Below the pieces are notes generated by a model that was not told the origin of the DNA, did no database searches, and worked only from the letters and a program-made list of their open reading frames with translations. This document shows positions 1 through 64,000 of a DNA stretch of 64,000 nucleotides, piece by piece. Within the stretch, counting starts at the first letter, position 1; every line of letters begins with the position of its first letter. Position numbers and translations under genes: made by a program. Source of the DNA: a virus. The stretch spans positions 12,695 through 76,694 of the IMG/VR virus record IMGVR_UViG_3300018080_000115. One strand, 5' to 3'.

Positions 1-1
1 C

Positions 2-718
2 TGCAAGGTCAACAAGTCATGCGGCATCCACGTCCACTTCGGAATCAAAAGCTTCTTCGAAAACAAAAGCATCGTCGACGCCAACCCGGACGCGCCGAAA
101 GCCAATCTGGACGAAATTGCCCGCCGCATCATGGAGACCTACGCAGAGTATGAGCCGCAGATCGATTCGCTGACCGACAAGACGCGCCGCGCCGAACGAA
201 ACACCTACTGCCGCAGCACACGCGCTTTGGTGCGAGACATCAACCACACCAACAACATCGACATCAAGCATGTCGACATCACCTATGACATGGATGATTA
301 CGATCATCACGACAGACGCTATCACAAAGTCAACTTCACCACCCTTCACCCTGTGGACGGCAAGGGCACCGTCGAGATTCGCCAGCTTCACGGCACCTTG
401 GACAGCAAAGAAATCGCCGACTGGATTTGGCTTCATCAGAAGCTGATCCATCGCTCCCTGATGGGCGGTCTGATCGCCAAGACACGCCTGAACCAGCGCG
501 GGCGCACCTTCGCTCAAATGCTCGGCTTCATCCGCTGCGACCGCAACAAGTTCGGACGCGACTCGCAAACCACCAACATCGTCAACAGGCTTCGCGACAA
601 GCATGCCGCCGTCTCCAAGGATTACGGCTGGAAACTGACCGATCGCATAGACGACATCACCAGCTACACCAACCCCTACGCCAACCCTCGCTTCATCAAT
701 ACCGCTGCCGCCCATTGA
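2..718 (+). CDS. Amidoligase (COOH-NH2 ligase type 2), 5'-truncated; paralogue 1
   Basis: Frame is open from nt 2: CKVNKSCGIHVHFG ... YHKVNF ... GTVEIRQLHGTL; aligns by eye with 15217-17628 and 18845-20008. Confidence 0.85.
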   Translation, partial: CKVNKSCGIHVHFGIKSFFENKSIVDANPDAPKANLDEIARRIMETYAEYEPQIDSLTDKTRRAERNTYCRSTRALVRDINHTNNIDIKHVDITYDMDDYDHHDRRYHKVNFTTLHPVDGKGTVEIRQLHGTLDSKEIADWIWLHQKLIHRSLMGGLIAKTRLNQRGRTFAQMLGFIRCDRNKFGRDSQTTNIVNRLRDKHAAVSKDYGWKLTDRIDDITSYTNPYANPRFINTAAAH

Positions 719-757
719 TTTCCAACAATCTCGATTCTACAAGAATCGTCAACAGCT

Positions 758-797
758 AGAAAACCCGCTGCAACCAAGCAGCGGGTTTTCTTTTTCC
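758..797 (+). terminator. Intrinsic terminator
   Basis: AGAAAACCCGCTGC-AACCAA-GCAGCGGGTTTTCT perfect 14-bp stem followed by a T-run. Confidence 0.85.
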
Positions 798-946
798 ACC
801 ATTTGCTCAAAGCACGACAGGACGCCGTTCAATCACGCATCATCAAAAAAACCCGTCCGATCCGTGATTTTAGACTTGAAGCTTCCGCCAACCGCATCTA
901 TGTTCAATCTACAGGCAGATGCAATAGCCTATTGAAAGGACATCAC

Positions 947-1672
947 ATGAAGCTGTTGAACAGTCCCAAGCTTTCCGCCTTGACTTCTCGACTGCGCAAA
1001 CTGATCGAAAAGCATCCACGCAGACTGATCAACCATCTCATCTACAAGCATTGGGCAGTCCGCAAAATTGAACTGGTGAGCTGCTTAGCTCATGCTCAAG
1101 ACACAGGCATGTCATTCGTCAGCAAGCCAAGCGAAGGCGATTGGATTGTTGCTTGGTTCATCTTGCTTCAACGATACGACCAAACAAACAACAGAATGTT
1201 CCAGAACATCGCCCATATCGTGCACGACGCCGACAAAGCCGAAAAGCTGCGCCTCAAGTATCAAGACGAAGTCGACCAAGGCAAACTGCACACCGTGCAT
1301 TGCATTCCAGTCAGCGCCGCCATTCACCTGACGATCCTGGAACCCTCCTACCGAGAACAACTGGAAAAGAAGCGCGAAGAAGCAAAGAACGCTCAGCCGC
1401 GCAATCTCAACGATGCGCTCGAAGACGCTCAGGAAGACCTCTACCACGCCGAAAACCAAACCGAGATGCAGCAAGATCTTGAACAGCAACCGCCGCCGAC
1501 TGCATTTCGCCCATCCATGCGAGTCATGGCAATACCAGGAATGCCCAACATGCAGGCATTCGCCATGAAGCCGGAAGAGTTTGAAGACTTGGTTCAAAGG
1601 ATACAGGAAGCAGAGAAGCAGCAAGAACTTCCTTCCACCAAGACGACCAACGACCAAGAAAAACCGAATTGA
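947..1672 (+). CDS. Hypothetical protein
   Basis: GAAAGGA SD before ATG 947; long ORF. Confidence 0.7.
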   Translation: MKLLNSPKLSALTSRLRKLIEKHPRRLINHLIYKHWAVRKIELVSCLAHAQDTGMSFVSKPSEGDWIVAWFILLQRYDQTNNRMFQNIAHIVHDADKAEKLRLKYQDEVDQGKLHTVHCIPVSAAIHLTILEPSYREQLEKKREEAKNAQPRNLNDALEDAQEDLYHAENQTEMQQDLEQQPPPTAFRPSMRVMAIPGMPNMQAFAMKPEEFEDLVQRIQEAEKQQELPSTKTTNDQEKPN

Positions 1673-1709
1673 AACCACCAACAACGTCAACGGCTTAAAG
1701 GACAGACCA

Positions 1710-2312
1710 ATGACCGCCAAGTTCGACCAAATGATTATCAATTCAATACACTCCAAAACTTACGATCCCGCAGAACGTCGCTTGATGATCACTCAGAAAG
1801 ACGAATCCAACAAAGTCATCGGAGTCATCGGTTACACCCCCAATCAGGCCAAGCACAAATTGCTGCCGATTCTTGATCTGATGGCAAACGCAGAAATCAA
1901 AGGGATCGATCTTCCGACCGGCGTGACGGATTCCGAAACGGCAAAGCAACTGATCCCTGTCATTCTCGACTTCGTCAATGGCGTCAACGACTTGGACAAG
2001 AACACGCAAACCAAGCGATGCCGCTTCTGTACCACAGAACTGCCAGACGCACAGACTCATCTCCGATATCATCACGCAAGCCTGTGTCCAGAATGCATGA
2101 TCCAATTCCGAGACATGTACAAAGCTGGTTTGAAGGGGGAACACGATGCATTCATTCAAATCGGCTTTCTGATTCGTGCAATGTTTCCGGCCGAACCAGA
2201 CAGGTGTATGGAAATCTTCGAATGGATTCGAGAACTGGCGCAAGCGGACAACCTCTTGACGTCACAAGAGGTTCCCGAATCAACGACTCGACCGAATCAC
2301 ACAAGCCACTGA
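1710..2312 (+). CDS. Hypothetical protein with CxxC..CxxC zinc-finger motif
   Basis: AAAGGACAGACCA-ATG leader; RCRFC...LCPEC, similar to the motif in the next gene. Confidence 0.7.
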   Translation: MTAKFDQMIINSIHSKTYDPAERRLMITQKDESNKVIGVIGYTPNQAKHKLLPILDLMANAEIKGIDLPTGVTDSETAKQLIPVILDFVNGVNDLDKNTQTKRCRFCTTELPDAQTHLRYHHASLCPECMIQFRDMYKAGLKGEHDAFIQIGFLIRAMFPAEPDRCMEIFEWIRELAQADNLLTSQEVPESTTRPNHTSH

Positions 2313-2390
2313 AAAGGAAACAAGGTTCATGAGCGCCAAAGAAATCGATCGTTCAACCGCGGAAAAGCAGCAAAAGAAAAGTAGGAAGAC

Positions 2391-3497
2391 ATGGAACGCT
2401 TCGAACCCAAATGCAGAATGTGCGAAGAAACACTTTCGGACGCCGCTGACGATCTGCTCCTGTGTCCCAAATGCCGTCAATACATCCTTCAACGCTACTC
2501 GGCAAAGAACCCAAGAGACGTCATTCTGAGACGATCCAAGCACGTTGCACTCGGCATGCGTCTTCAAAAACTGTTCGGCCACAACGAAACTCTGATGCAA
2601 GCTGCTTTCAACTGGCTGAACGAAGAAGAGGACGCCGCTGAAAAGCGCCCTGACGTCCTTCCAGGCCAAACAGATCTGATCACACTGACAAGCCGTCCTG
2701 AAGACAAGCAAGAAGAAAACACACAGCGGCAAGCATCTGCTCGCTGCCGGTTCTGTACCGAACCGCTCAATGAATTCCTGCAACTGCACTACAGCACCGA
2801 TCAACGCGAAAGCTACCAATCAGACCGCATCATGCTGGGATCTCCCGTCAACCTGTGCAGACGTCATGCAGACGTCATTCATCACCTCACAGTAGCAACC
2901 AACGACGATTCTTTCACCCTGGCTGTTTCCATCTCCATGATCGCCTACTCCATGCGGCTCCGTTCTCAAAATGAACCGAACGAAATGCGGCACATCGTCC
3001 AAAGCTTCCGCCACATCACCGAATCGATTGCAGCACTTCATGATGCCAATGACTGTGCCAAACGCTCAGCCTATCCCTTCGAACTGGATTACGGCTTGTG
3101 TCACATCTGCCATAACGAAATCGAATGTCATGACGAAGATGAAGACGAAAAAAGAGAACGACACGGATTCATCATGCCGATCATGTACCGCCGCACTGAA
3201 GATCTTCCCAATCGCATCAAAGCGGCACCCTTCATCCGCGCTCACAAGAACTGTGCCCAATCGTTTGTTCAAACCGAACTTCAATCAAACAGTGCCGCGC
3301 CCGTCATTCAACGCGCTCTGTCGATAATTCCTCTGGTCAAGCGAACGCTGCGCGCTCTCAATGAAGGATCAGACCCAACACTCTTCTTGGCAAACGTATT
3401 CAAGGCGTGCGACCCGCGCAACAACATATTCAACCCATTCGGATTTGAAGCAGACCAACTCAACAACGAAACACCCCTTCGTTTCACCGACATGTAA
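2391..3497 (+). CDS. Multi-zinc-finger hypothetical protein
   Basis: CRMC..CPKC, RCRFC..CRRH and CHIC..HKNC motifs. Confidence 0.7.
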   Translation: MERFEPKCRMCEETLSDAADDLLLCPKCRQYILQRYSAKNPRDVILRRSKHVALGMRLQKLFGHNETLMQAAFNWLNEEEDAAEKRPDVLPGQTDLITLTSRPEDKQEENTQRQASARCRFCTEPLNEFLQLHYSTDQRESYQSDRIMLGSPVNLCRRHADVIHHLTVATNDDSFTLAVSISMIAYSMRLRSQNEPNEMRHIVQSFRHITESIAALHDANDCAKRSAYPFELDYGLCHICHNEIECHDEDEDEKRERHGFIMPIMYRRTEDLPNRIKAAPFIRAHKNCAQSFVQTELQSNSAAPVIQRALSIIPLVKRTLRALNEGSDPTLFLANVFKACDPRNNIFNPFGFEADQLNNETPLRFTDM

Positions 3498-3747
3498 AGG
3501 CTTGACGTTACTAATGTTTTTCCAAAAAATACTCTCCGTCATCATTCGACACCTCGGAAGACAACCCGTTCCAGGCGCAGATGAACAACCCGAACGGCGT
3601 CCAGATCCGCAATCTTGGCGCACCTCCGCTTCCTCAAAAAAACAACGAAACATGCGCCGCGACAAAATGACGGCAACGCCAAATAGAAGCGCAAACGACA
3701 ACACCGTCTGAACCAAAAGAAAAAAGTCTGAACCAAAGGAAAAAAAC

Positions 3748-4182
3748 ATGAGCAAAGAAAGCCAAGTGACGTCGGATAATTACGCTCAGCTCGCCGCAAG
3801 AACCGAATCAGTTCCCAAAGACATTCCTTCCGCATCGCCCGACTTCGGCAAAGACAAAATGCTGAGACTGCTGCACTGTGCAATGGGAATGTGTACTGAG
3901 GCAGGAGAAATTCAAGATCAACTTAAGCGTGCCATTTTCTATCCAGGCGCAAAACTAGACCTTGACAACATCATCGAAGAAGCAGGAGACATGCTCTGGT
4001 ATGTTGGCGTACTCTGCAATCTGTTAGATATCAGTCTGACTCAACTGCTGACAGCCAACATCAACAAACTACACAAACGATACCCAGAAGGATTCAGCGG
4101 CTTCGACGCCCTGAACCGAAACGTTGAAGCCGAAATGGAAGCAATCCAAACTTCAATCAAAGACGACCTTCAAAATACCTGA
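3748..4182 (+). CDS. MazG-like nucleotide pyrophosphohydrolase
   Basis: LLHCAMGMCTEAGEIQDQLKR..IIEEAGDMLWYV..NINKLHKRYP. Confidence 0.85.
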   Translation: MSKESQVTSDNYAQLAARTESVPKDIPSASPDFGKDKMLRLLHCAMGMCTEAGEIQDQLKRAIFYPGAKLDLDNIIEEAGDMLWYVGVLCNLLDISLTQLLTANINKLHKRYPEGFSGFDALNRNVEAEMEAIQTSIKDDLQNT

Positions 4183-4296
4183 TTGCTTCAACATCGCCTG
4201 AAGCATCCACTTCAACCTGAGCAATGACAAGTTCTTGATTTATTGACAAATCCAACATACCATAACTGCAACAATCAGGAGTCACACAACAATCCA

Positions 4297-5550
4297 ATGC
4301 CGCTGATTCTGTCACACAAGATTCGACTGAAGCCGAACAACAAGCAGGTTGCTCATCTGAAGCATGCTTGTGATGTGTCTCGATTCGTCTACAATTGGGC
4401 TTTGAATCAATGGCAACGGATGTTTGAGGCAGGCGAGAAGCCGTCTGCAAACAAGATCGACAAGCGTTTCAATCAAGTCAAGAAACAGTCCTATCCATGG
4501 GTTTTGGATGTCAGCAAATCTGTACCGCAGATTGCAATCAAGAACCTTGGGCAGGCATTCAAACGATTCTTCAATAAACAATCGAAATATCCACATTTCA
4601 AACGAAAGAATAAGTGTAAGAATTCGTTTGGATTGCAGAATAATCAGTTTGATATAAATAACAAAATCATTCGACTGCCCAAGCTGGGCAATGTTCGGAT
4701 ATACAATGCATTGCATTTCTCTGGAAAGATCATGTCTGCAACCATCAGTCAGACTGCTGACAGATGGTTTGTTTCGATAACTGTTGAGGTTGACTTTGAT
4801 CCATCAACAATCAGACACGAAAACCAAGGTTTGATCGGGATCGATGTCGGACTCAATAGTTTTGCCGTACTCAGTACGGGTCATTCGTTTGATGCGCCGA
4901 AACCATTGAAGCATGCTTTGAGACAGTTAAAAACACTGAACAAGAAGCTGTCTCGACAAATCAGATTATCCAACAACTGGAAAAAGACAAAACAGAGGAT
5001 TGCAAAGCTGTACTATCGCATCAGTTGTATTCGAAACGATTTCCTGCACAAGCTGACTTCGTTTCTGACACAACGATTCAACGGTATTGCAATCGAGAAT
5101 CTGAATATCAAAGGCATGCTTCGAAACCATCGATTGGCACGATCGATCAGTGATGTTGCTTGGTCTGAATTCAGAAGACAGTTGGAGTACAAAGCGGAAC
5201 TGTACGGTTCAGAAATCGCTGCAATCGATCGATGGTTTCCAAGCACGCAGACGTGTTCGAACTGTGGTGAGCGCAAACAAGGAAATGAGAAACTGAAGCT
5301 TGGTGATAAATTCTATCACTGCGATCATTGCGGTTTTGAAGCGAATCGCGACTTCAACGCTGCAATCAACATCAGAAATCAAGGGTTCAACCTTGAGTCG
5401 GCCGATGGCTTGTCGGCCAAGAAGCCTGTCGCCTCATTGGTCAATAGTTTCAATGCATCAGTGCTGAAGCCAAACCATGATTGGGCAGGAAGTTTTCATG
5501 GGTCTGCTGTAGATAGTGCTGCGACAATGCAGTCACAGCGGATTCAGTAA
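4297..5550 (+). CDS. tnpB: TnpB RNA-guided endonuclease (IS200/IS605 family, no TnpA nearby)
   Basis: N-terminal HKIRLKPN HTH; RuvC motifs GIDVG, IAIENL, RDFNAAINI; zinc ribbon CSNC..CDHC. Confidence 0.95.
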   Translation: MPLILSHKIRLKPNNKQVAHLKHACDVSRFVYNWALNQWQRMFEAGEKPSANKIDKRFNQVKKQSYPWVLDVSKSVPQIAIKNLGQAFKRFFNKQSKYPHFKRKNKCKNSFGLQNNQFDINNKIIRLPKLGNVRIYNALHFSGKIMSATISQTADRWFVSITVEVDFDPSTIRHENQGLIGIDVGLNSFAVLSTGHSFDAPKPLKHALRQLKTLNKKLSRQIRLSNNWKKTKQRIAKLYYRISCIRNDFLHKLTSFLTQRFNGIAIENLNIKGMLRNHRLARSISDVAWSEFRRQLEYKAELYGSEIAAIDRWFPSTQTCSNCGERKQGNEKLKLGDKFYHCDHCGFEANRDFNAAINIRNQGFNLESADGLSAKKPVASLVNSFNASVLKPNHDWAGSFHGSAVDSAATMQSQRIQ

Positions 5551-5567
5551 GAAAAATGAAGCACATG
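5380..5567 (+). ncRNA. Predicted omegaRNA (scaffold plus guide) of TnpB copy 1; boundaries approximate
   Basis: TTGGGCAGGAAGTTTTCATG block identical in both TnpB loci; hairpin TCTGCTGT..ACAGCGGA before TTCAG; omegaRNA overlapping the tnpB 3' end is established for this family. Confidence 0.55.
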
Positions 5568-5585
5568 CGCCGTCATTTCTTGTAA

Positions 5586-6014
5586 TCAGTGAACCTCACA
5601 ACTGCGTTCGCCAGTCAGCGTATCACGCATCAGAATCTTGGTCAGCGCCAACAGCACCTTGGCGTTTTCGATCGTATGCGCATCGGATTGTTCCAGGTTG
5701 ACATTGCGCCACTCTCCGCCAACCATCATCTGAAAAACGTACCGGTCATGCTCACCGTACACGACCACATACGTCGAATCATCGCCGTTTTCGCGTTCCA
5801 TGTCCATCACGATCAGAACACCGCTGTTCCTGCCGGTCAAATGAGGCATCGTGTGTTCCACGGTCAGATTCAACTGATTATGGAACCCGACCGACTTGTG
5901 ACGCAGCCCGTCGATCACCGGACACAGCCGGAACATGCCGCCGTGTGCCGCCTGATGAAACCCCTGGCTCAGATCCGCGCTACGGATCGCTTCGTTCGTG
6001 CTGATGGTCTTCAT
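5586..6014 (-). CDS. Hypothetical protein
   Basis: AAAGGACAGACC-ATG leader downstream of a sigma70 promoter. Confidence 0.7.
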   Translation of the reverse strand: MKTISTNEAIRSADLSQGFHQAAHGGMFRLCPVIDGLRHKSVGFHNQLNLTVEHTMPHLTGRNSGVLIVMDMERENGDDSTYVVVYGEHDRYVFQMMVGGEWRNVNLEQSDAHTIENAKVLLALTKILMRDTLTGERSCEVH

Positions 6015-6036
6015 GGTCTGTCCTTTCATGATTTGA

Positions 6037-6065
6037 ATTCTATCGATTCCGTGACTATCTGTCAA
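6037..6065 (-). promoter_or_regulatory. sigma70-type promoter
   Basis: TTGACA-N17-TAGAAT. Confidence 0.7.
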
Positions 6066-6087
6066 GCTGTATGCTAAAGCAAGACTT

Positions 6088-6543
6088 TTAGACTTTCAAA
6101 GCGTATCGAATCGCCGCGTTTGCAATCGCTTCTTTGGCATCTTCCGACAACACCAGATGTTGCGTTTTTGAGCCTCTGCTGGTGTTGATCTCTTCACGAC
6201 AGACATCAACCAAAAACCAGTTTTGCATGCCGCGCTCAATCGTGACCTTCGTTGCCGTTGCGGAATGCTGGTAACTGTTGCAGCCCACTCCATCCCACCA
6301 CTGAAACCGACACCCCTTCCGCAGATTCTTGGGACATCCGTGCTGTGTCAAATGTCTCTCAAGATCTTTAACCATCACCACCACCGCATCGGCGTCAATG
6401 GTGCGCGCCCGACATCCACGCTGCGCGTTATCGAGAGCATCCTGAATCTTCTTTTTTTCTGTCCAACAATTTTGATTTTCATGGTCCAGCCCTTTCCTTA
6501 TTCTGGCTTCAGCCTTGATCCTTGAGCCCGAACGCCTCAGCAA
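6088..6543 (-). CDS. Hypothetical phage protein (start uncertain)
   Basis: 151-codon ORF; no motif recognised. Confidence 0.55.
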   Translation of the reverse strand: MLRRSGSRIKAEARIRKGLDHENQNCWTEKKKIQDALDNAQRGCRARTIDADAVVVMVKDLERHLTQHGCPKNLRKGCRFQWWDGVGCNSYQHSATATKVTIERGMQNWFLVDVCREEINTSRGSKTQHLVLSEDAKEAIANAAIRYALKV

Positions 6544-6781
6544 GACTGAGGTTGCCGCTGCCGCAATCGATCATCTCTTGCACGTTCACAATCTCAGACT
6601 GATAGGCGCGATCGTAATGCCGTTCAACCATCCCCGCCTCATCACACCTGTGACAGACATAGTGTTCAGCGGTCTGTTCGCCGTCATCCATCATCCCTTT
6701 ATAGGCCACCGTCACGATCACATCCGCCGCACGCTCGCCACCACACATCTCACACCTCGGTCGTTCACGTCGCTCAGTCAT
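6509..6781 (-). CDS. Small CxxC..CxxC protein
   Basis: CEMC...CHRC. Confidence 0.55.
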   Translation of the reverse strand: MTERRERPRCEMCGGERAADVIVTVAYKGMMDDGEQTAEHYVCHRCDEAGMVERHYDRAYQSEIVNVQEMIDCGSGNLSLAEAFGLKDQG

Positions 6782-6960
6782 CTGCCTATCCTTTTGGTTC
6801 GTGTTTCACACCTTGACTCAAAACAATTGCACTTCGTATGCCAATTGTCAAGAATTCGTGACAAACCATACATCCTACCAGAATCACTAAAGAGTCAATA
6901 AAACACACATCTCAAAAAACAATCATCGTTTCGCGCACATCTTCGCAGCGCCCCCAAAAA

Positions 6961-7019
6961 GTGACAATATTCGTCACTCATGTGACACAAATTGTCACCA
7001 GAATGACGTCAATTGTCAC
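6961..7019. promoter_or_regulatory. Enhancer-like array A1: three 17-bp palindromes at 21-bp period
   Basis: GTGACAATATTCGTCAC (6961), GTGACACAAATTGTCAC (6982), ATGACGTCAATTGTCAC (7003). Confidence 0.8.
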
Positions 7020-7107
7020 TATTGAGACACAAAACGTCAACCACAAAAGTGCAACCATCAACAATAAACAGTAAGTCGAAAAACATCATTCAGAAAACAA
7101 CCAATAA

Positions 7108-7120
7108 AACCAACAACTTA
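7108..7120 (+). promoter_or_regulatory. IHF-like site between A1 and P1
   Basis: AACCAACAACTTA, one mismatch to WATCAANNNNTTR. Confidence 0.5.
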
Positions 7121-7157
7121 CAACAAAAACCAGAAATCTGTAACAGATACACCACAA

Positions 7158-7174
7158 TTGGCATGCTCCATGCT
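7158..7174 (+). promoter_or_regulatory. sigma54-type promoter P1
   Basis: TTGGCATGCTCCATGCT, GG-N10-GC. Confidence 0.7.
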
Positions 7175-7223
7175 ACTGTTACAAGACAACGAACACGCAA
7201 CCACTCGACGAAAGGACAATCCA

Positions 7224-7517
7224 ATGTCGAAGAAAATCGCAGAGCCCAAGTGTTACGGACAGTACAGCGGACAGTACAACGACGGTCAGCCTTGGACGCA
7301 AGAATGGTACACGTCCAAGAGCCGCGATGCCAGCAAGCGCACGCGCATGCTGCGCAAGCTGGGTTTCGCCTGCCGCAGCGAGTCCATGGGCTACCAGACG
7401 GGCACGGGCTACAACATGACGCTCATCAGCATCGAAGCTGCTGCACACGAGCTGCCGCCTGTCGAGATGAAGAATCGCACGCAGGAACGCAACGAAATCG
7501 CCGCGTTCTTCAACTAG
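7224..7517 (+). CDS. Small protein, CYG/W-EWY/LPPV family member 1
   Basis: GAAAGGACAATCCA-ATG; motif shared with four other ORFs. Confidence 0.75.
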   Translation: MSKKIAEPKCYGQYSGQYNDGQPWTQEWYTSKSRDASKRTRMLRKLGFACRSESMGYQTGTGYNMTLISIEAAAHELPPVEMKNRTQERNEIAAFFN

Positions 7518-7598
7518 ACCGAAACCAACAACACGAACACGGGCAGACACAGTCTGCCCGTCCCAATTCCCCAACCTCAACCATTCAAGGACAGAATC

Positions 7599-7898
7599 AT
7601 GACCGACCGACAATGGAGACAACAGCTTCAAGAAGAAAGAGCTGCCAGAAACAAGGCCATGCGTGAACGTCAAGCACAAAAAAACCAAAAGATCAAAACG
7701 CAGATTCCAGTTACGGTACGATTCTGCGGAGAAGTCTGCAACCCCAACTGCGACTGCTTCAAGCGATCCCGCGACGGCTACAAATGCATCCTGACCGGCA
7801 AGCCTGACAATCTGGCGAGGCATGAAAACTACAACATGAACGGCGGCGCACACGGCATGCTGCGCAATCCAGCATGTTTCCAACAGTTCGGCGAATAG
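7599..7898 (+). CDS. Cys-rich hypothetical protein
   Basis: AAGGACAGAATC-ATG; FCGEVCNPNCDC..KC..PAC. Confidence 0.65.
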   Translation: MTDRQWRQQLQEERAARNKAMRERQAQKNQKIKTQIPVTVRFCGEVCNPNCDCFKRSRDGYKCILTGKPDNLARHENYNMNGGAHGMLRNPACFQQFGE

Positions 7899-7974
7899 AA
7901 GGCATCACAAACATCTCACAAGTTTGTCACTTCTGTTCAAGCCAAGGTGTATGACGTCAAAAGAAGGAGTCACG

Positions 7975-8295
7975 ATGTCTTGGGAAAAGAAAATTGAAAC
8001 GGTCAAGAACCTCAGAAGCTTCACACGGAAAGTGTTCCGTACGTTCCGTGAAATCCAATACGAAAACAACCACATCGTACGCACAAAGGCTCCTGTCATT
8101 CCACAAGAAATCGCTGAGCGTCTTGACACTCCCTTGGAAACAATCAACAACGTGCTCAAAACACTGACCGACAAAAAACTGATCAAACTTCTTCCGTCCA
8201 AGCGAGACCCGGACATCATTTTCATCGTCTTCGACGGCGACGAAACAGAACGCGCTTACGTCGATAGTTGGATGGAAATAGGAAAAGGACAATAA
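7975..8295 (+). CDS. Winged-helix DNA-binding protein (putative)
   Basis: IPQEIAERLDTPLETINNVLKTLTDKKLIKLL. Confidence 0.55.
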   Translation: MSWEKKIETVKNLRSFTRKVFRTFREIQYENNHIVRTKAPVIPQEIAERLDTPLETINNVLKTLTDKKLIKLLPSKRDPDIIFIVFDGDETERAYVDSWMEIGKGQ

Positions 8296-8316
8296 ATTCA
8301 GACCCATAAGGCACAA

Positions 8317-9249
8317 ATGAAAAAAACAACAAAACCGGAAGACAGAGTCATCTTCGAATGCGTCTCAGGCAGTCACGCCTACGGCATGAACACGCCGGAA
8401 AGCGACACGGATCTGAGAGGCGTCTTCGTCCCTCCGCTCGACTGGTGCACGGGATTCATCAAGCGCGAAAGTCAATTCTCAGGAGACAGCAACGAAGATC
8501 GAATCATCTACGAGATCAGGAAGTTCTTCCGCATGGCCGCAGACGCCAACCCGAACATCCTGGAACTGCTGTGGATGCCGCAAGACTGCATTCTTCAATT
8601 CCACTCGTCTTGGAAACGCATCCAAGACCACCGAGAACTGTTCCTGAGCGCCAAAGTACGCCACACCTATACCGGCTACGCATTTTCACAACTGAATCGC
8701 ATGAAGCGTCACAGAGAATGGCTTCTCAATCCGCCTGAACGCGCTCCCAAATGGTCGGACTTCGGCATTCCAGACGAAGACGAAGCACGCCAAAAGATCA
8801 CCAAGGACATCAAACGCCTGAGCGAAGCCGGTATCGACCCCATGAAGACGCATGGCGAATTCGTGAAGAACAGCGGGTCCTACAAACGAGCTATGGAAAT
8901 CTGGCAACACTACCAGGAATGGAAGCTGAACCGGAACCCGAAGCGAGCGGAATGGGAAGCGAAATTCGGGTACGACTCGAAACACGCATCACACCTTGTT
9001 CGTCTTCTCAGACAGGGACACGAAATCATCACGACCGGCGAAGTCATCGTCAGACGACCGGACGCGAAAGAACTGCTTGCGATCCGCAACGAAGGGATTT
9101 GGTCCTATGACAAGCTGATCGCCTACGCCACAGAAATGGAAGAGAAGATCAAGAACGACGCAGCAGCGGAAACATGCAGTCTGCCGCAAAAGCCGAACAG
9201 AGAACTGCTCAACGAATTGTGTGCCTCAATCATCGAACGATTTCTGTGA
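8317..9249 (+). CDS. DNA polymerase beta-superfamily nucleotidyltransferase
   Basis: GSHAYGMNTPESDTDLRGVF; ANPNILELLW; YDSKHASHLVRLL. Confidence 0.9.
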   Translation: MKKTTKPEDRVIFECVSGSHAYGMNTPESDTDLRGVFVPPLDWCTGFIKRESQFSGDSNEDRIIYEIRKFFRMAADANPNILELLWMPQDCILQFHSSWKRIQDHRELFLSAKVRHTYTGYAFSQLNRMKRHREWLLNPPERAPKWSDFGIPDEDEARQKITKDIKRLSEAGIDPMKTHGEFVKNSGSYKRAMEIWQHYQEWKLNRNPKRAEWEAKFGYDSKHASHLVRLLRQGHEIITTGEVIVRRPDAKELLAIRNEGIWSYDKLIAYATEMEEKIKNDAAAETCSLPQKPNRELLNELCASIIERFL

Positions 9250-9287
9250 GACACGACGCGCGCAACACGATTCAGAAAGAACATGTC

Positions 9288-9944
9288 ATGAGCCTCAAAG
9301 AAGAGACGAAAAAGAGTCTTCCGAAAATCAACCACAACACAAACAAACTCACCGTATATGAAACACTGTTCAACGGCGGCGCATGCGTCGAAGACCAACA
9401 AGTCGGCTTATGGCTTCTCAAAGACAAAAAGATGAATCCGATTGCATGGATCGACGAAGCAAGAAAAGAACCAGACGACATCACAAAACCTCTTCCGCCG
9501 CCATGCAAACTCATCGAAAGCCTTGAAGAATTTCTTGACGGTCAAGGAAGACTGCTTGTGCATCTTCCAATCGAAACCTGGATTGAAATGTCCAAAGAAA
9601 CGGCGCGTACATTCGTCAGAAAAGCAAAGCGCATTCATTATAATCTGCATGCCAAACATTATAATCTGCATACCAAAATCGAACAGCTTCCGCCGCCCGA
9701 TTCCAATTACGATCTGAGCTGCATCGAAATCCGAATTACACTTGCCATCAGAATCAACCCCATCATAGAACGCGAAACATACCAAGTGCGTTGCTATCGA
9801 ATTCGACCAATCGAAAGAGAAAATCCGTTTCTGATGACATTGCTTCCAATTCCAGGCTCAAACATGAAGTCCATCACGGCACACTGGTCACAGCAAGTAG
9901 AACAGCTCTATGAATGGAAACGATATTATCCATCCAAAGCATAG
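9288..9944 (+). CDS. Hypothetical protein, ETLFNGG family member 1
   Basis: YETLFNGG..PF..P..HW shared with 10372 and 24697. Confidence 0.7.
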   Translation: MSLKEETKKSLPKINHNTNKLTVYETLFNGGACVEDQQVGLWLLKDKKMNPIAWIDEARKEPDDITKPLPPPCKLIESLEEFLDGQGRLLVHLPIETWIEMSKETARTFVRKAKRIHYNLHAKHYNLHTKIEQLPPPDSNYDLSCIEIRITLAIRINPIIERETYQVRCYRIRPIERENPFLMTLLPIPGSNMKSITAHWSQQVEQLYEWKRYYPSKA

Positions 9945-10068
9945 GCCATCTTAAAGAAACCTCATGATCCCGATCACCACCACAGCCCGTTTTTTTCAGC
10001 ACCTCGAAAAGGAACCAGTGCCGAAACAAGCAGACTGAAACTCAACACTGAAAGAGGAGAAAGCCGAA

Positions 10069-10254
10069 ATGCCGACTACAACAACCCCAAAATGTGCATG
10101 GTGCGACAAGAACGACAACGTTCCCGCCACACGCAAAGTCACCGGACGCTTCCGCCTGACCACAGGCAAGAAAACATTCCACCTCTGCGACGAACACGCA
10201 CAGGAAGCCGAAGACCGCGTCATGTTCGTGGTCAGCTCCAACGAAGCAGTCTGA
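10069..10254 (+). CDS. Small zinc-finger protein
   Basis: AGAGGAG SD; CAWC..HLCDEH. Confidence 0.6.
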   Translation: MPTTTTPKCAWCDKNDNVPATRKVTGRFRLTTGKKTFHLCDEHAQEAEDRVMFVVSSNEAV

Positions 10255-10307
10255 TCATCAACCGGCTTCTGCAAGCGTCACAGATTGTCAAAATTTTTAT
10301 AAAAGCC

Positions 10308-10336
10308 TTGACAATCTGTGACGCGCACCGTACAAT
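10308..10336 (+). promoter_or_regulatory. sigma70-type promoter
   Basis: TTGACA-ATCTGT..N17-TACAAT; CAGATTGTCAA/TTGACAATCTG inverted repeat 10281-10318. Confidence 0.8.
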
Positions 10337-10371
10337 CAGAGTCAAGAATGATCAAGAAAGGACAGACCAAC

Positions 10372-10965
10372 ATGCCGCAAACCACAACCGCCGACACCGA
10401 AAAGATGATCACAGAAAAGATTCTATTTCCTGTACTTGTTCTTGAAACGCTTTTCAACGGCGGATTCGTCTCCAATGAAAACGACACGGTTGAAGAACCG
10501 CAGTTTTTTCTGTTGGACAAAGACAAGAACAAAATCGTCCCAATCCCATTCGAAAAAACAAACGACAAGATTTTCTTCAGATGGCTATATTCGAATGTTC
10601 TTGTCGTAACAGATTCTCCCACTCTGCTCCAAATGCGCGTCTACATCACGGACACGACATGGATGAGCATCGCCCAACACATGACAGATGCATTCGAACG
10701 TCTTGTGTCCTTCAACAACGAATGCCACCACATTGACATCGAACAGCTCTGCAACAACGCAATGCAGGAAGTTCGAATCACAACGGCCTCATATATCGCC
10801 GGTTCCTGTCCACACCCGATCATTCGGCGATACAAGGTGTTTCCGTCCGAACGTCATCCTCAAGGACCATTCGCTATGACCAGTGTTCCGCACCCCGGTT
10901 CGAACAAAGAAGCCGAACACATGCACTGGAAGGAAGTCGTGAACACAATCACAGGCGAAGAATGA
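10372..10965 (+). CDS. Hypothetical protein, ETLFNGG family member 2
   Basis: AAAGGACAGACC leader; LETLFNGG. Confidence 0.7.
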   Translation: MPQTTTADTEKMITEKILFPVLVLETLFNGGFVSNENDTVEEPQFFLLDKDKNKIVPIPFEKTNDKIFFRWLYSNVLVVTDSPTLLQMRVYITDTTWMSIAQHMTDAFERLVSFNNECHHIDIEQLCNNAMQEVRITTASYIAGSCPHPIIRRYKVFPSERHPQGPFAMTSVPHPGSNKEAEHMHWKEVVNTITGEE

Positions 10966-11186
10966 AGAAAGAAAATCAAAGCGAACGTCGAGTCAACCTC
11001 AAGCGGATTCTCGAAGATCCCGACCAGCGCAGAAAGCTGATGGTCACAACCATCATCGCAACACAAGCGCGTGAAGGAATCACAACGACCAGAGAACAAG
11101 CCGAAGCCGCTTATGATGCTGTCCAAACCCAGGAGAGACGGACGAAATCAAAACCGCCCATTGGAAGGATATCGTTGCCGAACTGA
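10962..11186 (+). CDS. Hypothetical protein
   Basis: ATGA overlap with the upstream gene. Confidence 0.6.
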   Translation: MKKENQSERRVNLKRILEDPDQRRKLMVTTIIATQAREGITTTREQAEAAYDAVQTQERRTKSKPPIGRISLPN

Positions 11187-11199
11187 AAGAAGAAAGCCG

Positions 11200-11490
11200 A
11201 TGAGGAAATATCGAGAAGTCTGCGACATCTGCCGGAAGAGATCAAAAGGGCTCAAGACTCTTCCGCTTCGAATGGATAACAGCCATCAAGTCTCGGAAGG
11301 TTTTGTCGTCTGCATGGAATGCAGAAAAGACCTTCCGCCCGAATTCCAAAACAGACTCGTACGCACCGAAACCACGCATCAAGATCATCTGGACGCAATG
11401 GCGAAGCCGAAAAACGAAGTGTTGGCCGAAGCATTGAAGCTTCTCGGCAAAATGAACATTCAGCTCAGCAAAAAACGAAAAAAGTCTTGA
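11200..11490 (+). CDS. Zinc-finger protein, tandem paralogue A
   Basis: VCDICR..VCMECR.DLP.EFQN. Confidence 0.7.
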   Translation: MRKYREVCDICRKRSKGLKTLPLRMDNSHQVSEGFVVCMECRKDLPPEFQNRLVRTETTHQDHLDAMAKPKNEVLAEALKLLGKMNIQLSKKRKKS

Positions 11491-11515
11491 CAATTTGTAA
11501 CAAGTCAAGTACAAT
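11487..11515 (+). promoter_or_regulatory. sigma70-type promoter; -35 overlaps the upstream TGA stop
   Basis: TTGACA-N17-TACAAT. Confidence 0.8.
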
Positions 11516-11563
11516 CATGATCAAGACTGCAAGACCGAACAAGAGCAAGAAGAGACAGAGAAG

Positions 11564-11878
11564 ATGGAAAAACAAACCAGAATCGTCTGCGACATCTGCC
11601 GCCGAAACAGCGATGATTTGGAGCCGCTTCCAATCAGGCAGCCGCATGGAAGCACGTCAAAGGATCTTCTGATGTGTCCCGAATGCAAAGCGAATCTGCC
11701 CACACCGTTTCAAAATGAAATCGACGATGCGGACAACAGACCGTCCAAAACCGCAAAACAGCTGCTCACGAACGCCCTGAGAATCTTGTGTCGCTTCAAC
11801 AGCAAATTCAGCGGAATACAGGACGAACGCAGCGACTACAGAAACTCTCGTCATCGATGGGACCCCCCAAAAACTTGA
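11564..11878 (+). CDS. Zinc-finger protein, tandem paralogue B
   Basis: VCDICR..MCPECK.NLP.PFQN. Confidence 0.7.
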   Translation: MEKQTRIVCDICRRNSDDLEPLPIRQPHGSTSKDLLMCPECKANLPTPFQNEIDDADNRPSKTAKQLLTNALRILCRFNSKFSGIQDERSDYRNSRHRWDPPKT

Positions 11879-11948
11879 CAACCCGAATACAAAGCGCCAC
11901 ACTGAAAGAAGATGCACACCATGAACAACAACAGAATACAACATCAAA

Positions 11949-12543
11949 CAGCCGAAAGAGAGGCAGAAGATGAAGCGAGCGCCGCCCTAGATCCAAGCAA
12001 TACGAACGTGAGGATAATGCGGTAGAAGCAGAAGGCTCGGCAATCATGAACGAAAGCGATGTCATGAAAAAGTGCAAAAGTGAAAAACATGTACTAACGA
12101 TGTACAAGGTTGACACGCTGAACAGTGAGGAGCCAAGCCGACCTAGAGGCACGTGTTCAGGAAATAGGATGAGACCTCGGTTATTTCCAAACACACATCT
12201 TGAATGAACCATGTTGACGGTTCGCTATCACGAACACTTGCCTCAAAACAAAGCCCGGTCTGAAAGAACAGAAAAGAAAGAAGCGGAACGAGCGCGGCCG
12301 ACAAAACACCAGAAACGAAGCAAGGCCGCAGCCGCGAAAACCCTAACGTAAGAAGTCACAATGCAGCCAGAGAGGCAGAAGATGACAAGAGCACCGCCCT
12401 GAACAGAAAATGTATACATGAGCGAAATTGAATAGATAGAAGAAGTACAGGCATGGAAGACTCAGATGCAGATAAAAGATAGAAAGCAAATGACGAGTTT
12501 AAGAAGCAAGCCGAAAGACTAGGATGAGACTACGGTCATTTCC
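11949..12543 (+). repeat. Two diverged direct repeats (11949-12188, 12364-12543) in a gene-poor region
   Basis: Shared 5' GAGAGGCAGAAGATGA..GAGC.CCGCCCT and 3' TAGGATGAGAC..CGGT.ATTTCC. Confidence 0.7.
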
Positions 12544-13590
12544 GCCCTTCAAGAAAAAACATCATAAGGCTTCTTCATTCCATGCAGCGACCGACATCAC
12601 AATACGATAAAAAGATGATGTTCGGCGCTTTTGAGAGACTGAGTTAAAAAAAACCGGGACAGCCGCGACAAAAACCACAACCAAAAAGAAAGCGGAACCC
12701 AATGCTGAATTTAGAGAACAACAAAGGAGCAGTGCGAATCAGATCGCCTACCTGAACACCCAACACAAGGAAACAAGTCGAGCCAATTCGGAAACAAGTA
12801 ATTGACTGGAGAAACGCGAACAAACACAATCTTGCCATCGTGAAACAGCAGAGCGTCTTCGGACGCTCTGTTGCTTTTCAAGAACAAAGCAAAACCGCAA
12901 CAAACAAACAATTCCTCCCCCCCTCCCTGGCACACCGCAGAATTGAAGCATCGGCGCAAAAACAATGACGGCAAAACCACGCCCGACCAACAAAGACAAA
13001 AACAGGAAGATAAACCTCAGCCGGAAAAAGCAATACACAAAAATAATGACGACAGACAACTCACAAAACTGGAACCAATGGCAGAAAGAATGGAACGAAA
13101 TCGACGCCCAATGGCTCAATCCGTTCGAATACCAATGGCTCGATCCGTTCGAACAATGGGGATACACAAAGCTAAACACAACAGCCGCAAAACCACCGCA
13201 AAATACAAAACAGCAACCCCTCGAAACCATACATGAACCCAAAATCAAAACGTATCCCTTCAACGCCTTCAACGCCATAGAACCGTCACTCATAGCTGAG
13301 CACGACAAACAATACAAACAATACGGCAATACGACGGAACCACACAGCACGGCAATGCAGACAGCACGGTAGCGTGAACAGCACGCATAGATAAGTCTCT
13401 TTCCTCAAACAAAAGACAAACTAGAGATATGACTATTTAGTGATGCTTAATATAACCTTCAAAAAAATGGCGCGGTCATACTTGCCGTCTCTTAGGTACA
13501 TTGAAAAAACTTTCATTAGTCAGATGGTTTTTTGACGAATTTGCAGGGGCTCGAAAACATATTTGTACAAACTCGAAAGGAACATGAGAC

Positions 13591-13902
13591 ATGCCGAACA
13601 TCATACTCGGATTCAGCGGATCGGACGATCTGGTCAACAGGCTGCTCGACGAAGAGAGCGCGATGCAGAAGTGGCTCAAGAAGGAGGGCATTGAGCGCGT
13701 CGAGACGGGGCTAGGATACAGCGAGCGCAACAAGGCTTGGTATGGTTGGAGCCACAGGGCATGGAACAAGTTCCGTGTCAGCGACGTGGTGAAAGAAGGC
13801 GACGTGGTTGTGGACGACGGAGGTATCAAACCAGGGTACAAGGTGAAGAACCTGAAGGACGCCGAACGGCTGGCGAGAATCTTTGCACAGGCGGTGTCGT
13901 GA
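13591..13902 (+). CDS. Hypothetical phage protein (WYGWSHRA motif)
   Basis: GAAAGGA SD; KAWYGWSHRA. Confidence 0.7.
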   Translation: MPNIILGFSGSDDLVNRLLDEESAMQKWLKKEGIERVETGLGYSERNKAWYGWSHRAWNKFRVSDVVKEGDVVVDDGGIKPGYKVKNLKDAERLARIFAQAVS

Positions 13903-14468
13903 TGAGTGATAAACCATTGACGTTAGAGAAGAAATCTCGTCTGCGCAGCGTGTTGGAGCGCGTCAAGGACAAGCTTGCGGGCGCTGGAGACGAGCGGGAC
14001 GCCGTTGAGAAAGCTTCTGATGCGACTGTTGTTGATGAAGCGAAAAAAGCCAGGAGACGTCAAGCATTTGCACGTGATTTGGACGACGTGAATGAGGCTA
14101 CGAAAAAGAACCATCGGCAATTGATCGCCTTGGACCTTGACGGGGTCGTAAACGAGTACAAGGGGTGGAACAAGGATAACGGGGAGATCAGTCCTTTGAA
14201 GGGCGTTGCGCGTGCGATAGAGCGGTTTCGTGAAGCGGGCTTCAGCGTCTGCATTTTCACTGCGCGGACGAACATCCACACGGTGCAGCGTCTGCTGAGG
14301 GAACAGGGGATTCGGATCACCGTGCATCACGAGAAGCCGCCCGCTGCGATCTACGTTGACGATCGCGGGTTCCGTTTTGAGGGGAGATGGGACGATGTAA
14401 CGGTGGAGCGAGTGATTCGGATGGCGAAGGAGGGTCCTTGGTGGGAGCAGGGCGACAAAAACGACTGA
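13902..14468 (+). CDS. HAD-superfamily phosphatase
   Basis: LIALDLDGVV (DxD motif I), IFTAR, IYVDDR. Confidence 0.8.
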   Translation: MSDKPLTLEKKSRLRSVLERVKDKLAGAGDERDAVEKASDATVVDEAKKARRRQAFARDLDDVNEATKKNHRQLIALDLDGVVNEYKGWNKDNGEISPLKGVARAIERFREAGFSVCIFTARTNIHTVQRLLREQGIRITVHHEKPPAAIYVDDRGFRFEGRWDDVTVERVIRMAKEGPWWEQGDKND

Positions 14469-14492
14469 ACGTTTGTATAGAAACTCTTTGTA

Positions 14493-14525
14493 GCGCCGGT
14501 TCTTCGCGGAATCGGCGTTTTTTTG
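14493..14525 (+). terminator. Intrinsic terminator
   Basis: CGCCGGTTC-TTCGCG-GAATCGGCG followed by a T-run. Confidence 0.75.
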
Positions 14526-14841
14526 TGCAATCACTGTGCGGTGATATATGAGATTTCAACGTGTTGTAATCGTTGGCGTTTTATGGCATGCATGTAAAAC
14601 CGAGTTTTTGTGCAACTACCAACAAAGAATATATACGGCATTTATGCATGGTTTGCACGGTTTTGCACGGGATTAATTACTAGATTAAAAACTTGATTAA
14701 GATGCCGTGTCCGCATCGCCGACGCATCGCAGGACGCCGTTGTGGATAATCGATCATCAGCCGCTCATGCTGTATGCTCTCTATTGAGAACAGGCGCGAT
14801 GCCTTCGATGCGGAACGGATTGAATGAACGGAGAAAAAGCC

Positions 14842-15213
14842 ATGAACGTCAAGGAGTTATGCGACAAGCTGGTCAAGGTGATGAACCGCCATGCCTATCG
14901 AATGCGTTTGAATCACGCCCGTATTGAGGGAGTTATGCCGAGATGGACGCGGTGGGAAAGGCAAGACGACATTTATATCGACGTCGAGTTCATCGGCGGC
15001 GTGAACGGCGAAATCATGAGCATCGCTTGTCTGTACAGTCCCGCCGAACCTCATCCGCGTTTCGAAAGCAGCGGGAACTTCCGTGCAACAATTGAAGCCT
15101 TCACGGACGTCGTCAAGATCGTTCGACACTGTCAACCTGAATTGGAAGCGGTCAATATGGCCGCGTTCTTCGAAATGAAGCCGTGGATGAGAAACCTCAC
15201 GCTTAACTGCTGA
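14842..15213 (+). CDS. Hypothetical protein
   Basis: GGAG SD; no motif recognised. Confidence 0.6.
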   Translation: MNVKELCDKLVKVMNRHAYRMRLNHARIEGVMPRWTRWERQDDIYIDVEFIGGVNGEIMSIACLYSPAEPHPRFESSGNFRATIEAFTDVVKIVRHCQPELEAVNMAAFFEMKPWMRNLTLNC

Positions 15214-15216
15214 ACG

Positions 15217-17628
15217 TCATTCATTTCCACAGCTTGTGCTTCCTGCTCTTCTTCTGTCGTGTTCAAGAGCCATTTCAAACAATCTGCGGGCATGTGGAAA
15301 AATCAATTGACATTCCGCGCACACAAAGGTCGTGCCACGATCGGGGCAATTTATGCATATAGCATTATTCCTTGTAAACAGCGAAATTAATCTTTCTACA
15401 TTTTGATCTCGTGTCTCTTCAGCCCGTATTTCAAATCTTCTTCCGATGTTGTTCAACGGATAGTGAGTACAAAAATCACAATACAAATAACCACTGTCGA
15501 TCAACGGCATCCCGCGATTAGGGCATGACCGGCAATGTCCATTGGCATCCATTTCTATTCTGCTGCATGCAGCAAAAAAACGATTACAGGAAGCACAATA
15601 CGAATTGCCGTCGATATCATATGCGCCACGCAGATCACACAACCGACAATGTTCGTGCATCGTGACGCAAACATCTCTTACGAGATCCGGACGCAAAAAT
15701 GATCTAAGATCAAACTCATCCGGACCAGGAACAGGAATTGAAGAAGAGGGAGCATTCGACGATTCCAGTTCATTCGGCGAGCAATGAAGGTTCGGATTAT
15801 CAGGACATGCATCGCAGTATGCGATTCCGCTGACAGGAGCATGTTGATCACGATCACGACATGACCGGCATCTCTCAGGAACCTCTTCTTCACGTTCAGA
15901 TTCAACCGTTGTTCTTCTTTGTGAATAATGAATGCAGTTGCTGCAACAGGCCAACGGAACAGTTGGTCCGGCATGCGGTTCATCCATCTGATAATCGGCG
16001 AAACGGCATGAATGGCACAGGTTTCTTGTGGTCACAGTCATATTCGAAGAAGGAACGTACCGATCGATTTCGATGAGACTGCGCATGGTAGCACAATTCA
16101 TACAGTACAATATGCTGTTTCTATTACGTGCGCCGCGAAGAGTGCACGCTGCACACTGTTCAGCTGCAGCCGCAAGTTCCAGCACGCTTCTCTCAATCGT
16201 CTGCCTTCGTTCCCGCAGCTGCACCGCTCTTCTGCTCCATTGACCTTCGGCTTCGTTTTCGTCGAACCCATCCATTCTTCTTTCAGTAAGAGACTGCTGC
16301 GGAACGGCTGCAGAAACGATTGATTCGGAATGATCCGAAGAACGATTCGCCCTCTGTCGCGGACCATTGGCATAGGTGAGCACGCTGCTCACGCGATCAC
16401 TGATCTTGCCGCCGTACTGCTCGACCGTCAGCCGGTGCCGCTTGCGGAGATCCTTGATGAATTGCTCAGTCTGGCCGCTGCGTCCCTTTCTCCGATCGGC
16501 CCGCAGGTATCCGAGAAGATGCGCGAATGTTCTGCCCATGCCGCCTTCATCCTTCGGCGCACGATGCCTCAGCATGATGCCGCCCATGAGTGCGCGATGG
16601 ATCAGCTTCTGATGGAGCCAGACCCATCGATGGATTTCGGCATGCTGGAACGTCCCATGAAGCTGACGGACTTCGATGGTGCCGCGACCATGATTGCGCA
16701 CTCCTGTCAAGTTCAGCTTGCAATACCGTTCGTTTTCCAACATGCGATCATCCATGCGTTCGACTTCGATCGCCCGCACGTCCCTCTTGGAGCCTTCGGG
16801 CGTGTTGATCCAATTCGACGTTACGCGCCGCGTGCTGCGACAATAGGTGTTGATCGACCGTCGACGATCCTTGGACACCAATGTGTCGAGCTGCGCCTCA
16901 TACTCCGCATAGACGTCGAAAACGCGCTTGATGGCGATGGACCGCTGATCATGGTTGAGCACATCCCAGCCGTTGTGGCCGGAACGCAACAGGATTTCGT
17001 TTTCCCGTCCCGGATTGACCTTCAGATTGACGTTGCGGAAGAAGCTTCTGACGCCGAAGTGGACATGCGTGCCGCATCGGTTGTTCTGCTTGCACTTCAG
17101 CTTCCTGAGCGCTTTGCACATGCGCTTGATGACTTCCAACCCATCCTGCCCATGCAGAATGGGACTGACCAGTTCCAGCCGTCCCACGTGGTTCCGAGCA
17201 TGGGTTCGCACGCTGGAGTCTTCCTTCAGCTTCCAAACTCCGTAATTGCCGTCAGCGTATTGATGATCCGAATAGTTTGCCGGTTTGACCCCCAACATGG
17301 CTTTTTGAGTCAGACGCTTGGCAAAGCGCATGCGATAGAGCAGATCTGCGTTTCCCAAACAACTGCTGTGCTCATGGACACGCATGTCAACATTGTCGTC
17401 ATCCGAGAAGATCCAAGTGAAGCCGCTCTCCTCTTCTTCAATTTCGACAATGCGATTACGCGGGTACTCGAATTCACGCGGACCCAAGAATTCGATTTCA
17501 ACGCCGAAGGTGATGTTTTCGCTGAAGTTCGACGTGTATGGATGCAGGTTGACCCTGATCGCATCCTCGCTGATCGTGCGGCCCGTGGTCATCAGCTTGC
17601 TGGTCTTGACTTGGATTTTGTCGCTCAT
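15217..17628 (-). CDS. Amidoligase paralogue 2 fused to a C-terminal region with six Cys4 repeats
   Basis: TFGVEIEF, ELVSPIL, CGTHVHFG, YCKLNL, GTIEVRQLHGT; then six CxxC-x(n)-CxxC units. Confidence 0.85.
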   Translation of the reverse strand: MSDKIQVKTSKLMTTGRTISEDAIRVNLHPYTSNFSENITFGVEIEFLGPREFEYPRNRIVEIEEEESGFTWIFSDDDNVDMRVHEHSSCLGNADLLYRMRFAKRLTQKAMLGVKPANYSDHQYADGNYGVWKLKEDSSVRTHARNHVGRLELVSPILHGQDGLEVIKRMCKALRKLKCKQNNRCGTHVHFGVRSFFRNVNLKVNPGRENEILLRSGHNGWDVLNHDQRSIAIKRVFDVYAEYEAQLDTLVSKDRRRSINTYCRSTRRVTSNWINTPEGSKRDVRAIEVERMDDRMLENERYCKLNLTGVRNHGRGTIEVRQLHGTFQHAEIHRWVWLHQKLIHRALMGGIMLRHRAPKDEGGMGRTFAHLLGYLRADRRKGRSGQTEQFIKDLRKRHRLTVEQYGGKISDRVSSVLTYANGPRQRANRSSDHSESIVSAAVPQQSLTERRMDGFDENEAEGQWSRRAVQLRERRQTIERSVLELAAAAEQCAACTLRGARNRNSILYCMNCATMRSLIEIDRYVPSSNMTVTTRNLCHSCRFADYQMDEPHAGPTVPLACCSNCIHYSQRRTTVESEREEEVPERCRSCRDRDQHAPVSGIAYCDACPDNPNLHCSPNELESSNAPSSSIPVPGPDEFDLRSFLRPDLVRDVCVTMHEHCRLCDLRGAYDIDGNSYCASCNRFFAACSRIEMDANGHCRSCPNRGMPLIDSGYLYCDFCTHYPLNNIGRRFEIRAEETRDQNVERLISLFTRNNAICINCPDRGTTFVCAECQLIFPHARRLFEMALEHDRRRAGSTSCGNE

Positions 17629-17686
17629 GATTCGTGTTGCCTTTCGGCAGTTATTGGTCTTGGTCTGTCCTTCGATCTTGACTTGT

Positions 17687-17715
17687 ATTGTACACAATGC
17701 GTTACAGATTGTCAA
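17687..17715 (-). promoter_or_regulatory. sigma70-type promoter
   Basis: TTGACA-ATCTGTAA..N17-TACAAT. Confidence 0.8.
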
Positions 17716-17911
17716 CCTTTTTTTAAAGAATCTGGTGCATTGTCAACATGTTGATTGAGCTGATCCAAACGGCGTCCCAACCGTGCGCAAAAAACCGATT
17801 TATTCTGCAACTACTGTTTAGTAATGTTTGATTGCGGACGCCGTTGATATTCCAATTGATTCGAGCATGCACAGAATCGCGTTTTTTCGTGCAATCGCTC
17901 ACGGGTAATAT

Positions 17912-17944
17912 AAAAAAGAAAGCGGCGCACCATTGCGCCGCTTT
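17912..17944 (-). terminator. Intrinsic terminator
   Basis: AAAGCGGCGCA-N4-TGCGCCGCTTT with a T-run on the - strand. Confidence 0.8.
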
Positions 17945-17989
17945 CCGACTGTTGACGGTCCCGACCAAAGGACCGACTTGGAGACAGTG

Positions 17990-18247
17990 TCAACTGATGT
18001 AGAACCTCCGCAGGTGATCCAGGCACGTGCTGTTGTCCATGGGATCGTTGCCGCTGTGCAGGACCATCAGCCTGCCGTCTTCGGTAGCCGCGATCATGAC
18101 GGCGAGTTCGACACCGCCGCCGCGCTTGACCCAAATGGAAGCCGTGGGAAACCGGGTTTCGACTCCATGGTTGTGCACTTCAATGTGTGTCCACATGGCC
18201 ATTCCGGAGCTGAGTCGGCTGATCGCTTCGTATCGCTTGTTGTTCAT
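17990..18247 (-). CDS. Hypothetical protein
   Basis: In operon downstream of amidoligase 3. Confidence 0.6.
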   Translation of the reverse strand: MNNKRYEAISRLSSGMAMWTHIEVHNHGVETRFPTASIWVKRGGGVELAVMIAATEDGRLMVLHSGNDPMDNSTCLDHLRRFYIS

Positions 18248-18811
18248 TTAGTCCTTCTTTTCGTCCATGGCGCGAAAACGTACATCATAATTGTGTTCGT
18301 ATTCGCTGCGATGTTCCTTCAATGCCTCATGAAACTTTTCACGCAGACGCGGGACCACTTCTTCAAAGCCGCGCCCGTTCAGATCTTCTTCCTCGCTCCA
18401 TTCCCAGTTAGTGCCGTCCCAAGCGATTCCGCCGACTCCAACGCCTTTGACGCGAAAATGATCGGGCAGGGAATCGAAGACCGCATCGTCCTCATCATAA
18501 GTGATGTATGTGCCGCTTCGATGCGGCATCATCGGATGCGTCGTATGCAGGATCAGCCAGACATGTTCGATGTTGTGCTTGTCGATTGCTCGCAGCGCAT
18601 CCTTCAGCGGACTGATCCCGATGTGATCGCAGAACGCCTTGATGCTGTCCTTGGCCGGTTCCATGTGCCCCTGCCTGTAGCAGTCGGGGTTGCCGACTTC
18701 TCCGCACACAGGGCATTCCGGGCAGTCGCATTCAGTCGTCTTGCAGTCGATCCTTCTGCCGCAGACTTCGCAGAATTCAGGACTGTCGAATTCGGGAGGA
18801 TAATCGTGCAT
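18248..18811 (-). CDS. Cys-rich hypothetical protein
   Basis: CEVC..CDCPECPVC..DC; abuts the next gene. Confidence 0.65.
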   Translation of the reverse strand: MHDYPPEFDSPEFCEVCGRRIDCKTTECDCPECPVCGEVGNPDCYRQGHMEPAKDSIKAFCDHIGISPLKDALRAIDKHNIEHVWLILHTTHPMMPHRSGTYITYDEDDAVFDSLPDHFRVKGVGVGGIAWDGTNWEWSEEEDLNGRGFEEVVPRLREKFHEALKEHRSEYEHNYDVRFRAMDEKKD

Positions 18812-18844
18812 TTTCCATTGTCCTTTTTCAGGTTAGAGCTGTTT

Positions 18845-20008
18845 CTAATCAGCGTAAGCGCAGATGCTGCTGACGCGGTCGGTGATCTTCCGGCCCGCAT
18901 TCTTGACCACCTTGGCGTTCTTCTTACGCAGCATATCAACGATCTTCGTGGTCTTGACATCACGGCCGTACTTGTTGCGATCGGCCCGCAGGTATCCGAG
19001 AAGATGCGCGAAGGTGCGGCCGTTTCCGCCTTCATCCTTCATCGCACGATTGCGAACCAGAATGCCGCCCATGAGAGCACGATGAATCATCTTCTGATTG
19101 AGCCAAATCCAGCGATACATGTCGTTGAAGTTCAGGGTGCCCTGGAACTGGCGATTTTCGATCGTACCGCGCGACTTGGCAACCGAGAGATTCAACTTGT
19201 GATAACGGCCGCAGGTCGTCATGTCGTCCCGCATGGTTTCGACTTGGATTGCGCGCGGATCTACAAAATTGGCCATCCTGCGAGTGCTGCGACAGTAACG
19301 GCCCCGATTGGCGCGGCGCTTCTTGTTGACCAGCGTATCGAGCTGAACCTCATACTCGGCGTAGACGTCGAAAACGCGCTTGATGGCGAGGTTTCGGTGA
19401 TCTTCAGTCTGACGATCCCAACTGTTGATTCCGACTCTGGTATTGTTGAAGAAGCTGCGGATGCCAAGGTGGATGTGAGAGCCGCAGGAAGCGTTCACGC
19501 TGCAACCGGCTTCCTTCATCGCCTTGTAGATCTTCCTGAGCGCCTTCAAGCCTTCCTGCCCCTTCAGAATCGGGCTGACCAGTTCCAGGTAGCCGACCTT
19601 GCCGCGCGCACGGGTTTTGACCGAGCAGTCGCCCTTGAGCATCCAAGTTTCGGCATCATAGCTGTGATTGCTGTAGGCGGCTGAAACGATGTTCATGCCG
19701 GTCATCTGCGCCAGCTTCGCGGCGAACATCTTGCGATATCCGGCATCCGCGTCTTTGCCCCAATGAGTATAAATACGAGTTGACGTGCTTCCGTGAATCA
19801 ACCCGTCAATGTAATCGTTGACGATTTCAGGGTAGTCGAAAGTTTGCGGACCCAAGAATTCGATTTCGACGCCGAAAGTGATCTCGTTGTCGAAGTTCGG
19901 CGTGTAGTCGCGAAGCTGATTCTTGATGGCATCTTCGCTGACCTTGCCGTTGGTCGTGGCAAGCTTGCTGATGTTGATGCCTTCGATTTTCTTGGCTTCC
20001 TGCTTCAT
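18845..20008 (-). CDS. Amidoligase paralogue 3
   Basis: TFGVEIEF, ELVSPIL, CSVNASCGSHIHLG, YHKLNL, GTIENRQFQGT; AAAGGACAGACC leader. Confidence 0.9.
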   Translation of the reverse strand: MKQEAKKIEGINISKLATTNGKVSEDAIKNQLRDYTPNFDNEITFGVEIEFLGPQTFDYPEIVNDYIDGLIHGSTSTRIYTHWGKDADAGYRKMFAAKLAQMTGMNIVSAAYSNHSYDAETWMLKGDCSVKTRARGKVGYLELVSPILKGQEGLKALRKIYKAMKEAGCSVNASCGSHIHLGIRSFFNNTRVGINSWDRQTEDHRNLAIKRVFDVYAEYEVQLDTLVNKKRRANRGRYCRSTRRMANFVDPRAIQVETMRDDMTTCGRYHKLNLSVAKSRGTIENRQFQGTLNFNDMYRWIWLNQKMIHRALMGGILVRNRAMKDEGGNGRTFAHLLGYLRADRNKYGRDVKTTKIVDMLRKKNAKVVKNAGRKITDRVSSICAYAD

Positions 20009-20058
20009 CTTGGTCTGTCCTTTTTTGGTCTTGGTCGTCAACAGTTGGTCTTATAGGA

Positions 20059-20076
20059 TTGCAGTTTGTGTGCCAA
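20059..20076 (-). promoter_or_regulatory. sigma54-type promoter P2
   Basis: TTGGCACACAAACTGCA, GG-N10-GC. Confidence 0.75.
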
Positions 20077-20169
20077 ACATCACAGTTTGTCTGATAAATC
20101 TGTAAGTAGCTGAAAACTCTTATCTATTCCCGAACAGTGCTGTTGTTTAGGAGACGAAAGCCGGTTGAG

Positions 20170-20250
20170 TTGACGCTATTGGTCACTAGTTTGTGACAAT
20201 TTTCGTCGCTCGGTGACAATTTGTGTCACAAGAGTGACAATTTTCGTCAT
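20170..20250. promoter_or_regulatory. Enhancer-like array A2: 3-4 palindromes
   Basis: GTGACAATTTTCGTCGC (20193), GTGACAATTTGTGTCAC (20213), GTGACAATTTTCGTCAT (20234), weaker TTGACGCTATTGGTCAC (20170). Confidence 0.8.
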
Positions 20251-20307
20251 TCGATAGCGCCGACAGGCATTGGAAGCTGAACCTGAGCGTGCAGGCGGGC
20301 CGCGCCG

Positions 20308-20356
20308 ACCATGTCGGGACGCCGTTTTTGTGTTCGAAGCGGCGTCCCGACATGGT
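20308..20356. repeat. Perfect 17-bp inverted repeat made of two GGGACGCCG motifs
   Basis: ACCATGTCGGGACGCCG-N15-CGGCGTCCCGACATGGT. Confidence 0.9.
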
Positions 20357-20465
20357 TGATGAAGGTCACACTGCTCGACCCAACGGTTTGTCACGGACGG
20401 CACACAAACAACGTGCAATGATTCTTGAGCAGAAAACGCAACCAAACGAAAGAAAGATCAGACCG

Positions 20466-20648
20466 ATGAGAATCAACCGCAACGCCAAGTGTGAAAGCTG
20501 CCGCAGGGGAGAGAATGACGAACCGGCCGACTACTACGTCACAGGCACCATGAACGGCCGACCCTATCGCGGCTATCTGTGCAACGACCATTTGAGTCAG
20601 ATGGAAGAAGACGGACTCAAAGTCAAGCAGTGCATAAGCTTGAAATAA
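20466..20648 (+). CDS. Small zinc-finger protein
   Basis: CESC..YLCNDH; AAAGATCAGACC leader. Confidence 0.6.
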   Translation: MRINRNAKCESCRRGENDEPADYYVTGTMNGRPYRGYLCNDHLSQMEEDGLKVKQCISLK

Positions 20649-20664
20649 CATAGGAAATACTGTC

Positions 20665-20994
20665 ATGAAAAACAGGAAAAACCAAGGACCGAAAAATACG
20701 GACCCGAAGTTCCATCAACTGATGCAAAAGCGCGAAGCTGTGACAGCAGATCTAATGGCACGATTCGCCCTTAAACTGCTCACTCACAGCATGATTCATT
20801 TCACGCTCGACGATCCTTTGAATGTGAACTACGATCGGAAATCGAACATCATTCATCTCGTCTACCGCGAAGTCACGATTCAACGGTTCATTCAGCGAGG
20901 AAACGTGCTGATCGCGTGTATGCCGACCGAACAAGGCGGAACGATCGAAGAGCATATGGCCAACATCCCGAAACCTGAAAGAACAGACCGATGA
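20665..20994 (+). CDS. Hypothetical protein
   Basis: Co-directional ORF with stop/start overlap. Confidence 0.65.
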   Translation: MKNRKNQGPKNTDPKFHQLMQKREAVTADLMARFALKLLTHSMIHFTLDDPLNVNYDRKSNIIHLVYREVTIQRFIQRGNVLIACMPTEQGGTIEEHMANIPKPERTDR

Positions 20995-21590
20995 CCCAAA
21001 AAAGCCTCATTCACGAACTGGCCTGGAAGATCGCTGAGCGTCATCCTGAACTGAGTGTCTTTGTGGAAAGGCACATAGGGATGACGGGCGCGACAGTGAA
21101 TCTGGACAACATCCAAGTCAACCTGTACACCGACCGATCCTGGAACTGCCTGATCGCCCATGGATTTGACGGCGAAGAGTATCGCAGGATGACCGTTCAG
21201 GAACACCTTGCTGAACTGCCGAAATGGATCGAAATCGCCAAGGCACGCCAAGCCTTAAAAGCGCACTGTGAAACCCTGGCTTGGCGAATCAACGAGTACG
21301 CCAATCAACAGCGCATCAATGTGCGTGTCCGCAAAATCAGAATGGATTCGGAACACAAGCGGGCGCGCATCTACTTCATGCTTCCTGCGAGTCTCGAACC
21401 TCAAAAAGAACCCAGCATCAAGAGCGACATGATCGTCAAGTGGAATGACGGCAAGCTGCGAGTCGATCAATGCAACGCTCAAGTGCACAACCTCATCAAG
21501 ATGCTTCAGACTATCGAACCTTTCAGCAATGACTTCGATCACGATCTGAGCTATACGCTGCCGCCCGAACCAGACGAAGACGAAAGTTGA
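20991..21590 (+). CDS. Hypothetical protein, paralogue of 23783-24601
   Basis: TVNLDNIQV..INEYANQQRINVRV versus TVNLAHLQI..MNAYARNKQMRVRV. Confidence 0.7.
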   Translation: MTQKSLIHELAWKIAERHPELSVFVERHIGMTGATVNLDNIQVNLYTDRSWNCLIAHGFDGEEYRRMTVQEHLAELPKWIEIAKARQALKAHCETLAWRINEYANQQRINVRVRKIRMDSEHKRARIYFMLPASLEPQKEPSIKSDMIVKWNDGKLRVDQCNAQVHNLIKMLQTIEPFSNDFDHDLSYTLPPEPDEDES

Positions 21591-21609
21591 TGAGGCAGAA
21601 AGATTTTCA

Positions 21610-21638
21610 TTGACAGTTTGTAACAGAAGCGATACAAT
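21610..21638 (+). promoter_or_regulatory. sigma70-type promoter
   Basis: TTGACA-GTTTGTAA..N17-TACAAT. Confidence 0.75.
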
Positions 21639-21660
21639 AGGCTGTGAAAGGATAGAGCGC

Positions 21661-22218
21661 ATGCGAACCAAAATCGAAGTCATCAAGCTGCGGGAATTCA
21701 TCAGCATGCTGATCCGCGAACGACTCGTCATCGGCAAAGACTACACCAACGGTCTGACGCGAACATGGGATGCAATAGAAGAGCCGCCGCTGGTCATCCA
21801 ACGCGAAACGTCGCACCTCTTAATCGACGTCTTCAAGCTTCGTCCGATCGGTTCGTTCGTGGTGTGGGAGACGCAGGACGAAGACGGCCGACAGTTCCAA
21901 ATCGTCAAGGGGCGTCGCAAAGCGCGCATGCTGTTCGATTCGCTCACGACTCCCGGTTGGGGATTCAATCTGGCCAAAGAAGAATTCATCAAGCTGAATC
22001 CAGACGAAGAACCGGCCGATGATGTCTGCCGAGTCAATGCAATCCTTGACACCCTAGAGGTAATCAGAGAGAAAAAGCGAATCAATCCGGCGTTCCACAC
22101 TCTAATTCATCGATTTGCAGACAGAATCTATAATTACAAAGTGATTCATGAAATCATCGAATGCGGAGTCGAAGAGATGAACGCCATCGTGAGCAGACTG
22201 AGCAAGGCAAACAGATGA
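21661..22218 (+). CDS. Hypothetical protein
   Basis: GAAAGGA SD before ATG 21661. Confidence 0.7.
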   Translation: MRTKIEVIKLREFISMLIRERLVIGKDYTNGLTRTWDAIEEPPLVIQRETSHLLIDVFKLRPIGSFVVWETQDEDGRQFQIVKGRRKARMLFDSLTTPGWGFNLAKEEFIKLNPDEEPADDVCRVNAILDTLEVIREKKRINPAFHTLIHRFADRIYNYKVIHEIIECGVEEMNAIVSRLSKANR

Positions 22219-22249
22219 GAACCAAAATCGAAATCATTACCCTCAAGGA

Positions 22250-22828
22250 ATGGATTGCGACGTGGACAAATCTGCGAGGTTGAAAATGGACGAAATCACC
22301 ATCAAAGAAGCGGTTGATCTGGCCATCAGAGAAAAGCGGGAAGACGTTTTTAATGTCCCGGTATCAGAAGACCCTATGAAGGGACAAACGCCAGTCATCC
22401 AAACCCGCGACGGCAAACGGTATCGGTTGAAAGAAGAATCCAAATGGCCATGGACCGACTTCGACAAGACCTTCTATCCAATCGGGGATGGATTCTACAG
22501 TCCTGTCTACCAAGCCATCATCAGTGCAAAGCTTCGACGCATGGCGCGTCGATTCGCGGAAAAGGCAATGAAGCGGAACGATGGTCTGCAAGCCGAAGCG
22601 GCCGATGACAGCACTCAGTTGATCATGGACAGCGTTCCCATCGCGACCGTGCAGTTGGAGTCTTCAGCGACCGAAAGCGAAATCAACAGCTTTATGATGA
22701 CCAAGCTGACGAAATGCGACAAGCGGCTGCGCGAACGATTCGGCCTTTGGCTCTCGTTTCATCAACGGCTGAAGCAGGTCCCTGACATGATAGCGTTCGT
22801 CAAGGACTGCCAAAAGGAACGATCATGA
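22250..22828 (+). CDS. Hypothetical protein
   Basis: Co-directional ORF. Confidence 0.65.
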   Translation: MDCDVDKSARLKMDEITIKEAVDLAIREKREDVFNVPVSEDPMKGQTPVIQTRDGKRYRLKEESKWPWTDFDKTFYPIGDGFYSPVYQAIISAKLRRMARRFAEKAMKRNDGLQAEAADDSTQLIMDSVPIATVQLESSATESEINSFMMTKLTKCDKRLRERFGLWLSFHQRLKQVPDMIAFVKDCQKERS

Positions 22829-23124
22829 GCGCAAAACCGAAACCCATCGTCGATCTGGTCAAAGAACTTGATTCAATCATTGAGTCTTGGCCGGATAACG
22901 CCGTCAAGAGACTTGAGGCGCTTCAGAGAGCGGTCAAGAGCAGACGATTTACCCTTCATGATCGATGGGTGGAAGCAGAAGGCATAGAAAAAACAAGATT
23001 AGTCGGTCAATATGCGACTGCAATAGAAGCAGTTGACATACTTCTGCGTTCAGCTCGATCGCGTGCAACATCTGATGCAGCATTCGAAATGGGAGTACGA
23101 TACACCAAAATAGCAAAGGACTAA
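22825..23124 (+). CDS. Hypothetical protein
   Basis: ATGA overlap. Confidence 0.65.
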   Translation: MSAKPKPIVDLVKELDSIIESWPDNAVKRLEALQRAVKSRRFTLHDRWVEAEGIEKTRLVGQYATAIEAVDILLRSARSRATSDAAFEMGVRYTKIAKD

Positions 23125-23128
23125 AATC

Positions 23129-23566
23129 ATGAGCGACGTCAACAACTCAAGCCAACCCGACAACGATGAAGCCCTTGTCGGCGAACATGACCGCCAAGAA
23201 CAGCTCGCCGAACTGACGCACAAGATGAATCAGCTTGCCGTGTCACACTTCAGCATGCTGCGCGTCGAATCCGTTCATTCCATCAGGCGCGCTCAAGGCG
23301 GTGTGGACATCATCATCCACTTCGTGGTTCCGGTGCGAGGAACCAACCACTTTTTCCCAGAGAATTCTCATCCGATTCCCATGCAGACGTTCATCATGCC
23401 TGTAAGGATCGAACTGAATCCGGAATCGGAAGGCTACAACATAAACTTCAATAACGTCAACCACATAGACGAAGCCACGTCCGCGCTATCGATGCTTTCA
23501 TTGCTTTTGAGTCGTGCAATGGTTCTGATGAGCCAGCATGGCAACGGACAGAATGCAACAGAATGA
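23129..23566 (+). CDS. Hypothetical protein
   Basis: AAAGGA SD. Confidence 0.65.
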   Translation: MSDVNNSSQPDNDEALVGEHDRQEQLAELTHKMNQLAVSHFSMLRVESVHSIRRAQGGVDIIIHFVVPVRGTNHFFPENSHPIPMQTFIMPVRIELNPESEGYNINFNNVNHIDEATSALSMLSLLLSRAMVLMSQHGNGQNATE

Positions 23567-23823
23567 CAAAAAAAAAGAGAAAGCCGACACGGAGGGATTT
23601 GCTGGTCATCATCACCAGACTGCAAGGGATGATCGGCACGGCACATGGAGAACACTTCAATGATCGCAGTCGAACCGCGTTCGAAACAGCTCAACGCATT
23701 CTGAAAAAAGCACATGAACTCTGCATAGATGCCCGAAGCCACGAAGACCCGGTTCGCATGACAGGACCATGGGCGGAAGGACATGAAAATGATACGAAAC
23801 ACCCCTACTATGACGAAGACTGA
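23563..23823 (+). CDS. Hypothetical protein
   Basis: ATGA overlap. Confidence 0.6.
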   Translation: MTKKKRKPTRRDLLVIITRLQGMIGTAHGEHFNDRSRTAFETAQRILKKAHELCIDARSHEDPVRMTGPWAEGHENDTKHPYYDED

Positions 23824-24601
23824 TGAACTCAAACTGCAAGAAGCGGGCAGAATTCTGAAGCAGAAACTGGAAGAGGCATTGTTGGAGAAGATCGGACAGG
23901 ATCATTTTGCCATCCATGCTCAACAAAACGACAAGTACATCATCGTGTCCATACAGCACGCATTGGACCGTAACGTCACGGTCAACTTGGCGCATCTGCA
24001 AATCGTTTTCAACCCCTATCCTTTCAGAGAAAAACAGCCTGATTCTCCGATAGCAGTCATCCTGAAGAATGGGGCCGCGCTGCGCGATCGACGATTCAGA
24101 AGTGACAATGATTGTGCAACCATCGAAGAGCGCATCAAACAAGTCGGCCGATGGCTTGAAATCGGAAAAGAACTGCTGGAAGAAAAGTTTCAAAAAGCGC
24201 AGCGGGAATTGTGGTGGGCTGAGCGTGATGCAGAGCTGGCGCATCGCATGAACGCCTACGCCCGCAACAAGCAGATGCGTGTCCGCGTGTGTGATGTTTC
24301 CACTAACCGCTGTCACCACCTGAACGACAGCCTGTTCACATCCGTCAAGTTCTTGGTGCGCAATCGCGACTGGGAAGAGTTGGACGGCGGGACAGGGAAT
24401 CTGATCCTGTTCAACCCGGATGTTCAGAGCGTTGCCGTCTATTACGAAGTCAGCTTGAAGGACAGAGCGCGCTGGTTCAACAACCGCCGATACGAAATAT
24501 CGTCTTTCAGCAACATGGAGCAGTTGACCGCGATCTTCGAATTGCTGAGGCACTTTGCCGAACAAATCGAAACGCCTGACAATACGCTGTCTGTCGCCTA
24601 A
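23783..24601 (+). CDS. Hypothetical protein, paralogue of 20991-21590
   Basis: Shared motifs, see 20991. Confidence 0.7.
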   Translation: MKMIRNTPTMTKTDELKLQEAGRILKQKLEEALLEKIGQDHFAIHAQQNDKYIIVSIQHALDRNVTVNLAHLQIVFNPYPFREKQPDSPIAVILKNGAALRDRRFRSDNDCATIEERIKQVGRWLEIGKELLEEKFQKAQRELWWAERDAELAHRMNAYARNKQMRVRVCDVSTNRCHHLNDSLFTSVKFLVRNRDWEELDGGTGNLILFNPDVQSVAVYYEVSLKDRARWFNNRRYEISSFSNMEQLTAIFELLRHFAEQIETPDNTLSVA

Positions 24602-24696
24602 ATCACGCAAGAGGAATAATCGAATCCGTAACATGCCGACGTTACTAAAGAAATTTAGCATGCAGGTGAAACGCCGATTTCGCGAAAGGCAAACCC

Positions 24697-25224
24697 ATGA
24701 CCAATTCAGCCATCAAGCCGCGACAAGCTACCGAAATCGAGATCTATGAAACGCTGTACGATAACGGGTACATCCAATGGGCGCAACGCGACGGCAAAGA
24801 CATTTACGTGCTGCTCAACAATCGCAAAAAGTACATCGGCGATGTCGACAGAGCGGTTCTGAATCAACTTCGTCCAGACATTCTCAGAGGAGACCAAGAG
24901 ACACGATCGATGAAGATGAGAGCGCACCACTACATCGAAGACGATGCTTGGATTCGCATGGCGCACGCAACAGCCGAAGCATTCAAACAAGGCGTGCTCA
25001 AAGACCACGATCGAATGATTGTCATGATCGAAGACGACCTTGTCCACAAGCAGGTTCTGATTCGCCTGAAATCGCAGCCACGAGAAGTGCTCAAGATCAT
25101 GAATTTCAGGATCGACGTCTCCGATTGCGGACATCACGAGCCATTCCGCATCATCCAAATGAAACTCCCGCAAAGAGCGGCACACTGGAAGCATCGCGTG
25201 ACGTCCGTCCGGGCGCAATGGTAA
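24697..25224 (+). CDS. Hypothetical protein, ETLFNGG family member 3
   Basis: IYETLYDNG..WIRMAHATAEAF..PFRII..HWK. Confidence 0.65.
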   Translation: MTNSAIKPRQATEIEIYETLYDNGYIQWAQRDGKDIYVLLNNRKKYIGDVDRAVLNQLRPDILRGDQETRSMKMRAHHYIEDDAWIRMAHATAEAFKQGVLKDHDRMIVMIEDDLVHKQVLIRLKSQPREVLKIMNFRIDVSDCGHHEPFRIIQMKLPQRAAHWKHRVTSVRAQW

Positions 25225-25316
25225 ACACTTGAAAACAACGGGCAGGTCACACGGTCTGCCTGCTTCAATCCGTCCCGTTCGAACGGCGTCCTGTTTCGCG
25301 TAGGTGGGAAGCATGA

Positions 25317-25667
25317 TCACGAAGCAATCATGCTTTGGGGAGGTAGGCGAAAACCGGTGGGGCAGTAGAAGATTACTTCAACAGCCCGAAGACCGCAGGT
25401 TGTATTGGCCAGAACAACCGCTCTCGTCTCGTCAGCGTACAGGATGAAGTATCCGAAGTCATCATAAATGCACAGCTTTTGCAGTCCATGCACCGAGATG
25501 CCTTCCTGGTCGGCTTCATTGTACCGCTGGCGAAAGATGGAACGAGTGTCCAAGATCAGTTCGGTCAAAGAAGCCGGATTCGTCAGCTTCTCGTAGTCGC
25601 TGCGGTCACGCGTTCCAAGTACGAAGCCCATTTTGAGCAGGTTCTTGAAATCTGAGAAGTGTGTCAT
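25317..25667 (-). CDS. Hypothetical protein
   Basis: 116-codon ORF in the P3 operon. Confidence 0.55.
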   Translation of the reverse strand: MTHFSDFKNLLKMGFVLGTRDRSDYEKLTNPASLTELILDTRSIFRQRYNEADQEGISVHGLQKLCIYDDFGYFILYADETRAVVLANTTCGLRAVEVIFYCPTGFRLPPQSMIAS

Positions 25668-25910
25668 GACCGATTCTATCTTCTTTTTGATATTGATGTT
25701 TATAATTCGAAATTGTTTTTCAGATTCATGACAATCACACTGATTTCATTTTCCGGCACACCTTCAATGTTACGAACCACTTCAAGCAACTCTTCGATTG
25801 CAATACACAACGCACTGCAATTACTGTCGTACTTGTTGAGTTTTTCTTGCATCAGCTCAATTTCATTCATCTCGTTCTTCCTTTCAAGTATTTTTAGTCT
25901 GTCCTTGCTG

Positions 25911-26153
25911 TTAGTGAGTGTCGAATCCAACGCTGATCGTCGGATGCAGCTTGACGGGCGGCAATTCGCAGACCGGCGCGTCGACATGAATGAAACTCAT
26001 GAGGCACTTCGGCGTGTACCTGAAGCTTGTGTGCATCATGTAGGCTTCGATGCCCACGCTCTTGAGCTGAAGAATCCGATCATTGAGCGCCCTGTCTTCG
26101 GCCCTATATGATTCGATCGTCCAGTTTTTCATATCCTGTTGTCCGTAACACAT
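25911..26153 (-). CDS. Small protein, CYG/W-EWY/LPPV family member 2
   Basis: GAAAGGA SD; MCYGQ..WTIESY..RILQLKSVG..LPPVKL. Confidence 0.75.
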   Translation of the reverse strand: MCYGQQDMKNWTIESYRAEDRALNDRILQLKSVGIEAYMMHTSFRYTPKCLMSFIHVDAPVCELPPVKLHPTISVGFDTH

Positions 26154-26194
26154 GGCTTTTCCTTTCAAATGCTTTCAGTGCGTCGTTGAGCGAT

Positions 26195-26473
26195 CTACTG
26201 CACTTCGACAGCCCACGGGCCGTTGCAGTTGGCGACAATGATGATTTTGTCCTTGTCTTCATGCTCGAACATCGCATAGTTCCCGCAATCGAAGAGACCC
26301 AAGAAGTCGCAGTCCATCTCCGACAATTCTTCCTTGACCGAAACTCCGTCGACTCGATCGTCATCATCACCGACCGGGAAGCCTTCGCCCGCATCATTGC
26401 GCTCATGAAACGCAATGCGGATATCGGTGTCATTGGTCCGGGACATCAACTGTTCGTACGAGATCTTCTTCAT
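26195..26473 (-). CDS. Acidic hypothetical protein, first gene after P3
   Basis: GAAAGGACAGACCA-ATG. Confidence 0.75.
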   Translation of the reverse strand: MKKISYEQLMSRTNDTDIRIAFHERNDAGEGFPVGDDDDRVDGVSVKEELSEMDCDFLGLFDCGNYAMFEHEDKDKIIIVANCNGPWAVEVQ

Positions 26474-26510
26474 TGGTCTGTCCTTTCAGTGCGTTGTTGC
26501 TCTGTAACAG

Positions 26511-26528
26511 TAGCATGAACCGTGCCAT
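26511..26528 (-). promoter_or_regulatory. sigma54-type promoter P3
   Basis: ATGGCACGGTTCATGCTA, GG-N10-GC. Confidence 0.8.
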
Positions 26529-26645
26529 TTGTCAAACATGTGTGACAAACATCTGCAACATATCGAAATCACTTATGCAAACAACACACAACGGCGTCCC
26601 GACACCGTTACGGCCGCACCCGCCTGTACCCTAAACAGCTCCGAA

Positions 26646-26704
26646 GCGACCATAATTGTCACTCATGTGACACAAATTGTCACAAAGATGACGAAAATTG
26701 TCAT
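26646..26704. promoter_or_regulatory. Enhancer-like array A3 shared by divergent P3 and P4
   Basis: GCGACCATAATTGTCAC (26646), GTGACACAAATTGTCAC (26667), ATGACGAAAATTGTCAT (26688); 21-bp period. Confidence 0.8.
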
Positions 26705-26819
26705 TGAGTTTAAGCACGGCAGGCATTTGAAGCGTTTCACAGCTTGAACCAAAGAAAAAAACATCAATAACATCACAAGTTTACGCTTTTATCGCCTATT
26801 TGTGCTGAATTTGTGACAG

Positions 26820-26836
26820 TTGGCACGGTCTATGCT
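26820..26836 (+). promoter_or_regulatory. sigma54-type promoter P4
   Basis: TTGGCACGGTCTATGCT, GG-N10-GC. Confidence 0.8.
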
Positions 26837-26879
26837 ACTATTACAGGACAACGACACGTAAGAAAGAAAGGACAGACCC

Positions 26880-27131
26880 ATGACGACGTGCTACGGAAAA
26901 TATGAACTGGCCAACGGCTGGACGTCAGAGTGGTATCGAACGGCTGATTGGCAGGACGTGAAGAAGCGGATTCGCCAGCTCAAGGAAGAAGGCATCCATG
27001 TGAGCGCCGCTCACATGGGCTTCAAGCACGCGACCCGCGCCCACATGACCCTGCTGCACATTCACGCACCCGTCAGCGCCGTTCTGCTGCCCGCTGAGAC
27101 CCTGCTCGTCTGCCCGGATGGACCCTATTGA
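26880..27131 (+). CDS. Small protein, CYG/W-EWY/LPPV family member 3
   Basis: GAAAGGACAGACCC-ATG; TCYGKY..WTSEWY..KRIRQLKEEG. Confidence 0.75.
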   Translation: MTTCYGKYELANGWTSEWYRTADWQDVKKRIRQLKEEGIHVSAAHMGFKHATRAHMTLLHIHAPVSAVLLPAETLLVCPDGPY

Positions 27132-27158
27132 TCGACGACGCTCTGAAAGGACCGACCC

Positions 27159-27389
27159 ATGACCATCATCTGCAAAAGCCAAAAATGCCAATCCGGCCTC
27201 ATCGGCATCAATCCGCGCATCGTGGAACAGTATGACAATGTCTGTATGGCTCGTGCGCGTATTCGTCAGCTCCTGAATCACGATGTTCACGTGCACGGCT
27301 ACTGCTTCATGAGCAAGTGGGATGACGGAAGCGCATCACTCCTCATCTACCATCCGAAGCACATGCTGCCGCCCGTCCAGATCGGATGA
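27159..27389 (+). CDS. Small protein, LPPV family member 4 (diverged)
   Basis: GAAAGGACCGACCC-ATG; ARIRQL..LPPVQI. Confidence 0.65.
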   Translation: MTIICKSQKCQSGLIGINPRIVEQYDNVCMARARIRQLLNHDVHVHGYCFMSKWDDGSASLLIYHPKHMLPPVQIG

Positions 27390-27446
27390 CCGCTCTCTGA
27401 CAATCGAATACGCAAGCTGCAACACACTTGTTCAAGGAGATTGATC

Positions 27447-27731
27447 ATGGCACGTTCCTACCGCAAGCCCTCCTACTTCGTCTGCAACGGTGCCGACCCC
27501 GCGACCGGCAAGCGCGTCACCAGCCGCTACATCCGCCATCGCGTCAAGCAGGAGCTGCGCAACGACGGCGCGGACTTCGACTTTGTCGACATCCGCGACA
27601 AGAATCGCGGCAACAGCGGTTCCAAGAACATAAATGACTGCTGGGACTACTTCGGCGACGGCAAGGCCATCCCTGAACGTGTCCGCATCGAACACGACGG
27701 CAAGACCGTCAGCAAGCTGTCCCGCAAGTAG
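27447..27731 (+). CDS. Hypothetical phage protein (MARSYRKP..)
   Basis: AAGGAG SD; followed by a terminator. Confidence 0.7.
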   Translation: MARSYRKPSYFVCNGADPATGKRVTSRYIRHRVKQELRNDGADFDFVDIRDKNRGNSGSKNINDCWDYFGDGKAIPERVRIEHDGKTVSKLSRK

Positions 27732-27746
27732 CAGCAGCACGATTCA

Positions 27747-27776
27747 AGGCAGGCTCTTAAGCCTGCCTGTTTTTTT
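27747..27776 (+). terminator. Intrinsic terminator
   Basis: AGGCAGGCT-CTTA-AGCCTGCCT followed by T7. Confidence 0.85.
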
Positions 27777-27808
27777 GTTTGCAGTCCGACTTCTGAAAGG
27801 ACCGAACC

Positions 27809-28090
27809 ATGATGACCGATCCCTTGAACCCCGAAACCCCTCGAAGCGACGCCGCCGCGCTGCCCGCATGCCTTCGTCAAGAACCCAGAGATGTCGGCAC
27901 GCTCACGCTGGAATGGTACAAGGACCGCAAGGAAGTCCTGAAGCGCATCGCTCAGATCAAGGCTGCCGGTTTCGACACCAACATGCGCTGCTTCTTCGAT
28001 GAAGTGGATGACCAAGGCACCATCAAGATGGAACTGTTCTTCCCTTGCTTCTTGCTTCCTCCGGTTGAAATCGTCGGACAACCATCATGA
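27809..28090 (+). CDS. Small protein, LPPV family member 5
   Basis: GAAAGGACCGAACC-ATG; LEWY..KRIAQIKAAG..LLPPVEI. Confidence 0.7.
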   Translation: MMTDPLNPETPRSDAAALPACLRQEPRDVGTLTLEWYKDRKEVLKRIAQIKAAGFDTNMRCFFDEVDDQGTIKMELFFPCFLLPPVEIVGQPS

Positions 28091-28109
28091 AACACATATT
28101 GATTCCTAA

Positions 28110-28334
28110 CCTGTAATACAAGTCTGCTATTTCCTCAATGATTTCAAGGCTGAGCAAAAAACTTTAGTTGTATGCATCAACAAACATACTATTTAGTAAT
28201 ACAAACTGTAAAAATCCTGAACAAAAAACTCTTTTCAAGCCGCCAAAGAGCTGACTATTCCGCTCCTGTAATACAAATCAGCTGATTCCTCAATAATTTC
28301 AAGGCTGCGCAAAAATCATCGATTTTGCGCAGCC
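28110..28334 (+). repeat. Two copies (28110-28160, 28265-28334) of a 50-70 bp element; third copy at 29456
   Basis: CCTGTAATA.AA.TC...(T/G)ATTCCTCAAT.ATTTCAAGG.TG.GCAAAAA. Confidence 0.85.
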
Positions 28335-28458
28335 GAAACGAGCCGATATCGCCGATCAGGACGCCGTCCCGGACCAAAAAACATCGCCAAACGTCATCGC
28401 ACAAGGTATGGATAGAGAGAGAACAGGATCACGAAGCTAATCAGCGAAGGAAACGACC

Positions 28459-29448
28459 ATGGAACCTATGGCAATGCCCGGTAACGGAACAACGCACCAA
28501 TTTCAGAACCGAGACCCATACCACCCGAATTTCATCTTCGAGGAAAGCGAGCATGGCGTGTACGTCGCCGTGCCCGACCAGTTCATCATCTTCCTCTACG
28601 CCCGCGACATCAACGACTTCATCCTGCCTCAGATCTATTTGGCTCTCAAGGATTCCAAAACGATGCTGATGAGCCAGAGCCGCAATAGACGGCTTCTGAT
28701 GAATCCGCCTGATCACACTGCGCTGATTGCTGCACCGAAGGGATCTCCTCTGCGGGAAACCGCCATGCTGCACGTCTACCGCACCCCGTCCTGCGGCTTC
28801 ATGTTGGATCTCGACCCGATGAGCGCCAAGAACGACAAGAAGGAAATGAAGGTCGTCTTTCATAACGTTGCAGACATCGAACGAGCATATTCCATACTGG
28901 CTAATTATGCCTATTCCCCGTTCGACAACGAATACAGCAGCTTCTGCCTGCCGCCGTCTCTGCTCGACCGGTTCATCAAGATGATTCACGAACCGCACAA
29001 GAAGGACCCCAACAACGACAAGCTGATTGCGGATCATGAAATCTTTCAAATGCATGTCGGCTGCTACGTAGACATGCTGAACAGCATCTTGCTCACCCAA
29101 ACGCTGCCGAAATTCCCCACAGTCGGCATGGGGGAGTGTGAAATCATCCTGGCGATGATGTCGAAGAACCAGAAGACCGGCAAGCCCTACCGGCCGAATC
29201 GAATCGAGCGCGAAATCAAAGAGCTGTTTGAGCGGATGGCGCGACGCTACGTTCCTCCGACATTCTCGTTCATGATGTTCCGTTCCGTCGTCAGCATGAT
29301 GGAGATTCTGAACATGAAAATCAGGCTCTATATCGCGCATACGACCACAGAACTGCTCGACCCGCGATCGGAACAAGGCGTGCTGTGCGATTTGGACTGT
29401 CAAAACTGCAAACAAAACACGTGCAACCAGAACAAAAAAAATCATTGA
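28459..29448 (+). CDS. Hypothetical protein flanked by direct repeats
   Basis: GAAGGA SD; 329 aa; C-terminal CDLDCQNCKQNTC. Confidence 0.75.
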   Translation: MEPMAMPGNGTTHQFQNRDPYHPNFIFEESEHGVYVAVPDQFIIFLYARDINDFILPQIYLALKDSKTMLMSQSRNRRLLMNPPDHTALIAAPKGSPLRETAMLHVYRTPSCGFMLDLDPMSAKNDKKEMKVVFHNVADIERAYSILANYAYSPFDNEYSSFCLPPSLLDRFIKMIHEPHKKDPNNDKLIADHEIFQMHVGCYVDMLNSILLTQTLPKFPTVGMGECEIILAMMSKNQKTGKPYRPNRIEREIKELFERMARRYVPPTFSFMMFRSVVSMMEILNMKIRLYIAHTTTELLDPRSEQGVLCDLDCQNCKQNTCNQNKKNH

Positions 29449-29455
29449 TTCTTCA

Positions 29456-29525
29456 CCTGTAATATAAATCTCCTGATTCCTCAATGATTTCAAGGGTGCG
29501 CAAAAATCGACGATTTTGCGCAGAC
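29456..29525 (+). repeat. Third copy of the ~70 bp element
   Basis: Near-identical to 28265-28334, including the TGCGCAAAAATC..GATTTTGCGCA palindrome. Confidence 0.85.
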
Positions 29526-29888
29526 CAAAAGCGTTCACAAAGCTTAGCACAAGGGAAGATAATGAACGCATGCAGACTGTTCCATGGAGTGTCATACCCC
29601 GCTGTACCGATCGATTACGAACACGAAACAACGGCGTCCCGAACGGACAACGGTTCTTTGAAAAGAAAAAGCCAACAACGGGCAGTGCTTTTTCCTTCAC
29701 AGCTCCCGAACAAGAACCGTATACGTCCTGATCTTCTCTATCCTTTCATATCTTCTTCGCCGTTGTCTTCAATCCACACATCACGCGAAAGCGGTTTGTC
29801 TCAGCTCCCACCCAAATCTGCCGCTTCCCGCATGACGCTGCTCTCTTGACGACGCGGACACTCCAAGCCTGTATGCTCCCACCCCATT

Positions 29889-29920
29889 GAAGCGGCACAA
29901 TACGTGCCGCTTCTTTTTTT
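29889..29920 (+). terminator. Intrinsic terminator
   Basis: GAAGCGGCAC-AATAC-GTGCCGCTTC followed by T7. Confidence 0.8.
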
Positions 29921-30989
29921 GTCACAGTAATTCCGGTTAAGACCGGTCAATTAACCAGAACCTCGCTACCTGCAACCGGGACGCTCAGCCTGCACCAAAA
30001 CCATATAACTCGTTGACGTTGCTTGGTTTTTCAATACACGCATCAGCCGCCGACAAAAGGAGGACAAATAATGGCCGAATTCATCGCTCCATACACAAGA
30101 ACAGTCATGTTGCGTCTAATAACGCGGACGGCAACTAATTTTCCCAGTGACGTCAAGCATTTACAGCAACACTGTTATCAAGGAAAACAATAATGGCGCT
30201 TGCATAAGCTATCATCTTATAGACAGCGCACACCGCGTAACATTATCGCATTCTCTTTGAGGAATAAACCAGCGATTCCAATACGTTGCAAACCCGTCCG
30301 CTCAGATGCCGCTGCCCAAAACACGCCAAACAGCAAGCCCTTCCAATCTAAACGTCAAAATGGATTCCAAAAAACGCCCTGATTCCAAACACTAATCGAC
30401 ACTCAGAGCATGCATCCAGCATTCATAAGTTATTGAGGCTCATGAGAGCACTCTGCCCGAACAAAATCAGCGGCGTCCCGGAAGACCCCGGAAGAAAATA
30501 TCCGAAGGGGCGGAAGCCGAATTAGACTTGAACCGAGCCCGGATCATGCGTATGATCAGCACAGAGACGGCATGGTGAAACACAATGCGCCATGTCGACT
30601 TCATGAAGACGGAGCGCGGTGGATTACGGGCGACGGTGTGAAGTTCCTTGAACAACGGGAGTGTCTTGCCTGCACAATACGGAAATCAGCCTTCCGTGTG
30701 CAAGTACCCGAAAGCACTGCCAAAAGCCCTTAAGCTCAAGCCGCACCACTCACGTCTGCACATGCTCTGTAAGGACTGCATGTGCCTCCTTTCACGAGAA
30801 GGACCGGAGCAGCATGCTTCGGTCCTTCTGTGCTTTCAAACGCTGAACGCATCCACAACGGCGTCCCGATCAGTACAACCCCGCACCGCTTCCTCTGTGG
30901 CTCGAACCGGTTCGAATTGATTTGAACTGCAGGGAGCCGACCTTGAATATTGCATGTCCGCGTAATCGAACACGATGCGACAGAAAAAC

Positions 30990-31500
30990 ATTTCTGAACA
31001 GGAATCAGTAACACGATTTATATAATCAGCATAAACTAAAACATGGTAGTTCTAGTATATAGTTTTATCAAGCAATATAGTGTAGACGATTACAAATCAC
31101 ACCTAACTGCGCGACGTCGCGTAACTTTTCAGTCACGGCGTTATGCTCACGCGGTGATAAGTAACACGCTAGAGTAAATAATCAACCGCGAATATATAAG
31201 AGGGGCGTGACACTTGTTGCATTTTATGCAACATGGCCATCAAATAAACTGACCCCTGGGTCAGCACGGCAATTATGCATAACTTTGCTTTAATTATGGT
31301 ATATTTTCGTTTAAGCAAGGTTTAAACTCTATCAAAAAGCACAGTAAAACACAAAAAAGTACAATTAAACATAATTAATTTTAATTTTGCCTCTTTGGCC
31401 TATAATTGATCTATAATTAGCCACCAAAGGGTCATTATTATGCCAAAATTGTATTAAATCTGCTACAGTTTTCATAAAGTTCTCTAAAGGCCATTTTGAA
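30990..31500. other. AT-rich non-coding core; replication origin candidate
   Basis: Strongly AT-rich, no credible ORF; + strand appears to shift from C/A-rich to G/T-rich here (judged by eye). Confidence 0.4.
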
Positions 31501-31718
31501 GGCCATACGGTTTTGCCTTATACAAGAATCATTCGCGTCCATCTTGCGCTGTACTGACACGACCAGTGCGCGATCATTTGTCTACCATCCACGCCAGTCT
31601 CATAATGTACGTGTGAGTCGTGTCGTGTTGTGTCGTGTTATGGCGTGTGCCGTATTGTCGTGTCGTACCGTATGCATTGTCGTATTGCCGCGTACCATAT
31701 TTTGCCGTATGCCGCAGC

Positions 31719-31819
31719 GTGGTGTTGTTTATCGTTTCGTGTGGTGTGGTGTTGTTTGTCGTTTCGTGTGGTGTACCGCAGTGTGGTGTGCCGCAGTGTG
31801 GTGTGCCGCAGTGTGGTGT
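31719..31819 (+). repeat. GT-rich tandem repeats (27 bp x2, 15 bp x3+)
   Basis: GTGGTGTTGTTT(A/G)TCGTTTCGTGTGGT x2; GTGTGGTGT(A/G)CCGCA x3. Confidence 0.9.
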
Positions 31820-31943
31820 TGTTTTGCCGTATGCTGAAGTATCGTGTTGTAGTGTCGTGTGTTGTGTGTACCGCAGTGTTGTGTGTGCTGCAGTGTGGTG
31901 TTGTGTTTCCGTCTGCTGTGCCGTGTGATGTATTGTCGTGTTA

Positions 31944-32031
31944 TGTGGGAATGATGCCTGTGGTGTGTGGGAATGATGCCTGTGGTGTGTGGGAATGATG
32001 CCTGTGGTGTGTGGGAATGATGCCTGTGGTG
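31944..32031 (+). repeat. Perfect 22-bp tandem repeat x4
   Basis: TGTGGGAATGATGCCTGTGGTG x4 with no spacers. Confidence 0.95.
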
Positions 32032-32370
32032 TGTGGTGCGGTGCAGTGTTTGTGTAGGGGTTCCTTCGTATTTTGTGTGATGCCCATGGTGCGGTGCGGC
32101 GGTATTTTCCGCCGTCTTGTGTGGTGTGTTTGTGACAAATCGTCTTTTTTTCTCTTTCGTTGTGTTTGGTTGTTGTATGTTGTTGTCGTGTTTTCCCTCT
32201 GTCGACGGTTTCTGTTGTTTCAGATTTTGGATTTCCGTCGTATTGGGATTTGTCTTTTGTTGGTTGCGGATTTTGCGTGCGGCATCGATTTTGGGATGGA
32301 TAGGATTTGAGGTATGAGGAGTGCGGGTTGAAAAACGGAAGAGAGAGAGATTGAGAAAGGCGGTTTTGCG

Positions 32371-33147
32371 ATGACTGCGAATCATGATCGGGATCATTCG
32401 GATGCGGGATCTTCTGGTGTTTTGGGCGACATTGAGCCGAAGAACGATGGGCGTGACGGTTCTTGCGATTGCGGCGGGTGTCGTGACGGCTGTTCGTGTT
32501 CCGGTGTTGAGGATGGCGACGTGGTCGGGATGTTCGTTTCCCGTTCTGCCGATGCTCTGGTTGTTTCTTCTTCTGTCGCTGCTGTCGGCCGTTTCGTGTC
32601 TGGCGGCGTTGATTTGACGGTTCGTGTGGGGGGTGAGGTTGCGGTTCATGTTGAGGATGGGTTGATTTGTCAAAGCGTCGAGACCGCTGATGGTTTGGAG
32701 TGTGACGTTTTTGACGGCGTTTGTGTTTCGGTTCAGGATCGTTTTGTGGAGCAGGCTGCGTATTTCGAGTGTAGGGGTGTTGTAGATTCGTGTCGTGTGC
32801 TGATTGACGTAGATGATGTTTCGGGCGATGTCTCGAAGGTTGATCTGAATACGTTTCGCGGCGTTGGTCCTGAAGAGGTTGAGATTTCGGTTGGCGGTTC
32901 GTCTGGTTCTGATGACGTCGATTCGGATTGTTCGGGTTCTGATGCTGAGGAGTGCAACCGTATGTTTTCGATTCGTCAGACCGATGCCGACCGTGTTTTT
33001 CCGAAGCCGATGCCTGTGTTTCATTCTCATGCTGTCGAATCCGGTTCTTCGGGTTCGGGTTCGGGTTCGGGTTCGGGTGACGCTTCATCTACTCCCGATG
33101 TTTCCGGCGATGACGGCGATCTGCGAAGAAGGTCGATAAGCAAATGA
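32371..33147 (+). CDS. Acidic D/V/S/G-rich protein
   Basis: GAAAGG SD; ATGA-coupled to the next gene; (SG)n linker. Confidence 0.5.
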   Translation: MTANHDRDHSDAGSSGVLGDIEPKNDGRDGSCDCGGCRDGCSCSGVEDGDVVGMFVSRSADALVVSSSVAAVGRFVSGGVDLTVRVGGEVAVHVEDGLICQSVETADGLECDVFDGVCVSVQDRFVEQAAYFECRGVVDSCRVLIDVDDVSGDVSKVDLNTFRGVGPEEVEISVGGSSGSDDVDSDCSGSDAEECNRMFSIRQTDADRVFPKPMPVFHSHAVESGSSGSGSGSGSGDASSTPDVSGDDGDLRRRSISK

Positions 33148-33506
33148 ACCGTTCGATTAAAGAAAACGATGCCCGTTTGTCTGCCGCAATATGGGCCGAT
33201 GATCTGCGCAGATTGAAGGAATTGACGCTTGATCTGTACCCTTGCAATGTATCACGCGGCATGCTGAAGGAACTGTTCATCTACCTGTGCGACGATCTGA
33301 TCGGAAAAGACGACAAGGAACAGAAGATCTTCGAATTGTACAAGAAGGCAATCGACACGGAGATCATTCAGACTGTTCCGGCAGAAGAATCCAAGGAGGA
33401 AGGGCGCGGCAAGTCTGATGACGAATTCTATGAGCTGATGTGCCTGAGACGGCTTGACGTGATTGAAAAGATAGGCGATTTGCGAATGGGAAAGATGCGG
33501 TCATAA
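33144..33506 (+). CDS. Hypothetical protein
   Basis: Coupled stop/start on both sides. Confidence 0.65.
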   Translation: MNRSIKENDARLSAAIWADDLRRLKELTLDLYPCNVSRGMLKELFIYLCDDLIGKDDKEQKIFELYKKAIDTEIIQTVPAEESKEEGRGKSDDEFYELMCLRRLDVIEKIGDLRMGKMRS

Positions 33507-34429
33507 TGCAAGAACGAACTTTGTTGACTGAAAAGCAGCAAGAGATTTCACCTACTGATCCCTGCATCATGACGCATGATGTCGGCTGGGATGAAGCTTC
33601 GATTATGGGATGGCTTCAGGAGCGCGTAGGAGACGGCGTCATGAACGACGCTTATCAAGTAGGAGTCATATGGGATTTTAATTTTTTCACTATTACTCAT
33701 CAGCCTGTCTCTTTGCAAGAGTCCACATTGATGATCATGCGTGCTTCAGTGATGCGTACAGACGATCTATCAAAAAGGCTTGCAAAGGCTCAATCCGATC
33801 CTGAGCAAACAATAAAAATTCCTGACGATATGATGTTATATACTTGGGTTTTGAATAAATTGAACAAATCATCATTTTTGGAGTTGTTTCTTGATCGAAA
33901 GGGGAGTGTTCATCAAATTGTCACTCGCTCTCACTTGATGAGAAGCGTTCAGTTTCTTCGCTATTCCTTCGCGTCCAATCCAAGGCAAAGCGACAATTGG
34001 AAAATCTGTGTCCGATTGCTCCCTGACGAAGACGGTACGCAGAAGAAGAGCGTGCAGACCGACGCACAGGATTGGATGTCCGGCGATGTGATCGCGGAAA
34101 GGAATGCGGAGGATAGGACGGCGTTGTCCAAAGAACCATTCAGCCTTGACAAATTTGTCGATCTGCCCGGATTCTTTCGGATTGAGAAGCACTATTTGAA
34201 AGACGGCCAAATGACGCTCTACATGGTAGGGGCAGACCCGCTGAACGCGGACGGCGAAAGGACAGGCGCGGTTGGATGGGGCGAAGGGGCATCGATTGCA
34301 GGCGCGCTGGAAGATTGGCGGAAGAAATCATGCAGCATTGTCGATCCGAGAAAGAACGCCGAACGGTATTGGGAAAAACGGGCGGCTGCGTTTCATGACA
34401 GGCACGGAAGTGGTTTAAGGAAAGGGTGA
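33506..34429 (+). CDS. Hypothetical protein
   Basis: 307-codon ORF. Confidence 0.7.
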   Translation: MQERTLLTEKQQEISPTDPCIMTHDVGWDEASIMGWLQERVGDGVMNDAYQVGVIWDFNFFTITHQPVSLQESTLMIMRASVMRTDDLSKRLAKAQSDPEQTIKIPDDMMLYTWVLNKLNKSSFLELFLDRKGSVHQIVTRSHLMRSVQFLRYSFASNPRQSDNWKICVRLLPDEDGTQKKSVQTDAQDWMSGDVIAERNAEDRTALSKEPFSLDKFVDLPGFFRIEKHYLKDGQMTLYMVGADPLNADGERTGAVGWGEGASIAGALEDWRKKSCSIVDPRKNAERYWEKRAAAFHDRHGSGLRKG

Positions 34430-34433
34430 TATA

Positions 34434-35063
34434 GTGAAACAAGGCATGACAGTTAAAATAAAATTTCCTGATGCAGACGAATATGCCGACTTCAGCGGCA
34501 ATCCGTGCAGCGTTTCCATCGAAGCGGATTCCGATGGGTGCATTGATGTCGCCATGCAGGGCGCGTTCATTCGAACGGCCGGAAAAATCACGGAAGACGG
34601 AAACAAAATCGTCTATGAAGACTATACCTTCATCAACTCGTTGTTCGTTGCGGGCGGCATCGCAAGCATCTTTGACGATCCTGTGAAATATCAGAAGCTG
34701 ATGAACACAAAATTCTTCGACCTTGATCCAGTCATGATTGACGTGGCGTTTCAGTGGATCTGCTTCAGAGAAGCGGGCGTAAGCTTCAAGCATTCGCAAG
34801 CCGTGTCCAGATACCTGAAGCTGGCGCTGAATGTCCATCGTGATCGCATGCTTTTCCGCGAAGATGAAACAACAAAAATATGCCTTTATACCTTTGTTTC
34901 TATGTTAAGTCAGTTTCTGTATTTAACAGATAGCGAAAGGAGTTTTAGCCTTAATGTTTCTTATATGTGCATGCTTGGAATCCGATCAAGCGTGCTTTCA
35001 GATCCTGAATTGAAAAACAAATGCTTTGCGCTTCTGCAGAGAAACGAGAACGAAGATGACTGA
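34434..35063 (+). CDS. Hypothetical protein
   Basis: 209-codon ORF. Confidence 0.65.
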   Translation: MKQGMTVKIKFPDADEYADFSGNPCSVSIEADSDGCIDVAMQGAFIRTAGKITEDGNKIVYEDYTFINSLFVAGGIASIFDDPVKYQKLMNTKFFDLDPVMIDVAFQWICFREAGVSFKHSQAVSRYLKLALNVHRDRMLFREDETTKICLYTFVSMLSQFLYLTDSERSFSLNVSYMCMLGIRSSVLSDPELKNKCFALLQRNENEDD

Positions 35064-36057
35064 AAAGCTTCAACAAGAAAAATCGGATCAAAAAGAACAG
35101 CGGTTTGATGCCATTGAAGAGGCGTTGCAAAGTGAAGAACCAATAGATGAAACCGATCTGCTGTGCTACGTTCGTGAGCGGAAAAAGCTGGCGTCGAAGA
35201 TCGTCGAACTGCAAGAAGAGAACGACGCCTTGAAGGCATGGATTGCAAAAAACCTTGATGAAGACGGTTCACTGCTCAAGAAAGCCAAAGCGAAAAGCAA
35301 GAACCATCATCACAAAGGCGACGTTCTGAAGCTTACATGTGTGCGATGCGGCAACAAATTCACCTTCGTCGTACCGGGAGCTGGCAAGACCCCGAAGTAT
35401 TGCAAAGACTGCCCGCCTAGACCCAAAAAGGCCAAGCGCGAAAGAACGTTGATCGAATACAGATGCCTGCAATGCGGCGAAACATTCAAAGCCCCAAAAA
35501 CATATAATAAGCATAAACGCAAGTATTGCTCTAAAGAATGTGCATACAAAGCGCAATCCACCCAAGTGATGGTGAAGTGTGATTATTGCGGCAAAGAATT
35601 CGAAACCTTTCCATCGTACATTGAACGCAGACCGGAAGGACAACTCTACTGCTCCAAAAAATGCTACCAAGCCGCAAATCGCGCTCCCATGACGTCTGCA
35701 ACATGCGCTTATTGCAAAAAAACATTCAAACATCGGTCCAAGAATCCGCAGATGTACTGCTGCAAGAAATGCTATCATGAAGCACAACACGCATGGCGCG
35801 ATCTGTCCACAGAAGGATTGCTCAGTATTGATGAATCTCAATGGAAAGTCCGCGTCGTAATACCGGTCAAAGGAAGAGGCGTCATTGCCAGAGCCCGTCT
35901 GATCATGGAAAACGAACTAGGGCGGCAACTGAAACCATACGAACGGGTATGGCATATCGACGGCAATCCGAAGAACGATCATCCGTCCAATCTGCGGATT
36001 ACCGGTTCGAAGCGTTCGAATAACAAGGAAACGGAACATGGCCAAGAGAACGAATGA
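35056..36057 (+). CDS. Zinc-ribbon repeat protein with a C-terminal HNH-like domain (possibly degenerate)
   Basis: Repeated CxxC..YCSxxC; RLIMENELGRQLKPYERVWHIDGNPKNDHPSNL. Confidence 0.75.
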   Translation: MTEKLQQEKSDQKEQRFDAIEEALQSEEPIDETDLLCYVRERKKLASKIVELQEENDALKAWIAKNLDEDGSLLKKAKAKSKNHHHKGDVLKLTCVRCGNKFTFVVPGAGKTPKYCKDCPPRPKKAKRERTLIEYRCLQCGETFKAPKTYNKHKRKYCSKECAYKAQSTQVMVKCDYCGKEFETFPSYIERRPEGQLYCSKKCYQAANRAPMTSATCAYCKKTFKHRSKNPQMYCCKKCYHEAQHAWRDLSTEGLLSIDESQWKVRVVIPVKGRGVIARARLIMENELGRQLKPYERVWHIDGNPKNDHPSNLRITGSKRSNNKETEHGQENE

Positions 36058-36322
36058 AGACGAAAAAAACAGGCGTCGCAATGAAACGATTGACAAGATG
36101 CTGCAAGACGGAGAGACAGCAATAATCTTGGGTAGTTCGATCAATCCGCAAGATGGCGTGTGGAAAGCATTGATGGCATTACGTTTCGACATCACCGAGT
36201 TGCAGGAAGAGAACAGAAGGCTGAAGAAACAGAACCGCAACTTGAAAACAAAACTCGAAGAACTGAAGGAACAGGTGAATGATCTGGACGAACAAATCGT
36301 GTTAAAGACGTCTTCGATTTGA
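36038..36322 (+). CDS. Coiled-coil protein
   Basis: Heptad-rich C-terminus. Confidence 0.6.
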   Translation: MAKRTNEDEKNRRRNETIDKMLQDGETAIILGSSINPQDGVWKALMALRFDITELQEENRRLKKQNRNLKTKLEELKEQVNDLDEQIVLKTSSI

Positions 36323-36333
36323 AAGGTTGAAAC

Positions 36334-36534
36334 ATGAGCGAATTTCACAGATTGAAGAAAGACGACATCATTACTATCCGCAGCGTCAGATGGAAACTGC
36401 TTCAATTCCACAGCCATCACAACAACATGGCCGAACGCATGGAAGAAGCGAAAAGGTTGCAGGAAGCAGGCGAATGCTGCATCTTCGGCAGGCTTGAAAA
36501 AATGCAGCGCGAAAAAGCCGGCAGGGAAGAATGA
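36334..36534 (+). CDS. Hypothetical protein
   Basis: GAAAGG SD. Confidence 0.55.
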   Translation: MSEFHRLKKDDIITIRSVRWKLLQFHSHHNNMAERMEEAKRLQEAGECCIFGRLEKMQREKAGREE

Positions 36535-36821
36535 AGCGCAGCGAGTACGAAGCCGTTGAAAGGCGGCTCCGAAAAAGGAGAGCGAACGGCGTCCGTCGAT
36601 CGAAACAACAGCGATCTGCAATCAGCATCTGCCCTGACATGTTCCTGCAAAAAAGGTGTGCCGAAGGGCATCATTGGAATGAGAGAAGAGTCTTGCATTG
36701 TCCATGGTGCAAGCGCGAAGCAGGACGCCGTCAGAAGGAACAAATGGAAAGCATGACCGACCCGATATTGCGTCGCAAAGAATCGTCCATTTGGAGCCCT
36801 GTGCTCCTTAAAAACGAATGA
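36531..36821 (+). CDS. Cys/His-containing hypothetical protein
   Basis: ATGA overlap; CAEGHHW..HCPWC. Confidence 0.55.
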   Translation: MKRSEYEAVERRLRKRRANGVRRSKQQRSAISICPDMFLQKRCAEGHHWNERRVLHCPWCKREAGRRQKEQMESMTDPILRRKESSIWSPVLLKNE

Positions 36822-36840
36822 TTCAAAGGGGAACAGTCAA

Positions 36841-37026
36841 ATGACACATGGGATTAACTGGAAAATTTTGCCAAAAGATCAAATAATTCGGTCACTGGAA
36901 GATGCCATAAGAAAAAATGCAGAAAAAGATAAGGAGATAGAAAGGCTCAAAATTGAAAATAATGAATTAAAGGAAGATGTTGCAGAGCTGAAGTTGGTGT
37001 TGGACAAAAGAAACAAGATACACTAA
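36841..37026 (+). CDS. Small AT-rich coiled-coil protein
   Basis: 61 codons, heptad pattern. Confidence 0.55.
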   Translation: MTHGINWKILPKDQIIRSLEDAIRKNAEKDKEIERLKIENNELKEDVAELKLVLDKRNKIH

Positions 37027-37107
37027 AACTACTCGCCTTGACGGTTGGTGCCGTGTATGTTTCGGTCAAGGACTCTGTGTTTCGTCCAAGACTGAAAGGA
37101 AAGCTTC

Positions 37108-38010
37108 ATGGCAAGCTTGGCACTGATTTTCTTGAAGTATGCGGCTGGCGCGGCTGGCGCAACATTCGGATTCCTGATCATGTACGCGATTTGGGGGCGA
37201 TGCGAACGATGGATTGAGATGCGGGCCGAACGCAGGCATCTTCATGAAAGGGAAAGCGGCGTATGGAATCGAATAAAGCAAAAAACCCAAGAAGAAATCG
37301 AATGGGCACAAAAGAATAATGAAGCTGTATGGACAGCTCAACAACAAGAAACCGCTGAAAAAGAACTGCCGTCCTGTCAAAACTGCGAGCGAGGGACGCA
37401 TGATTACTCTTGTGCTGATGATTGTCATGCGGGAAGCACGGATGACGATGACGCTCAATGGAAAAACGCGGCTTGGTTCTTTGAAGACGACAGCAAGTTT
37501 GAAGAAAACGAAGAGAACAGGATGGTTCCGTTTTGCATTGATGAAGAAACCGATCAGGAAACCTTTCGGCAAAATCGCATCAAGATATGTATGGACTGGA
37601 TTGTCAGCAGAATCAAATCAGCTCGCCTGAACGGCTCAGCCGATTTGCGTGATTGGTACAATGATCCTCAAAGACGCGATTCGTTTCCCATTCACGCAAT
37701 CTGTCGCATCTTCACCGGAATCTCTCGTCATGACGGACACTCACAAGGATTCATACGCATCCTGTTGAGCAGCCGTGATGAAGTCGAATCATGCTATCAG
37801 CACTACAACGATCCTGAAGACGGGATGAAAGGCGGAAGCCATATCCTGTTGACCTACCATGCGACTCTGCGTGAATTCGCCGATCAGATGGTGCACCATC
37901 TGAGTCGTACCAAGCACAAGATCTTCTGTGACATCTCTCAAGAATTCCTGAAGACCGCTGATGCACCATTGTCTTCCAAGATTCAGACTCAATACAACCA
38001 AAAGGTATAA
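37108..38010 (+). CDS. Membrane-anchored protein carrying one copy of the repeat domain of the next gene
   Basis: N-terminal hydrophobic helix; DWIVSRI..GFIRILLSS. Confidence 0.7.
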   Translation: MASLALIFLKYAAGAAGATFGFLIMYAIWGRCERWIEMRAERRHLHERESGVWNRIKQKTQEEIEWAQKNNEAVWTAQQQETAEKELPSCQNCERGTHDYSCADDCHAGSTDDDDAQWKNAAWFFEDDSKFEENEENRMVPFCIDEETDQETFRQNRIKICMDWIVSRIKSARLNGSADLRDWYNDPQRRDSFPIHAICRIFTGISRHDGHSQGFIRILLSSRDEVESCYQHYNDPEDGMKGGSHILLTYHATLREFADQMVHHLSRTKHKIFCDISQEFLKTADAPLSSKIQTQYNQKV

Positions 38011-38013
38011 TCC

Positions 38014-41000
38014 ATGATGGAAGCGATTTTCTTCGGCCTGTTCCTGTTGGCATTCATGCTTGGCTACTGTTTCCATATGGGAACAGCATCTTACCGCTCA
38101 TTCAGATATCGTCTTGGTCGAGCGCGAAGCATAGCTGAAATGCTTGGCATCGTCTTCGGCATCAAGCTCGAACCTGTGAAGGATAACGTTGAAGCAACCG
38201 TTTCTGAATCGGAAGAACACTTCGCATTCGGCATTGATGACATCGATGAAGATGAATCTCTTGAAGAAGAGGCGTGCAGCTCAGAAACGTGTGGAGAGCA
38301 TGGCGAGCATTGCCCTAATCCATGCGGTATGTATGAAAACAAAGAAGATGCGGAATCTGAAGGTGACGGATTGGCCGTATGGACATCGAACATCTTAGAT
38401 TACGAAGATGAAGCGGACTCTTTAGATGATGAAGAAATGACTCCTGAAGAAGAGGCGACGTGCAACCCTGAAGTGTGCGGCGCATATGGCTCGGACCATT
38501 GCGGAGTGTGTGCGCGTGATGACGACTGCATGATTCAAAAGATCGCAGCATGCGATCCTGAAACGTACGCGGAACCATGTTCCGCTCGAACGGTTGAAGT
38601 TGAACAGGCTGACGGATCGACCAAACAGTTCACTGTCAGCGTCCCTGCAAAGTTTATTCCAATCAATCATAATAAGCTTCTCAATCACGAAGGGCATATT
38701 CAGCATATCATAGACACTTTGAAGGAAGCGATCAGGCGCTGTATTTTTGAATCAATAGTGCCTTTCGACAAGATGCAGCCTTGGGCCGCTGACATCTTGA
38801 TGGGACGCGCGCCTGCCAGATTCCCTTTGGTTGCCAAGTGTTGGGAAAGAGACAGTTCGTCCAATAGAATTCGTCTTGTCATTGGTAAGTTGTCGAAACT
38901 GATTGATATTAAGAGTGAGAGTGACCTTCATGTTCAGCACGGAGATGAATTCTATGACCCCTACATTCAATGGGAAGCCGTCCAAGAAGCCAGCGATTTT
39001 GATTATATCGCTAGAAATATACTATGTCTGATGAGAGATGGAACCTGGAAGGTGGAAGTGGGAGTGCATGATTCGATTGTTCACCTTGAAAGTCCGTCTG
39101 AAGAAGAAGAGTTGGATTTCTTCCAAAAACTCAATCTTGAAATGGATCAACAAGAAGTGATGAAAGAGCGTGCAGAAGTGGTTGCGATACAGGAAAAAAA
39201 GATCCGTCACAACCAACGGATCAATCAGCTTTCTCTTCTGTTCAATTCTCCCTTCAGCCTCAACGCTTCTTCACAATTTATCAAAGTGCCTATTGCTCAA
39301 CTGATGGCACCAATAGGCATTCTGTCGCCTGCCCCCGAACTGGAAGCAACCGTCAAACACGTCAAATGGCTTATTGATAGAATACACGAAAAATATGCAT
39401 TCTACAATATTGATACAACAATGTCATATTGTTTTAAAATTAGCGCAATTTGGTCCAGATCATACGATGGAACAATTCGTATCGCAATATGCAGCCAGAA
39501 AATCGCAGAAGCCTATCTTGAGCGCGTTCTTTCCGATGAAGGAAAAGACGGCTACAGCATTCAACAAGACGTCTCGCTGTTCTCATTCGCCAAAGAACTT
39601 GCCGCTGCATCGCTCAAAAAAGCAGATGCAAAAGTATGGCACGGGATACATCTTCTTGTCCATGAAAGCCTGTCAGACCCTGAAGTGATGGAAGCGTTCT
39701 ACAAAGCTGTGGCGGAACGTTCACAAACGACCACAAACGTAGACGAATCGGAGGAGTATCAGGTTCACGAAATCAAAGAAAAGCAAGACCGCATCATCAA
39801 GAGCGGCATCATGAACAAGGAAACCGCCTGCCCGACAACCCTTGACGTTTCCTTCGACATGTATCTTGTCCAATGGTCGAAGACCAAGCCGCAATGGGCT
39901 ATTTTCAAAGAACCGTTCGAATGGCTGAAAGAAAACGATGAATATTGCCGTCGCACGAAACATTACGTTTCGGATGCATCATTCATGATTGTTCATCATC
40001 CGCGCGAAAATGACGACTTGATCTTTGATCTGACCATCGATCATCAATCAAAGTTCGATAGTCGGTTTGGATTCACAAAACCGCAGCCGCGCAAAAAAGC
40101 ACTGGACGATCATGATAAAGTAAAACAGTTATATAACTGTCCAAAAGACAAGTCGTTCAATCTTCTTGAAAAGCTGAAGGAGCTGGATTTGATCAACAAC
40201 AAAGGCGGCGGTATCGTTGCACTGCCTGAATACTTGTGGTGGAACACTTCGATTCAGGAGATGGTTCGATTCCTGATGTTCTTCATAGGGTGCGGCGCAA
40301 CTTTTCATCTCAAGCCTTTTTCAACGAACGGTGGAAACATGGACACAACGGAAAACAGCCAGTCTTCTCAGTCGAATAAGAGCCATGGTGACAGCATCAT
40401 CAAAGGCTTCTTTGTGGATGACGATGAATTCATAAAGAACCGTAAAATCTATCAAAAGCCTGATTTCATTCCCTACTCTTCCAGCATTGAAAACTGGCTC
40501 ATCAATCACATCAGTGCTGTTTCTCAAGAGGGCTATCATCTCTGCCGCAAGGAAGGCTTGAACAAAAAGACTTTCCGATGCTGTGTCCTTTGGCGCAAGG
40601 CATCGTTCTCCGATAGACAAGAAGGAAGTCTCATTTACACAGAAGGCGTGCGCGTCATGCTGTGCGGGCAGAGCGTGATGCAAGACCCTATGCTTAACCC
40701 ATCGCGTGACAGACTGAGTGTTGGAAGTTTCAGAATCAGAAAAGACAATCCTGTTGAAGACGAAACGGATGAAAGCACGGGCGGTCATGAAGAATTCCGC
40801 TGGGAAGAGGTGGACTGGAAACAAGTTCTGGTCCAAGAAGATCGCCTGTTGAGCGAGATTGTTCAGAATCTTGTTTCCGTTTGTTCAACGGACAGCAACA
40901 AGAATCGCCTCATCTGGGTTGAGGTGCATCCGAGCATTGCGGATTATGCCAACAAAACCACTGCTGCTAAAGATGATCTTGAAAGCATCCTGGAATTGAC

Positions 41001-41448
41001 ATCCGATTCGTCGCCGTCGAAGATGCCTGAAATGTACAGCAAGACTGCATCCAACATCAGTCATTGGCTTCTGGAATACATCCATAAAATGACAGGCAAA
41101 TGGACCACGACGGATTTGATTGTCGGAGCCGTCTGGTTCCAGTTTGAAGACCGAATCACGCTGCGCTTGACCGGTTCAAGCGCCCTGAAGACTCTTGTTG
41201 AATTCAGACAAATCGTACACGACAACGGATGTTGGCAAGAACAGCCTGGAAGTTATCGCATGTTCTTCCCGTTTCCAATTGAGGATGACGATCCTTACCG
41301 AAAGACGGACATGGTCCAAGTCAACATCCCGCTGCGCGTCATCGTGGAAAACCTGCGAATACTTGCGCTGAAGGTCGAGCATGAAATCAATGTCGAAATT
41401 CGGTTCGATGCAGAATATATCGAATTGTCGAAAGGAACCGAATCATGA
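38014..41448 (+). CDS. 1144-aa membrane-anchored protein with acidic Cys-rich linker and about four diverged repeats
   Basis: N-terminal TM; W-L-I-x-x-I...W...I-R-L...V-H-x-S-I recurring. Confidence 0.8.
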   Translation: MMEAIFFGLFLLAFMLGYCFHMGTASYRSFRYRLGRARSIAEMLGIVFGIKLEPVKDNVEATVSESEEHFAFGIDDIDEDESLEEEACSSETCGEHGEHCPNPCGMYENKEDAESEGDGLAVWTSNILDYEDEADSLDDEEMTPEEEATCNPEVCGAYGSDHCGVCARDDDCMIQKIAACDPETYAEPCSARTVEVEQADGSTKQFTVSVPAKFIPINHNKLLNHEGHIQHIIDTLKEAIRRCIFESIVPFDKMQPWAADILMGRAPARFPLVAKCWERDSSSNRIRLVIGKLSKLIDIKSESDLHVQHGDEFYDPYIQWEAVQEASDFDYIARNILCLMRDGTWKVEVGVHDSIVHLESPSEEEELDFFQKLNLEMDQQEVMKERAEVVAIQEKKIRHNQRINQLSLLFNSPFSLNASSQFIKVPIAQLMAPIGILSPAPELEATVKHVKWLIDRIHEKYAFYNIDTTMSYCFKISAIWSRSYDGTIRIAICSQKIAEAYLERVLSDEGKDGYSIQQDVSLFSFAKELAAASLKKADAKVWHGIHLLVHESLSDPEVMEAFYKAVAERSQTTTNVDESEEYQVHEIKEKQDRIIKSGIMNKETACPTTLDVSFDMYLVQWSKTKPQWAIFKEPFEWLKENDEYCRRTKHYVSDASFMIVHHPRENDDLIFDLTIDHQSKFDSRFGFTKPQPRKKALDDHDKVKQLYNCPKDKSFNLLEKLKELDLINNKGGGIVALPEYLWWNTSIQEMVRFLMFFIGCGATFHLKPFSTNGGNMDTTENSQSSQSNKSHGDSIIKGFFVDDDEFIKNRKIYQKPDFIPYSSSIENWLINHISAVSQEGYHLCRKEGLNKKTFRCCVLWRKASFSDRQEGSLIYTEGVRVMLCGQSVMQDPMLNPSRDRLSVGSFRIRKDNPVEDETDESTGGHEEFRWEEVDWKQVLVQEDRLLSEIVQNLVSVCSTDSNKNRLIWVEVHPSIADYANKTTAAKDDLESILELTSDSSPSKMPEMYSKTASNISHWLLEYIHKMTGKWTTTDLIVGAVWFQFEDRITLRLTGSSALKTLVEFRQIVHDNGCWQEQPGSYRMFFPFPIEDDDPYRKTDMVQVNIPLRVIVENLRILALKVEHEINVEIRFDAEYIELSKGTES

Positions 41449-42242
41449 GCATGGAATTATCCAAGAAATGGGGCATGTTCCCTGATCCGATTGTGGGACA
41501 AGAGCATGTGAAGCGTGCGGTTGAAGTCGCTTGCGCCGGTCTGCATCAACTATGCATTGTCGGGCCGCCCGGTTGCGGCAAGACGACATTGGGCAAATGG
41601 TGTGAGCTGATTCAAAGAGAAATCGAAGTGTTCCAAAACCCCAAAGGGGGAGGGCATATTTCTGATTTTCATCTGCTTGATGACCAGAAAGCGCGTTCCG
41701 AAACATCATGCGCCGTGTCCATGGATTACTTGATTTGTCCATGCGGTTTCTTGACGTCCGAACAGCGTGTTTGTACATGCACAGCTGAAGAAATCATACG
41801 TTACAATTCTCGAATGGAACGGCTGACCGATTGCGCTCAAATGCACGTTGAGTGTGCGATTCTGAAATTTTCTGAAAAAGAGGTTCGGAATTTCTTCAAG
41901 ACCGGCAAGGAACGTACGCCCATCGAATCCCTCTTGGACAGGGTCAAAGCCGCTCAGCAAAGACAATTTCACCGTCAAGGCAACCCGAATTCAACAGCCT
42001 CATTCGAAGCGATCTTTCTAGGCTTCAAGGACAAGTCTCGTTCAAGCAAGATCATGAGTCTGTTCAAAATGTTCATTGATCGGCTGGGAATGAGCATGAA
42101 ACAGGCGACGCATATGATTCGAGTCGCCCGAACGATTGCAGATCTCGATGAATCGGACGTCATTAAGGAAGCGCACATGCTCGAAGCAGCGCAATATCGG
42201 AGTCAGCCGATCCGAACACAATGGAAGCACGATGGCGAATAA
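41445..42242 (+). CDS. Truncated, degenerate ComM/YifB (Mg-chelatase-like) AAA+ protein
   Basis: IVGQEHVKRAVEVACAG, GPPGCGKTT, CPCG..CTCT, IRVARTIADL..EAAQYR. Confidence 0.85.
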   Translation: MSMELSKKWGMFPDPIVGQEHVKRAVEVACAGLHQLCIVGPPGCGKTTLGKWCELIQREIEVFQNPKGGGHISDFHLLDDQKARSETSCAVSMDYLICPCGFLTSEQRVCTCTAEEIIRYNSRMERLTDCAQMHVECAILKFSEKEVRNFFKTGKERTPIESLLDRVKAAQQRQFHRQGNPNSTASFEAIFLGFKDKSRSSKIMSLFKMFIDRLGMSMKQATHMIRVARTIADLDESDVIKEAHMLEAAQYRSQPIRTQWKHDGE

Positions 42243-42489
42243 ACGAGACATGCTGAAGCGGATCACGGATCTGATCAAAACGCACAAGGCAAACATTGCT
42301 AAACTGAAGTCTAAGATCAAAGATGCAGAATACAATGTTGGACTGATATCAGAACAGATGTCAGATTTTCATTTTAAGATCAGAAGGCTTCAAGAACTGT
42401 CTCGCAAGGTGATGCAAGCCAGACGCGCGAATGATGTCCAGGATGAAGTCGAGCAAGCATTGCACGAAACATGCAGCGGTGCAATCTAG
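42232..42489 (+). CDS. Coiled-coil protein (TAG stop)
   Basis: Overlaps the upstream stop. Confidence 0.6.
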   Translation: MANKRDMLKRITDLIKTHKANIAKLKSKIKDAEYNVGLISEQMSDFHFKIRRLQELSRKVMQARRANDVQDEVEQALHETCSGAI

Positions 42490-42510
42490 GCAACAGCAAG
42501 GAAGGTCATT

Positions 42511-43080
42511 ATGTCGGTACTCGGAGAAATGAATCGGAATGAGCGGGAAGCATTCGCGGAAGCTGTGCGGAGTCATGCGGAAAAGCTTTACGCGATGGGA
42601 TGGAGAAGCGCAGCGATTCACAACGAAAGCGAACGCCTCATGAACGGCTTCTATTTCGTCTGGCATGCGCTTTCCAATATCATCGTAGGCAATTCCAATC
42701 AAGCGGTTTTAAACCGTGATGAACAGCACAAGCTGATGTCATACATGCATGACGAAAGACGCGACGTCATGTCTGCGCTGGAAAAAATCGGCCGCTTAAA
42801 AAGAATAAACATTCCATACGACAAAGAATCAATACACAAAGGCGATTTAGTAATAATTGAATGGAAGAACCAAGAAGGGAAGCTGATCACGCGGCAGACA
42901 GGTTTTGTTGATTCTCAAATCGATGACAAGCAGGTAATGTTGACAGGAGCTGTCAGCCCGAAAGCCTTGATCGGCCTTTCCGGACCATACTTGCTTACCG
43001 CATACACACAAGGAAGAAACGTTCATGTCGGACGCATTCAATTGAATTACAATGGCATCTTGAAAATCAAGGAGAATTGA
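42511..43080 (+). CDS. Hypothetical protein
   Basis: AAGGAAGG SD. Confidence 0.65.
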   Translation: MSVLGEMNRNEREAFAEAVRSHAEKLYAMGWRSAAIHNESERLMNGFYFVWHALSNIIVGNSNQAVLNRDEQHKLMSYMHDERRDVMSALEKIGRLKRINIPYDKESIHKGDLVIIEWKNQEGKLITRQTGFVDSQIDDKQVMLTGAVSPKALIGLSGPYLLTAYTQGRNVHVGRIQLNYNGILKIKEN

Positions 43081-43082
43081 CA

Positions 43083-43373
43083 ATGGGAAATCACCCTGAT
43101 TCTTTGGCATCGATGATTGAAAAAGTTCAAACGCTGAATGCTCGCACGCGCGAATTGCATCATGAGGTGATCCGTCTGAGACGCAATTGCTACACACTGA
43201 AACAGGCAAATGATGATTTGATCAGAATCGTCGAGCATATATATGAAATGACCAACCCGAACGGCGATCCGTCTGAGGTGCGGGCGATCCTTGAAGATCT
43301 GCGCAGTTCTTGGGACAACAATATGTTGAAAGTCAAAGGCACTGACTGGAAGGAAGACGAAAATGGCGACTGA
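43083..43373 (+). CDS. Coiled-coil protein
   Basis: AAGGAG SD. Confidence 0.6.
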   Translation: MGNHPDSLASMIEKVQTLNARTRELHHEVIRLRRNCYTLKQANDDLIRIVEHIYEMTNPNGDPSEVRAILEDLRSSWDNNMLKVKGTDWKEDENGD

Positions 43374-43761
43374 AAAGAAGAAACAAGCCACACAAGTCAT
43401 CTTTGATGAGCACGATTCGAGCAAGACCGATGACACGCAGGCGAAGACGCCTGACGAAGAAATGGTTCAGCTTCAGCCTGAAGAAGACCCCAAAGCGGAA
43501 GCGCGCAAAGCCAAACAGAAACTGTTGACGGCTGCGCTGATGGCGCAAGGCGAATCCATGGCAAGGAAGCAGGGATATGCGAGTCTTGCCGAAGCCGCCG
43601 AATCGTTTCCCAATCCGCCAAACCCTGACGGCTTTCAGCGTCAAGACGGCAACATGTCGAGCATCACGCCGAAGCGTATAGGGAAACGGCTGCTGAAAGG
43701 CGTTTCTGGAAGCGGAAAGCCGAAGCGCGGAAGAAGAAGCGGCAAGCACGTCAAAAGGTAA
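43363..43761 (+). CDS. Charged hypothetical protein
   Basis: GGAAG SD; basic C-terminus. Confidence 0.6.
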   Translation: MATEKKKQATQVIFDEHDSSKTDDTQAKTPDEEMVQLQPEEDPKAEARKAKQKLLTAALMAQGESMARKQGYASLAEAAESFPNPPNPDGFQRQDGNMSSITPKRIGKRLLKGVSGSGKPKRGRRSGKHVKR

Positions 43762-43766
43762 ACATA

Positions 43767-44270
43767 ATGAAATACAAAAAACAAGCAAAGTTCGCAGAAC
43801 CGTTTGATGCTTACCCGATCCCGGTGGACGTCGGCAAGGACGCCGCTCTGATCTTCAAAATCGATCATGACAAGAAAGCCGTACAATGGTACGGCAAGCA
43901 CATGCGCGTGACGTTCAAAGGATTGAAGCGCAAAGACCTTCAAGACACGTACTTCAAGCACTGCTTTGAGACTGGAAACGGAGTGGTCATCTGGGAAGAC
44001 GAGATTGAGACATGGGGCGATTATCGCTTGACTGCTCAGCATCTCGGTGAACTGCATGCTGAAGGTTGGGATGTCATGCACTCTTCATGGTGCGCATGCC
44101 GAAAGGACAGTAGCAACAAGCCGATTGAAGATCAAACGTGCGCGGATCAGCAATGCAGTGAATGCAGGCACGCTGGACCTTTCAAGCCTTGGGAGTTTGA
44201 AACCATCCGCATGACCGAACTGCGCGCCAAAATAGGGGAAGTCATTGGCCTGCATTGTTCCAGTTTCTGA
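43767..44270 (+). CDS. Hypothetical protein with Cys motifs
   Basis: WCAC..CSEC. Confidence 0.65.
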   Translation: MKYKKQAKFAEPFDAYPIPVDVGKDAALIFKIDHDKKAVQWYGKHMRVTFKGLKRKDLQDTYFKHCFETGNGVVIWEDEIETWGDYRLTAQHLGELHAEGWDVMHSSWCACRKDSSNKPIEDQTCADQQCSECRHAGPFKPWEFETIRMTELRAKIGEVIGLHCSSF

Positions 44271-44631
44271 ACTGCTTCCCGCCATCCCTCAGAAACGCAT
44301 CCAAGAAGAGTTTGACGCCTTTCGCGCGGCGGGTGAAGACATTGCGGCGACAATTGACAGCGAACACAGGTTTGTCTTCAAAACCAAAGAGCAATGCGTT
44401 GACAGAAGCGTAACAATCAGAATCATTCTGCCTCACAGATACCCGGATGAAGCGCCGTTTGTATTTTTCGACGGCATCAAAAGAGAGGATCTTCCGCGAT
44501 CCGACAACCAATTCATCCTGTCTGGTCAGTTCATTTGGGATCGCAACATGAACGCGCTGGATATACTGAATCGATCCCGCGAATGGCTGAAATGCTATAA
44601 TAGATGGTCCGAAACCGGAGTTTGGGATTGA
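44245..44631 (+). CDS. E2/UBC-fold protein lacking the catalytic Cys (pseudo-E2)
   Basis: KRIQEEF; IRIILPHRYPDEAPFVFF; W..M.ALDIL..EWL..Y..W..TG.W. Confidence 0.6.
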   Translation: MACIVPVSELLPAIPQKRIQEEFDAFRAAGEDIAATIDSEHRFVFKTKEQCVDRSVTIRIILPHRYPDEAPFVFFDGIKREDLPRSDNQFILSGQFIWDRNMNALDILNRSREWLKCYNRWSETGVWD

Positions 44632-44818
44632 ACTTATATTGGAAAAGAAGTATACGAAAAGAAAGGCGAAGCCGTGCGCAAGGCAAGAAGTGTTCACTTG
44701 GAAGTGATTGCAACGAATCGAACGAATATAAAAGAAGAAAGCTGACGGCGTCCGCGAAAACGACAATGTAAAAAAACAATACATCAAGGCGGTACAGCAG
44801 CATAAAGGAAGAAGTGTC

Positions 44819-45595
44819 ATGGCAATCAATCCTGCGGAAGTTCTTTCGATTCTTGCTGATAGTCAATACACCCCTGAAGAATGGGACCCGGAAACCGAAC
44901 CGATTCCACCAGAAGCAGTCGTCATCAAATGTGCTCTGAACAAGAAATGCGTCTTCCATCCGACTCGCTTGGAAAGCCATCGTGCCGAAGTGGTGGCCAT
45001 GCTGGCACAGCTCCACAATCGTTTCAAGCAGTCCAAGAACACAAAGGGGTGGACGTTGTTCGACATGAACAAGGACGCGACAGGGGCGAAATGGTCTGAC
45101 GTCTCGACGGCGCATCGTCTCGGATGTCTGGCTATCGGGCTCGAAGAAGCGGAGTGGGTCGGATTAGAATTCAAAGACACTCTTCCAGGCGGTCTGCCGT
45201 ATTTCCTCTATCTGGACGGTGAACAAAGCAGCGGAAGCGGCATCGGCGATCAATATGAATGGTCGTCTCAAGGTATTGTGACAATCGCCAATAATATGTC
45301 AAACGTAGTTGGTTCAGGAAACATCGAATCAGGAACAATGGATGTATGGGTTGTTTGCGGAGTTGAAAACAATCAACCATATGCCGTAGCAATATTCTGT
45401 GTCATTGTTGATACAGGAACAATATCTGGAACCGGAAATCCTGCTGTCGGAGACGGATTGTTGGTAAGTGATCGAAACATCAGTTGTCGAACAGTCAACG
45501 TTGTCGACAGTTATTATGAAGTACAAGTGACAAACAGCACAGGATACGAATCACGATTCCGTGCATTCAAACTGGCGTCTGTTACTACGGGATAA
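44819..45595 (+). CDS. FHPxRLE..LPGGxPY-family protein with an extra beta-rich C-terminal domain
   Basis: N-half paralogous to 45779-46237; roughly 120 extra aa. Confidence 0.7.
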   Translation: MAINPAEVLSILADSQYTPEEWDPETEPIPPEAVVIKCALNKKCVFHPTRLESHRAEVVAMLAQLHNRFKQSKNTKGWTLFDMNKDATGAKWSDVSTAHRLGCLAIGLEEAEWVGLEFKDTLPGGLPYFLYLDGEQSSGSGIGDQYEWSSQGIVTIANNMSNVVGSGNIESGTMDVWVVCGVENNQPYAVAIFCVIVDTGTISGTGNPAVGDGLLVSDRNISCRTVNVVDSYYEVQVTNSTGYESRFRAFKLASVTTG

Positions 45596-45778
45596 CATCA
45601 AACAACAAATGAAAAAGCAAGAAGGGGGACGCCGTTGAGAACCGACCATCATGCCATATCATGCTTGACTGTCTGTGATATGCCTGCTACAAAAAAATCA
45701 ACTGAAGCAGTCAAAGGCTGTATGTTCTTGATGAAAAAACGAGCGCACCAATCGTCAACCATCAACAAGGACAGACCA

Positions 45779-46237
45779 ATGATCAGCGCCGAACGAGTTC
45801 ATGAAATTCTGAAAGATTGCCTCTACAAAGAAGAGGAACTGAATCCTGAAACGCCTGATGAACCGCCTGAAGAAGCAATCATTGCAAAAGGAATTCAAAC
45901 CATTTTTGCCTTCCATCCTGAACGGCTTGAGAATCATCGAGAAGAAGTGAAAGAAATACTGGAAGAATTGCCCGAAGCATTCAGGATCAGCAAAGGCGGC
46001 GGATGGTCGTTCCTGAACATGACCACAACTCAGGAGAATATTCTTCAGAACCGCAACAGTCCTGAACCTTGGGGGGAACAAGCTGCCGCTCAAGAACTGG
46101 CGTGCCTTGCCATCGGCTTGGGTCTTGGCGAATGGATAGGAGTGGAAATGCAGGAAGCTTTACCGGGCGGCATGCCGTACTTCGTCTATTATGACGTCGA
46201 AATTCCCAACGAACACAAAGAAGAAGAATCAAGATGA
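45779..46237 (+). CDS. FHPxRLE..GGGWSF..LPGGMPY-family phage protein
   Basis: AAGGACAGACCA-ATG. Confidence 0.75.
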   Translation: MISAERVHEILKDCLYKEEELNPETPDEPPEEAIIAKGIQTIFAFHPERLENHREEVKEILEELPEAFRISKGGGWSFLNMTTTQENILQNRNSPEPWGEQAAAQELACLAIGLGLGEWIGVEMQEALPGGMPYFVYYDVEIPNEHKEEESR

Positions 46238-47289
46238 TGATCAAGAAGCAGTCAGAAGATTTTGAAGATCCTGCCATCGGGTTGGACGAAACGCCTGAGA
46301 TGATTCTGATGGGGAGAAAAGCGGCTAGTGCAACAACCGAATTGATCAATGAAAGCATGGTGAGGCGCGTCAAGGAAAAAGGAACCGCCAATCCGTTCAA
46401 GAGCATTCTGCTGCCAGGAGAATGCATCTTTCAGATGCTGCCAAAAGGAGAGCAATATGTTCCATCCCATTGGTTCACGTTTGTTGTGAGAATCGAGCAT
46501 CATGACAGCGATGATCATGAAGTTTTTCCATACGGTCATTACGAATGGATCTCTCAACATTGCAGCGCGGGCGCGCTTTCGGCACATGACCAAGAAGAGA
46601 CTGAAAAAATCGCCGAAATCTTTGCTGGCATATTCGGCAATGCCGCTCTACGGTTGATCGCCTATTACGGCATAAGCCAGGAAGAGCAGATGAAGCAGCA
46701 GCACGACGGTCGCGAAAGAGCGATGATGGTAGCGGCGAAAGAGCTGAATCCGATCACCGAAGTCGACAATTCCATCAAACACTTTCTTGACGATATCGAT
46801 GTTGCCGAAGTCATGATGAACATTTGCGACACGATGGAGAAAGGGTCATGGTTTGATCGTGTCATCAAACGGCTTCTGAGACAGACGTTCCGAAATCATG
46901 TGCGGGATGTCCGCAACGAAGAAATCCGTGCTCACAAAGCCGAAAACCTGAACCTAGGACGCTTCGCCGATACGGTCGACTTTCTCGCTGAATGGCTCCT
47001 GCACCAGATTGACGAATACCGCCTGCATCCTGAAAGCGCGATGTTGGATGTTCAGCCATCAGTCATCAAGCACGAAAATTACGACATTCAGAACGCAAAC
47101 GGGCTTCTCCTTGGAAGACTCCAAGACATCCGAAAGACCTTTGCCGATAAGCTGAAAACAGACGAAGACGTTCCGCAAGACGTCCAAAAAGCAATTGCGG
47201 CAATGGTTGAAGAAGATACGGTCAATCGCATCGAAGAAGCAATCAGAACGCAGGGACACAAAGCGGGCGATGATGAAACTGACGCTTGA
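46234..47289 (+). CDS. Hypothetical protein
   Basis: 351 codons, ATGA overlap. Confidence 0.7.
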   Translation: MMIKKQSEDFEDPAIGLDETPEMILMGRKAASATTELINESMVRRVKEKGTANPFKSILLPGECIFQMLPKGEQYVPSHWFTFVVRIEHHDSDDHEVFPYGHYEWISQHCSAGALSAHDQEETEKIAEIFAGIFGNAALRLIAYYGISQEEQMKQQHDGRERAMMVAAKELNPITEVDNSIKHFLDDIDVAEVMMNICDTMEKGSWFDRVIKRLLRQTFRNHVRDVRNEEIRAHKAENLNLGRFADTVDFLAEWLLHQIDEYRLHPESAMLDVQPSVIKHENYDIQNANGLLLGRLQDIRKTFADKLKTDEDVPQDVQKAIAAMVEEDTVNRIEEAIRTQGHKAGDDETDA

Positions 47290-47305
47290 AAAGGAACCAC
47301 ACAGC

Positions 47306-47794
47306 ATGCAGACGAAGCAAAAGACTCCCATCAATCAGATCGTATTGAATGACGACATCTATTGGATGCTGTTGCGTTTGCAGGCATCTGGATCGCTGCA
47401 TTATGAACACGAAACGCCGACAGCGCCTTTGATTGATCTCTTGATTAAGGAAGGAGTCGCAGACGTTTCGGACCAGACAGTGACAATTACTGAACGCGGA
47501 AGAAAAGTATTGGAGAAGCGTGACGCTGTTGATCTGTTGTTGAAGACCATTCAAGGCGCGAAGCCGAAAAAGAAGAAGCAAGAACAATGCGGCGAAGAAG
47601 CCGAAGTCGAAACGATCCAAGTGGATGACTGCTTTGAATGTAACTTCTGTACGATTTCAGGAACAGGAGACGAAGCATACTGCGATGACTGTCCCGACAA
47701 CGAAAGCAGGTTCATCGGCTATATCGCAGACGGCTTCAACATTCCCAGTTTCTGCAAACGCAGAGGAACTTCAGCAATCATCAAATGGAACTGA
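47306..47794 (+). CDS. wHTH-like domain plus CxxCxxC..YCxxC protein
   Basis: VTITERGRKVLE; CFECNFC..AYCDDCP. Confidence 0.6.
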   Translation: MQTKQKTPINQIVLNDDIYWMLLRLQASGSLHYEHETPTAPLIDLLIKEGVADVSDQTVTITERGRKVLEKRDAVDLLLKTIQGAKPKKKKQEQCGEEAEVETIQVDDCFECNFCTISGTGDEAYCDDCPDNESRFIGYIADGFNIPSFCKRRGTSAIIKWN

Positions 47795-47803
47795 AGGAAG
47801 AAA

Positions 47804-48364
47804 ATGCGACGACTCAATAAAGCACAACCGGGCGACAGAGTGGGCGTCATCTTGGGACGTTCTGAATGTGGACGCTTCATGCATTGGCTTGGATTCGGGA
47901 CGTTCCTAGGCACGTTTCCCTTGGTGATTGATTCAGGAAGACCGACAGACGAACCTTGGCTCAAGACCATTGAGATCATGAATCCCTGCATCAAGCTTGA
48001 CACAGACGCATTGGTGTGGGGCATTCAAACGCATTGGGGCTTGCCGAAGAGCGTGCAGGAAAAGCTTAAAGATTGGCAACAGCATCATGGTCTGATTCCA
48101 AAACTGCTTGACGCTAGAATTCATCCGGGACGACAGACTGCGTTTGGGAAAATCGTCAATTGTGGTGTTCCTTTTTATCTATATAAAATTAAGTCACACA
48201 TAAGAGGAATAAAAAGAATCATTACCCATTCATACAAAGATGACGATGGAAGAATTAGAAGCGTCACCTACGATGGCGGCGAAGTCGTCAAGATTGATGG
48301 AATGGACGTTGAAGAATGGGAAAAGCTGAACCAACAATTGTTGAATCAGAATCACTTGAAATGA
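47804..48364 (+). CDS. Hypothetical phage protein
   Basis: NPCIKLD..VWG motif; function unknown. Confidence 0.65.
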   Translation: MRRLNKAQPGDRVGVILGRSECGRFMHWLGFGTFLGTFPLVIDSGRPTDEPWLKTIEIMNPCIKLDTDALVWGIQTHWGLPKSVQEKLKDWQQHHGLIPKLLDARIHPGRQTAFGKIVNCGVPFYLYKIKSHIRGIKRIITHSYKDDDGRIRSVTYDGGEVVKIDGMDVEEWEKLNQQLLNQNHLK

Positions 48365-48648
48365 TCGTCAAGCCGTGCGTCGGCTGCGGCATGTGCTGCC
48401 GATCGGCTCAATGTGTCGTTTCGACTTCAATTCATGGAATTGTCGAAAACGGCTATTGTCCCGAACTGTTCTGGAACGGTGAGCAATGGCGTTGCAAACT
48501 AATGATCGGCGACTCGCTTCAAGCGCAAACCTATCGCCAAGAATTGGCGTGCGGCATGGGATGTGTCAGCACGCTGTTCAATTCCGATCGCGAAAACATT
48601 CCAACGCCTGAAATGATTGAAGCACGACGCAAAAAGAAAAGATCATGA
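48361..48648 (+). CDS. YkgJ-like Cys-cluster (Zn or Fe-S) protein
   Basis: CVGCGMCC..C..CPEL..CKL..CGMGC. Confidence 0.6.
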   Translation: MIVKPCVGCGMCCRSAQCVVSTSIHGIVENGYCPELFWNGEQWRCKLMIGDSLQAQTYRQELACGMGCVSTLFNSDRENIPTPEMIEARRKKKRS

Positions 48649-48890
48649 CAGAAGCAACTTTTAAAGCATATATAGTAAAGCTTCATCATATATTTGGAGA
48701 TGACAGAGCGTTAAATCATGTGATAATACAAGCCATTTCAGCCGCCAAGGCAAAAATGAAAGTCGCTCGCATGGTGAATGAAGCCGGTTTCGCCACCATC
48801 AGTCAAGTGCTTCAAGGCGTTCGCTGCGCCAGATCTCCTCAGCACGACAACAAAAAGTTCCATAAAAACGGCTGTTTAGTAACAGATTGA
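48645..48890 (+). CDS. Hypothetical protein
   Basis: ATGA overlap. Confidence 0.55.
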   Translation: MTEATFKAYIVKLHHIFGDDRALNHVIIQAISAAKAKMKVARMVNEAGFATISQVLQGVRCARSPQHDNKKFHKNGCLVTD

Positions 48891-48909
48891 ACAAAAAACA
48901 AAAAAGTCC

Positions 48910-48938
48910 TTGACAATCTGTAATGGACTTGTTACAGT
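48910..48938 (+). promoter_or_regulatory. sigma70-type promoter
   Basis: TTGACA-ATCTGTAA..N17-TACAGT. Confidence 0.7.
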
Positions 48939-48966
48939 TATCGCAGACTGAAGAAAGGACAGACCA

Positions 48967-49515
48967 ATGACCCCCATTTACACCGACTTCAACGACATTC
49001 CGCAGATGACGGAACATCCGTCGTACCGAGTTGACTGCGATTGGGAATACTTCATCAACGTGTGGATTCCTGAGCAAGTCGGAGAGACCGAACTGTCTCC
49101 GCTGCAGCTGAATCCAGACTTCCAACGCGGTCATGTCTGGACCGAAGAACAGCAGATCGCCTTTGTGGAATTCGCTCTGCGCGGCGGTCTGACCGGACAA
49201 CACATCTACTTCAATCATCCGGGCTGGCAGAGAAGCTATCAAGGCGATTTCGTCTTGGTCGACGGCTTGCAACGAATCACGGCGGTGCGGCGATTCATTC
49301 ACAACGAGATTCCTGCGTTCGGCACCTACTGCAAGGACTTCAAAGGACGTCTTCCGCGTCGAGCGCAATTCGTCATCTGCGTCAACAAGCTGAAGACGCG
49401 CGCCGAAGTGCTGCGCTGGTACATCGAAATGAATGACGGCGGGGTTGTTCACAGCAGCGAAGAGATTGAGCGGGTTCGTAAACTGATGAAGAAGGCGGAA
49501 GGCGGCAAGTTATGA
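48967..49515 (+). CDS. DUF262 (ParB-like) domain protein
   Basis: LNPDFQRGHVWT..Q; LVDGLQRITAV. Confidence 0.9.
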   Translation: MTPIYTDFNDIPQMTEHPSYRVDCDWEYFINVWIPEQVGETELSPLQLNPDFQRGHVWTEEQQIAFVEFALRGGLTGQHIYFNHPGWQRSYQGDFVLVDGLQRITAVRRFIHNEIPAFGTYCKDFKGRLPRRAQFVICVNKLKTRAEVLRWYIEMNDGGVVHSSEEIERVRKLMKKAEGGKL

Positions 49516-49838
49516 TGAAGTCAGAGAAAGTTCCCTGCAAACAGCAAGTGCTGTCGTATGACATAGTGGACGCAGAAAAGCTGATCAAGAAGCTTTGGCC
49601 TCACCTCGAAAAGTACAATGCCGAAGCTGCGAAACGACTCAAAAGCGAATTGGAAAAACTGGAAGAAACAGAAGACTTCCGCCGTCTCATGATAGCCACA
49701 TCATTGTGTCCAAAAATCATAAATGCATTGAACAACGTCGCTCCTGACGGCATGCATTTCGGTTCGTCAGACATCGACAACACATGTTACGGTTTTTTCT
49801 ACAACGGCTTTAACAACAGCGGAAAGGCAGATCGATGA
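49512..49838 (+). CDS. Hypothetical protein
   Basis: ALNNVAPDGMHFGS..YGF. Confidence 0.6.
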   Translation: MMKSEKVPCKQQVLSYDIVDAEKLIKKLWPHLEKYNAEAAKRLKSELEKLEETEDFRRLMIATSLCPKIINALNNVAPDGMHFGSSDIDNTCYGFFYNGFNNSGKADR

Positions 49839-50833
49839 AACTGAACAGTCTGAGAGACAAGCTGAAGCAAGCCGGTTTGGTCAGTCAAGAAGATGCTGCC
49901 AAAGCCGAACGAGCCGCAGAAGTCAGACAGCGCGTGCTTGAAGAGCGAGCCGAACAGGAGCACAAAGAGGAATCGCAAATCCGGCGCACCTTGGGCAGAC
50001 GCGCACAGCGCAATGAAGATCTGATGGAGAACATGCGGCGTCAAGCGAAAGAAAACCCACTGAAGCCGCATTTGGTCAAGGGAGCGCGAAAACTCTCAAC
50101 TTCCTCAATCGCAGTCGATCGTTCGAAGACGACTGCGCCTGAACCGGAACCGACTTTGGAAAGAAATGTTCAGACGAGTCACACCAATATCGTCCAAAGC
50201 GAAGTTCACAAACTGACTGGAAAAATCGACGAATTATGGAAGAAAGGCGGCAAAAGCAAAGGGTTCGTCATTCATCTGATCATGGCGTTCATGAATCCAT
50301 TTGCCATGCGCGGTTCTGTGTTCTCCTGGGAAAACCTGCCTTCCATCCCGTCAGACAAAAATCGCCGATGCGCTCTGAGCAACGTCTATCTTGTCACGGT
50401 GGACGAATGCCTGAACAAGTCCAAAGCGTCTCATCGTCAGCTCATCAAAATGCTCAAGAGCGAAGGCAACCATTCATTTCTAGAACTGCTTCAGGAAATG
50501 GATAACTCGCTTGTTGCATGGACCAAAAGCAAGGCTCTTGCCATCTACAGCGACGAATCCAAGCGTTTTCTCTCTCCGGTTTCCCTGATGGCATTGCGCA
50601 ATTGGTATCTGATAAATGTTACCGAAAACGTTTGGCTCATCCACAAGCTGAACGATGCCATCGAAGAAAAAAGAAAGACCGCTCACGCTTACCAAATGGC
50701 GGAAGCCGAAGCGGAAGGCGGAGCGGCGCAAGACGAAGCCATGAAGAAGCTGACAGCCATCTTTGACCGGCTCAAGCGGAATGACGTGAATCTGGCTCTT
50801 GAAGAACAACGTGAACTCAGCCTTGAAAAGTGA
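49835..50833 (+). CDS. Hypothetical protein
   Basis: 332 codons; basic helical N-terminus. Confidence 0.7.
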   Translation: MKLNSLRDKLKQAGLVSQEDAAKAERAAEVRQRVLEERAEQEHKEESQIRRTLGRRAQRNEDLMENMRRQAKENPLKPHLVKGARKLSTSSIAVDRSKTTAPEPEPTLERNVQTSHTNIVQSEVHKLTGKIDELWKKGGKSKGFVIHLIMAFMNPFAMRGSVFSWENLPSIPSDKNRRCALSNVYLVTVDECLNKSKASHRQLIKMLKSEGNHSFLELLQEMDNSLVAWTKSKALAIYSDESKRFLSPVSLMALRNWYLINVTENVWLIHKLNDAIEEKRKTAHAYQMAEAEAEGGAAQDEAMKKLTAIFDRLKRNDVNLALEEQRELSLEK

Positions 50834-51002
50834 TGATGCGATGGCGGAAAACAATGAGTACAGCGGACTGCTGGTGTTTGCAGGAACGATTCTTTTGATG
50901 ATCTCACCATTCTTCTGTTGAAGCATCAAGAAAGGAAACAAAAATGGGCTTGCTGATTCTGTTCATCATAATCATGATCATGATCAAAACTAGTGACGTG
51001 CC

Positions 51003-51515
51003 ATGAAAATCAAATTCCTTCCGGCGACTCCGTTCATGGCTTTGATGCAAAAAGACTCCCGCATCGATGCCATGCGAAGCATTCTGGACAATGACGCCCA
51101 AACTCCATGGTGGCTTGTCTCCATCACCGAAGGCACCGGAACCGTCATTTTTCCCATGGAATTCATGGCTGCGATGGGATGCAAAGCCGTATTGCCTCTT
51201 GCGTTCGACGATATCGACCCGAAGCGCGGGAAAGGCAACATGACGGACATCTATCGGATCTTCAACGAGCATCATGCGGATCGTATCATCAGCTTCTTCG
51301 ATTGGATTCATCAGAGCCACAGGGTCATTGTTCACTGTGCCGCTGGCATCTCTCGAAGCGCGGCTGTTGCAACGTTTGCCCACGAATACTTCGGCGTGGA
51401 ACAGAGCCCTGAATTCATCAAGAAAGCGGGACGGGCAAACATGCATGTCTTGCAGGTTCTGAGGCGTCAAGCGGGCTTTCTGAACCCCAATCCTGAAAGG
51501 CAAGAAGATGAGTAA
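51003..51515 (+). CDS. Protein-tyrosine/dual-specificity phosphatase-like (CX5R)
   Basis: VIVHCAAGISRSAAVA; FDD loop. Confidence 0.9.
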   Translation: MKIKFLPATPFMALMQKDSRIDAMRSILDNDAQTPWWLVSITEGTGTVIFPMEFMAAMGCKAVLPLAFDDIDPKRGKGNMTDIYRIFNEHHADRIISFFDWIHQSHRVIVHCAAGISRSAAVATFAHEYFGVEQSPEFIKKAGRANMHVLQVLRRQAGFLNPNPERQEDE

Positions 51516-51834
51516 AACGAAGGAATCAGAGAAAACATTTCGGAGGATCAGTGCTAAGCTTTGGGATGCGTCGGATCTAAAAAAAGAAGTGGAACAGCGG
51601 TTCAGGACGCCGAAAGGCGGCGGTCAAAACACTGATCCAACCATGAAGCTGAAACGACTCATCCGACTCAAACCAAAGACGCTTAAACGTCTGGCGCGCA
51701 TCTCGGAACACCTAAGCAACATGCAGCCAAAACGCAAAATCACGCCAATGCAGGTTGCATCCATCCTCTTGGAAAGAGCGATTGACGAATTGGAAATTTC
51801 TCTTCCAGCCAAAACCACAAAACGAAAAAAATAG
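51508..51834 (+). CDS. Basic putative DNA-binding protein (RHH-like)
   Basis: LIRLKPKTLKRL..ITPMQVASILLERAI. Confidence 0.5.
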   Translation: MSKTKESEKTFRRISAKLWDASDLKKEVEQRFRTPKGGGQNTDPTMKLKRLIRLKPKTLKRLARISEHLSNMQPKRKITPMQVASILLERAIDELEISLPAKTTKRKK

Positions 51835-51860
51835 CCTCACTTCCGCGCCCTTGACGTTGT

Positions 51861-52130
51861 ATGTCTGAATCAGAAAGGCGCATGATGGAAGAAGCATACC
51901 GAATCATCGCGGAATTCGGGAACGTCCATTTGATCCAAACAAATGGCGAAAGCGTCATCTTGCGCGTTTTTCTGAAGGGAAAAGGAGACAAGTTCGTCAA
52001 ACACATTGACGTTACTACGGAAATGGACCAGTTGTTCGCAATTCATGAAACACTGACCTATTACAAAGCGCATGGACGACTGCCTGTCTCTCAAAAAGAA
52101 CTGAAACAAGATCAGAAAAGGAAACCATGA
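51861..52130 (+). CDS. Hypothetical protein
   Basis: Co-directional ORF. Confidence 0.55.
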   Translation: MSESERRMMEEAYRIIAEFGNVHLIQTNGESVILRVFLKGKGDKFVKHIDVTTEMDQLFAIHETLTYYKAHGRLPVSQKELKQDQKRKP

Positions 52131-53290
52131 TACCAAGCACAGACAGCAAGAATAACGGGAGTCAGAAGAACAGGTTCAAAATGATCGATCCTGAAATGGT
52201 GTTTGGTCCTGTTTGGATGCACATCATGGCTGAACACCCCAACGCTGCTGTTCTACTACGTGAAGGACTCAACAACCTTCCGCGCATTCGAAACATTCCG
52301 ATCGCCCGCACCAGTGTTTTCGAAGCCATCAAGGAATGCCTGAATTCGTGTGACGATCCTACGCCGTCAAAGCACATGGGAATGATTGACGGCGGCAGAG
52401 CGGCATCAATGAACGATGAAAAACAAAACAGTTATACTCTGATGAACTTTAATATTCGATTCAATTCAATCGGAGAAATCGATCAGCGCCATCATGGCGA
52501 AGACGTTCCGTGCTTTGTTCCACTCGTCTGCTTCTTCAAAGAAGGCAAAAAGGATAGTCAGCATACGCTGAATCTTCTTCAACGCTGTTCCAGCGGAAAA
52601 ATGGAAACCAGAACGTTTTTTTCGGAGATCAGCAAGATTCAGCCTTTGGAGCTGAGCACTTTTCTGCTTCAATACGAAAAAGACGAATTGGACACAAGCA
52701 AGGAGCAGCAGTCATTCATCACCGCATATAGCGAAAACGAATGTGAAATGATTGGTGATTTTGCATTGCTGAGCTGGCTGATGGAATTCGCTTCGAATGG
52801 AAACTTGACGACAGATGAAGGCATGAAGCGATGCCAAATCGTCATAATGCGGCTCTTCCTCTACCTGATGAAGACTTTTCATTTCACCAGCCTTGACCGT
52901 GAAATGTTGAGCGTCCTGTTTGACGCAAACAATCCTGTCTGCACAATGTACTCTCAAGAAAATTACAACAATAGTCGTATGTATATTATGCGAAACAGAC
53001 ACAATCAACGGTTTTCAATCATTCTCAATCATCAATGGGGCGATGTTCTCTATCCCTATGACAAGTCTTACAAGGACGAACGCGCAGCGGAAGTTCGTCA
53101 CAAAATCATGACGCTGCGGTCAACCCCGAATTATCCTTTCGAAATGATCCACTCCAACAACTGCAATACACTCATCAATGCCGCAAAACTGTTCTATCTG
53201 TTGGCAACCAAAAAGATGCCTGATCGAATCGTGTTCAAAAATGATGTCGAATCCTTCGGAGACAAAACGTTCTTCAACCAAATCGACTAA
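52127..53290 (+). CDS. Hypothetical protein
   Basis: AAAAGGA SD; 387 codons. Confidence 0.7.
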   Translation: MIPSTDSKNNGSQKNRFKMIDPEMVFGPVWMHIMAEHPNAAVLLREGLNNLPRIRNIPIARTSVFEAIKECLNSCDDPTPSKHMGMIDGGRAASMNDEKQNSYTLMNFNIRFNSIGEIDQRHHGEDVPCFVPLVCFFKEGKKDSQHTLNLLQRCSSGKMETRTFFSEISKIQPLELSTFLLQYEKDELDTSKEQQSFITAYSENECEMIGDFALLSWLMEFASNGNLTTDEGMKRCQIVIMRLFLYLMKTFHFTSLDREMLSVLFDANNPVCTMYSQENYNNSRMYIMRNRHNQRFSIILNHQWGDVLYPYDKSYKDERAAEVRHKIMTLRSTPNYPFEMIHSNNCNTLINAAKLFYLLATKKMPDRIVFKNDVESFGDKTFFNQID

Positions 53291-53431
53291 AATTCCTATG
53301 GCACCATAAACAATAAAACGGAAAGAATTGGAAAGACTCATTTTTTATAATTTAAATAATTGAAAAATACAAGCCTGCAACAGAAGATCTGTGCTATATT
53401 GAAACAGACTTCGCAATGACGGAAAAAGCCG

Positions 53432-53806
53432 ATGATAATTGACATTCTGCCAAAAGAAGTCAAGTTGATCAGAGACGGCGACTTGGTCTTGCTTTTTCCT
53501 GTCAACGAATTTAATATAAAGAAAGATAAAGATGGTCAGTGCAAGGAAAAACAGGGAAAGCAGATGTTCTTTGAACGCATCATTCGAACAGGAGAACGTG
53601 CCTATCGTTTGATGCTTCGTGCGGTTGTATGCAGAAGAAAAGGACATGTCTTGGAAAATCCAGGATGGGAACTGAGAACCGGGAACATTCATTATCGCTG
53701 CCAGCGTTGCGGGAAACGGATCATTTTCCCCCCTAATGACGTCAGGAACATGCGCGCAAAAAAACAATTCATGCTGATATTCGACAAGAACGGTAAAAAG
53801 GATTAA
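53432..53806 (+). CDS. Hypothetical protein with Cys/His motif
   Basis: CRRKGH..YRCQRCG. Confidence 0.6.
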   Translation: MIIDILPKEVKLIRDGDLVLLFPVNEFNIKKDKDGQCKEKQGKQMFFERIIRTGERAYRLMLRAVVCRRKGHVLENPGWELRTGNIHYRCQRCGKRIIFPPNDVRNMRAKKQFMLIFDKNGKKD

Positions 53807-53808
53807 GA

Positions 53809-54162
53809 TTGATGACTACGCAAATCAAGCCGATTCTGGATAATCATGAAATGGACAAGACCGTCAAGCTGTTCATGGGCGAATTCGTTGCTAAAAGCGG
53901 GAAACAAACCATCACACAAACAGATTTCGACGAATTCATACTGCTTGGCATGCACCTCTGGTACACTGAAAAGAACGCAGGCTGGCGAAGACTGTCCAGT
54001 GTTCCGGGATTTCGCCTGACCAACACTTCCGACTATGTAAGATCGATGCTGAATCGATTCTGCAAACGATTCCCTGATGCCTGGAAAAAATCCGCACTGA
54101 GAAGCGTTGAAGTATTCGATCAAGGCGAAAGAGTCAAAACACCAATCGATGAAAGGTGTTGA
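53809..54162 (+). CDS. Hypothetical protein
   Basis: AAAAGGA SD. Confidence 0.6.
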   Translation: MMTTQIKPILDNHEMDKTVKLFMGEFVAKSGKQTITQTDFDEFILLGMHLWYTEKNAGWRRLSSVPGFRLTNTSDYVRSMLNRFCKRFPDAWKKSALRSVEVFDQGERVKTPIDERC

Positions 54163-54539
54163 CTGCCATGTCTCAACAGGAATCAACCAAGCTTGGAACA
54201 GATCCGCTCTACTATGGCTGGCATATGACAGAAAGCATCTTTTCATTTGTCGGCTGCTTATTGTACGGCTTAACGATTTGGCTTGTGTTCGGATGGTCTG
54301 CCGGAAGAAACGGCGTCCCGGTTCCGAGCTATCCGCAGACTCTTCTCTTCATCCTTCTGCTCAAAATGCTGCGCAATCTGATCCACAAATCAAAGCCTTC
54401 AGATTACGACAGCAATCTGACTCACAGACAAGCCGAATACATTGACCTGAAATTCATGATACAAGCCCTGTTCGGCAGACACGTCGTTGCGCCAATCACA
54501 TTCTTGATCGTGTCGCTTCTCATCCATCTTCTCGACTGA
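54156..54539 (+). CDS. Membrane protein (about 3 TM)
   Basis: Three hydrophobic segments. Confidence 0.6.
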   Translation: MLTAMSQQESTKLGTDPLYYGWHMTESIFSFVGCLLYGLTIWLVFGWSAGRNGVPVPSYPQTLLFILLLKMLRNLIHKSKPSDYDSNLTHRQAEYIDLKFMIQALFGRHVVAPITFLIVSLLIHLLD

Positions 54540-54551
54540 TTCAATTTTCCC

Positions 54552-54580
54552 TTGACAATCTGTAACGGGAGCGTTATGGT
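54552..54580 (+). promoter_or_regulatory. sigma70-type promoter
   Basis: TTGACA-ATCTGTAA..N17-TATGGT. Confidence 0.65.
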
Positions 54581-54604
54581 CTATCCAACAAATTGGATAA
54601 AGCC

Positions 54605-54988
54605 ATGACGACGTTCGAAAGCGAAAAAGACAGAAGACGAAGGCAAGAAGAACTTGCCGTACAGTATGCGACAAGTCAGATTGAAGCCAGACGAAACATG
54701 GCAGACGAACTGACATTGAAAGTGAATCTGCAACGATACGGTTTTGAACGTCTTCGCAGGATCGTTAAGCTAGCTGCACAACAAGCAGAAAAAGCGTCGC
54801 CTTTCTTGTACCATTGGCTTCTTCACGATCCTTATGGAACATGGGCAAAAAAAGCCGCCGACGCACTCGAACATGCATTCAGTCATCCAAAATTCAAGAC
54901 CATGACAGAGGAAGAAGTTGACAAGGAATGTGCTACCTTTCTTGTTTTTCTAGGTGCGAAAACATTGATGCATGAAGACATCCCGTGA
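54605..54988 (+). CDS. Hypothetical protein
   Basis: First gene after the promoter. Confidence 0.6.
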   Translation: MTTFESEKDRRRRQEELAVQYATSQIEARRNMADELTLKVNLQRYGFERLRRIVKLAAQQAEKASPFLYHWLLHDPYGTWAKKAADALEHAFSHPKFKTMTEEEVDKECATFLVFLGAKTLMHEDIP

Positions 54989-55466
54989 AGAAGAAAAGAA
55001 GGCAATAATGCACACCGAACCCACAGACTACAGAAAATTGACTGTCGGCATGAAATTGGAGCTGAATCTGACTGTTGATCAACAGTTCGAATTTAAAGCC
55101 GGTCTGCCTGACTGCAAGTACGAAGAGAGCGAAGGGGTGTGGTTCGTTGCCGGTGAAGTCATGCTGGAAGACGGAAGCGTATGCCATGCAATTCTTGGCT
55201 TCCCGGAAGACGAATATCATCTGCCGCATTACGCCTACATCTTCACTCCGTCAGGACCCTGCGACATCTTCGAAACTTCCAACATCGATTTGAATGGTAC
55301 GCCAAAACTCAGCAATGCTCTGATGCAGATCAGAAGCGTTCTAGGCACAGTATACTTTCGCATTCCTCATCAGAATCGTTCCGCGCCTCATAACAAGCGC
55401 GTCTGGCATCATCTCTACGACGGGCACGTGTGTCCGACCGTCTCAACCCAATTCGATTGTCATTGA
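54972..55466 (+). CDS. Hypothetical protein
   Basis: 164 codons. Confidence 0.6.
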   Translation: MKTSREEEKKAIMHTEPTDYRKLTVGMKLELNLTVDQQFEFKAGLPDCKYEESEGVWFVAGEVMLEDGSVCHAILGFPEDEYHLPHYAYIFTPSGPCDIFETSNIDLNGTPKLSNALMQIRSVLGTVYFRIPHQNRSAPHNKRVWHHLYDGHVCPTVSTQFDCH

Positions 55467-55611
55467 ATCATGGACAAGCCAAGCAAGCTGTATTACATTC
55501 AAACCAACAAGGAGAGACGTCATGCCTTCTTAGCGACGCAACAAATCCCCGCCCGGTTTCCTTTCAGAGGTTCGCTTCACAAAGCATCAACCCGAACGAA
55601 AGGAAATGACC

Positions 55612-55929
55612 ATGTCAGAAATGAAATTCCAAGCAGAATGGGATTGGGAGAATGCGACTCAGGCCGACATCGATTGGCTTCGAGAACGCGCCGCCGAACT
55701 GATCCAACGTGCATCCGATGCGACAGGCATCCTGGCAAAAGACAAGAAATCAGACGTTTGTCGTCATCATGACATCGATGAATTCGACGTGGAAAGCCTG
55801 TTGAGAGATCAAGCCGAATTCAACTTCGAAGACGAGAAATACCTTGGATGCTCAGATTGGGAAACAGAATACATCAACAACAAAATCCCATGGAGCGAAA
55901 TTTGCCGACTCTCTGAACAACTAGACTGA
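55612..55929 (+). CDS. Acidic hypothetical protein
   Basis: GAAAGGA SD. Confidence 0.65.
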   Translation: MSEMKFQAEWDWENATQADIDWLRERAAELIQRASDATGILAKDKKSDVCRHHDIDEFDVESLLRDQAEFNFEDEKYLGCSDWETEYINNKIPWSEICRLSEQLD

Positions 55930-55966
55930 CATTGTTTCAATGACTCAAACCGAAAGGAACTAACCG

Positions 55967-56470
55967 ATGACCAAGTTCAAGCAATTCAAGGCAATCCAGA
56001 AGAAGCGTGCCGAGATCATCCGTCACAACAAGCGTCTGGTGCGCAGTTCCGACCAGATGCATGCCATGATCGATCAGGACAGCTTGCTGTCGCACCGAAA
56101 CGATTCTCAAACCGATGATCACAGCGAAATGCACCACATGTTTTCCATGTGGAAGTTGCACAACAACCTGCGAGTCGCCAAAACCAATTATCGGCTGAAT
56201 CACATCGCTTGGTCTTTGGCGAAGAAAAGGCTGACAAACGACCAGCAAGCGAAGGACTACTACAGCGAGCGCATCGAATCGAACTGCAAGCATCCATTGT
56301 CCGATGAACAGTGGAAGATCATCCTGATGATGCGTGACAGGATGTTCTGCGCCTATGATCAACACAAGCAGATGCAGTGCATCAAACGTAACGAAGAGCT
56401 GAAGACAAAGATGCAGCCGTTGCGTACTGATGGAGAAGCCCGTATCATCGAAGTTCCCGATATGATCTGA
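55967..56470 (+). CDS. Hypothetical protein
   Basis: GAAAGGA SD. Confidence 0.7.
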   Translation: MTKFKQFKAIQKKRAEIIRHNKRLVRSSDQMHAMIDQDSLLSHRNDSQTDDHSEMHHMFSMWKLHNNLRVAKTNYRLNHIAWSLAKKRLTNDQQAKDYYSERIESNCKHPLSDEQWKIILMMRDRMFCAYDQHKQMQCIKRNEELKTKMQPLRTDGEARIIEVPDMI

Positions 56471-56480
56471 TCCGACAACC

Positions 56481-56556
56481 GAGCGTGTAGTTCAATGGTA
56501 GAACGACAGACTCTAAATCTGTGTCAGTCTTGGTTCGAATCCAAGCACGCTCACCA
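56481..56556 (+). tRNA. tRNA with anticodon CUA (amber suppressor)
   Basis: GAGCGTG/CACGCTC acceptor, GTTC/GAAC D-stem, ACAGA-CTCTAAA-TCTGT anticodon arm, CTTGG-TTCGAAT-CCAAG T-arm, A73-CCA; 76 nt. Confidence 0.92.
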
Positions 56557-56595
56557 AGATTCGACGGGGAAGGACATCCTTCCCCATTCCGAATT

Positions 56596-56671
56596 GGGCG
56601 CGTAGTTCCAATGGAAGAACGCTTGTTTTGCATGCAAGAGGTTGCGGGTTCAAATCCCGTCGCGTCCACCA
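56596..56671 (+). tRNA. tRNA-Ala (UGC)
   Basis: GGGCGCG/CGCGTCC with G3:U70, loop TTTGCAT, TTCAAAT T-loop, encoded CCA. Confidence 0.95.
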
Positions 56672-56692
56672 TTTTCTCCATGGAGCACAGTC

Positions 56693-56887
56693 ATGACGGT
56701 CAAAGAACTTCGAGAACTGATCAAAGACATCCCGGACGATTGGGAAATCAAATCGGCTGACGACAACGGCGATTTGTTTGAAGTGGAAATGAAGCTGATG
56801 GCCAAGAAAGTCAAGGACGACGGCGATCCTGCCATCGATGACGATCCGCGCGCAAAGGTATCGATCGTTGTTGTTTTTGACGCTTAA
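56693..56887 (+). CDS. Small acidic protein (MTVKELRELIK..)
   Basis: GGAG SD. Confidence 0.65.
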   Translation: MTVKELRELIKDIPDDWEIKSADDNGDLFEVEMKLMAKKVKDDGDPAIDDDPRAKVSIVVVFDA

Positions 56888-56904
56888 GGTTTGGAGCAAA
56901 AGCC

Positions 56905-57201
56905 ATGCACCAAGAAGCGGCCGAAGAAATCTTCGAAGATGTCAAAACGCACATCCTCGATCACATCAATGACAACGGCAAAACAGACGAAGACGGGCGC
57001 AAATCCATGCGCGTCATGTCCCTCATCGTCAAGTTCCGCCGCGATCTTCCGCCGCATGCGCAAGGCTTCCAAGTCATTTCAAGCTACGTCGACATGCTCT
57101 TGATCGAAATGCAGCGTGAAGGCATGGTGAAGCTGATCCGCAATGAAAAGCGTAAATCAAACCTGCACAGCCAATTCGAACGGTGCATATTGACCATCTG
57201 A
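56905..57201 (+). CDS. Hypothetical protein
   Basis: GGAG SD. Confidence 0.6.
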   Translation: MHQEAAEEIFEDVKTHILDHINDNGKTDEDGRKSMRVMSLIVKFRRDLPPHAQGFQVISSYVDMLLIEMQREGMVKLIRNEKRKSNLHSQFERCILTI

Positions 57202-57217
57202 AAGGAACGCGGCACTC

Positions 57218-57955
57218 ATGAAAAAAGCAAACCCCTACGACCAGATTTTTCATTCCGACATGACGAAAGGCGACATCGTATTGAAGAACTCCTTTCTGGT
57301 CTATGAGGGGCAAGAACTGGTCGGATTCGCCGTGCAGTCTCAGAACAAGCAAGATCATCTGACGTTCGTGCGCAGCGGACATTATGGCGGCAAGCCTGAC
57401 GCATTGATGCAACAGATCATCAGAGAGCACTGGTGCGTCTTCGAAGCCTTGCGCGCAAACCCTGCACTCAGACAGCAAGTCGAACAAGCCGCCCGCGATT
57501 TCCAAAGACGCAAGCAGCAAGCCGCTTCAAAACTGTCTCTGGCGCGCGCATATGGCGTTCAGAGCGCCGATCACAGCGAAGGATGGGTCTACTGTCCCAT
57601 GTGCCTGAAACAGGCTCAAGAACGACTTTCCGCACTTCAATCGAACAACAGAGACTTGCAGCATCCCGAAGACAGACGACCGAACGAAGCGCGTCTATTG
57701 ACGACGTTCGACAGCAACATGCCGGAAGAAACCGTCTGTTCCTGTTGCGGAGCGAAATGGCTTCAGCACAAAGGACTTTGGGAGAGCGAAATCTTCGGAT
57801 GGAATCCAGACCAGCAACGGATTCAACAGCACGCTCTCTCATTGGCCAAAGGCAATGAACCACAGAATCCGCTTCACCGCATCACCCGCGCCAACAACAA
57901 GAATCCGCGCCGTCTCAATGCGCCGCCTCAGAGACTGCCTTACAGAAAAAAGTGA
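57218..57955 (+). CDS. Hypothetical protein with CxxC..CxxC
   Basis: GAAAGGA SD; YCPMC..VCSCCG. Confidence 0.7.
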   Translation: MKKANPYDQIFHSDMTKGDIVLKNSFLVYEGQELVGFAVQSQNKQDHLTFVRSGHYGGKPDALMQQIIREHWCVFEALRANPALRQQVEQAARDFQRRKQQAASKLSLARAYGVQSADHSEGWVYCPMCLKQAQERLSALQSNNRDLQHPEDRRPNEARLLTTFDSNMPEETVCSCCGAKWLQHKGLWESEIFGWNPDQQRIQQHALSLAKGNEPQNPLHRITRANNKNPRRLNAPPQRLPYRKK

Positions 57956-58269
57956 CAGGTTGACATTTTTCTTCTTGACATCTCTTCTTGATCGGATAGA
58001 CTGGCAAGCAGATCAACAAAACAAAACGTTGGCAACTTGTTTTGGCAAACTCCCGCCTGATCTTTTCCATCCAAAGTCGCTCTGCAATTCCCTGCAAATT
58101 GCCCACCAAACTCCTCCCTGGAACACAAAACAAACTCCCTGTCGCACGCAGAGCGCGATGGGGAGTTTGCCTTTTCAAGAAGTAAAAGAACAAGAATGTG
58201 TTCTTGATTTTTTGATTGAAACACTTTATCATATTGATGAACGAATAACTCAAGTGATTCAATTAAACC

Positions 58270-59577
58270 ATGAAAATCCACAGATCCCACAAGATTGAAT
58301 TGAAGCCAAACAATGTGCAGTGCGGCTATTTCAGGCGTGCTTGCGGCATTGCGAGGTTTGTCTTCAATTGGGGCCTTGCGGAATGGAAACAGCAGTACGA
58401 AGCAGATGAGAAGCCAAGCAAATTCAAGCTGAAAAAAGAATTCAATGCGATCAAGCACGATGCGTTTCCATTTGTGACTGAAGTGACAAAGTGCGCTGCT
58501 GAGTGCGCTTTCGATCGTCTTGGAACAGCATTCAAGAACTTCTTTCGCAACATCAAAGCAGGAAACAAGCCTGGATATCCTCAGTTCAAGCGCAAAGGAA
58601 AGTGTAAGGATTCATTTTATCTAGCTAATAATCAATTTAGTATAAATAGAAACAAGATTAGAATTCCGTTGTTGGGTTGGGTTCGAATGAGAGAGTGTCT
58701 GCGTTACAGCGGCAAGATTCTATCCGCAACCATTAGTCGAACCGCTGAGAAATGGTTCGTTTCCATAAGCGTTGAGATTGACATTGATGAACCAGCCAAT
58801 CGTGAAACCCAAGCGTTGGTCGGTATTGATGTTGGACTCAACAGTTTCGCAATCCTGAGCACTGGCGAATCATTCACTGCACCGAAGCCATTGAAACACG
58901 CTCTGAAAAAGTTGAGACAGTTGAACAAAAAGCTGTCTCGACAGATCAAAGGATCGAACAACAGAGAGAAGACCAAGCAAAAGCTTGCAAAGCTGTACTA
59001 TCACATCAGTTGTGTTCGAAACGATTTCACGCACAAGCTGAGCACTGTTTTGCTGAAGTGCTTCAGCGGAATTGCAATCGAGGATCTGAACATCAAAGGG
59101 ATGATCCGCAACAGAAATTTGTCGAAATCGATCAGTGATGTTGCTTGGTCTGAATTCAGACGTCAACTCGAATATAAAGCAGAAGCGTTCGGTTCGAAAG
59201 TGATTGCAATCAATCAATGGTTTCCGAGTACGCAGCAGTGTTCACAGTGCTGTTCGCTCAAGGATGGCGACGAAAAATTGAAGCTTGGCAATGAAACCTA
59301 TCGTTGTGATCATTGCGGTTCAGTGATGGATCGTGACTTGAATGCAGCGATCAACATTCGAAACGAAGGATTCAACCTCAGTCCGTATTCTTTCGCCGCT
59401 GGCTTGGCGGTTTCATTGGAATCATCATCTCAGCTAAACGATTCCAGTGATGAGCCTGTCGTCTTGGTTGTCACTGCCAAGGATGTTCATCCTTCGGATA
59501 CATCCTTGATCAAACACCATTGGGCAGGAAGTTTTCATGAACCAAATGATACTATGATGGTTCAATCGATTCAGTAA
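58270..59577 (+). CDS. tnpB: TnpB RNA-guided endonuclease, copy 2
   Basis: HKIELKPN; GIDVG, IAIEDL, RDLNAAINI; CSQC..CDHC. Confidence 0.95.
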   Translation: MKIHRSHKIELKPNNVQCGYFRRACGIARFVFNWGLAEWKQQYEADEKPSKFKLKKEFNAIKHDAFPFVTEVTKCAAECAFDRLGTAFKNFFRNIKAGNKPGYPQFKRKGKCKDSFYLANNQFSINRNKIRIPLLGWVRMRECLRYSGKILSATISRTAEKWFVSISVEIDIDEPANRETQALVGIDVGLNSFAILSTGESFTAPKPLKHALKKLRQLNKKLSRQIKGSNNREKTKQKLAKLYYHISCVRNDFTHKLSTVLLKCFSGIAIEDLNIKGMIRNRNLSKSISDVAWSEFRRQLEYKAEAFGSKVIAINQWFPSTQQCSQCCSLKDGDEKLKLGNETYRCDHCGSVMDRDLNAAINIRNEGFNLSPYSFAAGLAVSLESSSQLNDSSDEPVVLVVTAKDVHPSDTSLIKHHWAGSFHEPNDTMMVQSIQ

Positions 59578-59594
59578 GAAAAACAAAGCAGGAG
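59360..59594 (+). ncRNA. Predicted omegaRNA of TnpB copy 2; boundaries approximate
   Basis: Same 20-bp block at 59520-59539; GAACCA..TGGTTC hairpin before TTCAG. Confidence 0.55.
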
Positions 59595-59601
59595 TCGTCT
59601 T

Positions 59602-60270
59602 ATGTCATGGCTTGGATTCAAGAAGCTGCTCTATCGATGGAGCGTCAAGCGAGGAAAACTGTACTCAGGCTGGTCGAAGCACATTCAGAAACTTGACAAA
59701 CAATACATCGGCACTCGACCGAATTGGGGAGATCTGACTCCAAAGGTTGCTCAGGCGATCATGAACAAGATTCAATGGCGCGAAGACGATTGGAAGCGTC
59801 TAGGCGACGCATTCCGACACCCTGACGTTGGAGACCACTTGTTCAACTGCATCATTCGCGGACACGGAGACAACCCGGATGATCTTGCCAATATGCCGCG
59901 CAGCAAGATTCCAGGCCGAATCATGCATTACAACAAAGGGCATGGACAGCCGCCCAACGAGCCGTTTGATTGCGATGAATTCAGCCTATGGTGCGCCACA
60001 CGGCTTCAGGCTCGATACGACGTCCGCATTCTCAATGTAGTCTGGTCGACCGGGAAGAAACTGCAAGACATCTCCGGTCACAACCTGTGCCTGATCAAAA
60101 TGGAGAATGAACACGGCGTCCGACGCTACTATCACATGGGGAATTGGGGAACCTATGGCGGATTCCGCACCGTCAATGAAGCGGTTGCGGACGTCGTCAG
60201 AAAAGCCGGTTCAAACCGCCTGATCGGATGGCACATGTACAACCCCCGTGAGCTGTACCGCAAAAAGTAG
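59602..60270 (+). CDS. Putative transglutaminase-like cysteine peptidase
   Basis: AGGAG SD; FDCDEFS (DCDDFA-like), GHNLCL, HMGNWG: candidate Cys-His-Asn/Asp triad. Confidence 0.55.
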   Translation: MSWLGFKKLLYRWSVKRGKLYSGWSKHIQKLDKQYIGTRPNWGDLTPKVAQAIMNKIQWREDDWKRLGDAFRHPDVGDHLFNCIIRGHGDNPDDLANMPRSKIPGRIMHYNKGHGQPPNEPFDCDEFSLWCATRLQARYDVRILNVVWSTGKKLQDISGHNLCLIKMENEHGVRRYYHMGNWGTYGGFRTVNEAVADVVRKAGSNRLIGWHMYNPRELYRKK

Positions 60271-60279
60271 CAGTTCAGT

Positions 60280-60474
60280 TCAAAGCATGATGATCGGTTC
60301 TCCGTCCCACGGAACGTCATCAACATCCTGAGCCGCTTCGATCCGCACCATGCCTTCTTCGGCTCTCATCTCAAAATGAAAACCGCCATCATCGGGATGA
60401 TGAACGGCGGTTTCTATTTCAGACAGAAGACGCAGCAGTTCGCTTTTGGAAGCCTTCCAATGATATGTAGGCAT
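60280..60474 (-). CDS. Small hypothetical protein
   Basis: AAAGGACAGACC leader, TTGACA at 60555-60560. Confidence 0.65.
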   Translation of the reverse strand: MPTYHWKASKSELLRLLSEIETAVHHPDDGGFHFEMRAEEGMVRIEAAQDVDDVPWDGEPIIML

Positions 60475-60579
60475 ATTGGTCTGTCCTTTTTTAGGTCCGC
60501 GTTGCACGGATGTCCTGAATCGATGCCATCCATTTTCCCCGCTTCCATGATGACTGTCAAGACTTTGGCGCTTTTTTGA

Positions 60580-60912
60580 TCAAGCGATTACGCCCACAAG
60601 GCGAGATAAATTTGGAATGCGCAGCGTCTTGCGCGTTGTCAGCTCTCGAACGTGCAACAGATTGTTGGCAAGCATGATGAGCCAGCCGTATTCATAGCGC
60701 CCGTCATAGACCCGGTTGGCGATCAGTTCAGGCTTGAATTCTTCTCCATGCTGAACCGTTGTGAATGTGTCGGTCGGATCAGGATCGATAGTCGGACGCC
60801 GATACCAGATTTTTCTGGTGCGTTCGTAGGCATCCGTGTAAAGCGTACCGTTGCGAAGAAATCTGGAGCCCTGACTGAAAACCTTGCTTGGAAGATTTGG
60901 AGATGTCGGCAT
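60580..60912 (-). CDS. Baseplate wedge/tail X protein (T4 gp53- or LysM-like)
   Basis: KPELIANRVYD..GWLIMLANNL..LRIP; position after the tube initiator. Confidence 0.75.
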   Translation of the reverse strand: MPTSPNLPSKVFSQGSRFLRNGTLYTDAYERTRKIWYRRPTIDPDPTDTFTTVQHGEEFKPELIANRVYDGRYEYGWLIMLANNLLHVRELTTRKTLRIPNLSRLVGVIA

Positions 60913-60919
60913 TTTCGAA

Positions 60920-61774
60920 TCACCTCCGTGTGAACGTAATTTCGTTCAATTTGCGCGATCGTCTGTTTGGAGACAAGCCTTGATTGGCCGGATTGATTTC
61001 CAAGCTTCGATCCTTGACTTGCAGAACGCCTGCTTCTCTGAAGACTGGTCGCGGCGCTTCGCTTTCGTAGTTTTCAGGCTCGTTGATCGGCGACACAGCC
61101 TGCGGAACCGCCGCGTCTCCGATCGCGCCGCTGAAGTCCGCATCGCTCCATTTCGCGGCAATGTCGTCATGACCGGGAGCGTATCCGAACGGATACGAAA
61201 CCGTCAAACTCAATGAAACGTCAACGCGCAGCGGAAAATGCGTGTACATTTCAATCGGATAGGAAGCATTGTCATTGAAGCGTACATCGGTCACTTTGCA
61301 GGGAACGTTGATGTATCGCTGTCCGTAGTTGAGCAGCACCATAGGCGGCGGTGAAAATGAACGAGCGGCAACGTTTCCCCGCTGATAGATCGGATAGGCC
61401 AGCGCCATCAAACGAGCAAGCTGCTGCATGACCCATCGGAAATTGTAGTTTCGGCTGACAGCGGTATAGCTCAATTCTAATCCAAGCGAACGGCTTCCGC
61501 TGTTCGAATAGGTGAGGAACGGTTCGGACGATCCCAACGGCGATTGCGAATCGAAGCTTGCGCTCTTGCCGTCGCTGATCGTTACGGACTCCTGAAACAC
61601 GATCGGCGCAATATTCCGTTGTTGAGACATGCGCCTGAACGACATGATCGGCAGAATATAGCCCTCAATATGCGGAGATTGGCTAGCGGGATACAACGGT
61701 GTGACTCCGCTGTTGTCGCCCTGAATGAACGCCCCGCTTTCGTCGAAGTGTCCAATCCGAATAATCGTCATCAA
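60920..61774 (-). CDS. Contractile-tail tube initiator/baseplate hub-like protein
   Basis: EPFLTYSNSGSRSLGLEL..PPPMVLLNYG..CKVTDV..PLRVDVSLSL; follows the tape measure. Confidence 0.65.
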   Translation of the reverse strand: MMTIIRIGHFDESGAFIQGDNSGVTPLYPASQSPHIEGYILPIMSFRRMSQQRNIAPIVFQESVTISDGKSASFDSQSPLGSSEPFLTYSNSGSRSLGLELSYTAVSRNYNFRWVMQQLARLMALAYPIYQRGNVAARSFSPPPMVLLNYGQRYINVPCKVTDVRFNDNASYPIEMYTHFPLRVDVSLSLTVSYPFGYAPGHDDIAAKWSDADFSGAIGDAAVPQAVSPINEPENYESEAPRPVFREAGVLQVKDRSLEINPANQGLSPNRRSRKLNEITFTRR

Positions 61775-63999
61775 ACGCCCTCATCGCTTGGCTTGAATGC
61801 GTTGTGCGCCTCATGAATTCGATTGTGCAGCCCTTGCCGCGCGGTTTCGTTCGCCAAGCTGTTATTCGACTGTTCAAGACGGTGCAGCACTCTGACCATG
61901 ATGTTCAGCAGCCGATCCGCTTCAACGTCATGCACTTGCGTGACGCCGCCTGTGGTCATTGCCGCTGCCGCGCCCGCAGGAACGCCAGGATAAGCGGCCG
62001 GTCCCATCAACGGCGGCATCCCGCCAGCAGCCGCGCCGACTGTCGGAGCGGTCGGAATAGGAACGGTCGGAGCGGTCGGATATGTAGGCGGTCTGACGCC
62101 CGCCAGCGAAGGAGCGGTTGGTTCAACGATCGGCAGTTCCGCACCGTACGTCGCACGAGCGCCGCCACGCACGCGCTCGAAGTGCCATGTTTCTCCGGTT
62201 GCCGTTCCGAAAGCGGCGTCCAATCTGACCTGACCGGGTCCGACTCCATGCTGAGCCAGGGTAGCCAAGAACAAATGCTGATCTTCCGGCGACAGGTTGC
62301 GCAAACCGCCGATGTCCGTGGCAAGACCGACTTCGTGTCTGCTGCTTCCCGGTGGACCGGCTTTGTTTGGATTGAGCCTGTAAAGCTGCGCCTGTTCTTC
62401 CGGACTCCGGTACGCTGACGTGATGCTCAGTTTGTTGATGATATCCGGCCGGATCATCGAAACAGCCGCCAAACCCCTGATCAGATCGTCACCGAATGTC
62501 GGAATGAACAGCGGTTTCGTTCTGCCGCTGACGCCCATGCCAAGCTGTCTGAAGGCGTCTGAATAGTCGGCAAGTTCTTGTGTGCCGATTTCGCCAGCCG
62601 CCATCCTTCCAGCCATCCGCCGTCCGCGTCCAAACGTCTGATAAGCAGTCAGGTTCATTCCGCCGACAACGGTTGGTGCGGTTGTCGTGTAGATGCCGCC
62701 CGGTTTGAATCCGACTTGTGAAAGCGCCGCCGCGAATTCCGCGCTGCCGCCACCAGTCGTCTGAAGAGCGCGAATGTTGCCGATCACCGTCGACAACGCC
62801 CTTGATTCCGCCACACCTCCGGTTGCGTATCCAGCCGCCATTTCACGTTTGGTTTCCTCAGCCAACTGTTCTTTGGCCATGGACATGAGAACGGCCCGAT
62901 CCATGCCGCCCGTAGTAGACATGGTATTGATCAATTCTCTAAGTTCTTCACGCCTTGCGACTTGTCGTGTTCGCGCTGCTGCGGCTGCGCCCGCTTCTTG
63001 TGCTTTTCGTTCAGCAAGCGTCGTTCTTCCAAGTTCTTCCGTGGTCGGTCCAAGATCGATGCCGAATCTTCTTGCCTGTCGTGTTATCCAATCACTGATT
63101 GCCGACCACATCCGTTCCAACAAGCCGAAGAAATGGTCTATTTGGTCATGTAGATCATCAAACCCTTCTTGAATCGATTTGGTGATATCGGTTCCGAAAA
63201 TCCAGTCTATCAACTTCGTCGGAATGAACGTTACCCATTCAATCACTCCTTCGACAAAACCAAGTGCGGCATGAGAAAGTATCCTGAAGAAGTCTGTCCA
63301 TTCCGCTCCCTTTGTAACGGCTTCCCAACCCCGTTTCATAGCTCCAAAAATGCCGCTGACAAGAAAGCCGACTACGCCAAGAGCCTTCCCGACAACGCCT
63401 TTAAAAAGTGCCGGCAAGCCTTTGGTAATCCCTCGAAGGAGGAGTTTCCCGCCGCGTTTAAACAACCATGCGAACCCTTTGCGCACCAATCCGAACGCGC
63501 CTGTAATCCATGCAAGGAAGATGCCCGCCATGGTTGTTCCAGGACCGCCTACTTTATCAACGCCTTTTTGAACGCTTCCCAACGCGCCAGCGATCACATT
63601 CGCCGCTTCGAAGACTTTTTCCCCCATGTCTTTGAGGCTTACAAGAAATTCCGGACTAGTTAAATGAACAAGTGCCGCAAGCCCTTTATCTAACACATTA
63701 GGAATATTTTGTACGACAAAAGCAAGGCTTCTTCCAATCGCAGGCATTACCTTGCTCAAATTTTCATTGAACCCTCTCATTGCTTGAGCAAATGGGCCTT
63801 CTCCAATAAACAAATCATTCAGCAACACGATGATGCTTTTTCCGCCTGTAGGCGCTTCGAACAACGCTTCCCCGAAGGAACGGAACAAGGTTTGAATCTC
63901 AAATCGGACACGCCGCATGCCGCCCAACTGATTCGCCATCATTTCGTCATACTGCCGCTGCAATTGTATCCGCTCTTCCCCAACCGCTCTTTGCAGCTT
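61771..63999 (-). CDS. Tail tape-measure protein C-terminus with M15 (VanY-like) peptidase domain; 5'-truncated
   Basis: Frame open to the window edge; G/A-rich amphipathic repeats; ITSAYRS..SRHEVGLATDI..TWHFE. Confidence 0.85.
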   Translation of the reverse strand, partial: KLQRAVGEERIQLQRQYDEMMANQLGGMRRVRFEIQTLFRSFGEALFEAPTGGKSIIVLLNDLFIGEGPFAQAMRGFNENLSKVMPAIGRSLAFVVQNIPNVLDKGLAALVHLTSPEFLVSLKDMGEKVFEAANVIAGALGSVQKGVDKVGGPGTTMAGIFLAWITGAFGLVRKGFAWLFKRGGKLLLRGITKGLPALFKGVVGKALGVVGFLVSGIFGAMKRGWEAVTKGAEWTDFFRILSHAALGFVEGVIEWVTFIPTKLIDWIFGTDITKSIQEGFDDLHDQIDHFFGLLERMWSAISDWITRQARRFGIDLGPTTEELGRTTLAERKAQEAGAAAAARTRQVARREELRELINTMSTTGGMDRAVLMSMAKEQLAEETKREMAAGYATGGVAESRALSTVIGNIRALQTTGGGSAEFAAALSQVGFKPGGIYTTTAPTVVGGMNLTAYQTFGRGRRMAGRMAAGEIGTQELADYSDAFRQLGMGVSGRTKPLFIPTFGDDLIRGLAAVSMIRPDIINKLSITSAYRSPEEQAQLYRLNPNKAGPPGSSRHEVGLATDIGGLRNLSPEDQHLFLATLAQHGVGPGQVRLDAAFGTATGETWHFERVRGGARATYGAELPIVEPTAPSLAGVRPPTYPTAPTVPIPTAPTVGAAAGGMPPLMGPAAYPGVPAGAAAAMTTGGVTQVHDVEADRLLNIMVRVLHRLEQSNNSLANETARQGLHNRIHEAHNAFKPSDEGV

Positions 64000-64000
64000 C

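Follow-up and report, generated by a model that had tools for sequence, protein, structure and literature searches.

Diverged copies of a predicted virus-restricted small-protein domain lie downstream of sigma54-type promoters in a sediment phage genome

Introduction

In large phages, families of small early or accessory genes are known to undergo lineage-specific expansion. The sigma54-type promoter has to our knowledge rarely been reported in phages, and a search of the literature for sigma54-dependent phage promoters found no relevant report.

The LPD modules of polyvalent proteins also occur as solo proteins, and the solo forms have been proposed to act as facilitators of early invasion; a pattern of conserved polar and small residues has been used to flag those LPDs that are potentially enzymatic (Iyer et al. 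2017, PMC5512222).

Here we describe a 138,362-bp sediment phage genome with five diverged copies of one ~75-residue domain. All positions are given in the window, the whole stretch of 64,000 nucleotides that was analysed (positions 12,695 to 76,694 of IMG/VR record IMGVR_UViG_3300018080_000115).

Five related genes in one phage genome

All five open reading frames (ORFs) are intact and encode proteins of 76–97 aa, lengths that are typical of the family. The canonical member, m1 (7224..7517, forward strand, 97 aa), is the first gene after promoter P1, and the diverged paralogue m2 (25911..26153, reverse strand, 80 aa) is the second after P3. Promoter P4 is followed by m3 (26880..27131, forward strand, 83 aa) as gene one and by m4 (27159..27389, forward strand, 76 aa), a probable and very diverged member, as gene two; m5 (27809..28090, forward strand, 93 aa), which is acidic and diverged, lies beyond the terminator of the P4 unit. 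Each ORF is preceded by the ribosome binding site general in this phage, AAGGA(C/A)-N5-7-ATG (GAAAGGA-N6-ATG for m2); of the 40 occurrences of this motif in the genome, 33 precede ORFs of at least 50 aa.

The proteins m1, m2 and m3 match one another in phmmer searches against the six-frame genome (E 1e-5 to 1e-10), and m5 is recovered by a leave-one-out HMM (E 1.3e-6). An HMM that was trained on 128 outside relatives, and on nothing from the window, finds m1 (E 4e-21), m3 (E 7e-12), m2 (E 8.5e-7) and m5 (E 2.6e-3); with the smaller A3 HMM the value for m5 is 2.6e-5. The marginal case is m4. It forms a reciprocal best phmmer pair with m5 (E 0.006–0.01), its leave-one-out E-value is 1.2, and its hhalign score against the outside relatives alone is 15.1, which is noise; against the family plus the paralogues the score is 24.2 (P 3.8e-4), a value that none of 40 shuffled sequences reached (maximum 16.9). 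It also retains, in order, C, E-x-Y, R-I-R-Q-L and LPPV, and the order of the core motifs C, E-x-Y, R..QL and LPPV is preserved in all five copies. We regard m4 as a probable family member, statistically not secure. The whole 138,362-bp genome holds no sixth copy. A preliminary description of this DNA had grouped the five ORFs as one expanded and diverged family, and the sequence comparisons bear it out: they identify a real, expanded and strongly diverged family, in which m4 is only probable.

Pairwise identity among the five copies is 21–37%, compared with about 50% (41–63%) among members from outside this phage. At 26 conserved positions the outside members keep 24 of the residues and the paralogues here 9–19 (m1 19, m3 14, m2 10 and m5 9); m2–m5 have lost 12–17, and m2, m4 and m5 among them 16–17. 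Predicted pI ranges from 4.7 (m5) to 9.2 (m1), with m2 near neutral, as compared with a family median of 9.45. In a quick tree, the topology of which may be distorted by long branches, m1 falls inside the main polytomy, and branch length increases step by step from m3 through m2 and m5 to m4.

Promoters and transcription units

Class-B sigma54-type sites, TGGCAY-N5-ATGCTACTRTTACA, occur exactly three times in the 138-kb genome. These putative -24/-12 promoters are P1 (7159..7183, forward strand; TGGCAT-N5-ATGCTACTGTTACA), P3 (26503..26527, reverse strand; TGGCAC-N5-ATGCTACTGTTACA) and P4 (26821..26845, forward strand; TGGCAC-N5-ATGCTACTATTACA). All have the form TGGCA(C/T)-N5-ATGCT, with the -24 GG and the -12 GC at the spacing by which sigma54 promoters were recognised (exactly 10 nt, within TGGCAC-N5-TTGCW). 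An array of RTGAC-N7-GTCAY palindromes with a 21-bp period (6961..7019) lies ~140 bp upstream of P1, and a second array (26646..26704), with strict palindromes at 26667 and 26688, is common to the divergent P3 and P4, between which it lies; in both arrays the palindromes stand where activator sites are expected (~100–150 bp from the promoter). One further, imperfect palindrome copy is seen just upstream of the strict pair in the P3/P4 array.

Two non-family genes share these units. The first gene after P3 is orf92 (26195..26473, reverse strand), whose product is very acidic (pI 4.2, charge -13) and has neither a Pfam match nor a paralogue in the phage genome; orf94 (27447..27731, forward strand), which comes third in the P4 unit, encodes a basic protein (pI 9.8) for which a Pfam search gave no match. 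A predicted intrinsic terminator (27747..27778, forward strand; stem 27747–27768 with 9 bp, six of them GC pairs, then a T run) lies between orf94 and m5 and closes the P4 unit, and m5 has no promoter of its own.

All five family ORFs are thus placed as first described, in or just after the P1, P3 or P4 units, at most 1.3 kb downstream of promoters of a single class. The accompanying claim that none is under a sigma70 promoter stands in part: the family is confined to the class-B sites, but sigma70-like hexamers with a TG element overlap both P3 (TTGACA-17-TACTGT) and P4 (GTGACA-17-TACTAT). Exclusive sigma54 control is unproven because of this overlap. A search of the ~70%-complete phage record for a gene of an enhancer-binding protein (PF00158) also came up empty, and with the overlap this leaves the regulatory reading unproven; the family units would be co-transcribed and sigma54-dependent. 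The genes downstream of the two other sigma54-type promoters, of class A, encode amidoligases and no family members.

The promoter-leader cassette is ~80% identical in DNA among P1, P3 and P4 and unique to them, and the proteins behind it are 21–37% identical. Upstream of the family gene in nine independent relatives' loci there is neither a -24/-12 site nor a set of palindromes. The association with sigma54-type promoters is therefore local to this phage, and as a property of the whole family it was rejected; it is best explained by a putative spread of the conserved cassette.

Distribution, predicted fold and domain architecture

At least 239 metagenome protein clusters, none of them annotated, carry the basic ~75-aa domain, with the consensus CYGQ..QEWYETASRDA..R..LRK.G..G.QVT..G..KMTL..LP.V; the majority are solo proteins of 75–95 aa. 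The idea of a family private to this phage was accordingly rejected. Solo family genes are found on viral contigs L001, L002, L004 and L016, and five other IMG/VR records, including a complete 58-kb genome, hold exactly one copy each. A search of phage and host proteomes had been proposed in the preliminary description. Prokaryote genomes and GenBank phages supplied no relatives: pattern scans, run twice over 185,579 prokaryote genomes (GTDB), gave 0, and tblastn with m1 and the relative P0008 gave 0 matches among GenBank phages (50,697 records). A megablast search with 12 kb from the window against the same 50,697 records found nothing, and when viral contigs were scanned with m3, nothing closely related to the diverged copies came up.

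Profile searches of the five paralogues and 20 relatives against Pfam-A, PHROGs v4, NCBIfam 20 and PDB sequences yielded no significant match (nothing better than E 0.005, and no match common to more than two members), ESM Atlas scores were at most 0.76 with no named cluster, and no functional homologue was found. From these comparisons we consider it a previously undescribed, apparently virus-restricted alpha/beta domain, which we name the CYGQ-QEWYE-LPPV domain.

Structure prediction and a fold search had also been proposed. The AlphaFold2 model of m1 (25-sequence alignment) is a beta-beta-alpha-beta-beta arrangement with pLDDT 87.5, in which two strands, a basic helix and two more strands are predicted, with a short LP.V strand at the C terminus; the single-sequence model of m4 (pLDDT 52.9) is uninformative. 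Fold-search matches rise no higher than the tool's own stated background, and the nearest folds at that background level, SUI1/eIF1, the ArgR C-terminal domain and the RNA polymerase alpha N-terminal domain, are two-layer alpha/beta sandwiches. Where conservation reaches at least 90%, the residues are for the most part polar or small (C-Y, Q-E-x-Y-E, A..R, G-x-Q-x-T..G and T), and the canonical family is basic, with an Arg/Lys-rich helix.

The domain is also found inside larger proteins. In P0138 (1185 aa) LPD29 occupies residues 261–355 and the CYGQ-QEWYE-LPPV domain residues 483–566, and the domain is internal in P0018, P0139–P0143 and L003:7338-8978. Among the fused proteins, P0138 alone has a recognised polyvalent-protein domain. 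Several fused forms carry Ala in place of the conserved Cys, and nothing in this phage genome corresponds to the modules that accompany the domain in the fused proteins. Across 14 relatives' loci there is no conserved neighbour gene, and the relatives tend to be surrounded by small genes, close to genes for replication. In three relatives' records the family gene shows no consistent link with head or portal genes; in one record, G005, a MuF-like gene lies 30 kb away from the family gene.

Possible roles of the family

The reading that we prefer, and hold tentatively at a little below even confidence, is that early in infection the canonical domain attaches to a host or nucleic-acid target that is itself conserved, and that the diverged copies are retargeted, host-directed effectors of takeover or conflict. 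In other uncultivated phages the domain is a single-copy, well-conserved, basic small protein and occasionally a module within large multidomain proteins of polyvalent type, and it may bind its target in early infection as solo polyvalent modules would. In this phage m1 would have stayed canonical, and m3, m2, m5 and m4, in order of rising divergence, would have evolved very fast with a change of charge; all copies stand behind one conserved promoter-leader cassette and so would be switched on together, the diverged ones as retargeted binding modules that act on the host. Starting from the observed homology, distribution, copy number, divergence, promoter association and domain fusions, we infer that the family proteins are translated, that they bind and that they may have an effect on the host. 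Occurrence in multidomain proteins and beside LPD29, the early-invasion role proposed for solo forms of such modules (PMC5512222), divergence and charge shifts lend a host-directed role modest and indirect support. The anti-defence or takeover function suggested in the preliminary description may hold for the paralogues; nothing in the data is specific to anti-defence, and the PHROG and Pfam results give no pointer to it. Loss of conserved positions in m2–m5 could reflect relaxed constraint instead of retargeting, and the conserved polar residues of the canonical family would also fit a phage-internal enzyme or nucleic-acid binder.

A role within the phage, as small nucleic-acid-binding regulators of phage genes with, for example, DNA, mRNA leaders or RNA polymerase as their target, seems to us unlikely, though less so than the two alternatives that follow. 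Such proteins might regulate their own expression or modulate the sigma54-type cassettes at whose head they stand, and the basic character of the canonical family (median pI 9.45) with its Arg/Lys-rich helix, the promoter-proximal position of m1 and m3 in their units and the tendency of relatives to lie in small genes near replication genes are all consistent with it. The nine relatives' loci, with neither a sigma54-type promoter nor palindromes, give no ground for tying the core function to this promoter, however, and the acidic m5 and near-neutral m2, the background level of the fold matches and the presence of the domain within polyvalent-type proteins likewise speak against regulation.

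We find it improbable that only m1, and perhaps m3, is functional and that m2, m4 and m5 are decaying duplicates, left by duplication of the promoter cassette and under no selection for a function of their own. These three do lack 16–17 of the 26 positions almost always kept outside, m4 is barely recognisable, and m5 is behind a terminator and without its own promoter. Yet all five frames are intact and of family-typical length, the phage ribosome binding site stands at the right spacing before each, and the core motifs are kept in order; dead ORFs at 21–37% identity that have acquired no stops or frameshifts are rare in phage genomes. Least probable is a small enzyme or toxin-like module (e.g., a metal-independent RNase or a modifying enzyme) with inactive or altered paralogues, which the small, basic domain and its mostly polar or small conserved positions, the pattern that flags potentially enzymatic LPDs (PMC5512222), would suit, but which is opposed by the lack of any catalytic-family match in sequence or fold and of an immunity- or antitoxin-like conserved neighbour, by the change of Cys to Ala in several fused forms and by the loss of most of these conserved residues from four of the five copies.

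Returning to the preferred reading of retargeted host-directed modules, its most far-reaching version would make the family a new and widespread conflict module of phages, aimed at a host target that is conserved, diversifying here as one canonical copy beside four rapidly retargeted ones, and wired through sigma54 and an enhancer to a host-cue-gated programme of counter-defence or takeover; we think this doubtful, and no better than an outside chance. The coupling to sigma54-type promoters suggests expression gated by a host enhancer-binding protein, and were the conflict-module version true, the effectors would be deployed only when the signalling state of the host activates that protein.

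At its present stage the family amounts to a well-delimited domain of unknown function, deserving of a Pfam entry and of a screen for binding partners, and not to a demonstrated new mechanism. Its definition adds an unannotated, virus-restricted domain of at least 239 clusters whose fold is predicted with confidence and whose conservation signature is clear, and the conserved single copy in other phages versus five fast-diverging copies in one constitutes a natural experiment. Should the target of the domain be a component of the host, the set of paralogues could point to the residues that set specificity.

Comparison with known systems

The closest described systems are the solo LPDs (Iyer, Burroughs, Anand, de Souza and Aravind 2017, PMC5512222), which like the CYGQ-QEWYE-LPPV domain are small, uncharacterised and confined to mobile elements. 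The domain resembles LPDs in being both a stand-alone small protein, in phages, and an internal module of large multidomain proteins, in one case beside a polyvalent-protein domain. It differs from them in that most members are solo, in having a single recognised LPD partner and in sequence: neither the solo members nor residues 483–566 of P0138 match a Pfam LPD model, and the domain is identical with none of the described LPD1–LPD40 models.

The five copies also resemble the lineage-specific expansions of large phages, in that they are diverged small ORFs in a non-structural region, some in tandem, with a common promoter type. Unlike such expansions, the common promoter here is of the sigma54 -24/-12 type, and a well-conserved single-copy form exists in many unrelated phages; because of that conserved form outside, the contrast with the fast-evolving copies in this phage can be measured.

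Five related small genes

The virus record is a single contig of 138,362 bp, of which the window is C1:12695-76694. All five of the small open reading frames (orfs) listed in the preliminary description are present: m1 (7224-7517, plus strand), m2 (25911-26153, on the minus strand), m3 (26880-27131, plus), m4 (27159-27389, plus) and m5 (27809-28090, plus). We refer to their shared domain as the CYGQ-QEWYE-LPPV domain.

Sequence comparison places homology beyond chance for four of the five copies (m1, m2, m3 and m5), with m4 a probable member; the observation of the family is confirmed. In phmmer searches of 1,844 six-frame genome segments m1, m2 and m3 detect one another at E-values of 1e-5 to 1e-10, and m5 is detected with a leave-one-out HMM (E = 1.3e-6). 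An independent HMM profile of 128 outside relatives, without any sequence from this genome, recovers m1 (4e-21), m3 (7e-12), m2 (8.5e-7) and m5 (2.6e-3, or 2.6e-5 with the smaller A3 model of relatives), and these four are the genome's top matches to the outside-relative profiles. m4 and m5 are reciprocal best matches (E = 0.006-0.01), and the hhalign alignment of m4 to the family and the paralogues together has P = 3.8e-4, with a score reached by none of 40 shuffles; with the outside relatives alone its hhalign score is noise, and its single-sequence AlphaFold2 model (pLDDT 52.9) is uninformative. Because m4 has the C, E-x-Y, R-I-R-Q-L and LPPV motifs in the correct order, is of family-typical size and lies between m3 and m5, we treat it as a probable member. 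Profile searches of the 138,362-bp genome found no sixth copy, and the small orfs nearby neither belong to the family nor have paralogues.

Each of the five is preceded by AAGGA(C/A)-N5-7-ATG, the phage's general ribosome-binding site, found 40 times in the genome, in 33 cases ahead of an orf of 50 aa or longer. A strongly conserved initiation block, GGAC(A/C)GA(A/C)C-N0-3-ATG, occurs 12 times, in every case ahead of an orf of 64 aa or longer (examples are at window positions 1710, 6014, 10372, 20008, 26473, 26880, 27159, 27809, 45779, 48967 and 60474), and is a more specific signal than a simple Shine-Dalgarno sequence. A listed 95-aa orf at 25700-25987 (minus) shares 77 nt with the end of m2; within it an internal ATG at 25870, with GAAAGGAA-N8 before it, would give a 56-aa orf that better fits the operon spacing. 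Two copies of a TnpB/IS605-OrfB-like transposase are also present, at 4243-5550 and 58270-59577, both on the plus strand (phrog_506, E = 1e-113 to 1e-119).

The wider domain family

Searching 1.84 billion representative proteins with a profile returned ~25 distant relatives, and a second search seeded with these yielded 239 clusters, nearly all metagenomic singletons of 75-95 aa. All 239 are unnamed or "hypothetical" and lack any Pfam domain; the domain itself had no match in Pfam, PHROGs, NCBIfam or the PDB sequences, and the family is undescribed. Its consensus is CYGQ-x5-W-x-QEWYETASRDAG-x-RAR-x-LRK-x-GY-x-V-x-VS-x-MG-x-QVT-x-VG-x-VKMTLV-x-I-x(8-10)-LP-x-V-x-x-ER, with C-Y, Q-E-x-Y-E, A..R...LR..G, G-x-Q-x-T..G, T and P at least 90% conserved, and the median pI is 9.45. 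Structure prediction, proposed in the preliminary description, gave a confident AlphaFold2 model of m1 from a 25-sequence alignment (pLDDT 87.5, pTM 0.74), with predicted beta strands at 9-17, 23-30, 50-58 and 63-70, a helix at 35-45 and a short strand at LPPV.

The domain is present in several JGI metagenome contigs (GC 44-66%) and in five other IMG/VR viral records (GC 55-71%), with exactly one copy in each of the latter; one of these, at 58 kb, is a complete genome and has terminal repeats, and another is 86% complete. No relatives were found in prokaryotes by two pattern scans of one genome per species (185,579 species), one using the highly conserved YETASRDA, or in GenBank phages by tblastn against 50,697 records, and the family thus appears confined to uncultivated viruses that are probably non-integrating. 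The relatives' loci have no conserved neighbouring gene in common; among their contexts are a sliding clamp and an Rv2179c-like exonuclease (contig L001), radical-SAM and PALP genes close to terminase (L004), and small orfs close to a UvrD helicase and a PD-(D/E)XK nuclease (L016).

The search for longer proteins showed the domain as an internal module of the multidomain relatives P0138 (1185 aa), P0140, P0143, P0018, P0141, P0142 and P0139, and a 546-aa gene in the complete phage genome behind contig L003 (L003:7338-8978) also contains it. P0138 additionally has LPD29 (PF18847, E = 8e-21), which belongs to the large polyvalent protein-associated domains that Iyer et al. 2017 (PMC5512222) defined in multidomain proteins from phages and conjugative elements, deployed in host conflicts. 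The same paper states that such modules exist on their own as well, and proposes that they facilitate early invasion. None of the Pfam LPD models matches the CYGQ-QEWYE-LPPV domain itself, the other fusion partners are unannotated, and the partner modules have no counterpart in this phage's genome.

In P0138, P0140, P0143, P0018, P0142 and L003:7338-8978 the Asn-Pro dipeptide is 6-8 times above expectation (14 observed and 2.4 expected in P0138) and lies at module borders, both flanks of the domain included; these may be linkers or processing sites of a polyprotein. The near-invariant Cys of CYG is replaced (TAYGQ, TAYGS) or missing in several fused forms (P0140, P0018, P0143) and retained in the solo forms and all five window copies. 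P0024, P0051 and P0139 have a second unannotated domain of ~100 aa N-terminal to the family domain, with the motif ..VYRA..D....GYR.G.W.C....FER...

Divergence within one phage

Among outside members, which come from very different phages, identity is 41-63% (median 50%) and a median of 24 of the 26 alignment columns that are at least 80% conserved is retained, whereas the five copies here share only 21-37% pairwise identity, bearing out the expansion and divergence originally proposed. Conserved columns fall from 19 of 26 in m1 to 14 in m3, 10 in both m2 and m4, and 9 in m5, and pI drifts from 9.2 in m1 to 4.7 in m5. In a quick maximum-likelihood tree m1 lies inside the main family polytomy, and m3, m2, m5 and m4 lie outside it (SH-aLRT 98) on progressively longer branches, where long-branch artefacts are possible. 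All five could still have a single origin; most simply, the gene was duplicated in the lineage of this phage, and four copies then evolved at a strongly accelerated rate.

Promoters

Class-B sigma54-type sites, TGGCA(C/T)-N5-ATGCTACT(G/A)TTACA, occur exactly three times in the genome, as P1 (7159, plus), P3 (26527, minus) and P4 (26821, plus). Apart from one deviation they match the sigma54 consensus TGGCAC-N5-TTGCW, and RTGAC-N7-GTCAY palindromes with a 21-bp period lie 100-150 bp upstream. All five family genes are at most 1.3 kb downstream of these promoters, which are present at no other place, agreeing with the location first reported for them. Within the P4 unit the genes are separated by 27 and 57 nt; m5 follows a good intrinsic terminator, with no visible promoter belonging to it. 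The earlier statement that no member is under a sigma70 promoter agrees with the position of all five behind class-B sites, but needs qualifying, as extended -10 TG sigma70-like hexamers overlap P3 (TTGACA-17-TACTGT, within 26500-26546, minus) and P4 (GTGACA-17-TACTAT, within 26813-26841, plus), whose recognition could be dual or alternative.

The promoter-leader segments of P1, P3 and P4 are ~80% identical, far above the proteins they drive, so that the link between promoter and family is most likely due to the spread of a promoter cassette kept under selection. Upstream of relatives at nine independent loci both the -24/-12 site and the palindromes are absent; the sigma54 link is therefore a feature of this phage and not of the family. 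The virus record, which is roughly 70% complete, encodes no sigma54 activator domain.

Class-A sigma54-type promoters, TGGCACACAAACTGCAA(C/T)CCTATAA with their own GTGAC-N7-GTCAC arrays, precede amidoligase paralogue 3 (window ~20077, minus; region 20040-20260) and amidoligase paralogue 1 (genome 12264, region 12100-12330; window -594 to -365, outside the window), bringing the -24/-12 sites of this phage to five, in two sequence classes that precede different cargo. P3 is followed first by a gene (26195-26473, minus) for a very acidic protein of 92 aa (pI 4.2, net charge ~-13) with no Pfam match and no paralogue, reminiscent in composition of DNA-mimic proteins.

Possible roles

Our leading, still tentative, reading is that m1-m5 are host-directed binding modules: one canonical copy would have been kept and four retargeted, all co-expressed from the sigma54-type cassette. 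The basic canonical form and the promoter-proximal gene position speak for small nucleic-acid-binding regulators, a role we consider rather unlikely. That the copies are decaying duplicates is improbable, and a small enzyme or toxin-like module slightly more so. For a host-directed role the fusions offer modest, indirect support. The preliminary interpretation is supported in part; none of the findings points directly to an anti-defence role in particular. Small accessory families are known to expand in large phages; this case is unusual in its sigma54-type promoter cassette and in that the copies can be compared, measurably, with a form that is conserved and single-copy elsewhere.

Follow-up and report, generated by a model that had tools for sequence, protein, structure and literature searches.

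Two divergent promoters of the -24/-12 type, placed on either side of a row of phased palindromes at positions 26,511 to 26,836, raise the question of why a virus would carry what looks like a bacterial sigma-54 enhancer, and which activator would operate it. The window, that is, the whole stretch of DNA analysed (64,000 nucleotides), was taken from a linear IMG/VR virus record of 138,362 bp (bases 12695-76694), and coordinates refer to the window unless marked as genome positions. The contig has open ends and an estimated completeness of ~70% (CheckV). Judged by its genes, the phage is a distant, uncultivated T4-like myovirus: Pfam matches include a Gp23-type capsid protein, an S77 prohead protease, gp32 and a T4 baseplate protein, and among the replication and metabolism genes a RecA/UvsX-like protein, a DnaB-like helicase, a primase, ThyX and a DnaE-type polymerase. 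Its capsid protein shares no more than 37% identity with that of any phage isolate, and a megablast search with 6 kb of the phage found no relatives among isolated phages, so that the host is not inferable via close relatives. The sole sequencing run containing the phage DNA in full is a sediment metagenome, possibly its source, and the search found no RNA runs containing it.

The locus lies in the first ~42 kb of the contig, an early-type region in which small unannotated genes are accompanied by three amidoligase paralogues and an RlaP-type nucleotidyltransferase. A distinct class of near-consensus sigma-70 promoters, also represented in this early-type region, TTGACA-ATCTGTAAC-N8-TACAAT, is present in six copies against 0.36 expected by chance (6037-6065 and 17687-17715 on the minus strand; 10308-10336, 11487-11515, 21610-21638 and 48910-48938), and these sites are probably the ordinary early promoters of the phage.

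Promoter P3 (TGGCACGGTTCATGCT; 26512-26527, minus strand) and promoter P4 (TGGCACGGTCTATGCT; 26821-26836, plus strand) both have the exact GG-N10-GC spacing that was originally claimed for them, and they have TGCTACTNTTACA in common. The divergent pair shares array A3 (26647-26703), which consists of three boxes centred at 26654, 26675 and 26696 with a 21-bp period; the -24 elements are 118-120 bp from these palindromes. All three boxes had been described as RTGAC-N7-GTCAY palindromes, which is exact for the copies at 26667 and 26688, whereas the copy at 26646 has one mismatch (GCGAC).

The original prediction placed the same arrangement at 6961-7174 and 20059-20250, where we find arrays (6961-7019 and 20213-20250) together with promoters P1 and P2. 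Its total of four promoters and three arrays was too low: a scan of the contig gives six to seven promoters and four arrays, the additional elements being promoter PB, array A0 with promoter PA, fourth boxes in arrays A1 and A2, and a weak promoter PA'. PB (TGGCATACGAAGTGCA; 6828-6843, minus strand) is divergent from P1 (TGGCATGCTCCATGCT; 7159-7174, plus strand), and both share array A1 (6962-7039), with four boxes centred at 6969, 6990, 7011 and 7032 at an exact 21-bp period. Array A2 (20171-20249; four boxes, centred at 20178, 20201, 20221 and 20242) lies upstream of P2 (TGGCACACAAACTGCA; 20060-20075, minus strand). The four boxes of array A0 (genome 12102-12181) are located just upstream of the window, and PA (genome 12264), also outside it, has the same 16 bases as P2. 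The candidate seventh promoter, PA' (TGGTCTGATGTTTGCA; genome 12009-12024, minus strand), is divergent from PA, shares array A0 and precedes a 79-aa gene, but the -24 half is weak. Together the four arrays contain 15 boxes spaced 19-23 bp apart, mostly 21, and three of the arrays (A0, A1 and A3) sit between divergent promoters.

The association of promoters with boxes is exclusive in both directions. The strict pattern TGGCAY-N6-TGCW occurs six times in the whole 138-kb contig, each time with an exact TGAC-N7-GTCA box at -230 to -100; conversely, every array is linked to a GG-N10-GC site. The proposed reading as sigma-54 promoters with enhancers, for which a lack of linkage elsewhere in the genome would have been damaging, is therefore supported. 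The contig contains 17 exact boxes, where simulations gave a mean of 3.2; for 11 of the 17 another box lies within 25 bp, compared with 0.01 in simulation. Among 200 first-order Markov genomes, the pairing of promoter and box occurred in none.

The geometry is also conserved. With the predicted start site taken 12 nt downstream of the -12 GC, and box centres measured to this start, the boxes are found at -152, -173, -194 and -215 for PB, at -153, -174, -195 and -216 for P1, at -153, -174 and -195 for P3, at -151, -172 and -193 for P4, at -129, -152, -172 and -193 for P2, and at -116, -139, -158 and -181 for PA. The overall range is thus -116 to -216, and centres recur at equal positions (-151 to -153, -172 to -174 and -193 to -195) across different units. 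From these positions it follows that A1 and A3 are symmetric between their divergent promoters, and the 21-bp period implies that all boxes share one face of the helix.

When the six control regions are aligned, the boxes, the TGGCA..TGC elements, a short element abutting the -24 sequence and a Shine-Dalgarno leader ending in AAAGGACAGACC-ATG are seen to be kept, while the spacers of ~100 bp are unrelated. Conservation of the elements between unrelated spacers speaks for selection on the elements and against recent copying of a cassette. TGGCA and TGC at sigma-54 spacing are the sole elements invariant across all six promoters, and at each of the six sites GG and GC, 10 nt apart, are placed before a gene with a short leader. 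The predicted leaders are 28-41 nt long, for PB if the ATG at 6781 is the start. A matrix trained solely on bacterial pilin promoters ranks P3 (20.4 bits), P4 (19.3 bits) and P1 (19.0 bits) as the best three sites in the phage genome. The scores of P2, PA and PB fall within the range of shuffled sequence, so that the weight of these three comes from their arrays. IHF-like sites in the spacers show no excess over background (~1 per kb).

Two further sequence elements accompany the control regions. TTTGTCAC-N6-TTGACAA abuts the -24 TGG in PB, P3 and PA' and is degenerate in P4 (6844-6870, 26528-26553 and 26800-26820; genome 12025-12050); it resembles two PilR half-sites in everted order, and provides a sigma-70-like -35 hexamer. 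Seven copies of GGCGTCCCGAC with no more than one mismatch are present, where 0.7 would be expected (among others at 20313-20351 and 26593-26603); the sequence gives a long hairpin next to array A2 and, in the spacer between A3 and P3, a hairpin resembling a terminator.

The genes placed downstream of these promoters are mostly small. The predicted P3 unit begins with a gene for a 92-aa protein of no family (26195-26473, minus strand), preceded by the conserved leader GAAAGGACAGACC-ATG, and continues with 25911-26153, 25700-25870 and 25317-25667. The first gene of the P4 unit (26880-27131, plus strand; 83 aa) belongs to a small-protein family with the signature CYG..W..EWY, and is followed by 27159-27389, 27447-27731, 27809-28090 and 28459-29448. 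PB is predicted to head 6509-6781, 6088-6543 and 5586-6014, and P1 a unit with another member of the small-protein family (7224-7517) and the RlaP-type nucleotidyltransferase (8317-9249). Two amidoligase paralogues are predicted under P2 (18845-20008, minus strand; Amidoligase_2, E 6e-25) and under PA with array A0 (genome 12327-13412, reaching window position 718). The small-protein family, CYG..W..EWY...LPPV in full, has five members (7224-7517, 25911-26153, 26880-27131, 27159-27389 and 27809-28090), all of them in units headed by P1, P3 or P4 and none with a Pfam or PHROG match. The predicted regulon would therefore comprise two amidoligase paralogues, this five-member family, the RlaP-type nucleotidyltransferase and other small ORFs, all in the early-type region.

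PilR combines a response regulator with an AAA+ enhancer-binding protein; its usual role is to switch on the type IV pilin gene from a sigma-54 promoter. The PilS-PilR/sigma-54 system controls the pilin gene pilA in Pseudomonas aeruginosa, Myxococcus xanthus and Geobacter sulfurreducens (PMC6058289, PMC6211767, PMC2725144). Pairs of boxes at a distance of 21 bp were found at 74 loci in a scan of 185,579 species genomes. At several of them the boxes directly follow a gene encoding GESGTGKE and GAFTGA motifs, and precede a strong sigma-54 promoter and a prepilin gene. At one such locus (L042) Pfam matches give the order 6TM_PilS kinase, Response_reg-Sigma54_activat-HTH_8 regulator, boxes, TGGCACGTTATCTGCT, and a gene starting MKRTQKGFTLIELMI; a second (L105) has the same order with two N_methyl pilins. 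In many Veillonella genomes (L046, L047, L050, L057, L064, L069, L070, L085 and L099), a tandem box pair lies ~140-170 bp from an identical TGGTATGTTAGTTGCT, which may represent a conserved sigma-54-type unit in Negativicutes.

Because these 74 loci were chosen by the box pattern itself, we complemented them with an unbiased set of 33 pilS-pilR loci, which came from 61 genomes of a single class and were selected solely by a match to the PilS family. A pilin gene adjoins pilR in 17 of the 33 loci. TGGCAY-N5-xTGCW precedes the pilin gene in 16 of these 17, and in 12 of the 17 the interval from the pilR stop codon to the promoter contains one or more exact TGAC-N7-GTCA, often two, 19-21 bp apart. 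Box centres range from -132 to -241 (14 boxes, measured in ten of the 12 loci). Elsewhere in the ~180 kb sampled, no exact box was found. Searched in full, four bacterial genomes (2.9-6.1 Mb) each have the tandem box a single time, at pilR-pilA, and a reversed control pattern has no matches. A smaller sample from a second phylum (Desulfobacterota-type) is in agreement, with the exact box in three of six pilin-linked loci; it was discarded as a hint to the host, as it contains too few clean pilS-pilR-pilin loci.

The phage arrays are, as far as sequence can tell, built from the dyad that marks these pilin enhancers, with a matching promoter type and distance: TGAC-N7-GTCA in tandem, ~100-250 bp upstream of a sigma-54 promoter. 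The genes that they would control are of another kind, since the contig shows no prepilin motif in any frame, and neither PilS nor a bacterial enhancer-binding protein (bEBP) was found there. The phage system would thus work like a pilA enhancer, yet outside any pil locus. We hypothesize that the arrays are enhancers made of host PilR sites, and that host PilR and host sigma-54 drive the phage operons, which we consider probable. The published PilR site of P. aeruginosa, TGT-N11-ACA with GTCT/TGTC elements, is not literally the phage dyad (PMC8035640, PMC6058289), and NCBIfam has no PilR model, the bacterial regulators reaching no equivalog cut-off; for these reasons the assignment to PilR is based on synteny and on the exclusivity of the boxes.

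A host enhancer-binding protein other than PilR, for example a paralogue with the same dyad specificity, might act on the arrays, in which case the specificity would be shared and not the regulator. Tandem GTGAC-N7-GTCAC pairs are indeed found outside pilR-pilA in many genomes, including taxa in which no pilin genes were seen nearby, and the Desulfobacterota-type sample, with an exact box in three of six loci, gave fewer clean pilS-pilR-pilin loci. The uniqueness of the tandem box to pilR-pilA in the four whole genomes, and its confinement to the spot between pilR and pilin across the 33 sampled loci, make such an activator unlikely.

The original prediction left undecided whether the activator was a hijacked host protein or encoded outside the window. 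The remainder of the contig favours the host. Six-frame searches of the 138-kb, ~70%-complete contig gave zero matches to Sigma54_activat, the sigma-54 DBD and CBD, HTH_8 and the HU/IHF family, and the 78 largest phage proteins include no bEBP-type ATPase (Pfam). The same module, with two or more boxes 66-190 bp ahead of a sigma-54 promoter, recurs in other viral contigs, at least five in all (L010/G001, L116, L028/G127, L029/G128 and L035), which have no BLAST-detectable proteins in common with the phage. No bEBP was found in these contigs, among them G128, which is 97% complete, and G127, which has terminal repeats. Without an activator gene in the contig, in G127 or in G128, a host activator is the economical reading. 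The arrays might still answer to a phage-encoded PilR-like protein or other enhancer-binding ATPase of equal DNA specificity: the contig ends are open, many phage proteins are unannotated, and the gene could lie in the ~30% of the genome that is missing. We regard this as improbable in view of the empty searches of the contig and of the two more complete phages; the literature searched, moreover, reports no phage-encoded bEBP.

The modules of the other viral contigs precede various genes. In G001 they are a small gene, a distant amidoligase and a class-II amidotransferase, and in G127, a 38-kb phage, a reverse transcriptase gene (L322:13840-15195; RVT_1, E 4e-19) lies behind three PilR-type boxes and TGGCACGGGGCTTGCA. 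A protein search with the amidoligase found no relatives. Among 80 viral amidoligase loci (405 kb) collected by profile search, none has the pairing of boxes and promoter, and the module is therefore not general to phage amidoligases; the set doubles as a negative control. A looser promoter pattern was abandoned for viral contigs, since 11 of its 12 matches were coincidences in coding sequence. In metagenomes, two related contigs have the promoter 25-mer without boxes, and gave no lead to the host. Another viral contig (L123:398-591, minus strand) carries seven TGGCAY-N5-TTGCW elements in tandem, at intervals of 26-28 bp, with PilR-like boxes after them.

The promoters could also be read as sigma-70 promoters with an extended -10 and a partial -35, in which case the palindromes would be operators for a phage repressor or activator, and TGGCAC-N5-TGC incidental. 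P3 can be written as TTGACA-N17-TACTGT and P4 as GTGACA-N17-TG.TACTAT, TGCTACTNT is conserved in P1, P3, P4 and the unrelated phage G001, and several promoters have a TTGACA-like hexamer directly next to the -24 element. Nevertheless, we think a sigma-70 origin quite unlikely. It is the sigma-54 elements alone that are invariant across the six promoters; P1, P2 and PA are without a usable -35; the evident sigma-70 promoters of the phage belong to the different class described above; and boxes at -150 to -195 are too distant for ordinary sigma-70 activation. No match to HTH_8, the one DNA-binding family screened for in this respect, points to an operator-binding protein of the phage. At P3 and P4 the -12 GC abuts the -10-like hexamer, which places the predicted sigma-54 and sigma-70 starts ~1-3 nt apart, and the position of the transcription start site therefore cannot separate the two at these promoters.

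That the arrays are replication-origin iterons or partition sites, intergenic by chance, is very improbable, since the four arrays are separate, each keeps a fixed distance to sigma-54 promoters, three of them are symmetric between divergent promoters, and no initiator gene adjoins them, even if similar arrays of eight GTGACC-N5-GGTCAC in Achromobacter-type sequences have no sigma-54 promoter nearby. These repeats are found in Achromobacter-type prophages, within a replication-initiator-like gene or behind it (L118:5220-5420, L072:1180-1375 and five loci of similar make-up), and are probably origin iterons. Such look-alikes mean that the palindrome alone is not diagnostic of PilR arrays.

If host PilR and sigma-54 are indeed used, the exclusive pairing, the geometry and the bacterial counterpart suggest the following sequence of events, for a host assumed to possess rpoN, PilR and a pilA promoter. 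Host sigma-54 RNA polymerase would sit as a closed complex on the six, perhaps seven, -24/-12 promoters, and dimers of PilR would fill the three to four boxes, which face the same side of the helix and are centred near -152, -173 and -194. The dimers would assemble into an active oligomer, which would loop to the promoter and open it using ATP. A0, A1 and A3, located between divergent promoters, would serve both sides. The sequence elements, their pairing and geometry, their likeness to bacterial pilR-pilA regions and the lack of an activator gene in the contig are observed, whereas PilR binding, the dependence on rpoN and the timing of expression are inferred.

Type IV pili are a common phage receptor. 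We speculate, as a doubtful but conceivable extension, that the phage both ties its programme to the pilus-sensing circuit of the host and disturbs this circuit: with about fifteen boxes per genome copy, multiplied by replication, the arrays might power the phage operons while drawing PilR off pilA and shutting down pilin synthesis, and the sigma-70-like hexamers at P3 and P4 might be a fail-safe for when sigma-54 or PilR is inactive. Were this so, and the pilus the receptor, pilin shutdown could exclude superinfection or prevent progeny from adsorbing to dying cells.

Phages are known either to redirect the host sigma-70 polymerase or to come with a polymerase or sigma factor of their own. 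To wire a whole set of phage genes to host sigma-54 via a specific two-component regulator would, if confirmed, be a different kind of transcription takeover, in which phage expression depends on the state of PilS-PilR, the circuit that produces type IV pili. Mutants in rpoN and pilR would then be predicted to resist such phages in transcription as well as in adsorption. The presence of the module in at least five unrelated viral contigs suggests that the strategy may be general but overlooked. A compact, strongly phased enhancer of the PilR type might also serve as a tool, and as a signature for predicting hosts with PilSR and sigma-54.

The classical bEBP enhancers with phased tandem sites are those of NtrC at glnAp2, NorR (three sites) at norV and DctD at dctA. 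As in these systems, multiple dimer sites on one helical face, acting from more than 100 bp upstream, would promote oligomerisation of the ATPase; unlike in these systems, the spacers have no IHF site above chance, and the sequence of the phage site differs. Among phages, the nearest precedent for the use of sigma-54 is Pseudomonas phage YuA, reported to use sigma-54 and sigma-70 promoters (PMC10914365 citing Ceyssens 2008), for which no enhancer or activator is described. The YuA record AM749441 annotates three '-24/-12 consensus' promoters, obtained from a promoter trap. The annotated fragments (L194:8392-8570, 10888-11035 and 17152-17312) contain neither TGGCAY-N5-TTGC nor PilR-type boxes, and the first contains TTGACC-N17-TACAAT, so that YuA was set aside as a precedent for the present arrangement. 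In agreement with the original prediction, the literature searched gave no phage regulon driven by a host bEBP and no published phage case like the one described here.

The closest counterpart is therefore the bacterial PilS-PilR system at pilA. Both systems have a -24/-12 promoter of the form TGGCAC-N5-xTGCW, with tandem TGAC-N7-GTCA dyads about two helical turns apart upstream of it, and the distances of the boxes from the start overlap (116-216 bp in the phage and 132-241 bp at bacterial pilA). Unlike its bacterial counterpart, the phage copy drives no pilin or pilus gene and has no pilS or pilR nearby. The phage also has three to four boxes per array as against one to two in bacteria, and four arrays, three of them bidirectional, that serve six to seven promoters.

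Follow-up and report, generated by a model that had tools for sequence, protein, structure and literature searches.

A tRNA with a CUA anticodon in a sediment phage that keeps TAG as a stop codon, and a candidate suppressor-gated gene upstream of it

To our knowledge, the only role that has been worked out for phage suppressor tRNAs is the recoding of stop codons, either across a whole genome or block by block, and we know of no target for the suppressor tRNAs that have been reported over the years from standard-code phages. In phages with recoded stop codons, recoding is heaviest in the lysis genes and affects structural genes as well; suppressor tRNAs also occur in the standard-code relatives of such phages, where they have been read as a step that precedes recoding (bioRxiv 10.1101/2021.08.26.457843). 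The Xanthomonas jumbo phage XacN1 has two CUA tRNAs, and in silico read-through of all 18 of its terminal TAGs pointed to no target (PMC5852040), while the Klebsiella phage PhiKp24 carries a tRNA-Sup (PMC8386662). Given the precedents of XacN1 and PhiKp24, an orphan CUA tRNA in a standard-code phage is already known, though unexplained.

The tRNA described here, which has a CUA anticodon and belongs to a myovirus from sediment, resembles those of XacN1 and PhiKp24 in several respects. In each case a canonical stop-reading tRNA is found in a TAG-using myovirus that has no aminoacyl-tRNA synthetase or release factor of its own, and reading through the terminal TAGs reveals nothing. However, in XacN1 and PhiKp24 the tRNA is part of a large array, whereas here it is one of only two, and while no target has been reported for XacN1, in the present case a candidate can be named, namely a TAG at codon 4 of a probably co-transcribed ORF that has a masked internal ribosome-binding site. 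With the code-15 phages (crAss-like, Lak and 'Garnet/Topaz'; bioRxiv 10.1101/2021.08.26.457843, PMC9523058) it has in common a phage tRNA(CUA) in a standard-code host and presumed charging by a host synthetase. It differs from them in that the genome is unrecoded, TAG is undepleted, the GC content is 49%, RF2 is absent, the phage comes from sediment rather than gut and the acceptor end of the tRNA has neither of the Gln identity elements U1-A72 and G73. What is new is the occurrence, near the tRNA, of a codon-4 UAG together with a masked internal start, an arrangement that suggests a suppressor-gated gene.

The stretch of DNA that was analysed (hereafter the window) is 64 kb long and corresponds to positions 12695-76694 of a linear contig of 138,362 bp with a GC content of 49% and an estimated completeness (CheckV) of around 70%. 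All coordinates are those of the window unless another frame is given. A contig in ENA (147.6 kb) extends the sequence by a further 9.3 kb and breaks off within the terminase gene. This is a novel myovirus whose major capsid protein is of the T4 Gp23 type. Its other head and packaging genes are those for a T4-type portal, a prohead protease, a head-tail adaptor and a fragment of the large terminase, its tail genes encode a sheath, tube and baseplate hub, and among its replication and metabolism genes are those for ThyX, RusA, a gp32-like SSB, a DnaB helicase and a polymerase of the DnaE type. Cultured phages are about 30% identical in capsid or polymerase, no DNA-level match to the contig was found, and its relatives in IMG/VR number only two, both of them fragmentary, with capsid identities of 77% and 67%, and both without tRNAs. 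A phage synthetase or an RF2, which the preliminary description of the locus had suggested looking for, was found nowhere on the contig: it has no tRNA-synt_1c, _2, _1b or _2b domain and no PCRF domain, the mark of a full RF1 or RF2, and its only release-factor-type domain is that of a stand-alone RF-1/GGQ gene. RtcB is likewise absent from the contig. The lack of a phage synthetase, of a PCRF-type release factor and of RtcB implies that the tRNA would depend on host enzymes.

The tRNA gene lies at positions 56481-56556 on the plus strand, in a block of small orphan genes. It is 76 nt long, encodes its own CCA end and is recognised by ARAGORN and by Rfam model RF00005, which it matches over the full model with 69.6 bits (gathering score 29). 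ARAGORN and Infernal place the anticodon, CTA at 56513-56515 (plus strand), in the same register within the loop CTCTAAA. The cloverleaf has an acceptor stem GAGCGTG/CACGCTC, giving G1-C72, with A73 as the discriminator; a D arm with a 4-bp stem (GTTC/GAAC) and a 7-nt loop containing the GG of G18-G19; a 5-bp, A-U-rich anticodon stem, with U33, A37 and A38 in the loop and the run A36-A37-A38; a 6-nt variable loop, GTCAGT, with G26 opposite G44 and unpaired; and a T arm, CTTGG-TTCGAAT-CCAAG, with a canonical T loop. The conserved tertiary nucleotides U8, A14, G18-G19, A21, G53-T54-T55-C56, A58 and C61 are all present. The complete canonical cloverleaf of the preliminary description is thus upheld in every structural detail by ARAGORN, by Rfam and by the sequence itself.

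The label that ARAGORN gives to this gene, tRNA-Pyl, does not stand. When the tRNA was compared with the architecture of tRNA-Pyl, that is, a 6-bp anticodon stem, a 3-nt variable loop, a small D loop lacking G18-G19 and an atypical T loop, its anticodon stem was found to have 5 bp and its variable loop 6 nt, its D loop to contain GG and its T loop to read TTCGAAT, the canonical form, and the D loop with G18-G19 and the canonical T loop indicate that the label reflects the anticodon alone. The CUA anticodon, U33, A37-A38 and A-U-rich anticodon stem are shared with supF and supE of E. coli and with T4 psu1+. The resemblance to supF had earlier been taken for a Tyr-type arm, but the arm is not specific to tRNA-Tyr, since the same one occurs in working tRNA-Asn and tRNA-Gln of phages and bacteria. 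In contrast to the CUA tRNAs engineered by Normanly et al. (1990), as represented in PMC1483225, the present tRNA is a natural gene with no recognisable parent isoacceptor. A sequencing error in the anticodon had also been considered beforehand. The locus is identical in three other assemblies, a Logan contig (0 differences over positions 56000-57000), a JGI contig and the 147,624-bp contig in ENA. As all three probably derive from one sediment sample, their agreement excludes an assembly error, would still admit a population variant and does not amount to independent biology.

The neighbouring tRNA-Ala of the preliminary description was found again by both ARAGORN and Rfam RF00005 (60.9 bits) at 56596-56671 on the plus strand. 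Its anticodon is UGC, its isotype profile points to Ala, and ARAGORN reports no tRNA other than these two on the 138,362-bp contig. They have in common an unusual D arm, GTTC/GAAC, and their acceptor stems are similar, but despite this likeness G3-U70 is absent from tRNA(CUA). The 39-nt spacer between them contains an 8-bp GC-rich hairpin (56566-56585, plus strand), GGGGAAGG-ACAT-CCTTCCCC, with no T-run after it, which is probably a processing or spacer element. An Rfam scan found no HDV-like ribozyme, theta ribozyme or other Rfam family adjoining tRNA(CUA).

By several measures the phage uses the standard code and retains TAG as a terminator. A codon-usage model built on the contig yields 188 genes and a coding fraction of 89%, with stops distributed as TGA 131, TAA 36 and TAG 21. 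With two further TAG-ended genes, one at 9174-9944 and the other a 557-aa gene beside that for the portal, around 22 of 190 genes (at least 21-23) end in TAG, which is 11-12% of stops or about one in nine, the dominant stop being TGA and not TAA. When TAG was treated as a sense codon, the total model score fell to 8273 from 8436 and coverage was not raised, whereas a control in which TAA was read as sense did as well or better; the summed gain in ORF length was likewise no greater for TAG than for the TAA control, and ORFs with TAG as sense do not fill the largest non-coding gap (29449-32370). There is no in-frame TAG in the genes for the C-terminal terminase fragment, portal, prohead protease, Gp23 capsid protein and adaptor, nor in those for sheath, tube, baseplate hub, DnaE and helicase, and some of the visible late genes themselves end in TAG. 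Three TAG-ended genes have an orthologue in the relatives, and all three stop no more than a few residues from the C-terminus of that orthologue. Collectively the gene models, the uninterrupted genes, the orthologue ends and the lack of a synthetase or RF2 indicate that the standard code holds throughout the visible genome, late genes included, and code-15 recoding (TAG to Gln), whether genome-wide or of the late genes, is rejected for the 147.6 kb seen, in which in-frame TAGs are missing and TAG is still a terminator.

These results support the main reading of the preliminary description, that of a genuine amber-type tRNA carried by a phage without code-15 recoding. Its view that conserved genes are uninterrupted extends to structural and replication genes alike, and the comparison of codes 11 and 15 that it proposed comes out, on the contig, in favour of code 11. 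The TAG stops it had listed, at 7517, 7898, 9944, 27731, 42489, 51834 and 60270, all end TAG-terminated ORFs, and coding scores are positive for those at 7517, 7898, 9944, 27731, 51834 and 60270.

A gene that the tRNA may serve lies on the same strand 950 nt upstream. At 55509-55514 (plus strand) there is a Shine-Dalgarno sequence, AAGGAG, which is among the strongest in the genome, is unpaired in the centroid fold and lies 7 nt ahead of an ATG at 55522. The frame that begins here reads ATG CCT TCT TAG (55522-55533, plus strand), with the amber triplet (55531-55533) as its fourth codon. Beyond this, the same frame continues without a stop for 24 codons (55534-55605, plus strand) into an acidic orphan ORF (55606-55929, plus strand) that measures 107 aa from an ATG at 55606 and 135 aa from 55522 through the TAG. 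The ORF has a coding score of 0.30 per codon. The segment between TAG and ORF scores weakly, at 0.10 per codon against a gene average of 0.20 (sd 0.06), and is predicted by AF2 to be disordered. The ORF matches nothing in Pfam, PHROG or Atlas, has no homologue among the 5.8 billion and 1.8 billion proteins searched (sensitive phmmer included), and in a single-sequence AF2 prediction folds with a pLDDT of 50. A PTH2-like hydrolase (PF01981) was sought in six frames of the contig with no match. A sigma-70-like promoter match upstream (TGGACA-17-TACATT, 9/12; 55471-55499, plus strand) is at chance level, with one site found and 1.5 expected in shuffles. Between the candidate client and the tRNA there is a single ORF, an orphan of 167 aa (55967-56470, plus strand), which ends 10 nt before the tRNA and hence implies co-transcription with it, and neither a promoter nor a terminator is predicted between client and tRNA.

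Such sites are scarce in this genome. A scan of both strands for a strong Shine-Dalgarno and ATG followed by up to six codons, any stop and at least 100 open codons, the criteria of which were fixed after the candidate had been seen, returned a single site across the whole genome, the TAG at 55531 beside the tRNA. An early stop occurs at 28 of 178 strong Shine-Dalgarno and ATG sites (TGA 16, TAA 6, TAG 6), and the other five TAG sites are inside genes or on the wrong strand. Among genes that have an in-frame TAG upstream and a start no more than 10 codons before it, one has its ATG behind a strong Shine-Dalgarno, and this is the ATG at 55522. By chance, around 0.28 TAG cases with a long open frame would be expected per genome, and about 0.01-0.05 within a few kb of the tRNA.

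The candidate client also has a start of its own, an AAGGA Shine-Dalgarno with ATGs at 55606 and 55612 (55600-55614), and this is masked by a hairpin (55554-55609, plus strand) that appears in both the MFE and the centroid folds. Its 5' arm, UUUCCUUUC (55557-55565), lies within the read-through segment and forms a perfect 9-bp helix with GAAAGGAAA (55598-55606), the stretch that contains both the AAGGA and the first base of the ATG at 55606. The hairpin has a predicted dG of -16.4 kcal/mol, compared with -8.3 (sd 2.5) for shuffles, a difference of about 3 sd that 0.6% of shuffles reach, and it provides the longest Shine-Dalgarno-masking complement among the 139 Shine-Dalgarno and ATG sites of the genome; the fold of the leader region as a whole is no better than that of shuffles (z = 0.23). 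The UAG at 55531 ends around 24 nt short of the masking helix.

The ermC and cat leaders work by leader-peptide attenuation, in which a hairpin masks a Shine-Dalgarno sequence until translation upstream opens it. The locus is like them in having a short upstream frame with a strong Shine-Dalgarno, followed by a hairpin that sequesters the Shine-Dalgarno and ATG of the main ORF. It differs in that both frames are in the same reading frame and in that the proposed trigger is the phage tRNA rather than stalling caused by a drug or an amino acid.

On this basis, we propose that the suppressor tRNA has a specific client, the ORF with UAG as its fourth codon that heads the tRNA's own operon, an explanation to which we give about an even chance of being correct. 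It includes the view that tRNA(CUA) would be a functional elongator tRNA that is expressed, charged and decodes UAG, as its sequence and predicted structure suggest, and that the ORF depends on it. Ribosomes would load at the AAGGAG, start at the ATG at 55522 and meet UAG as the fourth codon. Without the phage tRNA, a tripeptide would be released 24 nt before the hairpin, and the hairpin would lock the internal ribosome-binding site, so that little or none of the candidate protein would be made. Translation of the upstream frame would end 24 nt ahead of the hairpin, so that only read-through of the UAG could open it. After its excision from this same transcript and aminoacylation by a synthetase of the host, tRNA(CUA) would compete with RF1, and ribosomes reading through in frame would melt the hairpin, which may also make the internal start accessible, and produce the 135-aa protein. 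More tentatively still, and in our judgement somewhat doubtfully, tRNA, codon-4 UAG and masked ribosome-binding site may form a self-contained translational switch, in which the first gene of an operon is translated only after a tRNA encoded downstream has been processed and charged. A single-gene gate with a masked internal start was not encountered in the literature searched. Regulated read-through of selected genes had been one of the options raised in the preliminary description, and it now has a concrete candidate in the codon-4 TAG of the ORF at 55522.

Other possible targets were considered and rejected. Read-through fusion of a 171-aa ORF with the RF-1/GGQ gene (positions 98932-99831 of the genome) is contradicted by the homologues of the GGQ protein, which begin where the ATG of the GGQ gene lies, and for the ORF upstream there are no homologues. 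For the pair 42232-42489 and 42511-43080, the downstream gene has a Shine-Dalgarno of its own, AAGGAAGG, while neither the fusion of 7158-7517 with 7599-7898 nor a 102-codon extension of 59602-60270 gives any family match. In-frame neighbours are equally frequent across TAA and across TAG.

The main alternative to a tRNA with a dedicated client is an orphan suppressor, which would bring about low-level read-through at all UAG stops and act as a buffer against amber mutations or as a first step towards TAG recoding, as in the model of Borges et al., in which acquisition of the suppressor precedes in-frame TAGs, the TAG at 55531 being the stop of a chance three-codon ORF in a 5' leader. We regard this account as unlikely, albeit a serious competitor. 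XacN1, PhiKp24 and the standard-code relatives of recoded phages all provide precedents for it (PMC5852040; PMC8386662; bioRxiv 10.1101/2021.08.26.457843), and it is consistent with the weak coding score of the read-through segment and with the scan as a whole, in which, when all stop types are taken together, the single case of Shine-Dalgarno, ATG, early stop and long ORF compares with 1.3 expected by chance. However, the undepleted TAG and the GC content of 49% fit poorly with a low-GC, stop-depleted beginning of recoding, and the TAG-ended genes have no nearby backup stops, the median extension beyond them being 24 codons as against 15-17.5 elsewhere (p = 0.21). The account also leaves unexplained the coincidence, beside the tRNA, of a TAG-ended mini-frame, a continuous frame and a masked Shine-Dalgarno. 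In other genomes, no orthologue of tRNA(CUA) was found in IMG/VR, JGI metagenomes or GTDB genomes (two metagenome matches proved to be a coding region and an unrelated tRNA-like sequence), and no relatives of the candidate client or of its 167-aa neighbour were found in the collections searched. Two unrelated CUA tRNAs, at IMG/VR loci L030 and L039, have no TAG-gate pattern beside them.

It is improbable, in our view, that the tRNA instead serves genes with in-frame TAGs that lie off the contig, such as a lysis cassette or tail fibres, through block-wise recoding of the kind seen in some crAss-like phages. This is retained as a rival because the contig is incomplete, being linear and extended only by the 9.3 kb from ENA, and because no lysis genes were found on it: searches for lysozyme, Amidase_2 and SLT endolysins were all negative, and it is the lysis genes that are most recoded in recoded phages. 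All of the visible late genes, on the other hand, are free of in-frame TAG and some end in it, whereas structural genes are recoded in known TAG-recoded phages, and the absence of RF2 and of any PCRF domain speaks against it as well.

The amino acid that the tRNA would carry bears both on the proposed gate and on the further possibility that the tRNA is a recent mutant. Its body is Asn/Gln-like and its acceptor end (G1-C72, A73) is Lys-like. The sequence from the 3' half of the D arm to the end of the anticodon stem-loop recurs in IMG/VR in tRNA-Asn(GUU) 41 times and in tRNA-Gln(CUG/UUG) 31 times, some of the tRNA-Gln anticodon arms differing from that of tRNA(CUA) at position 36 alone. In GTDB genomes 15 of 16 exact matches to the D arm are in tRNA-Asn, which is also the closest tRNA in E. 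coli, and only for the D and anticodon arms do nearest-neighbour searches return Asn or Gln. The Asn and Gln tRNAs that share the arm carry U1-A72 and G73, whereas tRNA(CUA) has G1-C72 and A73, as tRNA-Lys does. Isotype profile HMMs, which are crude, were built from more than 400 phage tRNAs with the anticodon masked and classed the tRNA-Ala control correctly, give ambiguous scores for tRNA(CUA) of 35.5 for Asn, 34.0 for Trp, 31.8 for Lys and 24.4 for Gln.

Identity elements are no more decisive. The E. coli Gln set consists of U1-A72, G2-C71, G3-C70, G10, Y34, U35, G36, A37, U38 and G73, and the Lys set of U34, U35, U36 and A73, and class I engineered CUA tRNAs are charged in E. coli by default with Gln or Lys by virtue of U35 (PMC1483225). 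The Gln set does not fit a suppressor derived from tRNA-Gln, like supE, as tRNA(CUA) has five of the ten Gln elements (G3-C70, G10, C34, U35 and A37), with G1-C72, A2-U71, A36, A38 and A73 at the remaining positions. Of the four Lys elements it has two, U35 and A73, with C34 and A36 in place of U34 and U36. By E. coli identity rules, Lys or Gln would be a best guess and no more. The preliminary description had held that the charged amino acid cannot be assigned from sequence, a caution that is justified by the ambiguity of the isotype profiles and identity elements alike, and because of this ambiguity efficient charging is not assured.

A tRNA of the Gln, Asn or Lys type might have gained its CUA anticodon by a recent point mutation and be idle or provide transient amber rescue. 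The single base that separates its anticodon stem-loop from that of a phage tRNA-Gln(CUG) would fit such an origin, as would the lack of a CUA orthologue among the collections searched, the sampling of a single population and an acceptor end that suits no one isotype. We nevertheless consider it improbable: the conserved tertiary nucleotides are all in place, the Rfam score is high, no close tRNA with a sense anticodon was found, the acceptor stem and 6-nt variable loop are unlike those of the Gln and Asn tRNAs that share the arm, and no essential gene has an internal TAG that would call for rescue. It is known that phage tRNAs can counter defences that cleave tRNAs, and the small orphan genes around the locus are typical of host-takeover regions, but a non-decoding role here, whether as a decoy for host tRNAs that anticodon nucleases attack, as a replacement for them or as some other counter-defence, an option raised at the outset, is very improbable, since a CUA anticodon restores the decoding of no sense codon, RtcB is absent and nothing at the locus points to defence.

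The proposal of a dedicated client can be put to the test on a fragment of 1.2 kb, in which a leader with UAG at codon 4 and an internal start that is masked are found together with the tRNA and two ORFs. What would be tested is whether one tRNA is the key for one gene. Should the gate fail, this would be one more orphan suppressor, and as a non-gut, mid-GC and TAG-using case it would count against a route to recoding in which stop-codon depletion comes first. Should it hold, it would be a natural single-gene amber switch that bears on the timing of phage gene expression and might offer a compact orthogonal expression gate. If the fuller switch were true, it could time gene expression or sense the tRNA-charging and RF1 status of the host, and together with the stand-alone GGQ gene it would point to a toolkit for the control of termination in standard-code T4-like phages. 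It would also give orphan suppressor tRNAs, such as those of XacN1, a defined kind of client.

TGA terminates 70% of the genes of this 49% GC contig and, as a trinucleotide, is 5–6 times commoner over its whole length than TAG or TAA, a stop-codon profile that is unusual for a mid-GC genome. Outside the window, the contig also encodes a stand-alone release-factor catalytic domain protein of 125 amino acids (PF00472 RF-1, 1e-18; genome 98932–99309, minus strand, corresponding to 2238–2615 of the segment L003), in which GGQ is intact and the codon-recognition (PCRF) domain is absent. This protein resembles domain 3 of RF1/RF2 more closely than it does ArfB and falls in phrog_3122, whose members are small proteins from phages and metagenomes. 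Its gene starts two codons past a TAG-ended 171-aa orphan ORF in the same frame, with the TAG lying inside the Shine-Dalgarno sequence of the release-factor gene (GGGATAGGA). Since the homologues start at their own ATG, fusion with the upstream ORF is not required.

CUA tRNAs are also present in two unrelated IMG/VR phage contigs, L030 (position 10458, minus strand) and L039 (position 6834, minus strand), where they likewise have G1-C72, A73 and the loop CTCTAAA, and both contigs carry large tRNA arrays. No gene with a Shine-Dalgarno sequence and an early TAG was seen in the retrieved flanks of these two tRNAs.

In a 754-aa DnaE-type polymerase ORF (L003:4020–6284, genome 100714–102978, minus strand), the match to the family profile begins only near position 441 of 1190. 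The N-terminal PHP part is found neither within this ORF nor directly upstream, so that the polymerase is possibly truncated or split. In the 502-aa ThyX (L003:7769–9277, genome 104463–105971, minus strand) the Thy1 domain falls in two separated stretches, which suggests that the protein carries an insertion. A 'tRNA-Arg with a 749-nt intron' called across this gene in the intron mode of ARAGORN is spurious.

Within the window, 2.9 kb (29449–32370) contain no convincing gene, whether read in code 11 or with TAG as sense. Degenerate GT-rich repeats (31615–31970) and five 22-nt tandem units (31916–32047) occur here, and the stretch is overlapped by a 504-aa minus-strand ORF (31574–33088) that matches no family and is in competition with ORFs on the plus strand. 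Further along, a Mg-chelatase/ComM-like AAA+ gene (41445–42242; PF01078, PF13335) comes immediately after the gene for a 1144-aa orphan protein and is followed by a small TAG-ended coiled-coil ORF.

Mobile elements comprise two TnpB genes in the window (4243–5550 and 58270–59577), assigned to phrog_506 (the second at 3.5e-113), together with a transposase of the serine-recombinase type (phrog_6620; L001:1111–1692, minus strand) 1.1 kb from the contig start; the structural module of a relative (G002) likewise contains a TnpB gene. The break in the assembly may be due to IS copies. A longer ENA assembly of the same phage (k141_1632495, 147,624 bp) adds 9.3 kb past the prohead protease (L104:1–8861), encoding proteins of 764 and 619 aa, a T4-type portal, a 557-aa protein whose gene stops at TAG and a 205-aa protein, and terminates in the large terminase, of which the C-terminal part is present. 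Between the prohead protease and capsid genes lies the gene for a 951-aa orphan protein (L004:16864–19719, genome 133558–136413, minus strand), which matches no Pfam or PHROG family and is probably an abundant component of the head; its codon bias (score 348) exceeds that of every other gene in the genome by a wide margin.
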